A stretch of 29,455 nt of DNA. Source: a virus. Lineage: Duplodnaviria > Caudoviricetes. Shown here in pieces: positions 1 through 29,455 of the stretch; position 1 is the stretch's first letter; every line of letters starts with the position of its first letter. The stretch is from the IMG/VR virus record IMGVR_UViG_3300025606_000014, positions 1 through 29,455 of that record. One strand, given 5' to 3'. A program made the position numbers and the translations under genes. A model generated the notes under the pieces. The model was not told the DNA's origin and did not search any database. It was given only the letters and a program-made list of their open reading frames with translations.

Positions 1-435
1 TACACCGATGCTGGCCGGTTCCACGAGATACGGATGAATACCGTTTCGATAAACCAGTTTAATAAAGGTGCTGTTGTAGCAGAGCGCCCATGAAACCGCT
101 GTCGAGAATACTTGGTCAGCATTGCTGTTTAGCCATTCATCGTTGAGTGCGCGGGTCAGGACCGGGAGTTTGGCCTGTTCTTCATCTGGGACTGCCGCAC
201 CCAAGTCTATGGAGAATCGGGTGGTCTCGGCAGAGTAGAGGAAGGATGACAACTGATCTATGTGTGGGTAGATCTTGTTGTACATGGCCGGTGCTTCATC
301 CGGGCCGTTCCCAAACAGATACCACGAGCGAAGACCTCCGTAATCGGTGCGGCGTTCTGGCATGGAGACGCTGCACTTGTGGATGAGGTCTAGGTAGAAG
401 AATTCTCGTTCTACCGGATCGCTCGGGATTCTCAT
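1..435 (-). CDS. Portal protein, 5' part (runs off the left edge)
   Basis: Not in the ORF track. Manual translation from ATG at 435 (ATGA overlap with the upstream stop) gives MRIPSDPVEREFFYLDL...AMYNKIYPHIDQLSSFLY...ALCYNSTFIKL, open to position 1. The N-K-I-x-P-x-I-D pattern and the position downstream of TerL fit a portal N-terminus. Confidence 0.7.
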   Translation of the reverse strand, partial: MRIPSDPVEREFFYLDLIHKCSVSMPERRTDYGGLRSWYLFGNGPDEAPAMYNKIYPHIDQLSSFLYSAETTRFSIDLGAAVPDEEQAKLPVLTRALNDEWLNSNADQVFSTAVSWALCYNSTFIKLVYRNGIHPYLVEPASIGV

Positions 436-896
436 GGTGCTATTGCCAAGTTCTCATGGTCTGCAATGTAACTTGCGGCTTTTGGTCCCGTCAAATTACC
501 AGCATCTTTGGGGTTAACGCCAACGGCTTCTCCCCGCACAGATTTGGCAACTTGTCCTGCAAGTGCTGCCTGCATATTGATGTTCTGGAAATTGCCACCC
601 CAGATCGCGGCATCACCTGGGCGAGCCTCTTTCTCTTTTGGCTCTTCCGGAACATTGTGATGATGGTAGCCAGCCTGGGTATCGCCAGATCGGGTGGACT
701 TGATATCTGACATCTGGAAGTCCTGGGCAAGACCTTTGAGTTGTCGGTCAGCCTGTTTTGTTTTATCTGATTTGAGTGCGACTGGTTTTAGGAAAACCAT
801 ATTGAGTTCTGCTGTGCAAAATTTGATAGGGCATTTAGCCTCATAAGATTCAAACAGACCGTGGGATTCGCAAAGATAATCGTGAAGTACGCTCAT
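432..896 (-). CDS. Hypothetical protein with N-terminal FmdB-like zinc ribbon
   Basis: HDYLCESHGLFE...KCPIKFC (CxxH...CPxxxC); coupled to both neighbours by 4-nt overlaps. Confidence 0.65.
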   Translation of the reverse strand: MSVLHDYLCESHGLFESYEAKCPIKFCTAELNMVFLKPVALKSDKTKQADRQLKGLAQDFQMSDIKSTRSGDTQAGYHHHNVPEEPKEKEARPGDAAIWGGNFQNINMQAALAGQVAKSVRGEAVGVNPKDAGNLTGPKAASYIADHENLAIAP

Positions 897-1276
897 GATT
901 CGTCCAAAGTAGGATAAGAGTAATCGTGACGATTACGGGGGCCGATAGATAATTTGAATCCGTCCGGGGACTTCACAATCCCCATGTGCGAGAAGATAGC
1001 AGGTTCTGCAACCTTGCGATAGTCAACGTAAGTGGTCTTGTCTTTCCTCCTCATGATCTTGACCCGACCGTCTACCCAGTGCTGGTAGGCGGCAGACACC
1101 CGACGCTGGGTTGTCTCGGTCATGGGTACGATCTCGTAAATGAAAACGTCTTGCAAAAGGTCTTTGGAAATCCCGCAGAGGTCAGCAAACTTCTGAATGG
1201 AAATCCCACGGGCTTTGTCTCGCAGGAGTTTGCCAACCAGAACTTTGAGTTCCTCTTTAGGAAAGACGGTATTCAA
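893..1276 (-). CDS. HTH (XRE-like) DNA-binding protein
   Basis: RGISIQKFADLCGISKDLLQDVF resembles a helix-turn-helix; overlaps both neighbours. Confidence 0.6.
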   Translation of the reverse strand: MNTVFPKEELKVLVGKLLRDKARGISIQKFADLCGISKDLLQDVFIYEIVPMTETTQRRVSAAYQHWVDGRVKIMRRKDKTTYVDYRKVAEPAIFSHMGIVKSPDGFKLSIGPRNRHDYSYPTLDES

Positions 1277-2054
1277 ACTTGTATCCCTTGTCTTGCAAGA
1301 ACATCAGGAAGTCGAGTTCTCCAAAGATGTTATCGCATTCCTCTGCCGTGTTCTTGATGACAATGGATTTATGCCCCACCAATTTTCTGCTGGGTGCGTG
1401 ATGACCGACCAGACGCTCTAGGTCAATATCATCGTGCAGGCCTGGACCCATGTACTCAATCGAGAAGTGCTTGGCAATGTGCAGCGGTGCGAACCGCACA
1501 CCGACAGATTCCAGTTGAGGTCTGAGCAAGCCTGAGAGCTGGACATCTTCGTTGATGAACGGCTGCTGACCATAGAGTTTGTGAACGATGCCGTGTTTGG
1601 CAGGGGCCTGGAGGAACTTGCGGCTACGCAGCGAGAAGCCACCGTTCTGGACAACGATGGGGTCTTTCACCTGAGTCCACGAGAAGCGGAACATAGCCTG
1701 GTCGCCCAGAATGCCCATGTGAGTAGGTGCGCCCACATAGTCATACTCGTAGTACTCGTCTGTGAAGTTAGCCCCGTTAAGGCACCAGCCATCGTCTTGC
1801 ACAACAAGACAGTATTCCGTCTCGATGTAGGCGTGTAGGCAGTACATACAGAACATGGAGTACTGGAAGTAATCCAGCGATGCTGTTTGTTTCCACGCGA
1901 TATGGTCTGGCAAGGAAAGAGGTCTTTCAAGAGAGATTAGCAGACCTCGGCTTCCCGGTAACTGGGTCAGGCTCTCTACAAGGCTTGGAATACTTGCCGC
2001 GCCATCAGTATGGCCGTGGACAGATACGATAGTGAGATCAGTGTGTAGAGCCAC
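1257..2054 (-). CDS. DUF5672-family, glycosyltransferase-like (GT-A) protein
   Basis: Motifs CLVVQDDGW, YDYVGAP, NGGFSLRSRKFL, NEDV and AKHFSIE are typical of DUF5672. Start placed at GTG 2054, overlapping the TerL end. Confidence 0.8.
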   Translation of the reverse strand: MALHTDLTIVSVHGHTDGAASIPSLVESLTQLPGSRGLLISLERPLSLPDHIAWKQTASLDYFQYSMFCMYCLHAYIETEYCLVVQDDGWCLNGANFTDEYYEYDYVGAPTHMGILGDQAMFRFSWTQVKDPIVVQNGGFSLRSRKFLQAPAKHGIVHKLYGQQPFINEDVQLSGLLRPQLESVGVRFAPLHIAKHFSIEYMGPGLHDDIDLERLVGHHAPSRKLVGHKSIVIKNTAEECDNIFGELDFLMFLQDKGYKFEYRLS

Positions 2055-3804
2055 CGTACATCCCGATTTTCTTGAGATAGTTGGATACGTTACGTCCAGC
2101 AGCAATCTGCTCTGGCGTTTGGTTCTCTTGAGCATGAGAAACTTCTTTCGTCAGTCTCATGGCAATTAGTCGAGGTTGAACCTGCTCGGCATAAGCAACA
2201 GCGGCCAGCGCACTGGCGATCACTCTATCATCTTTGCCGCGCCCCGGCGCACCAATAAACCCGCCCTCACGAACGATGCCCTTCATCTCGTCTAGCAAGT
2301 CCATAGACTTGATGTCCATCAACCCACGCTCAAAGTAATCCTTCATGTAGGTCAACATCCGCTCTTTGGTCTGACTCGTAGTCAGGAACCCAATAGAGTT
2401 GGATAACCCGGACATCGTGTCATTACGACGCCAGATGTAGTTCTGCATAGAACCCAGCACATCCATGATGCCGTGACCGGCAGTCCCCTGACTTGCAGCC
2501 AACCTCTTGAGGTTACGCATCTCGTTGATGACCGCCTGACCTGGACCATTGACTTCCAAGTTCAGGGTTGAGTTCTTGTACGCACCGGCAAGGTGAGCAA
2601 TCACCCACGCAAACTGATAGGTGTTCATCTCACTGGTCGCAAACTCAGCAACCTGCTCCATCCCGTTGGCATATACGCGGAACACTTGGATAGAGAATCG
2701 GTCTGCCCAATCGGATGATCCATAAGCAGGGTCAGCACCAATGACGTAGTAGGCAGTGTCAATAGGTTGTTCCCAGACCTTGAGAGTTCCCAACTTCTCC
2801 GTGGACTTCAAGACATCAGTGTCTTGGAACATTGCCCCAAACGCATAGCGGAAACATTCCGGATGAAGTGCACGAGACTTCTTGGCAGCGTCAGTACACC
2901 GGGAGTTTGAGAAGAAGCTCGTACCAGTCATCACGAATGCGTAGTCTTCCGTAGGAGGAAACTCCTGGTACATCAGCGCATCGTCCTTGATCCCCTCGTG
3001 CAGCTTCCATCTCCACCACGCCATCTGCCTGCTGTTGATCTCCACCCCGTACAACTTCTTGATGTCCTTCACCCACTCTTTCTCTTCCCCAGTTAATTTG
3101 CCATCCCAATAAACCTTATAAACATCCGTCTCTGCTTCTACAGAATAAAGCTCATTTCTCCACCAACCACAAAATATTGCTCTCTGTGTTCTAGCCTTTT
3201 TAGCAGTGACATACATATCGTGGAACATATTAAACCCACGAGCAGTACTCTCAAATAAATACAACCTCTGAGGATTGGTCTCGGCAAGAGATGCCAAGAG
3301 AGACGCTAGACCCTCCTCATCTCCCCAACTGGATGTCTCAGTACCATGCAGGTAAGTAATCGCCTTACCGCGCCCCAGAGACCCCTTAGAACGCAATCCA
3401 GCCACCTGATAAAACAACCGACTACGGTTCTTCAAAGATATGTGGTTTCTGTTGTGAGCAATAACAGGTACTTTATATTCCCTGGGTAACCCATCTATAT
3501 ACATAGACAAGGTGCTACGGAACATATCCCTGTTCTCTTCTGTGTCTGTCGTTAATGTACCCTGTAATCCAGGATGTACAAAATGCCAGTAAAGATCTAA
3601 CGCTAAAGAGATAGTAGTTATTCCTAACTGTCTACCCTTTAATATCACAAAGAAATGAATATCATCCTGTAGACCTTTGGCTATCTCATCCATAATATAT
3701 GTCTGAGTGCCTAATAACCTATCCATCTTCCTGAGACCATGTTCCTTAGTCTCTATTTTAAGTTCACTACAGAACTTGTAGAACTGCGCCAGATTAAATG
3801 ACAT
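2038..3804 (-). CDS. terL: Terminase large subunit
   Basis: Walker A VILKGRQLGITT, Walker B-like YLHGTE, ESTARG coupling motif, nuclease YVIGADPA and GKDDRVIA. Start at ATG 3804 (MSFNLAQF). Confidence 0.93.
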   Translation of the reverse strand: MSFNLAQFYKFCSELKIETKEHGLRKMDRLLGTQTYIMDEIAKGLQDDIHFFVILKGRQLGITTISLALDLYWHFVHPGLQGTLTTDTEENRDMFRSTLSMYIDGLPREYKVPVIAHNRNHISLKNRSRLFYQVAGLRSKGSLGRGKAITYLHGTETSSWGDEEGLASLLASLAETNPQRLYLFESTARGFNMFHDMYVTAKKARTQRAIFCGWWRNELYSVEAETDVYKVYWDGKLTGEEKEWVKDIKKLYGVEINSRQMAWWRWKLHEGIKDDALMYQEFPPTEDYAFVMTGTSFFSNSRCTDAAKKSRALHPECFRYAFGAMFQDTDVLKSTEKLGTLKVWEQPIDTAYYVIGADPAYGSSDWADRFSIQVFRVYANGMEQVAEFATSEMNTYQFAWVIAHLAGAYKNSTLNLEVNGPGQAVINEMRNLKRLAASQGTAGHGIMDVLGSMQNYIWRRNDTMSGLSNSIGFLTTSQTKERMLTYMKDYFERGLMDIKSMDLLDEMKGIVREGGFIGAPGRGKDDRVIASALAAVAYAEQVQPRLIAMRLTKEVSHAQENQTPEQIAAGRNVSNYLKKIGMYGGSTH

Positions 3805-3811
3805 GAAATTT

Positions 3812-4060
3812 TCTTGGGGGGGAGAAGCGTTGGGTGCACGCACACACGGGGGTCATGTCCCACCTCTGAGCGCCACGGGATTGGTCGGATGGTAGCACGG
3901 GTCGGGTGGTGTGCCCCTTCCCAAGCCGGTACAGGGTGCAAGCGTGGGCGTGGATCTGGCGGGAAGTGGGAGAGAGAATCAGGATAGCGGGGAAGAACCA
4001 GCCCCAAGTGGGAGAAGAGCCCCGTCCAGGGGGGGTAAACACTATCGATAGTGGGGGAAG
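3812..4060. other. G-rich, strand-skewed non-coding region upstream of terL (candidate packaging-initiation region)
   Basis: About 14 runs of three or more G on the + strand, and a 14-bp perfect palindrome CACTATCGATAGTG at 4040-4053; no convincing ORF. Confidence 0.4.
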
Positions 4061-4101
4061 AGTGGTAGACACTCCCTGGTGTCCCTGTAGTTGGAGCGTG
4101 G

Positions 4102-4272
4102 TACAGGTAGTACATACAGGACACTTACCTATATATACATATAGAACAGTAGACTACAGGTAGAACAGTGATCACCTGATCACTTCCCTAACTGATGGTC
4201 TGACAACAGTAGACACTTACCACCTATATATATAGAGACACTGTACAGGTATCTACAGGTAGCTACAGGTAG
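4102..4272 (+). repeat. TACAGGTAG direct-repeat array with TATATA tracts
   Basis: Copies at 4102, 4155, 4244 (TACAGGTAT), 4254 and 4264, plus partial TACAGG at 4115. Also duplicated AACAGTAGAC (4145, 4205), GACACTTACC and CCTATATATA. Confidence 0.9.
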
Positions 4273-4384
4273 ACTACTGTATAGATACACATTAGGGTTT
4301 CCTCTAATATAAATAGTGGATTTTATCCGGTAATATCTTATCTAACGGTTAACGGTTAACCGGTAAACAGAGAGAGGAAACAAA

Positions 4385-4552
4385 ATGAACTTTGTGCATA
4401 TTTTTAAGGTTAGAGGTGGTTGGCAGGTTCTCGTCACTAGCAGTCCTTGTCTGCGCGGTGGTGACAGTGTGGTTGCTGAGGTGGTACTGGCAACCAAACG
4501 TGACGCTAAGAGGTTTGCGAAGTCTACCGGTGCAACGCCGTGGAACTTCTGA
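4385..4552 (+). CDS. Small hypothetical early protein (55 aa)
   Basis: Not in the ORF track. GAGAGGAAACAAA RBS then ATG: MNFVHIFKVRGGWQVLVTSS...AKRFAKSTGATPWNF*. Confidence 0.75.
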   Translation: MNFVHIFKVRGGWQVLVTSSPCLRGGDSVVAEVVLATKRDAKRFAKSTGATPWNF

Positions 4553-4562
4553 TCTAGGTTCA

Positions 4563-4614
4563 ACGCGAAACCCTCTCCGGAGGGTCTACCGGTAGTGCCG
4601 GTACTGATGAGCGT
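4563..4614 (+). ncRNA. Hammerhead ribozyme, type II (stem II open)
   Basis: ACGC-GAAA-[CCCTC tccg GAGGG]-TC-[TACCGG tagtg CCGGTA]-CTGATGA-GCGT. Complete core (CUGAUGA, GAAA, GUC cleavage triplet) with three Watson-Crick stems. Predicted cleavage after C4586. Confidence 0.93.
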
Positions 4615-4641
4615 AATCAAATTATATCTAGAGGGTTCACA

Positions 4642-5319
4642 ATGGCTAAGCCTAAACTGTCTGTCATCACATCATCCATCCGGATTTCTGTCACATCTAA
4701 GCTTGACGGGATTAGATCATGGAGTCTGCAAGCTCTGGAAACCTGTCCGGGTTCTGTCGGACCGGACGGCGAGCTTGTTGCAGCGTGCAGTGGCTGTTAC
4801 GCCACGACAGGCAATTACGTTTTCGCAAACGTGAAAGAACCTAGACTTGCAAACCGGGAAGATTGGAAACGGTCCGCATGGGTTGACGATATGGTCGCAA
4901 GCTTGAATAAAGATCGGTTCTTCCGTTGGTTCGACAGTGGCGATATGTACGATCTGAAGCTTGCCAAGAAGATCCTTGCAGTGATGGAATCCACGCCATG
5001 GGTCTCGCATTGGTTGCCTACTCGCATGATGAAATTTAAGAAATTCCAGACTGTACTTGCTGCCATGCAAGCTCTACCGAACGTCATGGTCCGGTTTTCT
5101 TCCGATAGCGTATTCGGAGAGTTTGACGATCGACACGGGTCCGTGATCGTGCCCGATCCTGAGTCTGTTCCCGAGGGTACGAAACTCTGCGAGGCCTACA
5201 AACATGGCGGGAAGTGCAATGGTTGCCGTGCCTGCTATGACAAGTCTGTCGAGGTCGTGGCGTACCCTGCACACGGTCGGAAGATGGACAAGGTCATCAG
5301 AATCGCACTAGCTGCGTGA
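4642..5319 (+). CDS. GP88-family (mycobacteriophage gene product 88-like) Cys-rich, radical-SAM-related protein
   Basis: TSKLDGIRSWSL...TCPGS...ACSGCYA, FRWFDSGD, HWLPTR and C-terminal CEAY...CNGCRACYD are GP88 hallmarks; GAGGG RBS. Confidence 0.85.
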   Translation: MAKPKLSVITSSIRISVTSKLDGIRSWSLQALETCPGSVGPDGELVAACSGCYATTGNYVFANVKEPRLANREDWKRSAWVDDMVASLNKDRFFRWFDSGDMYDLKLAKKILAVMESTPWVSHWLPTRMMKFKKFQTVLAAMQALPNVMVRFSSDSVFGEFDDRHGSVIVPDPESVPEGTKLCEAYKHGGKCNGCRACYDKSVEVVAYPAHGRKMDKVIRIALAA

Positions 5320-5323
5320 CCTA

Positions 5324-5358
5324 TTGACAGTAGGGGTTATCTACCTGATAATCCCTAC
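5324..5358 (+). promoter_or_regulatory. Sigma70-like promoter embedded in an inverted repeat
   Basis: TTGACA(5324-5329)-N17-GATAAT(5347-5352). Arms GTAGGGGTTATC/GATAATCCCTAC (11/12 match). CTACCTG at 5341-5347. Confidence 0.65.
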
Positions 5359-5384
5359 ACGACCTTATCTTATCGGAGTAAATC

Positions 5385-5537
5385 ATGACCCATTTATTCT
5401 CTCGCGAACGTGCACAATCCATCGTTGAAGATAACGCCAAGTTTGACGATGGATGGACGTATACCATCGAACAATGGGGACGCTACTGGGTCGTGGCAGT
5501 GCACGACGAAGACGGCCACCCCCTGGGTTATCTGTGA
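5385..5537 (+). CDS. Small hypothetical protein (50 aa)
   Basis: Not in the ORF track. GGAG RBS, MTHLFSRERAQSIVEDN...WVVAVHDEDGHPLGYL*. Confidence 0.7.
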   Translation: MTHLFSRERAQSIVEDNAKFDDGWTYTIEQWGRYWVVAVHDEDGHPLGYL

Positions 5538-5719
5538 ACCCGACAGTAGATCAACTGCTAGATCTCCTGCTAGATGGTGACCCCGTTGCGTGGCAGATCA
5601 CCCGGACCCCTGACGGTCTGTCCATCGTGGGAGTGATGAAGAACGGTCAAACCAAGCACTTAGCGACCGTCCCCATAGCAGCCCCTGAGAACGATCCTGA
5701 CCCCTACCATGTAGGGTAG
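5534..5719 (+). CDS. Small hypothetical protein (61 aa)
   Basis: GTG start overlapping the upstream TGA (GTGA); MNPTVDQLLDLLLDGD... Confidence 0.6.
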   Translation: MNPTVDQLLDLLLDGDPVAWQITRTPDGLSIVGVMKNGQTKHLATVPIAAPENDPDPYHVG

Positions 5720-5792
5720 CCTCAACTGATCCCCTTTCGCCTCACTGAGAGGCTTCTATCGCCCCTTACGGGGTATCTTTGGAGTGTTGACT

Positions 5793-6089
5793 ATGTTTTA
5801 TGAAGAAATCCAAGCAAAGATCGCGGATCTGCAAGCCCAGGCGGAGCGTGTCAAGCGTGAGGAAAAACAGCAAGCTATCGACGCAGCTCGTGCCATGATC
5901 AGTAGCTACGGGATCACGGCTAAGGATCTGGGGCTGGAAAAGGCTCCCAAGGGTAAGGCCGGTCCCAAGCCTGGAGGCAAGATCCCGCCCAAGTACAAAG
6001 ACCCTGTGTCTGGTGCGTTGTGGTCTGGCAGGGGTAAAACCCCGAAATGGTTTAACGGATCGTTGCCCCTGTCTGTGTACGCTATCTAA
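5793..6089 (+). CDS. hns: H-NS family nucleoid-associated silencer
   Basis: N-terminal coiled coil, YGITAKDLG, and the DNA-binding motif PKYKDPVSGALWSGRGKTPKW; GGAG RBS before ATG 5793. Confidence 0.92.
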   Translation: MFYEEIQAKIADLQAQAERVKREEKQQAIDAARAMISSYGITAKDLGLEKAPKGKAGPKPGGKIPPKYKDPVSGALWSGRGKTPKWFNGSLPLSVYAI

Positions 6090-6126
6090 TCTCCGGGGGG
6101 TTAACATCCCCCTAACAAGGACTATC

Positions 6127-6282
6127 ATGGTTAATCTTATCTTTCAAGTTATCTTTATAGGTCTATTTTGTGGTGGCATCATAGGTGCTGTAGTAGGTGA
6201 ACCATACCTTATGGGATCATGTTTACTGGGTGCACTAGGTTGTATGATGATCATTATGTCGAGGGAACCCAATGATTATTAA
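6127..6282 (+). CDS. Small two-TM membrane protein
   Basis: AAGGA RBS; two hydrophobic segments in MVNLIFQVIFIGLFCGGIIGAVVG...LLGALGCMMIIM. Confidence 0.65.
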   Translation: MVNLIFQVIFIGLFCGGIIGAVVGEPYLMGSCLLGALGCMMIIMSREPNDY

Positions 6283-6556
6283 ATTCAAATACAAAACTAA
6301 AAAGCCCCATCGTGACCAACTATCTGGTATGAGTCCTAGCCAATTCAAGACCATGTTAAAACGAAAAGGATATAAAGTAGATCGTGATTTTTTTAAGTTT
6401 GGATCTGTTGCGTACAAAAACAACAGGGCCTATCGGTTTCGTTATTGGTCACCTAGATTTTTTGTGGATGTATCTATTCCATTAAAAGAATTTGACAGAT
6501 GGGCAAATAGTGTAAACATTACTATGGACTTCGTTGATTGGGATTTAATCGTATGA
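6272..6556 (+). CDS. Hypothetical basic protein
   Basis: 94-aa ORF with GAGGG RBS, overlapping both neighbours, AT-rich. Confidence 0.7.
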   Translation: MIIKFKYKTKKPHRDQLSGMSPSQFKTMLKRKGYKVDRDFFKFGSVAYKNNRAYRFRYWSPRFFVDVSIPLKEFDRWANSVNITMDFVDWDLIV

Positions 6557-6723
6557 TAATCAACGGTAAAATAGTAAAGGATTGGGATAAGTCCCAGATC
6601 AGTACAGGATATCAGCAACCTAATAAGTTCCGAGTAATCACTTGGGATATGGGTAGAGTCCAATCATGGTTACTAGGTAAAAAACCACTGTCCCGTACAT
6701 TATTAGAGAAGGTGATCAGATGA
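6553..6723 (+). CDS. Hypothetical protein
   Basis: ATGA-coupled at both ends; MIINGKIVKDWDKSQISTGY... Confidence 0.7.
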   Translation: MIINGKIVKDWDKSQISTGYQQPNKFRVITWDMGRVQSWLLGKKPLSRTLLEKVIR

Positions 6724-7037
6724 ATGACTTTGAAATGATGCAGTACTGGAGAGCTGTCACTCACCCACAACGGGAGATAGAGCAGAGAGTCCTGACATTC
6801 GGCCATGCGGTCTACCAGTTGGCCTACCAGAACGCCAGGGAGGAGCTAGGACACGCTTTTTATAGTGGGATGTCCAGAGGTCACGATGACTGTAAGCCAG
6901 CCATGCGTAAGGCTCTATCTGCTATGGAGAGTGCGTATTACATTCTCAAGATCCAACCCGTAACCCCATCACAAGAAGCCGATACCCTGGCTCTTGCTAT
7001 CCAATCTGTTAACGATGCACTGGAGAAATTAGGATGA
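6720..7037 (+). CDS. Hypothetical protein
   Basis: 105-aa ORF, ATGA-coupled in the operon. Confidence 0.7.
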   Translation: MNDFEMMQYWRAVTHPQREIEQRVLTFGHAVYQLAYQNAREELGHAFYSGMSRGHDDCKPAMRKALSAMESAYYILKIQPVTPSQEADTLALAIQSVNDALEKLG

Positions 7038-7258
7038 CTGCTGCTAAAGAATCCCGCAAGAAAGTACTGCAACCCTGCTTCTACCTGGGTCATGCCATGT
7101 ATGTCCCGCACCTACTGAAGCCAGGATACTGGGTCTCATACGGTGGCAAACTGAAAACCTTGCAAGAGTTGATTGTCTTAAAAGCAAAGGTTTCATATGA
7201 GCAGCTCTTCCCCCAGCCAGCCCCGCACGACTGGATCTCTAACATCAGAGTGGGATGA
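7034..7258 (+). CDS. Hypothetical protein
   Basis: 74-aa ORF, ATGA-coupled. Confidence 0.65.
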   Translation: MTAAKESRKKVLQPCFYLGHAMYVPHLLKPGYWVSYGGKLKTLQELIVLKAKVSYEQLFPQPAPHDWISNIRVG

Positions 7259-7259
7259 T

Positions 7260-7568
7260 ATGGAAAAGAAACGTTACTACCCCAAATGTTTTCAGGACAG
7301 TAAACAGTTCCAAGGTTGGGTGAGCTACGCTCGTCAGGCCAAGCCTGCCCCAGCTCATTCCTACTGCGAGGACTGTACCCCTGAATTCCAGGCCAAGATG
7401 ATCATGGAAAAGCGATGCCAATATCCCGGCACACTCTTCCACAAGTCCGGCTCTGACCTGAAAGGCACGGCATCAGAGGGTGACTGGATAGGACGCAGGT
7501 CTGCCCTGGAAGTTGCCAAGGTTCGTCTGCTGGCGTGGCGCACCCAAGACAAGGTAAAGCTGGTATAG
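7260..7568 (+). CDS. Hypothetical Cys-containing (possible Zn-binding) protein
   Basis: Start at ATG 7260 just after the upstream stop; PKCF...YCEDCTPEF...RCQYP. Confidence 0.7.
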   Translation: MEKKRYYPKCFQDSKQFQGWVSYARQAKPAPAHSYCEDCTPEFQAKMIMEKRCQYPGTLFHKSGSDLKGTASEGDWIGRRSALEVAKVRLLAWRTQDKVKLV

Positions 7569-7574
7569 TCTCTC

Positions 7575-7645
7575 TGTTCGCTGTTGTCTCCTCTCTGCCC
7601 GCTACAGGCAGTTCGGCCCAGGTCACTTGATCTGGGTTTTTTTTT
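7575..7645 (+). ncRNA. Candidate ~70-nt sRNA with anti-Shine-Dalgarno seed (betaproteobacterial toxic-sRNA-like)
   Basis: Extended -10 TG-G-TATAGT at 7561-7569; unpaired TGTTGTCTCCTC; hairpin CTGCC-cgctaca-GGCAG; then an intrinsic terminator. 5' end is approximate. Confidence 0.6.
7617..7645 (+). terminator. Rho-independent terminator
   Basis: CCCAGGTC-actt-GATCTGGG followed by T9. Confidence 0.88.
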
Positions 7646-7662
7646 GTGTTAGGGTTTACCCC

Positions 7663-7752
7663 GTTGTGGTCGTACGCAACTAGAAGACTCCTTACTCATG
7701 CGCCGCCTCTATACGAGGGTACGACCGGCGCAGCAGTAAGGGGTTTTTTTTT
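7663..7752 (+). promoter_or_regulatory. Structured attenuator-like element (loop-bulge pseudoknot plus terminator-like stem and T9)
   Basis: Hairpin GTTGTG-gtcgta-CGCAAC; long stem AAGACTCCTTACT/AGTAAGGGGTTTT plus TGCGCCG/CGGCGCA; bulged GTACGAC is complementary to the upstream loop GTCGTAC; T9 at 7744-7752. Confidence 0.65.
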
Positions 7753-7756
7753 GCAG

Positions 7757-7990
7757 GCCAGAGCCGCACTCCTCGCGATAGCAGTGCACCTAGATGGGTG
7801 GCAGGGAAGAGAACATAGGCTGGGGAGTACCACCCCCTGCAAGCCTCGCAGCGTTCCAGAGCGACTGCACAAGTGTCGAACCTCCTGGGTGGTCTCAGGC
7901 TCGGCATGATTGAATCTGGCGTCAAGCGAGCACTGGTAGGAACCATCTGTATAGATGAGTGACCCTGCGGGTGAGGCGGTAGGGCATACC
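7757..7990 (+). ncRNA. Candidate multi-stem structured non-coding RNA
   Basis: Closing stem GCCAGA(7757)/TCTGGC(7915) encloses several hairpins, many with G-U pairs on this strand; no credible ORF. Confidence 0.4.
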
Positions 7991-8037
7991 ACCTTGGAGG
8001 TTCTTTTGTCTTAAATATGTATATGTAGAACAAACTG

Positions 8038-8066
8038 TTGACAGACAGTTCTACCTGTGATCTAGT
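8038..8066 (+). promoter_or_regulatory. Sigma70-like promoter of the recombination operon
   Basis: TTGACA(8038-8043)-N17-TCTAGT with a TG extension; AT-rich upstream; AACTGT/ACAGTT inverted repeat around the -35; CTACCTGT in the spacer. Confidence 0.55.
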
Positions 8067-8097
8067 GTTGTCTCTCGTATCTTATCTAGGTGATCTT

Positions 8098-8310
8098 ATG
8101 AAACTCTGTATCGACTGTAGGCATCATATGCCTGCCAAGTACCCTGACCCACAGTACGACCACTCTCGGTGCTCCCAGGCTTCTACTCAGAACCCGGTGA
8201 ACGGGGTTATCAAGTTCCAGTTCTGCGACGTCATGCGTATGCACGGGTCTCGCTGCGGCAACGATGGACTGCTCTACCAATCCAAACACTGGGAGACTCT
8301 CGATGTCTGA
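8098..8310 (+). CDS. Small Cys-rich hypothetical protein
   Basis: AGGTGA RBS; MKLCIDCRHH...RC...FCDVMR...CGNDG. Confidence 0.75.
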   Translation: MKLCIDCRHHMPAKYPDPQYDHSRCSQASTQNPVNGVIKFQFCDVMRMHGSRCGNDGLLYQSKHWETLDV

Positions 8311-9193
8311 CTTCGCACCTGAGATCCGTAACTCTGCCTGGTGGTCGGGAGATAGCCGTCTGGCAGCTAATGGCAAGGCCAGTGAGGCTATCCTCATTAA
8401 ACAAGGGAAGATCATTCCTGAAGATATCTCCGAGAAGGAGGTTGTCAGGATGGGTCATGTCATGCAGCCCATCATTGGGCGTCTAGCACAGGACAGACTC
8501 CAGATCGAACTCAAGGATGCTGACTACAGCATGACTCACCCTAGAGAACCTTGGTTGCGTTCTCACTTCGACTTCATTTCTGCTGACGGGACTGTCTTGG
8601 TTGAAGCCAAGAACTATGGCTCTCATCAGGCTAAGAAGTTCGATGAAGATGCTGGACTCATGCCAGATGCTGACAGGGTGCAGTGTATTCACGAGGCTAC
8701 TGTGCACGGTGTCTCTACCGTCTATCTGGCCGTCCTGCTGGGTGGACAGGAGCTGAAGGTCATCAAGGTAGATGTCACTCCCGACATGATGCTGGAGCAC
8801 GTTCAGTGGTGTGCTAAGTGGTGGGGGTTTGTGGCATCTAACACTCAGCCAGATCCTGAGGATGTTGACCAGTGCAGGCTTGCTTATCCAGTCTCTGAAG
8901 ATCTCTATGCTCTTGCTAACGCAGACCTAGAAACCTACTGTGGACAACTGGCTCTTGCCAGCAAACAAAGGAAGGATCTTGAGGACTACGAGGAGACTCT
9001 CAAGACCAAGATCATGCGGTTCATGGGTAGCAGAGATGTTCTGGCTACTCTTGATGGTAATGTGCTTGCCACCTGGAAGTCTGCCAAGGCAAGTCAGAAG
9101 TTTGACGTTAAGGCTTTCCAGGCTGCATATCCCCAGATGTACAACCAGTTTGTCCGGGAGACTCCCGGCTCTAGAAGGTTCTTGATTAAATGA
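8303..9193 (+). CDS. YqaJ-like viral recombinase exonuclease (lambda Exo family)
   Basis: RMGHVMQPII, WLRSHFDF, VLVEAKN, VQCIHE, YLAVLLGG and C-terminal SRRFLIK; start ATG 8303 with GGGAG RBS. Confidence 0.9.
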   Translation: MSDFAPEIRNSAWWSGDSRLAANGKASEAILIKQGKIIPEDISEKEVVRMGHVMQPIIGRLAQDRLQIELKDADYSMTHPREPWLRSHFDFISADGTVLVEAKNYGSHQAKKFDEDAGLMPDADRVQCIHEATVHGVSTVYLAVLLGGQELKVIKVDVTPDMMLEHVQWCAKWWGFVASNTQPDPEDVDQCRLAYPVSEDLYALANADLETYCGQLALASKQRKDLEDYEETLKTKIMRFMGSRDVLATLDGNVLATWKSAKASQKFDVKAFQAAYPQMYNQFVRETPGSRRFLIK

Positions 9194-9372
9194 ATGATGA
9201 AACTGAAGATGATGTGTGGCATCTCTATCGCGCTCTTGCGATGGCCGCATTCATCATCAAACGAGAGAATCCCTACCATCATCAATCAAAAGAGATGATC
9301 CGGGAATCAGCCAGTCAATATGCAAATCTTATGTGTGAAGGATTAGAAAATGAACCAGTTAGTACACGTTAA
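9190..9372 (+). CDS. Hypothetical protein
   Basis: 60-aa ORF, ATGA-coupled to the exonuclease gene. Confidence 0.6.
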   Translation: MNDETEDDVWHLYRALAMAAFIIKRENPYHHQSKEMIRESASQYANLMCEGLENEPVSTR

Positions 9373-10201
9373 CGATATCCATACAATGGCTGTTGCCGTT
9401 GTGAAGTCCGGACTCTTTGGCATGAAGACAGTCGAGCAGGCAACTGCTCTGATGCTTATTGCCCAGGCTGAGGGGTATCACCCTGCTCTTGCAGCTCGTG
9501 ACTATCACATCATCCAAGGCCGTCCCACTCTGAAAGCAGAGACCATGATGGCTAGGTTCCAGCAGCAGGGCGGGAAGGTTGAGTGGAAGACTCTCACTGA
9601 CACAGAAGTCACTGCTGTCTTCTCACATCCATCTGGTGGGTCTGCCAGCATCACATGGACGTTTGAGCAGGCCAAGAAGGCAGGTCTGACCAACAAGGAC
9701 AATTGGAAGAACTATCCTCGTGCCATGCTCCGTGCACGGGTAGTGAGTGAGGGTATTCGCACTGTCTTCCCAGGTGTCGTGCTGGGCGTCTATACGCCTG
9801 AAGAGGTGCAGGACATACCTGGACCTTCACAGGTGAAAGATATGGGTTCTGCGGTCTTTGTAGAACCTTCTGCAAACCATTCTGCAGAGGAGGAGGAGAA
9901 GCCTGACTATCCCTTTTCACTCCTTCTCACAGATGGGACTGTCTACCAGGGTTACACCGATTTCGGGGGCTACCTGGAAGGCATTAGGACTATGGTTGAG
10001 AAGATAACCAAGTCTAGCAAGTTCACTCCTGAAGAGAAGGCTCAGAAGATTACTAGCCTGCTCAACGCTAACAGCAAGCAGATAGAAGCACTGCCTACTC
10101 TCTACAAGATCCAGTTGAAGGGTGCTCTTATCGGGGAGGGGTCCGACCTCCCAAAGGTGTTAGGGGACCAGTTAGACCAGGAGATATCAGAGGAACTGTG
10201 A
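9350..10201 (+). CDS. RecT/Redbeta-like single-strand annealing protein
   Basis: YHIIQGRPTLKA, WTFEQAKKAGL, NWKNYPRAMLRAR and GVYTPEE; located next to YqaJ. Confidence 0.82.
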   Translation: MNQLVHVNDIHTMAVAVVKSGLFGMKTVEQATALMLIAQAEGYHPALAARDYHIIQGRPTLKAETMMARFQQQGGKVEWKTLTDTEVTAVFSHPSGGSASITWTFEQAKKAGLTNKDNWKNYPRAMLRARVVSEGIRTVFPGVVLGVYTPEEVQDIPGPSQVKDMGSAVFVEPSANHSAEEEEKPDYPFSLLLTDGTVYQGYTDFGGYLEGIRTMVEKITKSSKFTPEEKAQKITSLLNANSKQIEALPTLYKIQLKGALIGEGSDLPKVLGDQLDQEISEEL

Positions 10202-10243
10202 GTGGTTGGAATCGTATCGGTAACATCAATCTAAGAGGTTTAA

Positions 10244-10579
10244 ATGAGTTACGACAAAAAAGAATATCAAGTGATCCCCGGCAGAACAACACTTTTCTAC
10301 AAAGATCCATCTCAGAAAAAGAATCCTAAACAGCCTGATTGGGCTGGTGACCTTGTGCTTACTCGGTCTTACACAGAAGGTGAAACTCTCAAGTTATCCA
10401 TCTGGAAGAAGACTGCCAGTAACGGTAAGGACTACTTCTCTGTTGCAGAGAATACTTACTACAAGGACAAGGACATGGCTAACAATGCTGACAGGGAAGT
10501 TCCTACTCAGTACAAGGCATCTGCGTCTTCTTTTAAACCCCGTCCAGCAGTTGATATGGACGAGGACGTACCCTTCTGA
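10244..10579 (+). CDS. Putative phage ssDNA-binding protein (DUF736-like)
   Basis: KNPKQPDWAG...LSIWKKT...YFSV and an acidic SSB-type tail DMDEDVPF. Confidence 0.65.
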   Translation: MSYDKKEYQVIPGRTTLFYKDPSQKKNPKQPDWAGDLVLTRSYTEGETLKLSIWKKTASNGKDYFSVAENTYYKDKDMANNADREVPTQYKASASSFKPRPAVDMDEDVPF

Positions 10580-10887
10580 TGACACCCACCCAGAGGTCTC
10601 TAGAGTACCTGCGTGAGCAGGGCTATCTCTGCGCCATAGTTGAGAAGTGGAATCCACACGCTCGCATACGGCAGGATCTCTGGGGTTGGTGCGACATCCT
10701 GGCTATCCGCAAGAACGAGGTTCTGGCTGTGCAAGTCACGGCATCTGGCGTGGCAGACAGAATCAAGAAGATCACTGCGTCTGACACAGTGGGCACAGTA
10801 CGGGAAGCCGGGATTAGGATAGAAGTACATGGTTGGCGTAAGAACGCTGCTGGTAAATATGTAATGAGAATCGAGGATATATCGTGA
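10579..10887 (+). CDS. PD-(D/E)XK nuclease, possible Holliday junction resolvase
   Basis: LREQGY...DLWGWCDILAI...LAVQVT pattern; located in the recombination operon. Confidence 0.65.
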   Translation: MTPTQRSLEYLREQGYLCAIVEKWNPHARIRQDLWGWCDILAIRKNEVLAVQVTASGVADRIKKITASDTVGTVREAGIRIEVHGWRKNAAGKYVMRIEDIS

Positions 10888-11615
10888 CTAGTATATTTAT
10901 TGCCACACCTATGTATGGTGGGATGTGTACAGGGTTTTTCCTGCAATCAATGCTTACTCTCGTGAGTGTTGCCAAGCAGGCAGAGGTTGAAATCTCTTGC
11001 TCTTTCATGTTCAACGAGAGCTTGATCCAGCGAGCCAGGAACGGTCTAGCACACCAGTTCTTGAAGACAGACTGTACTCACCTGATGTTCATAGACGCAG
11101 ACATCCGGTTTGACGGTGCTGACATCCTGTCTATGGTTGCAGCAGACAAAGACATCATCTGCGGGTTGTACCCGAAGAAGGAGATCAACTGGCAGCAGGT
11201 AGCACTCTCAGCCGCTGCTGGCGTTCCTGTAGATCAGTTGAAGAACCACACAGGGGCTATGGTGGTTAACCTAGTTGGTCAGGAGGGAGAGGTCATCGTC
11301 CCGCAGCATGAGCCGCTGGAGATCGTTAACGGTGGGACTGGCTTCATGCTCATCAAGCGTGAAGTGTTTGAGGCTCTCAAGCCTTTTGTGGCTACCTACC
11401 ACAATGATGTGCTGGACACGGCAGGCACGTTCAAGCCTGACCTTATGTACGAATACTTCCCCGTCATGGTGGAAGACTCCCGGCTGCTCTCGGAAGACTT
11501 CGCTTTCTGCACGATCGCTCGCAGGCAGGGGTTCCAGATCTGGGCAGCTCCCTGGGTCCGTCTGGGCCACTACGGGAGCTACCTCTTTGAAGGATCGTTA
11601 ATTCCTGCGCCGTGA
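10884..11615 (+). CDS. GT-A fold glycosyltransferase
   Basis: IFIATPMYGG, ESLIQRARN, THLMFIDADI (DxD), GTGFMLIKREVF, LSEDFAFC and LGHYG. Confidence 0.85.
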   Translation: MTSIFIATPMYGGMCTGFFLQSMLTLVSVAKQAEVEISCSFMFNESLIQRARNGLAHQFLKTDCTHLMFIDADIRFDGADILSMVAADKDIICGLYPKKEINWQQVALSAAAGVPVDQLKNHTGAMVVNLVGQEGEVIVPQHEPLEIVNGGTGFMLIKREVFEALKPFVATYHNDVLDTAGTFKPDLMYEYFPVMVEDSRLLSEDFAFCTIARRQGFQIWAAPWVRLGHYGSYLFEGSLIPAP

Positions 11616-11741
11616 CTTCTTAGCAGTCCTGGCAGACTTACGGAAGGCCTCGGCAGTGGGATAACCCTTCTGCCCTGGCCTCTTCGCAGGAAGACCTAAC
11701 TTCCTACGCCGGTTGATGTTGTAGTACAGACCCTGCTTCAT
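11598..11741 (-). CDS. Small basic phage protein (47 aa)
   Basis: Not in the ORF track. MKQGLYYNINRRRKLGLPAKRPGQKGYPTAEAFRKSARTAKKSRRRN*, resembling a recurrent phage 'GLY.NI...PT..AF..SA.TAK' family. Confidence 0.7.
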   Translation of the reverse strand: MKQGLYYNINRRRKLGLPAKRPGQKGYPTAEAFRKSARTAKKSRRRN

Positions 11742-12360
11742 GTTTGATCCTCATAACCTCCGGGTTGACGTAGGCTACGTCTCCGGTAATCAGTCGGTCT
11801 CCCAGCACCGTCTCACCCTTCTCTAGCAGCACCAGAGAGTTCTGGAACTCCATACGCTTGACCTTGTGGTCAACCTTCGCCTTCCCGTTCACAGCCGCTA
11901 TAAAGCCTGCGAAGAACTGTATGGCGTTGCTTCCATACCCAGGCATCCACATCGTGTGGAAGTCCTCCACAACGTAGACGCCACCGTCATTGAGTTTGGG
12001 CCACCAGTGGTTCCAGTTGGCAATGATGTCTGCTGCCTGATGAGATCCGTCATCAATGATGATGTCGAAGGTGTCTTCCAACTCTACAGTCTTGGCATCA
12101 CCTATAACCACCTGGATGCGGTTGTCATCAAACTTGAGATCAGCACACTTGGGATCTACGTCGATCCCGATAATCTTCTCTGCTTTCCAGAAGTACCGGC
12201 TCCAGGTCTCTAGTGACCCACCGTTCTGTACTCCGATCTCCAACAAGTTGATCTTGCTGTCCTGTAGATACCAAAGTTTATCGTCATAGAAGTCTAAATA
12301 CGATGACCACTTATCTGATACTTTCCCAATCTTCTTACGATGAATTTCGGCTAACGACAT
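11704..12360 (-). CDS. Class I SAM-dependent methyltransferase (MycE-like sugar O-methyltransferase type)
   Basis: DKWSSYLDFY, LLEIGVQNGGSL, IIGIDVDP, FDIIIDDGSH and GGVYVVED; start ATG 12360. Confidence 0.85.
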   Translation of the reverse strand: MSLAEIHRKKIGKVSDKWSSYLDFYDDKLWYLQDSKINLLEIGVQNGGSLETWSRYFWKAEKIIGIDVDPKCADLKFDDNRIQVVIGDAKTVELEDTFDIIIDDGSHQAADIIANWNHWWPKLNDGGVYVVEDFHTMWMPGYGSNAIQFFAGFIAAVNGKAKVDHKVKRMEFQNSLVLLEKGETVLGDRLITGDVAYVNPEVMRIKHEAGSVLQHQPA

Positions 12361-12572
12361 CCCCATCTTCTCCTGGCTGCTTTCCCACGCTCCCCCGTCC
12401 ACCCTCTTGAACGGGCGCAGAAACTTCTGTGGCGTGGTCCTGACTTGGTAGGGGCTTGCAGGTTAGATCCCGCAGCACGAGCCTTGGCTCTACCCTTGGC
12501 AGTCAGTCCAGCGCCTCTACTGGCAGGCAACTTCTCACCCCTGCCAACACTTAAATTAGGGAACTTTCTCAT
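12351..12572 (-). CDS. Small basic protein, DUF6321-like
   Basis: GAGLTAKGRAK...NLQAP...RSFCARS...ARRRWGC. Confidence 0.7.
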   Translation of the reverse strand: MRKFPNLSVGRGEKLPASRGAGLTAKGRAKARAAGSNLQAPTKSGPRHRSFCARSRGWTGERGKAARRRWGCR

Positions 12573-13015
12573 AACAGATCAGCCTCTGCTTGTCTGCGTT
12601 TTAGCAGGCCGGGGAGAACCTTTCCTCCACCCTTGCACCACTTTAACAATTCTACCTTGGCTTCTTCCCAGTTCTGCTCGTTCACTTTCTTCTTGAGCGT
12701 AGCAGTCTGTAGTCTTCCCACGCCCAGGTTGTAGCAGAAGTCTACAAGGGCGTTAAGTCTTCTTGGGTCTGTTATGAGTCCCGGACAGTGGCGCAAGACC
12801 CCCGGTAAATAGGTGTGCCTCAGTTCTGATTCCAATAGCGCCTGTGCTGTTTCTCGCGTCATTGGCGGGTCTTGCAGAGTCACCCGTTTGCCGTTGCTGT
12901 ACTGGGTTGACCCGAAACCAATTGTTGGTATCCCAGCAGGACAGAGGTACGTCGACCCTCGGAAACCTTCGTATTGCTGGCATAACGCTATCGCTATAGA
13001 GAGATCAAAGTCCAC
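12569..13015 (-). CDS. Endolysin, GH24 phage lysozyme
   Basis: YEGFRGSTYLCPAGIPTIGFGST (E..C..T triad), ALVDFCYNLG and LPGLLKRRQAE; no SAR segment. Confidence 0.93.
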   Translation of the reverse strand: MDFDLSIAIALCQQYEGFRGSTYLCPAGIPTIGFGSTQYSNGKRVTLQDPPMTRETAQALLESELRHTYLPGVLRHCPGLITDPRRLNALVDFCYNLGVGRLQTATLKKKVNEQNWEEAKVELLKWCKGGGKVLPGLLKRRQAEADLL

Positions 13016-13499
13016 GCTTGGAGAGCGTCCTGTCGAGGAACCAATAGTTCAACGTGCCAGACACGAGAGCAGAGAAGTCTGCACTCATCATCAGTTTGAA
13101 GACCTCTGTTGGCTCCATCCCGGTACGCCATGAAGAATAGCCCATCCAGAGGTGTACGCAGGACCAAACCAACAAGATCCAGTAAGTGACAACAGGGCGC
13201 ACACTAGCAGACAGGGAAGCAGCAAATCCACCAGCAGCCTTAACCATCTCTGTCTGCTGATTGATAGCGTTGTTAAACGCATCCATAACCCCTGCATCAA
13301 CTGTAGCCTCGTGCTGTGCGCCAATCTCGGCCATCTTCTGCTGGCCTCTTTGCGCCTCCAGCTCACACTGCCGGTTGAACATCTCTAGTTCATGACCGCG
13401 CTCGTTCTTCTTGTCTAGGAACTTCAGAACCTCTGGCGCCAGACGGAAGATGCCGCCTAGCAGGGAACCAAAGATGCCACCAGACAAGAGTTCGAACAT
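13005..13499 (-). CDS. Putative holin (GTA-type 3TM-like)
   Basis: N-terminal hydrophobic helix, SASVRPVVTY, two TM segments, YWFLDR; immediately upstream of the lysozyme. Confidence 0.65.
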   Translation of the reverse strand: MFELLSGGIFGSLLGGIFRLAPEVLKFLDKKNERGHELEMFNRQCELEAQRGQQKMAEIGAQHEATVDAGVMDAFNNAINQQTEMVKAAGGFAASLSASVRPVVTYWILLVWSCVHLWMGYSSWRTGMEPTEVFKLMMSADFSALVSGTLNYWFLDRTLSKRGL

Positions 13500-13849
13500 C
13501 AGATGCCTTCACCCGGAGCAATGTACACAGACGCATTCGTAGCGTCTCCGATGACCCGTGCGTAGACATTGGCAAACTGGCTCACAGGAGGGCCAGTGAC
13601 AACTTTGTAAGCATAGGGTGGCAACGTGAAAACGTAGTCAGGAACAACATCAGGCAACGCTACGTTGAAAGACGTAGTTGTATTGATCTTGACGTACACA
13701 GCAGCGTTTGTATCTGCGTTGACAAGGTAATACTGACTGCACGGGCTATCAGCCGTGATCGTGAACACGTTTGACTGCGTGTTTGCAGCGCCCACGACAG
13801 CGACCTTGACGGTCTTGCCCATAGGCTGGAATGGGATGTTATTTGCCAT
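13499..13849 (-). CDS. Hypothetical beta-rich, probably virion protein
   Basis: 116 aa ending VYIAPGEGI; coupled in the late operon. Confidence 0.65.
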   Translation of the reverse strand: MANNIPFQPMGKTVKVAVVGAANTQSNVFTITADSPCSQYYLVNADTNAAVYVKINTTTSFNVALPDVVPDYVFTLPPYAYKVVTGPPVSQFANVYARVIGDATNASVYIAPGEGI

Positions 13850-14067
13850 TAGTAAATCCTTTTCCCGCCGCCGCTAGTGGGGCTTTGCTTGGTGTCGTAG
13901 TACCCGTCACCACAGAAAGGAATAATGGACCGGAAACCACCCACAGGCAGTTGTCCTGGTTCCCATCTCACCATGCCCTTGCTACCGTCTCTCGGCAACT
14001 GAGGACGAGTGGACTTGGCAATCTGCTGGTTTAGATCATGGTCCCGTTGCTGGGGTCGGTTCTTCAT
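13849..14067 (-). CDS. Hypothetical protein
   Basis: 72-aa ORF with AAGGAG RBS. Confidence 0.65.
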   Translation of the reverse strand: MKNRPQQRDHDLNQQIAKSTRPQLPRDGSKGMVRWEPGQLPVGGFRSIIPFCGDGYYDTKQSPTSGGGKRIY

Positions 14068-14257
14068 TTCGATGCTCCTTGGCAGTGACTATAAGGTAAC
14101 AAAAGACAACATAGATTCCTAGTGTTGCCACACGTTCCCATGTTGGTTCCCACATCGTCCAGCACCCAAGACCGCAGGAGGTCATCAGGGCCAGAATGGT
14201 GATAAGCCTGTCCGTCACTACGGTCAGGGCAAGTTTGATCAATTGAATAGCTTCCAT
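14036..14257 (-). CDS. Small membrane protein
   Basis: MEAIQLIKLAL...; two hydrophobic segments. Confidence 0.65.
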   Translation of the reverse strand: MEAIQLIKLALTVVTDRLITILALMTSCGLGCWTMWEPTWERVATLGIYVVFCYLIVTAKEHRNEEPTPATGP

Positions 14258-14261
14258 AAGA

Positions 14262-14459
14262 TTACCCGTCATCATCAGACATGAAACCCGTACCCCAGTC
14301 AGAACCCTCATCCTTGAGTTTGATGGCTTCTAACTTCAGCGCACGGTCGATAACCTTCATCTTAGCATCAAGACTGGCTTCCGGGTCCGAGATCGTACTC
14401 TTGAGGACATCCAAGATGGCTTTCTCAAGATCTGGGTTGATACCGCGTTTCTTGCTCAT
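14262..14459 (-). CDS. Hypothetical protein
   Basis: 65 aa, ATGA-coupled to the upstream gene; acidic C-terminus. Confidence 0.65.
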   Translation of the reverse strand: MSKKRGINPDLEKAILDVLKSTISDPEASLDAKMKVIDRALKLEAIKLKDEGSDWGTGFMSDDDG

Positions 14460-17224
14460 CTTGTCATTTCCGATACTTTTTCACCGGCACGTTCAACGCT
14501 AGGATAACCATAACCAACAATAGCGTTTCTAATTAAACGTTGAGACAATGTTGTTCTCATTGCCTCATCTATAGGCATGATAAACACTTCTTCAAGTTTA
14601 CCGATCAATTTGTCTGCTTCTGATTTAGACATAAGATTGCTTGACACCAGATTGTCAGCTAGAAACTTCATGTCTCTAATTGCACCCTTTAGACTTTGGT
14701 CAGCCCTTTCTGCAATAACTTGACCAACAGCACTAGCGAGCTTCTCTTTCCCGCCAGGAGTGCCAGAAATTATAGGAGCAATGGTAGACCACTCTTCACG
14801 AGTTCCACGCAACAAGAAGTCAGCCACACGCTTGGTTTCAACAGCCTTGCCAAGTATCAAGTCTGCTTTTTGCTGTGCTTCTTTAGTAACTGCGCCTGCT
14901 TTTTCAGTCAAAGGTGCTGCACGTTCACCTGCCGCAGTTTCACGAGCGGTTTGTGCCGCAGCAGCTTCTTGTTTAATCCTTGTTGCTTCTTTGCTGACTT
15001 CTCCAGCACTAGCAGTGATGTCAGCTTCTGCTCGTCCTCTAATTCGTTCTGCCGCACGTTCTCCACGCTCTTCAATCTTTGGCGGCAACTCTGCTGCTTG
15101 ACGTTCTAACTTGGCAGCAGCGGTTTCTGCTTTGCGAGTTACACCGCCTGCTTCTCTTGCAGCTCTGCTTGCCAAGGTTTCGGCTTGTCTTCCAGCCGCA
15201 GTAGGTAACGTACCCATTTCGGTACGCAATGCTTCTGCAAGTTTCCCTCTTTTCTTCCCAACACGCTCAACAATACCTGCCTGTTGTGCAAGTGTATTGA
15301 GTTCTTGTTCAAGAGCAGGAAACTTACCTATCCAGTCAGAAATGTTCTTGTCCTGGATTACAGACAAGATTTCTTTAGGAGTTCCACTCTTGATCTTGTT
15401 GGCAAGGAAAGATCTTGCTAATTGCTCTGTTGCTTGAGGACCGGCTATTTTGGTGAGCTGGTCTACGCTACCTGCGCTGTAGAACGCTTTGTCTGCAAGA
15501 GCAAACTCATCAATAGCGTATTTGCCAAAGTCTGTTTCGGACTTGCCAAGAATTGCTTGACCAAGTTTGCTCTTGAAATCATTCAGTGGTTGAGAATCGG
15601 ACTTGTACTGCTCTAGGTACTTGCCAAACCCAGGTGAAAACTCTCTTTGGATCTTCTCAATAGATTCAGCAAGATCACCAGCACGTTGCTGGCCTATGGC
15701 ATCGTAGCCTTCTGCTGGAAGTCCAAATGCACGGTCGCGCAACTGCCGTCTCATGTTCTCCAGCGCTTGGAAACTCAGAGGCGTGTAAATAATAGTTTCG
15801 TTACCTGCTTCATCTTCAACTTTCCTGCCAACACCGCGCCTGATCACATCTCTAATAGCAGTTAAACCCTTGAGTTCGTCAGGACCAACATTAAGCAATC
15901 CGGTTTCTGCGTTTTTTACTTTATTGTCAATTGACGAAATTGCTTCTTTATATGCTTTGGTCTCTTGATATCTTTTGCCAGACTTTTCTTTGGCAGCAGC
16001 TTCATCAAATGCTGCTGTCTTGAGTTTCTGTACGTTACCTTCTCTGATTCCTTTTAGACGGGTGAATTCATCATTGAAGAATTGACGGATAGAACCGCCT
16101 AGTTCAGACGGTTTACGCTTTTCTCCAACAGCACCAGTTTTTTCTTGTACGGCAGCAGCCCTTCCTTTCGCTGATTCTCCCAAGCGATCACGCAACCCCT
16201 CCATACGGGTCACACGTTTCTGGGCATCGTTAACAATCTTGCTGGCCTCTTGATCTGCTGTGGTCAAGATTGCCGTAGCTTCTTTGTCTGCCTGGGTACG
16301 AAGTTCTGGGGCTTGGGTAGCAGCCTTATCTCTAACTGCTTGGGCTAACTTCTTAGCCTGATCTCGTAGATTGTTAGCCTCTGTCTCTGCACCAGCCCTC
16401 ATCTTGTCAGCAGACGCATTGAATTGGCTTTGCAACCGGCTAATCCTAGCCGCAGTCTCTGCTGATGCTGGTCCAGCCTGCGCTTGGGCTTGTGCAATCA
16501 GATCGTTTGCTTGACGCTGTAGATCTGTTGACTGTGTTTCTGCCTGACGCAAGATGTTGTCTGCGCCTTGACGGAACATAGCAAACACATCTTTGGCTGG
16601 CTGGAAAGACTCAGCACCACCACGGATGGCATTTAATTTTTCATTAATAAACTGTTGTTGCTGTGCAGAGAGATTGAGTTCTTTAATCCCTTTCTCTTCT
16701 GCAACAGATCCAAGAGTTCGCAAAGCACTTCCAAGAGGAGTGCCGGTAACTCGGTTTATTAAACCCGTCAAGCCAGTTGTCCTGGCAACAGCCCTTGCAG
16801 GAGCGGCCACCGCCTCTGGGCCTAGCATCCCGCCTGCAAACCTTGCGGCTTCTGCCGTTAAAGGTTTTGCACCGGCTGCTTCTGCTGCTTGACCAGCAGT
16901 TTCTCCTACTGCTCCACCAAACGCACCAGCGGCTGCGCTACCAAGCCTAGCGCCACGCAATGCTTGCCCAGATCCAAACAAGAAAGGAGCGGCAGGGGCA
17001 GTGACAGGAAAAGCGGCAGCAATACCGCCCAGTCCAGTAAGAATTTCTGGAGCAAAAGCTCCTGCTACGCCACCGACTCCAGCTTCTGTTAAAACCTTGC
17101 GTCCACGTTCTAGTATTCCAGGCTCTTCATCCACTGGGCCAGCAGGAAGCTCTCTCCTTGGCTCATCAAACTTTAATGTGCCAGAAGATTTCTTTGACGG
17201 TTCGTCTTCAAATTTAAGAGCCAT
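14456..17224 (-). CDS. Large internal virion / DNA ejection protein
   Basis: 922 aa, Ala/Glu/Lys helical with a Gly/Ala hydrophobic N-terminal stretch; last of four large genes after the tail genes. Confidence 0.65.
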   Translation of the reverse strand: MALKFEDEPSKKSSGTLKFDEPRRELPAGPVDEEPGILERGRKVLTEAGVGGVAGAFAPEILTGLGGIAAAFPVTAPAAPFLFGSGQALRGARLGSAAAGAFGGAVGETAGQAAEAAGAKPLTAEAARFAGGMLGPEAVAAPARAVARTTGLTGLINRVTGTPLGSALRTLGSVAEEKGIKELNLSAQQQQFINEKLNAIRGGAESFQPAKDVFAMFRQGADNILRQAETQSTDLQRQANDLIAQAQAQAGPASAETAARISRLQSQFNASADKMRAGAETEANNLRDQAKKLAQAVRDKAATQAPELRTQADKEATAILTTADQEASKIVNDAQKRVTRMEGLRDRLGESAKGRAAAVQEKTGAVGEKRKPSELGGSIRQFFNDEFTRLKGIREGNVQKLKTAAFDEAAAKEKSGKRYQETKAYKEAISSIDNKVKNAETGLLNVGPDELKGLTAIRDVIRRGVGRKVEDEAGNETIIYTPLSFQALENMRRQLRDRAFGLPAEGYDAIGQQRAGDLAESIEKIQREFSPGFGKYLEQYKSDSQPLNDFKSKLGQAILGKSETDFGKYAIDEFALADKAFYSAGSVDQLTKIAGPQATEQLARSFLANKIKSGTPKEILSVIQDKNISDWIGKFPALEQELNTLAQQAGIVERVGKKRGKLAEALRTEMGTLPTAAGRQAETLASRAAREAGGVTRKAETAAAKLERQAAELPPKIEERGERAAERIRGRAEADITASAGEVSKEATRIKQEAAAAQTARETAAGERAAPLTEKAGAVTKEAQQKADLILGKAVETKRVADFLLRGTREEWSTIAPIISGTPGGKEKLASAVGQVIAERADQSLKGAIRDMKFLADNLVSSNLMSKSEADKLIGKLEEVFIMPIDEAMRTTLSQRLIRNAIVGYGYPSVERAGEKVSEMTR

Positions 17225-17227
17225 TTG

Positions 17228-18841
17228 TTACTCTGCTTGGTGAACGGCATTTCTGCCAGCAACTCTTACTTTTTGACCGTTTTTCAAAGTATTCTTGGCT
17301 TTTTCGTATTCTTCCATTGTTGCAAAATCTACTCTTCCTTCTGCGAGTCTTTCTTGCAACGCTTTTGGAACTTTGTATGTTGCTTGGAAATCTTTAATAG
17401 ATTCTTCAACAGAACCCAATCCAATTTCAAGTTTCTGTCTTGCTCTTTCTGCTGTGTCTCCGGGTTGTGCAACAACACCGTAGTTACGCAATGCCTCACC
17501 ACCAGTAACTGCTTTACCAGAAGTGTCTAGATAGTATTTGTTCCTTACACTTCTTACTTTCAAAAGGAAAGATTGAAGTTCTGGAGGAAGTTTTTTTGCA
17601 AGTAGTTGATCAAATACTTTGCTTTCTTCTGTCAAGAATGCATAAGCACGATTATCATCTATTTGCTTTATAAGCGTTGGGTTTTGTAAGTCATCAATAA
17701 GAGATGACATATCACCCTGCAATTTACGAGTGTCTCTCAAGGTTCTAGCCTCAACAGCACCCATTTTTTGACGGTCATCATCTTCTTTTTGACCAGACTT
17801 CAACTCTTTTCTCAAGTTGAACATCTCTCTCTGAAAACTTTCAGATCGTGCAATATCACTTAATTTTTCTTGTCTTCTTTCTCCAGCTCTAATTGCTTGA
17901 TCTTCTCTGCGTTCTTGTTCTCTTCTTGTTCTTTCTTGTTCTTGGTATTGAACTCTTTCTTGAGCAGCTTGTGCAACCGCTGCTTTCTCTTTGCTAGAAA
18001 ACCACTCTTTTTCTAATGTGGCTTTGTAAGCATCTTCTTTCTTTTGCAGTGCATCAAGGACCGTTTCCAGTCTTTTCTTGTTAGACCGCAATTGTTCTAA
18101 CGTAGAAACAAGACCGTACTTGTCAATGTTGGCGTTGATAAAAGAAGCATCACGCTCAAGAGCAGCAATCTTGGCATTCCGTGTTGCGGCTTCAAGATTC
18201 CCTTTATTCTGTTCAATTTCGTAATTGAAAGCCTTTTCAAGAGAATCAAGCGTGTTCCTGAGAGCCTTTTGATTGGTCTCAAACACTGCACGTTGGTCTT
18301 TGGCGTACTGATCTCTGCCCTTTGCGTACCCTTCTGCCATGCCATTCATAGCAGATAGCGCAGCCTTGGCAGTGTTCTTGTTGTTCCCGCCTAGCAGGAA
18401 CCCAGCAGCACCAATAATGCTAAACACAGCAGCAAGAGTTTGAGCATTCTGCTGGTCAGGATTGAACGTAGACTTTTCTGCTAGTTCTCGACTCTTTTCT
18501 TGAATGTTCTTGTAAGTAGGTGATTCGTAAAGGCTTTTCTCTAATGCCTTCTTGGATTCATCAAGTTCACGCAGACCCTGTGCTTCAGACTCTGCCTTTT
18601 GCTTTGCCTGCTGCGCTTGAAATTGACCTTGTTCAGCCAGGTTCTTGATGATATCGGCGTCTAGTTTTTCTGTCTTGACGCCAATTTCAGCACGTTGTTT
18701 TTCAATTGCAGGACGCGGATCTGCTGGCCTTTCGATATCAGGGAAGCCCGTTTGATTTGCAGCAGCAGGCTTTTCTTTTACAGCACCGCCTGTATAAGAA
18801 GAAAGACCTAGCGGATTGTTGATCAAATCAGGCACAGCCAT
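17228..18841 (-). CDS. Internal virion / ejection protein (coiled-coil)
   Basis: 537 aa, charged coiled coils and one hydrophobic segment (LAAVFSIIGAAGFLLGG). Confidence 0.6.
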   Translation of the reverse strand: MAVPDLINNPLGLSSYTGGAVKEKPAAANQTGFPDIERPADPRPAIEKQRAEIGVKTEKLDADIIKNLAEQGQFQAQQAKQKAESEAQGLRELDESKKALEKSLYESPTYKNIQEKSRELAEKSTFNPDQQNAQTLAAVFSIIGAAGFLLGGNNKNTAKAALSAMNGMAEGYAKGRDQYAKDQRAVFETNQKALRNTLDSLEKAFNYEIEQNKGNLEAATRNAKIAALERDASFINANIDKYGLVSTLEQLRSNKKRLETVLDALQKKEDAYKATLEKEWFSSKEKAAVAQAAQERVQYQEQERTRREQERREDQAIRAGERRQEKLSDIARSESFQREMFNLRKELKSGQKEDDDRQKMGAVEARTLRDTRKLQGDMSSLIDDLQNPTLIKQIDDNRAYAFLTEESKVFDQLLAKKLPPELQSFLLKVRSVRNKYYLDTSGKAVTGGEALRNYGVVAQPGDTAERARQKLEIGLGSVEESIKDFQATYKVPKALQERLAEGRVDFATMEEYEKAKNTLKNGQKVRVAGRNAVHQAE

Positions 18842-18843
18842 GA

Positions 18844-19848
18844 TTACGCCTTTGCAGGTTGAGTTGCCTGAACAATCGTTGGCGCAGCCAAACGAGTGAG
18901 GTTTCCGTAGTAGTTGCTGAACAGATTGTTGATCTCTGCATCAGCACGGATGCCCTCTTGGATGGCTTTGGCCGTGTACTGATCGCCAATACCAGACAAC
19001 TTTAACCCAAAGTCCTGCTGTGCTGCCAACAGACGGTTACGCAAATCTTCTTCTGCTCTCTGCTGCTGGGCGATACCTACGCCACCACGGGCAACACCAG
19101 CCTGGGCGGCACGAGCGCGTTGTGCCTCTAAAGCCTGCTGGTTAACCGGGGTCAACTCACCACGAGCAGCAGCGGCTTGCTCTGCCAAACCACGTTGTTG
19201 GTAAGGCGCTCCTATGTCACGGATCTGCTGTGCTGCTTGCTGTGCACCCTGACGAGCCTTGCGAGCTGTCAGTGCAGTCTGTAGACCACCTAGTGCACCT
19301 AGCCCCAGACGAGCCTTGTCACCACCTTGCAGGGACTCCAAGAAACTTTTCTCTGCTGGTGCACCTGCTCCGGTCCTGAGTGGTTCAGCAGCAATCCGTT
19401 CTTGAGTGACATCAAACGGTTGAACCGTCGCTAGCCGTGAAGTGTCTGGCAGTTGACCAAAGGATTGAGGAATAGGACCTGCACCGTATGCTTGGTCAAA
19501 ATAAGGAGTTCCACGCTGTTGGTCAGCAGTCAGGTCAAGGTTAGACACTGGGAGTGGTGGAGAAAAGATCTGTGGTGCTTCAAATCCAGCCTGTTCCGGT
19601 GAATATGCCCCAACATCTGGAGCAGTGTATCCACCTTGTTCTGGAGAGTAATCAAGACCGTCTTCAAACTCCATAAGCCCGGTCTCTGGGTTGATAGTTC
19701 CAGAACCACCTTGCTCACGCAGGAGTGCAGCCTCACGGGGGTTGATGTGCGCCAGGATCGTATCTCCGTTCCTGCCCTTGTCTTGCAACAGACGAGCAAT
19801 CTTGCGGAGATCTCCACCCATACGGGTCATCTTGCGTAGTTCACTCAT
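18844..19848 (-). CDS. Internal virion / ejection protein
   Basis: GRNGDTILAHINPREAALL...GGSGTINPETGLMEF motif common in podophage virion genes; Gln/Ala-rich C-terminus. Confidence 0.65.
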   Translation of the reverse strand: MSELRKMTRMGGDLRKIARLLQDKGRNGDTILAHINPREAALLREQGGSGTINPETGLMEFEDGLDYSPEQGGYTAPDVGAYSPEQAGFEAPQIFSPPLPVSNLDLTADQQRGTPYFDQAYGAGPIPQSFGQLPDTSRLATVQPFDVTQERIAAEPLRTGAGAPAEKSFLESLQGGDKARLGLGALGGLQTALTARKARQGAQQAAQQIRDIGAPYQQRGLAEQAAAARGELTPVNQQALEAQRARAAQAGVARGGVGIAQQQRAEEDLRNRLLAAQQDFGLKLSGIGDQYTAKAIQEGIRADAEINNLFSNYYGNLTRLAAPTIVQATQPAKA

Positions 19849-21693
19849 TTACAACCCCAGAGCATCTTTGAGACGCAGTGATTTCTCATTCCAGACATTT
19901 TGCCTTTCTTTTCCAGACTCTTCACCTTCTATAGCACCCGCTGGCCTGTACGCTGCCAGAGCGTCTGCCAGTAATCGTGCAGGACTAGCCCCCGTGATTA
20001 TAGGCTGTCTACCCGGACGAGCAGGAGGAGGCACACTAGTAACGGTTGGATATAACTTCTTGGTTTCTTTTTTAGGTGCTTCTTCTTTCTTAGGCTCTTC
20101 TGCTTTTACTTCTGGTGCAGCAGGAGCTGAAGGAGGAGGAGCAACCGAAACAGGAGCAAGTTCCGTGGGTGCAAGAGGAACATCAGTGACTACATCAGAA
20201 ACTTTGGGGACTGTTTCTGCAACAGTCACCTTTTCAAAGTCAGCAGTCTTGGGAGGAGTAGGAGCAACAGGTTCAGTTGCAACAGGAGTTGGTTCAGTAG
20301 GAGGAGGAGATATATCAACAAACGGATCAACCGGATAGTTGATGTACTTTGTATCCAAAGCAGGTGGTGGTGCAATGTCTACAAAAGGATCTGTAACGTA
20401 ACCAACGTTTACAGTTCCAAGATCTGCTTGTGGAGGAACCAATCCAGCAGTTGTATCTGGACGTGTTACCGGAACATCAGTAACAACTTCAGATTCTTTT
20501 TCTGGAGTAATTACTGGAGTTGGGAATGGTTGCTCTGGCGTTGGAATAGGAACCGTTTTTGCAGACGGAACCGTTTCACTAGGTACGGTGGTTTCAACGG
20601 GTGCTACATTTGCTACGTTAGCACCCTGACCTTGCACAAGAACTTGCTGCAATGTTTTTTGGTCAACTATTGGTGCCGGTTGTTCAGCAACTTTCTTGAC
20701 CAAATCAAGATCAGTGACTACAGGAGAAACAACAGGAACAGCTTCTGCAACTGTTTGTGGCGGGATAACAGGACCAGCAGGAGCAGCGCCAGCAGCAACA
20801 TCTGCGGCGTAATCTTGTTTGATCTCGTTGAATGTGTCTGCACTAAGAATTCTTACGTTGCCAGACTGCGTAGTGACCTTTGCGGTCCCGTCATCCAACT
20901 CTTGGTAAGTGTCATTGCCGTATTGGAACGGAGCAGCGCCTGGGGCTGGTTGTGCAGTAGTCGTTTTTGCGTAGGTCGTAGGTTTATCAAGCGTACCTAT
21001 AGCCGTTGCCGCTGTATTCAACAGCGTCTGATCAACATTCCCACCTGTTGCTATATACGTCCTAGCAGCAGTTCCTATGATCTGCCCTGCATCAGGGTTA
21101 GGCACAACGTCTTGTACGCCAGCTCCGACCCCGGCAGCAAATGCGTTGGTCAAGATCTGATCGCTAGTTCCACCTTTGATGAGGGTTCCAGCGGTAGAAC
21201 CTGTAACAGCACCAGTAATGCCGCCGCCCATTCCGACGTTTAGACCTGAAGCAACTCCAGCCCCCGCAGCGGCTTTGAGGACATCTTCTACGCTTCCACC
21301 AGACGCAGCAGTAGTCGCAGCAGACAAAGCGGCAGCGCCAACCCCTGCTGTAACGGCAGCAGACGCACCTGTAATTCCAGCAGAAGAAAGAATTCCTGCG
21401 CCAATAGCAGTGCCAACGCCAGGAATCAACATAGGAACAACGGCGAGAGCAGCAGGAAGAATACTGCCAAGCCATTTGTCGGAACCACCTGACTGTTCCA
21501 AATACCGTTGAGCAACGCTGTAGTCAATAGGCAGTTGATTCTTCTTGGCAAGTTCATATGCCGCTATTTCTTGGGCATTTTGCTCTGGCGTCAGTTCAAC
21601 AACAGGTTGTGAACGCTGACTCTCTTCGTAGTCGTACTCAAACGTCCCCGGTTCGTAGGGATTGTAGAAGTTACCGTCTGCGTCATAAGCCAT
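19849..21693 (-). CDS. Putative virion/ejection protein with Gly-Ala hydrophobic and Pro/Val/Thr-rich regions
   Basis: 614 aa; IPGVGTAIGAG...AAAGAG glycine-zipper-like stretch and a long Pro-rich C-terminal half. Confidence 0.6.
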   Translation of the reverse strand: MAYDADGNFYNPYEPGTFEYDYEESQRSQPVVELTPEQNAQEIAAYELAKKNQLPIDYSVAQRYLEQSGGSDKWLGSILPAALAVVPMLIPGVGTAIGAGILSSAGITGASAAVTAGVGAAALSAATTAASGGSVEDVLKAAAGAGVASGLNVGMGGGITGAVTGSTAGTLIKGGTSDQILTNAFAAGVGAGVQDVVPNPDAGQIIGTAARTYIATGGNVDQTLLNTAATAIGTLDKPTTYAKTTTAQPAPGAAPFQYGNDTYQELDDGTAKVTTQSGNVRILSADTFNEIKQDYAADVAAGAAPAGPVIPPQTVAEAVPVVSPVVTDLDLVKKVAEQPAPIVDQKTLQQVLVQGQGANVANVAPVETTVPSETVPSAKTVPIPTPEQPFPTPVITPEKESEVVTDVPVTRPDTTAGLVPPQADLGTVNVGYVTDPFVDIAPPPALDTKYINYPVDPFVDISPPPTEPTPVATEPVAPTPPKTADFEKVTVAETVPKVSDVVTDVPLAPTELAPVSVAPPPSAPAAPEVKAEEPKKEEAPKKETKKLYPTVTSVPPPARPGRQPIITGASPARLLADALAAYRPAGAIEGEESGKERQNVWNEKSLRLKDALGL

Positions 21694-21944
21694 TACGCAC
21701 CCCCTGCCATAGCGCCCATAGACGCAAGCGCAGCCAAGGTCATGTAGTTGACCTGCTCTGGTAACTCTTTCTCTGTGAGGATCTGTGCGCTCAACAACTG
21801 TTCACGCAGGAGTGCATACAGGCTCTGGTCCCGTATAGCCTCCTGTGCCATCTGACCTATAGACGCCATCGTCCTGGCATCCAGCCCATACTGCTGCATG
21901 AACTGCTGGGTAGCGGCCTGTGCTTGTTCCAGTTGTGGGTCCAT
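21693..21944 (-). CDS. Hypothetical protein
   Basis: 83 aa, TAATG-coupled. Confidence 0.65.
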   Translation of the reverse strand: MDPQLEQAQAATQQFMQQYGLDARTMASIGQMAQEAIRDQSLYALLREQLLSAQILTEKELPEQVNYMTLAALASMGAMAGGA

Positions 21945-22282
21945 TACAGGTTCAACACCTTAACAATCTGTTGATGGATGCTCAAATGTACTCCTATCCA
22001 ATCATAGAAGTCATCTTCTACGTTCCAATCTGCGTTGATCAACTGAAAAGGATTGTCTAGGTTCAGTTGACTTGCCAATCTTTCATGTTCTTGGTTGTGA
22101 ACAAACAACCAGTCATCTAGGTTATCCGGGTCTGCGTCTATCAAAGGATATTGAGGTATCAGAATTCCCTTGTCTGCCAACTGCTCGTAGAACAAACGGT
22201 GCTGTACACCGTTCTCAAACAACATCCTGCCTAACCCGTCTACGTCACCAAACTCCACATACGATAAATTATCCATATCCAT
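21944..22282 (-). CDS. Hypothetical acidic protein with repeated W..(V)H...H motifs
   Basis: DWLFVHNQEH and DWIGVHLSIH; lies in the late operon. Confidence 0.7.
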   Translation of the reverse strand: MDMDNLSYVEFGDVDGLGRMLFENGVQHRLFYEQLADKGILIPQYPLIDADPDNLDDWLFVHNQEHERLASQLNLDNPFQLINADWNVEDDFYDWIGVHLSIHQQIVKVLNL

Positions 22283-22288
22283 AGCGTG

Positions 22289-22597
22289 TCATTTTTTCAG
22301 TCGTTCTTCCAAGATGACAATACGCTCACGATTGACATGGATAAGATCCCTGTTTGCTTGGATCTCTTTCTCAAGATCCTGACGTAATTTCTCTCTTGCT
22401 AGTTCAGCACCAGAATTAACTGCCTGTTTGTTGTCACTAGTGACCACAAGAGAGATCTTGGCATTCAACACGGTTACGTCATGCGTGAGTTTGTCTAACG
22501 CAGACATCAGGTACACGACACAGGTGAAAAGAATGGGAAGCACTGCAAACGCCGTTTTCTCAATAAGCTGAGACTTTGCTTCCAGTTTTTCAGTCAT
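22289..22597 (-). CDS. Membrane-anchored coiled-coil protein
   Basis: N-terminal TM AFAVLPILFTCVVYLM followed by a coiled coil. Confidence 0.65.
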   Translation of the reverse strand: MTEKLEAKSQLIEKTAFAVLPILFTCVVYLMSALDKLTHDVTVLNAKISLVVTSDNKQAVNSGAELAREKLRQDLEKEIQANRDLIHVNRERIVILEERLKK

Positions 22598-22791
22598 AGT
22601 CCTAACAACTTCTTAACAAAGTCTGCTGCTACACCTGGACCAAACAACACCGCTACCATCACTGCGTAGAGAAGGTACTCAATTTTGGTCATCCGCTTAT
22701 CACCTGCGGATAATGAATCAGAAATCTTCCCGTATCTTTCGGAGCAAATTGCCTCGTGCACGGCTAGTTTGGTTTCAGTTGTATCAGACAT
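22594..22791 (-). CDS. Small coiled-coil + TM protein (XhlA/holin-like)
   Basis: HEAICSERY...RMTKIEYLLYAVMVAVLFGPG. Confidence 0.65.
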   Translation of the reverse strand: MSDTTETKLAVHEAICSERYGKISDSLSAGDKRMTKIEYLLYAVMVAVLFGPGVAADFVKKLLGL

Positions 22792-23146
22792 TTACCACCC
22801 ATGACGTAGTGGCCTCGTCCCAGTTGTACAACTGACCATCTGTTGGCATTGGAACAGGAGAATCCCACAAACAAGTATCTTCGTTCAAAACCCAAGACGG
22901 GAACGGTTGTGGCGGGATAAAAGCGTCTCGGGTTACGTCGTAGGTGTAGCCAATACCAGCATAGTTTTTACGGATGTTTCCGTTGTAACTGGTCTGTTTC
23001 CACAACGGATACCCACCAGACCAATCTACAAGAAACTGAATCCCCTTGGTTTCAGATTCAACACCGTCTTGAAGTAATTCATTGTTGTGAACAGCATTCA
23101 CTTCAATCACAACATTGTTTTCATCAAGTTTTGCAAAATGAGCCAT
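22784..23146 (-). CDS. Tail-fibre-associated protein
   Basis: MAHFAKLDENNVV...WKQTSYNGNIRKNYAGIGYTYD...FIPPQPFPSW, a family that usually follows Gly-rich tail genes; start 23146. Confidence 0.75.
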   Translation of the reverse strand: MAHFAKLDENNVVIEVNAVHNNELLQDGVESETKGIQFLVDWSGGYPLWKQTSYNGNIRKNYAGIGYTYDVTRDAFIPPQPFPSWVLNEDTCLWDSPVPMPTDGQLYNWDEATTSWVVNV

Positions 23147-23154
23147 GTTGTGCC

Positions 23155-24009
23155 TCAGAACGTGATTGAACCGTTGCCGGTCCAAGTGTAGTAACGGTAA
23201 CCACCAGTCGTATTGGTTGATGGAGATCCAGTTGTTGAGGACGCAGCACCGTAAGTATCTGCATAACGAATAATCACAATGCCGTTACTTCCAGATCCAC
23301 CAGTAGTTTGTCCAGCACCACCACCGCTGCCTCTGTTGGCTGGAGAAGCATTTGAACCGGCCACACCGTTTGCTCCCCCATTACCACCAATTGAAGAACC
23401 GCCAGTTCCTGCCGATCCTCCTGTTGAAGTTCCACCGCCACCACCGCCGCCATAAAATGTTCCTAAACTGTTCCAGTTAAGACCTGCGCCGCCATTTCCA
23501 GCAACTCCAGATGTTGCAGTTACACCAACAGCGCCTGCGCCACCACCACCACCACCAGTATAAGCAGTTGAATCAAAACCAGCGCCACCAGTGTTTCCTT
23601 GACCGCTTGTTCCTGCTGCACCTGCTGCACCGTTAGAGCCTCCTCCACCAGAACCACCAGAACTAGCAGCAATTTGAAGTCCATTTTGATGGCCGCCACC
23701 GCCACCGCCACCAGTTGAAGTTATAGAACTGAAAACAGAATTTGAACCAACTGCGCCACCGGGGCTACCTGAAGCTCCTCCAGATCCACCACCGCCCACA
23801 GTTACTGTTATTGGAGTTCCAGAAGTAACAGAAAATCCAGTTGCCGTTCTATATCCACCTGCCCCACCGCCGCCGCCGCACCGTATTCCTCCAGTAGTAA
23901 CGTCAGCCCCGCCGCCGCCGCCTCCAGCAACAACAAGATATTCAACTGTTGGAGGTGCGTTGCCAGCAGCAAGTTTTCCTCCCAACAACGAAAGCATAAT
24001 TCCGCTCAT
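23155..24009 (-). CDS. Glycine-rich tail/receptor-binding protein
   Basis: VEYLVVAGGGGGG...GGGGAGGY...ITVTVGGGG...GSNGIVIIRY; start MSGIML at 24009. Confidence 0.8.
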   Translation of the reverse strand: MSGIMLSLLGGKLAAGNAPPTVEYLVVAGGGGGGADVTTGGIRCGGGGGAGGYRTATGFSVTSGTPITVTVGGGGSGGASGSPGGAVGSNSVFSSITSTGGGGGGGHQNGLQIAASSGGSGGGGSNGAAGAAGTSGQGNTGGAGFDSTAYTGGGGGGAGAVGVTATSGVAGNGGAGLNWNSLGTFYGGGGGGGTSTGGSAGTGGSSIGGNGGANGVAGSNASPANRGSGGGAGQTTGGSGSNGIVIIRYADTYGAASSTTGSPSTNTTGGYRYYTWTGNGSITF

Positions 24010-24440
24010 TACGCGCTCGCATTTCCGGTAAGGACACAACCAGTAGATGAGAAAAACAATACTGTTGCCACTCCTCTGGTCGAAAGATTTGCAGTTCCTA
24101 AAACGGTGTTAGTACCTGCCACATAAGCAGTGGTAGTAGACAAGGTGATAGCAATGTTGCCAGTCGTGTTGTTGTAGATAGAAACCAAATCACCTTCTGA
24201 AAAAGTAGAGTTTGGAACAACAATAGAACCGCTGGTTCCTACTTGAACGTATTTGCCAACATCAGCAGTAGTCAGCGTATAACTGGCAGTCTTGGTTCCA
24301 ACAGGAGGAGCGTTAAGATAACCAAGCGTTACAGCATCTGCTTGCGGCAACGTCTGGGTAATCGTAGTGCTGATATTGGCAGACTGTAGCGTTTGGACGC
24401 CAGTGTTGGCCGCATTGCCTTGAAGTTTAAGAGAACTCAT
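24009..24440 (-). CDS. Short tail-fibre-like protein
   Basis: LGYLNAP...YTLTTADVGK...FSEGDLVSIYN; Thr/Ser/Asn-rich; start MSSLKLQG. Confidence 0.7.
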   Translation of the reverse strand: MSSLKLQGNAANTGVQTLQSANISTTITQTLPQADAVTLGYLNAPPVGTKTASYTLTTADVGKYVQVGTSGSIVVPNSTFSEGDLVSIYNNTTGNIAITLSTTTAYVAGTNTVLGTANLSTRGVATVLFFSSTGCVLTGNASA

Positions 24441-24450
24441 TTTTGATCCT

Positions 24451-26433
24451 TTAAGCAGCAATGAGCCATACTTGGCCCGTAGGTACTGTTACTGAAACTC
24501 CGGTTGCTATCGTTACCGGACCAACACTGAATCCGTTAGAACCGGAAGTAATAGTGTAATTAGAACTGATAGTCTGGTAAGACTCAAGAATAGGGCTTGC
24601 AGTTGCAGCCGTACCCCAAGAAAGAGCGCCCGTGCCATCAGTCTTGAGAAATTGGTTGGCACTACCGTCTGCGACTGGGAGAGTCCACGTTACGTTGGCT
24701 GCAACAATGGCGTTTGCTCTGAAACCAACATAACGAGTAGACGTAAGATTAGCAAACCTTAGTGTGTTTGCAGATCCTATCGTTACGTTAGCACCGTCAG
24801 TCGTGAGATTGGCTGCACCGGCAAAAGATCCAGCATTGTTGTACTGGAATTGCGTGGTAGCACCACCAGGAGTGCCTCCACCACCTACAGCAGCGTTGCT
24901 AGTCCATACACCGCCAATGCTCGTGAGTACGTTGCCAGCAGTTCCGGGTGCAACAGAAGAGACAGCCGAAGTTCCGTTACCAAGAAGTACGCTTCCAGCA
25001 GGGAGTGTTGCTAATCCAGTACCACCACCGACAGGTCCGAGTGTTCCGTAAGTAGGAGCAGCAGAAACACCGCTAGAAATAAATGGTTGCCCAGCCGTTC
25101 CGTAAGAAACCGTGGCAGTTGGACCGATCCCAAGTTCACCGGATGTTCCAATAACAAACCGGCCTGCACCACCGTTTACAAACGACAGAGGAAGGTAAGT
25201 TCCAGTCCCGTTGACCCCAGACACCAACTGAACGTCTGTAGATCCGTTGGTAGCCATCAATATTTTGCTGGCGTTCGTAGGATCAGAATTGTTAGCTGCT
25301 TGCCAAGACGCTGCTGTAGACGTTCCACTAGGCAGAGCATAGATACCAGTCGAACTGTTAGCTGTGATGGTTACAAAGTTGGTGCGGTTAGATACCGTTG
25401 CATTGGTAAAGTCACCAACAATCTTCTGGCCTGTTGTAGTAAACGTCAGGTTGCCAGTAGAGACGTTGATGGACGCTGCGTTGAGCGTTGTACCGTTGAA
25501 CGTCAGGTTGGCAGTGCCACCAAATGCACCAGAATTGTTGAACTGGACGGTTGTAAATCCGCCGCCTGGGGTTCCACTGCCTGCAACTACTGCGTTAGAT
25601 GTCCATACTCCACCGATACTGGTCAGGACATTGCCTGCTGTACCGGGATCAATAAAACTAATGTTTGGTGTTGTCCCGCCGGTAGATAAGATTGGGTATG
25701 TATTTCCAACGCTAGTGACTGCGTTAGCTACAGCTCCGGTAGCAGTCAGAACACCAGTAGTATTTGAGAACGAAAGTCCCGTTCCTATTGCGACGTTGGA
25801 CAGTACGCCCGTAGCGTTAGACCAAGCAATACCATCAAACGTAGTGGACAGCGTGATAACCGCATTGCTGGTCGAGTTGGCTACCGTGCCAGAAAATCCC
25901 TTGGCAGTTACAACGCTGACGTTGGTCACCGTGCCTGTGCCACCACCGCTTGCCACCGCTGCATTACTAACCCAGACGCCACCGATGCTGGTAAGAACGT
26001 TACCGGCATTACCTGGAGCCACAGAAGTAATAGATCCTGTCCCGTTACCCAGCAATACGTTGTTAACAGGCAGCGTGACTAGACCAGTGCCTCCGTTGGG
26101 AACGGTCAGGGCGTTGAGTAACGTGAGATTGCCTACGTTTGCTGTAGCAATGTTCCCGGTCGTTATGAACGCGCTAGTAGCGTTGAGTGTCGTGACATTG
26201 GCAAGCGTAGCCGTGACGTTGGTCACGTTGATGCTTGTCACATTGACGTTTGTGACGTTGCTTGTGCCACTTGTTATGGTGACGTTGGCAAGCGTGAGGT
26301 TGTTAAGCGTGGTGACAGTGTTGCCAAGCAGGACAGACGTATTGCCAATGGTGATCGGCGTGTTGAAGTTGCTGTCTAGTTTGGCTAGAGCGATATTCCC
26401 GCTTAGATTGGCAAAAGCATAGGGGACGGTCAT
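24451..26433 (-). CDS. Long tail fibre protein
   Basis: 660 aa, T/G/A/N/S/V-rich; VPNGGTG and PGxAGNVLTSIGGVWxSNA repeats; WTLPVADGSANQFLKTDGTGALSW; C-terminal SVGPVTIATGVSVTVPTG. Confidence 0.82.
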   Translation of the reverse strand: MTVPYAFANLSGNIALAKLDSNFNTPITIGNTSVLLGNTVTTLNNLTLANVTITSGTSNVTNVNVTSINVTNVTATLANVTTLNATSAFITTGNIATANVGNLTLLNALTVPNGGTGLVTLPVNNVLLGNGTGSITSVAPGNAGNVLTSIGGVWVSNAAVASGGGTGTVTNVSVVTAKGFSGTVANSTSNAVITLSTTFDGIAWSNATGVLSNVAIGTGLSFSNTTGVLTATGAVANAVTSVGNTYPILSTGGTTPNISFIDPGTAGNVLTSIGGVWTSNAVVAGSGTPGGGFTTVQFNNSGAFGGTANLTFNGTTLNAASINVSTGNLTFTTTGQKIVGDFTNATVSNRTNFVTITANSSTGIYALPSGTSTAASWQAANNSDPTNASKILMATNGSTDVQLVSGVNGTGTYLPLSFVNGGAGRFVIGTSGELGIGPTATVSYGTAGQPFISSGVSAAPTYGTLGPVGGGTGLATLPAGSVLLGNGTSAVSSVAPGTAGNVLTSIGGVWTSNAAVGGGGTPGGATTQFQYNNAGSFAGAANLTTDGANVTIGSANTLRFANLTSTRYVGFRANAIVAANVTWTLPVADGSANQFLKTDGTGALSWGTAATASPILESYQTISSNYTITSGSNGFSVGPVTIATGVSVTVPTGQVWLIAA

Positions 26434-28646
26434 TAGAACCTCGCTCTCAATTCATGTTCAAACTCAAATGTGTTCACGGTATATCCAGCGCTGTTACTGT
26501 TGATCGTCAGACCAAGATACTTGCCGTACTGCTGGGCATCTGATTTATACAGAGCGTACCCGTAAGCGGTTTCCCACCCAACCGTTTGCAAACTGTTATT
26601 CTGCCAAGTCACCGGCTGTTGGTAATTATTCAGCCAAGTGACCGTATTGTCTACTGTATAAGCACCTGTAGCCCCGGTTCCCTGCTCATTGTCCACGCTA
26701 ACGAAGAGCGTAGACGATGCTTGCAACTGAGCTTCGATACCAAACTTGAGTGCCTGCTTGGTCCGTATGGGATCACCCATAGGCATGAGGGCAGTTTGGA
26801 TCGTAGTGGCTACGTTAGCCGTGGAATTAGCATAGAGACGGTAGAGGCTTGAGCCTGCGGTCCCATAGAGGCGAATGACCCCCGCTGTAGGGACGGAAGT
26901 GATGTAGTCCAACGCTCCTTGGGAGGTTAGAAACCACCTCTTCTCGAAGAACACGGCTTGGACCTTTCTCGCTCCAACTACCGGGTCGTTGTAGGTGAAG
27001 GAGAATGCCGCGCATAGTATGTTGTTCAATAAGACCTGCCCTCCGCTGATCGGCTGGGAGAAGTCTATGAGTTGGAATATCCCGTCAAGAGGATCTGATA
27101 GCTTGCTAGTAGTAGAACCGACCAGGGAATAAATCCCGTAGTCGTTCATGAACAGCACAGCTCTAAAGAACGGGTAGATAGCGTAGATACGCTTGGTCCC
27201 TACGCTTGCAGAGACGTTGGTATTCGTGAATAACGTTTGACCGTTGGTGTCTACACGAACGTCAGAGAAGACGTTGATGCTGGTTTCACCAAAGATGTAC
27301 AGGAAATTGTTGGCCGAGAGCAGCGCACGGATGTTGCCGTGCAGCGTAGAGTCAGTCAGCGTGAACGAACCAGCAGAAACGCTGGTGAAATCACTATAAG
27401 AGTCTGCTGCCGAGTAGTAGACGGTGCGTCCAGCAGCCACCCAGGTTCTACCCGAAAACGTAGCGGTAGAAACTAATTGATCTGTGTTTACAACTGCCGT
27501 GACATTGGCAGCAGTGCTGAATCCCCCACCGGAAAGAGACACACTTGCATTGGTGTACCCTGATCCTGGATTGGTCATCACGATCTGCGAGACCGTGTTG
27601 CCAGCAAGGATTGCAGTAGCGGTAGCAGGGACTACATTAGACCCGCCAATAGCCACCGTTGGTGCTGACGTATAGCCAGATCCTCCGTTGTTAAGCAGAA
27701 TGCTGACTGTGCCTGTCTTGAACGATATGACTTGGGCTATGGCGTTAGCACCAGAACCTCCACCACCCGAGAACGTGATGGTTGGAGACGATGTATAGCC
27801 GCTACCAGCGTTTACTAGGTTGACGCTAGAGACGCCACCAGTAGAAATGACTGCATTGGCGGTAGCAGAACCGCTGGAGAAGGTCACTGCCGGTACAGAA
27901 GTGTATCCAGAGCCTCCTTCAACAATACCGATAGAGACAACTGCGCCACCGCTGATGCTGGCAACTGCTGTAGCCTGGGTTCCACCCGTGATATTGGGTG
28001 CACCAATGGTTACGTCTGGAACTGCCGTGTATCCAGAGCCACCTGAAGTCACATAAACAGATCGAATGCCACCAGATCCGGTGACGATCGTTGCAGTGGC
28101 TACTGCTTGCACCCCGTTAGAATCATTGGGTGCGCTGATCACTACATCAGGCGCAGATGTATAGCCAGAACCTGGGCTGGAAACGGCTATCAGGCCAACA
28201 GACCCGATAGAAACTACATTTGCACCATTCCAACTGGACAATCCGTTGGCTGGATCGGCAATGATCAGTCTTTCGTTTTTCCACTGTGCAGAACTGACGT
28301 TTGCACTGCTGAACGTGCCTGCGACTGCTACGTTGCTAGTCACATTGCTTGTCAAATTGAACGCTTGCGCTCTGCCGTCTACTTCAAAGCTGACAATGTA
28401 GTCAGAAACATTGATGTTTGTAGACGTTAGGTAAGTAACTGTGTTTGCAAAGACAACTGCGTTGCCTGTGTTGTCCGTAACCGCGCTCTGAGCAGGAACA
28501 ATCTTGATGTTGGAGTCGCCAATCGGCATGGCATTTTCCAACCAAGAGAATTCTTTGTCACTAATGGCCGTTCGGTTGGCTTTTGTGTTGATGCCACCAA
28601 ACGTCTTCAGGACAGTGTAGGTCTTTTTCTGTTCCTGAGATGCCAT
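26433..28646 (-). CDS. Tail nozzle / DNA stabilization protein (P22 gp10-like position) with inserted GSGYT repeats
   Basis: Follows the adaptor; FGGINT N-terminus, beta-propeller-like C-terminal half (GRTWVAAG, LYIFGE), six GSGYT repeats in the middle. Confidence 0.7.
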   Translation of the reverse strand: MASQEQKKTYTVLKTFGGINTKANRTAISDKEFSWLENAMPIGDSNIKIVPAQSAVTDNTGNAVVFANTVTYLTSTNINVSDYIVSFEVDGRAQAFNLTSNVTSNVAVAGTFSSANVSSAQWKNERLIIADPANGLSSWNGANVVSIGSVGLIAVSSPGSGYTSAPDVVISAPNDSNGVQAVATATIVTGSGGIRSVYVTSGGSGYTAVPDVTIGAPNITGGTQATAVASISGGAVVSIGIVEGGSGYTSVPAVTFSSGSATANAVISTGGVSSVNLVNAGSGYTSSPTITFSGGGGSGANAIAQVISFKTGTVSILLNNGGSGYTSAPTVAIGGSNVVPATATAILAGNTVSQIVMTNPGSGYTNASVSLSGGGFSTAANVTAVVNTDQLVSTATFSGRTWVAAGRTVYYSAADSYSDFTSVSAGSFTLTDSTLHGNIRALLSANNFLYIFGETSINVFSDVRVDTNGQTLFTNTNVSASVGTKRIYAIYPFFRAVLFMNDYGIYSLVGSTTSKLSDPLDGIFQLIDFSQPISGGQVLLNNILCAAFSFTYNDPVVGARKVQAVFFEKRWFLTSQGALDYITSVPTAGVIRLYGTAGSSLYRLYANSTANVATTIQTALMPMGDPIRTKQALKFGIEAQLQASSTLFVSVDNEQGTGATGAYTVDNTVTWLNNYQQPVTWQNNSLQTVGWETAYGYALYKSDAQQYGKYLGLTINSNSAGYTVNTFEFEHELRARF

Positions 28647-28647
28647 C

Positions 28648-29455
28648 TTAGTAAGGACTGCTATATGGGTCCGGAATCCTGCGTGTGAAGACCGAATTCA
28701 ACACGCTCTGCACTTGACGGTTGTACTGCTGAAGGAAAATCTCAGATTCTCCGTAGCTTTGTTCTTTGTATTTTGCCTTGTATGCCGCGTAGAACGCCAC
28801 AGGAACCGTGTACGGGTCATTGATGGCATCAACCAACGTAGGATTGGTTAGAACGAGCGGAGAAGGCAAGATAACCGTGTCCACTTCCATGCTGTAGGAC
28901 TGGTCAGGCACGGGTGAGATGTAAATTTGCCCCTGACCATACGTTGAGAAGCACACAGGCCGTCCAACGTAGTTCTGCCAGTACCGTAGCTGGGCGTTGA
29001 AGTTTGTCCAGGGCAGGTAACGCAAAGGAATTCTAGAATTTCCCCAATAGATCGTTACGTTGAGTACATCCAGAGTCTGCGAACCATTAGGTAACGACGA
29101 AAACGGGATGATTTCTGCATTCTGAACGTACAGCAGAGTGGCTGTGCCGTTAATAAAAGCGGTTGACGGGGGGAAATTAGACCCAGAAACGGGGTATGGC
29201 GGGGCTGTAGACCCCAGTGTTCCACCTACCGTGATCTGGTAGATGAACACATTTGAAAATATGTACTGTCCAGCGGTGACAACAAGGCCAGCAGACCAAA
29301 TAATCGCTGGTGTACCGTCTGGAGCGAGGGGTGTAGCAGATACTTGCAGGGTGCGTAGACAACCAGTGTCCCGTACTACCCTTTCACGCCCATCATTGAT
29401 GTAATCCGTAAGCTCATCATTAGACCAAAAGTTCCCATTGGCATCATGTAAAAGC
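28648..29455 (-). CDS. Head-tail adaptor protein (5' truncated by the window edge)
   Basis: Frame is open to the right edge: LLHDANGNFWSNDELTDYINDGRERVVRDTGCL...GRPVCF...IYISPVPDQSY...VAFYAAYKAK. Confidence 0.72.
   Translation of the reverse strand, partial: LLHDANGNFWSNDELTDYINDGRERVVRDTGCLRTLQVSATPLAPDGTPAIIWSAGLVVTAGQYIFSNVFIYQITVGGTLGSTAPPYPVSGSNFPPSTAFINGTATLLYVQNAEIIPFSSLPNGSQTLDVLNVTIYWGNSRIPLRYLPWTNFNAQLRYWQNYVGRPVCFSTYGQGQIYISPVPDQSYSMEVDTVILPSPLVLTNPTLVDAINDPYTVPVAFYAAYKAKYKEQSYGESEIFLQQYNRQVQSVLNSVFTRRIPDPYSSPY

Follow-up and report, generated by a model that had tools for sequence, protein, structure and literature searches.

A type II hammerhead motif upstream of a phage gp88 gene and its exchange for a long, RNase III site-like hairpin in close relatives

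In T4-type phages, shuffled small early genes are bordered by promoter-early-stem-loop cassettes, reusable modules that carry a 5' hairpin. Hammerhead ribozymes of phages and prophages flank individual genes or small gene blocks, whose identity is variable and for which a processing role has been proposed, and clustered phage hammerheads cleave in long transcripts (Perreault 2011, PMC3088659). The role of bacterial and phage hammerheads is described as open in PMC6765202, where processing of polycistronic RNA is suggested and ‘additional work needed’. The polycistronic RNA of T7 is provided with five RNase III signals (PMC3867540). The site of the E. coli enzyme, as characterised in PMC1540722, comprises an 11-pair helix above the cut, a distal box of U-A and U-G with a stringent need for U-G, and a proximal box with the optimum G-C, A-U/U-A, A-U and A-U/U-A; the natural T7 site R1.1 has U-C at proximal position 4, cutting leaves a 5'-phosphate, and binding without cutting is also documented. 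Removal of one pair at the helix top is tolerated, and removal of two takes away the last pair of the distal box (PMC8708148).

The locus presented here brings together a hammerhead and a hairpin of the second kind. The window, which is the whole stretch of DNA that was analysed, corresponds to a linear viral record with a length of 29,455 bases and an estimated completeness of 85%, and our searches found no cultured close relative of this phage. On its + strand, a type II hammerhead motif is located 10 nt past the stop codon of a 55-aa ORF and 27 nt ahead of a GP88-family ORF (Table 1); the designation of the region as early and of its cassette as first is deduced from gene order. The motif resembles the described type II hammerheads (RF02276, PMC3088659) in its core, its open stem II, its place between short variable phage genes and the proposed processing. 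Hammerheads between variable phage genes are known already; new is the allelic swap with an RNase III-like hairpin in relatives, since the sections of PMC3088659 used for our comparison describe no replacement by a non-ribozyme element. A literature search, mostly of journals outside subscription, found no paper on an exchange of hammerheads and RNase III signals; the compared sections of PMC10085705 do not cover the relatives' hairpin, and the motif and GP88 terms are absent from one of its supplements. Hammerhead and hairpin are best read as processing signals of the T7 kind that can stand in for each other, the former acting without protein and the latter depending on the host. With a probability of roughly 65%, the function of the hammerhead is to process mRNA at a cassette boundary without the help of a protein, and relatives fill the same slot with a hairpin that is predicted to be cut by host RNase III.

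Table 1. Coordinates of the hammerhead locus and neighbouring features in the window
Feature	Position	Strand	Basis
Terminase large subunit, divergent from cassette array	2038..3807	-	Pfam PF17289 (weak); 77% to two uncultured phage records
Predicted -10 (4331-4336), predicted start (~4344) and leader hairpin (4346-4362)	4331..4362	+	Comparison with promoter regions of relatives; hairpin fold
55-aa ORF, first cassette; one of many unrelated small genes in this position	4385..4552	+	Sequence; locus maps
Linker past the stop codon, with A4562 as candidate partner of U1.7	4553..4562	+	A 5' of stem II in 18/18 cores
Motif of a type II hammerhead ribozyme; loops close stems I and III, stem II is open	4563..4614	+	Sequence; RF02276; clade cores; pair counts
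Predicted self-cleavage site, 3' of GUC	4586..4587	+	Hammerhead consensus
Stem I hairpin, predicted 5' end of gp88 mRNA; U4593 is position 1.7	4587..4603	+	Product pairing; clade cores
A/U-rich spacer with Shine-Dalgarno-like AGAGGG (4630-4635)	4615..4641	+	Sequence; similar spacer after both element types in relatives
GP88-family ORF, 225 aa	4642..5319	+	Pfam PF17338, E 8e-29; phrog_1392
Sigma-70-type promoter-like site just past gp88	5324..5352	+	11/12 matches
H-NS-like ORF; in most mapped relatives it delimits the variable cassette array on the right	5784..6089	+	Pfam PF00816

All components of the motif can be read from the sequence. Stem II (4563-4566/4611-4614) encloses GAAA (4567-4570), stem III (4571-4575/4580-4584) with a UCCG loop, GUC (4584-4586), stem I (4587-4592/4598-4603) with a 5-nt loop, and CUGAUGA (4604-4610), in which G4606 corresponds to core position G5. 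CUGANGA, GAAA and NUH are accordingly present in type II order, together with three helices of which stem II is open. The initial annotation had described a complete type II hammerhead in sense orientation upstream of gp88, with a leader of 55 nt to the gp88 AUG; every coordinate of its core and stems was correct, the motif lies on the + strand between the two ORFs, and counting from 4587 returned the same 55 nt. The Rfam comparison that it had recommended yielded a match to RF02276 at 4563-4622 with 39.8 bits (gathering threshold 37; E 6.1e-5), the sole Rfam match in the window, and a descriptor for hammerheads of types I-III found one site in the window and none in six block-shuffled windows. 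The minimum free energy (MFE) structure of 4545-4645 contains all three stems, and its folding z-score by itself is unremarkable (-1.36). Judged by its sequence, the type II hammerhead motif at 4563-4614 is real, and as a ribozyme by itself it appears ordinary. The linker positions 4558-4562 are able to pair with 4608-4612, which results in a competing inactive MFE fold. Via this helix, the pairing probability of stem II is lowered to 0.08-0.54 in five contexts of the window (0.25, 0.24, 0.54, 0.08, 0.39), and stems I and III reach 0.77-1.0; in the local context of 15 of the 21 junctions in relatives, most of which have a different linker, stem II attains at least 0.67.

Protein and pattern searches provided 18 distinct hammerhead cores of the clade, and their core conservation is given by construction because the core was part of the search pattern. 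Stems I and III exhibit two-sided changes, stem III also a change in length, and loop III is UNCG or GNRA in 18/18 cores. Stem II is invariant and never covaries, its sole broken pair being found in locus L240, where the hammerhead at 842-893 carries an A in place of G10.1, so that the first stem II pair is lost and this copy is possibly impaired. In a MAFFT alignment with stem III misaligned in five long-stem rows, 97.8% of the cells are paired and nine are changed on both sides, which none of 500 shuffles equalled; the structure-aware counts are those of the 18-core table. Loop I occurs in seven sequences, but its first base is a U (position 1.7) in 18/18 cores, and an A directly before stem II is equally constant. 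A U1.7-A Hoogsteen contact has been documented for a hammerhead with a closed loop II (PMC11875169). The U and the A of the clade sit at the positions of this contact, and we infer by analogy that it may also be used with an open stem II. The majority of type II hammerheads harbor a pseudoknot between loop I and the tail (PMC3088659), whereas inspection of the seven loop I sequences revealed no consistently complementary tail; the clade appears to differ from the published examples in the lack of a consistent pseudoknot and has an invariant U1.7 and A beside stem II instead. Positions 4593-4596 of the window could pair with 4621-4624, but L005, which has an identical loop, breaks that pairing (by inspection).

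The conservation of the slot itself was followed with gp88. A protein search of 48 of the 64 parts of the data returned 596 confirmed stretches, of which the best 80 were used, and 19 loci with 79-100% identity, picked by protein alone, form the close set. Their slot upstream of gp88 holds a hammerhead in seven cases, an unrelated long hairpin in eight, a promoter leader in three and a plain ribosome-binding site in one; L001 equals the window over gp88 and the upstream stretch, and the upstream stretches of L003/L004 and of L015/L019 are repeats. Loss of the core in close relatives had been named beforehand as evidence against the hammerhead. It does occur, with 12 of the 19 close loci being devoid of a hammerhead, but the hammerhead has mostly given way to a different structured element, which speaks for the slot having a function. 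One example is the comparison of the window with L249. The two align without interruption over the promoter and the 55-aa gene up to its stop codon, where the match is lost, to be regained from the A/U-rich spacer onwards; only an element of ~60 nt is exchanged, and both have the promoter, the 55-aa gene and gp88 in common. The pair represents a natural swap experiment with the same promoter, the same upstream and downstream gene and a different element in between, and makes the function of a phage hammerhead testable with one pair of natural alleles. If self-cleavage and an RNase III cut affected gp88 RNA alike, phage hammerheads would be stand-ins for T7-type processing sites, and the question would become when independence from the host enzyme pays.

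The same exchange recurs in other gene contexts. We compiled 46 non-redundant junctions with 21 hammerheads and 25 hairpins, numbers that are not frequencies since the junctions were found by pattern. Both elements begin -2 to +17 nt from a stop codon and end 23-31 nt ahead of the next AUG. Three families of upstream genes, assigned from N-terminal sequence only, precede gp88 with either element: the 55-aa gene (hammerhead in the window and L005, hairpin in L249), a 61-aa gene (L018 versus L003, L013 and L095) and a gene of 73-78 aa (L009 and L017 versus L002 and L015). The maps of 40-odd loci display a mosaic array of small genes that is bounded by a conserved promoter region and the H-NS-like gene, and many junctions of this array are without any element (L010, L093, L238). 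The T4-type cassettes mentioned above are promoters, whereas the internal borders of the array are predicted RNA cutting signals. A specific linkage of hammerhead and gp88, whose recurrence the initial annotation had proposed to examine, was rejected. Only seven of the 21 hammerhead junctions directly precede gp88, as do 14 hairpin junctions; 11 of the remaining hammerheads are located before four other genes and three before an unassigned gene. The type II descriptor found no match in 61 distant gp88 loci, and neither label clusters on a tree of 26 gp88 genes, with 11 changes for the hairpin (shuffled mean 9.0) and five for the hammerhead (mean 6.3; 78 of 500 shuffles as low). This tree is poorly resolved, and its starred branches force at least 4 (hairpin) and 2 (hammerhead) changes.

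The long hairpin that replaces the hammerhead is a uniform structure. All 22 sequences that were folded give one hairpin of 24 positions, of which 22 are pairs (96.3% paired) and two are fixed 1x1 mismatches. Covariation is pronounced, with eight pairs and 38 cells changed on both sides, which was reached in 0 of 500 shuffles and is far above slid controls. The hairpin is very stable (z -4.4), its upper stem is free of indels, its loop is of the GNRA type in 20 of 23 copies, and hardly any variation is seen in its basal and 3' parts. When folded by itself, the 3' arm forms a second hairpin of 5-6 pairs. Rfam gave nothing at gathering level in eight hairpin loci and nothing to E 10 in L081 (1000-2600). 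A wider family was sought with a two-block search of viral data (120 stretches, 25 of 64 parts) and of metagenomes (40), both of which led back to this clade, plus stem-less matches, and the early region of the window contains no comparable long hairpin. Two candidate identities were discarded: the hairpin lacks the CUGANGA block expected of a non-circular hammerhead permutation, and an integron attC-like site is contradicted by end boxes that are not conserved by inspection and by G-U pairs and GNRA loops, which point to + strand RNA.

A comparison with RNase III signals was made for 23 distinct copies, with one chance match dropped and the partial L247 uncounted, in a box register deduced from the numbering in PMC1540722 and a statement in PMC8708148. 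The length of the hairpin corresponds to roughly two helical turns, and 11 pairs form the helix above the predicted cut. In this register the distal box follows the E. coli pattern, with U-G in 22 of 23 copies and a preceding U-A in 17 (C-G in six). At the proximal box, position 2 is U-A in 23/23 and position 4 is A-U in 22/23, the exception being a C-U mismatch, but position 1 is G-C in only 5/23 and position 3 is A-U in 0/23, departures from an E. coli optimum that may not be that of the host. G-C pairs are present in the lower half, at positions that would be antideterminants. Seven of the eleven upper pairs change on both sides across the stem alleles and four are essentially fixed; three of the latter, namely the U-G of the distal box and positions 2 and 4 of the proximal box, are the pairs of greatest importance to the E. 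coli enzyme, a coincidence with a chance of 0.024 if positions were random, and these three pairs occur together in one of 49 background hairpins. The box counts are not independent because the 23 hairpins descend from one ancestor with about four stem alleles. The hairpin thus resembles T7 early signals such as R1.1 (PMC1540722, PMC8708148, PMC3867540) in its intergenic location, the 11-pair helix under a GNRA loop, the distal-box U-A/U-G and A-U type pairs at proximal positions 2 and 4. As far as these sources describe them, it differs from the T7 signals in proximal positions 1 and 3, the 1x1 mismatches of its lower stem, the second hairpin in the 3' arm and the exchangeability with a ribozyme. 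Taken together, the hairpin fits the RNase III rules in part, which is good circumstantial evidence for a site that is predicted to be cut.

The two elements could act as follows. The RNA of the window would start near 4344 with a 5' hairpin and be cut by the hammerhead at 4586/4587, leaving an upstream product in which the RNA of the 55-aa gene is terminated by the stem III hairpin and a cyclic phosphate, and a gp88 RNA that begins with the stem I hairpin. For the hairpin allele, the RNase III cut would fall in the 5' arm, at a distance of 11 pairs from the tetraloop, possibly accompanied by one in the 3' arm with an offset of two bases. A cut in the 5' arm would place an 11-pair stem at the start of the RNA, a cut in the 3' arm the second hairpin, and the G-C pairs below may restrict the enzyme to one arm. 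In folding predictions, pairing of the gp88 product sets in at the very first base (0.82, 0.98, 1.0), which supports at the level of a model the initial annotation's proposal of a processed polycistronic RNA with a hairpin-capped 5' end. Both products of the hairpin allele are predicted to be 5'-paired in most junctions, and hairpins are likewise present at the start of the promoter leaders. All three occupants of the slot, promoter leader, ribozyme and hairpin, are thus likely to yield a message capped by a hairpin, which points to stability rather than to translation control. RppH requires unpaired 5' bases (PMC8565310), and the 5' pocket of RNase E is modelled not to accept base-paired ends, with direct entry also being possible (PMC2948425). 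The 5'-OH, which the initial annotation had tied to stabilisation, is not essential if RNase III with its 5'-phosphate (PMC1540722) does the same job in relatives, and may at most be an extra. Each small early gene would likely obtain its own end-protected RNA and half-life, as in T7 early RNA. Out of 24 listed RNA runs, available as assembled contigs only and with shares of 0.05-0.09, six were examined. Two (X7 and X16) have a contig that spans the hammerhead of a relative and extends for at least 255 letters to either side, which could represent uncut RNA or DNA carry-over.

Several alternatives have to be weighed against RNA processing by both elements. The long hairpin could stay uncut and protect the upstream gene as a barrier to 3' exonucleases or as an RNase III binding site, the hammerhead then being a substitute in 3'-end protection only. 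We consider this unlikely: its beginning at the stop codon, its high stability, the two proximal-box positions off the E. coli optimum and the documented binding without cutting (PMC1540722) are all compatible with it, but a plain barrier leaves unexplained why U-G, U-A and A-U pairs are invariant and fixed in their spacing, why the stem keeps its length, and why the 3' arm contains a second hairpin that is formed only once the 5' arm has been released. Its occupation of a ribozyme's slot, the near invariance of its basal and 3' parts and the absence of Rfam matches to E 10 might instead indicate an undescribed self-cleaving ribozyme with a pseudoknot between the six 5' bases and the loop of the 3' hairpin. 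The single long hairpin obtained for every folded sequence offers no conserved single-stranded core, the invariant bases are accounted for by double pairing duties and RNase III boxes, and relaxed searches (25 of 64 parts of the viral data, and metagenomes) brought up no diverged family beyond this clade, all of which makes a new ribozyme very improbable. An equally slender chance is given to the more far-reaching version that the hairpin belongs to a new ribozyme class sharing ancestry with hammerhead stem I, in which case one population would maintain two ribozyme classes as slot alleles.

Doubts may also be directed at the hammerhead of the window, which could be slow or conditional if the linker 4558-4562 pairs into the core, so that cutting would need ribosomes finishing the 55-aa gene or would be rare. 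The low stem II probability in comparison with the relatives is in line with such an allele, but the identical linker accompanies an intact core in L005 and L219, and the energy model includes neither core nor tertiary contacts, with U1.7 and the candidate A partner being retained in the window; we regard this reading as quite unlikely. Both elements might mainly be cassette borders at the DNA level, used in recombinase shuffling of the small genes with RNA cutting being incidental. The array is highly mosaic, YqaJ- and RecT-like proteins are encoded in the window (profile matches), and hammerhead and hairpin have a stretch of 11/12 bases in common, but the RNA structure is conserved on one strand, as documented by two-sided changes, G-U pairs, GNRA/UNCG loops and the intact catalytic core, and half-and-half hybrids were absent among the pattern matches, which renders a role as DNA borders improbable. 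Finally, cutting could unmask the downstream ribosome-binding site, given that in one context the uncut window RNA has its Shine-Dalgarno region covered by pairing of the flanks and that T7 attains optimal protein output only with RNase III maturation (PMC3867540). The calculated opening cost, however, is unchanged by cutting in the window (8.3 to 8.5 kcal/mol), and nearly so at 18 hammerhead junctions (median 5.85 to 5.95 kcal/mol; 2/18 improve by more than 1) and 25 hairpin junctions (5.7 to 5.3 kcal/mol), leaving unmasking with hardly any credibility.

The common stretch comprises window positions 4590-4601 (stem I and loop I) and ~1494-1505 of L081 (3' arm of the hairpin), and two of 1500 shuffles were as good; it may reflect common ancestry, conversion or chance. 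Five loci of the clade possess two elements (L081, L219, L220, L226, L240), and each has one hammerhead and one hairpin, never two alike. This could weakly suggest an avoidance of direct repeats, considering that there are about three independent arrangements and that the distant L063 has two hammerheads. The latter are part of three type I descriptor matches in distant loci, namely L063 (2619-2671 and 2919-2971) and L055 (~2428-2480), one of them directly before gp88. In a distant phage, a small gene lies between such motifs, which are placed ahead of gp88; their scores are below the Rfam threshold. Other long hairpins of 14-20 pairs are located within 45 nt of the gp88 match in L030-L032, L044-L045, L048, L049 and L072, in a scan of 53 of the 61 distant loci that ran to L073, and some of them may be RNase III-type sites. 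Among 65 terminase loci of sister phages (77-81%), many of which may stop short of the early array, there was one weak descriptor match with a stem II of two pairs, which we took as chance, and 13 of these loci were devoid of a ribozyme at Rfam gathering level.

The surroundings of the slot provided further observations. The predicted promoter with its -10 at 4331-4336 was missed by a consensus promoter scan and has no recognisable -35, and its leader hairpin shows a compensatory change in comparison with L005/L249. The promoter allele (4289-4343), which is shorter than those of other relatives, travels with the 55-aa gene in the window, L005, L219 and L249. Short degenerate repeats between terminase and early promoter (4100-4290), with similar tracts in relatives, are possibly origin or packaging signals. 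An intrinsic terminator was not found on the + strand between 3700 and 6500. The 55-aa ORF has no match in Pfam or PHROG, and a PDB search with the GP88 ORF gave no relative. The gp88 protein contains C35-x13-C49-x2-C52-YA, which we take to be reminiscent of a radical-SAM iron-sulfur motif, and relatives have in its position a 226-aa protein with a match to phrog_2554 and a weak match to phrog_1392 of gp88. The Betaproteobacteria-1 RNA (RF02932, ~96 bits), absent from the window in the Rfam scan, is located in L002 (4532-4647), L014 (4893-5008), L016 (6377-6492) and L181 (2491-2610), and its presence in three close relatives provides a hint at the host group.
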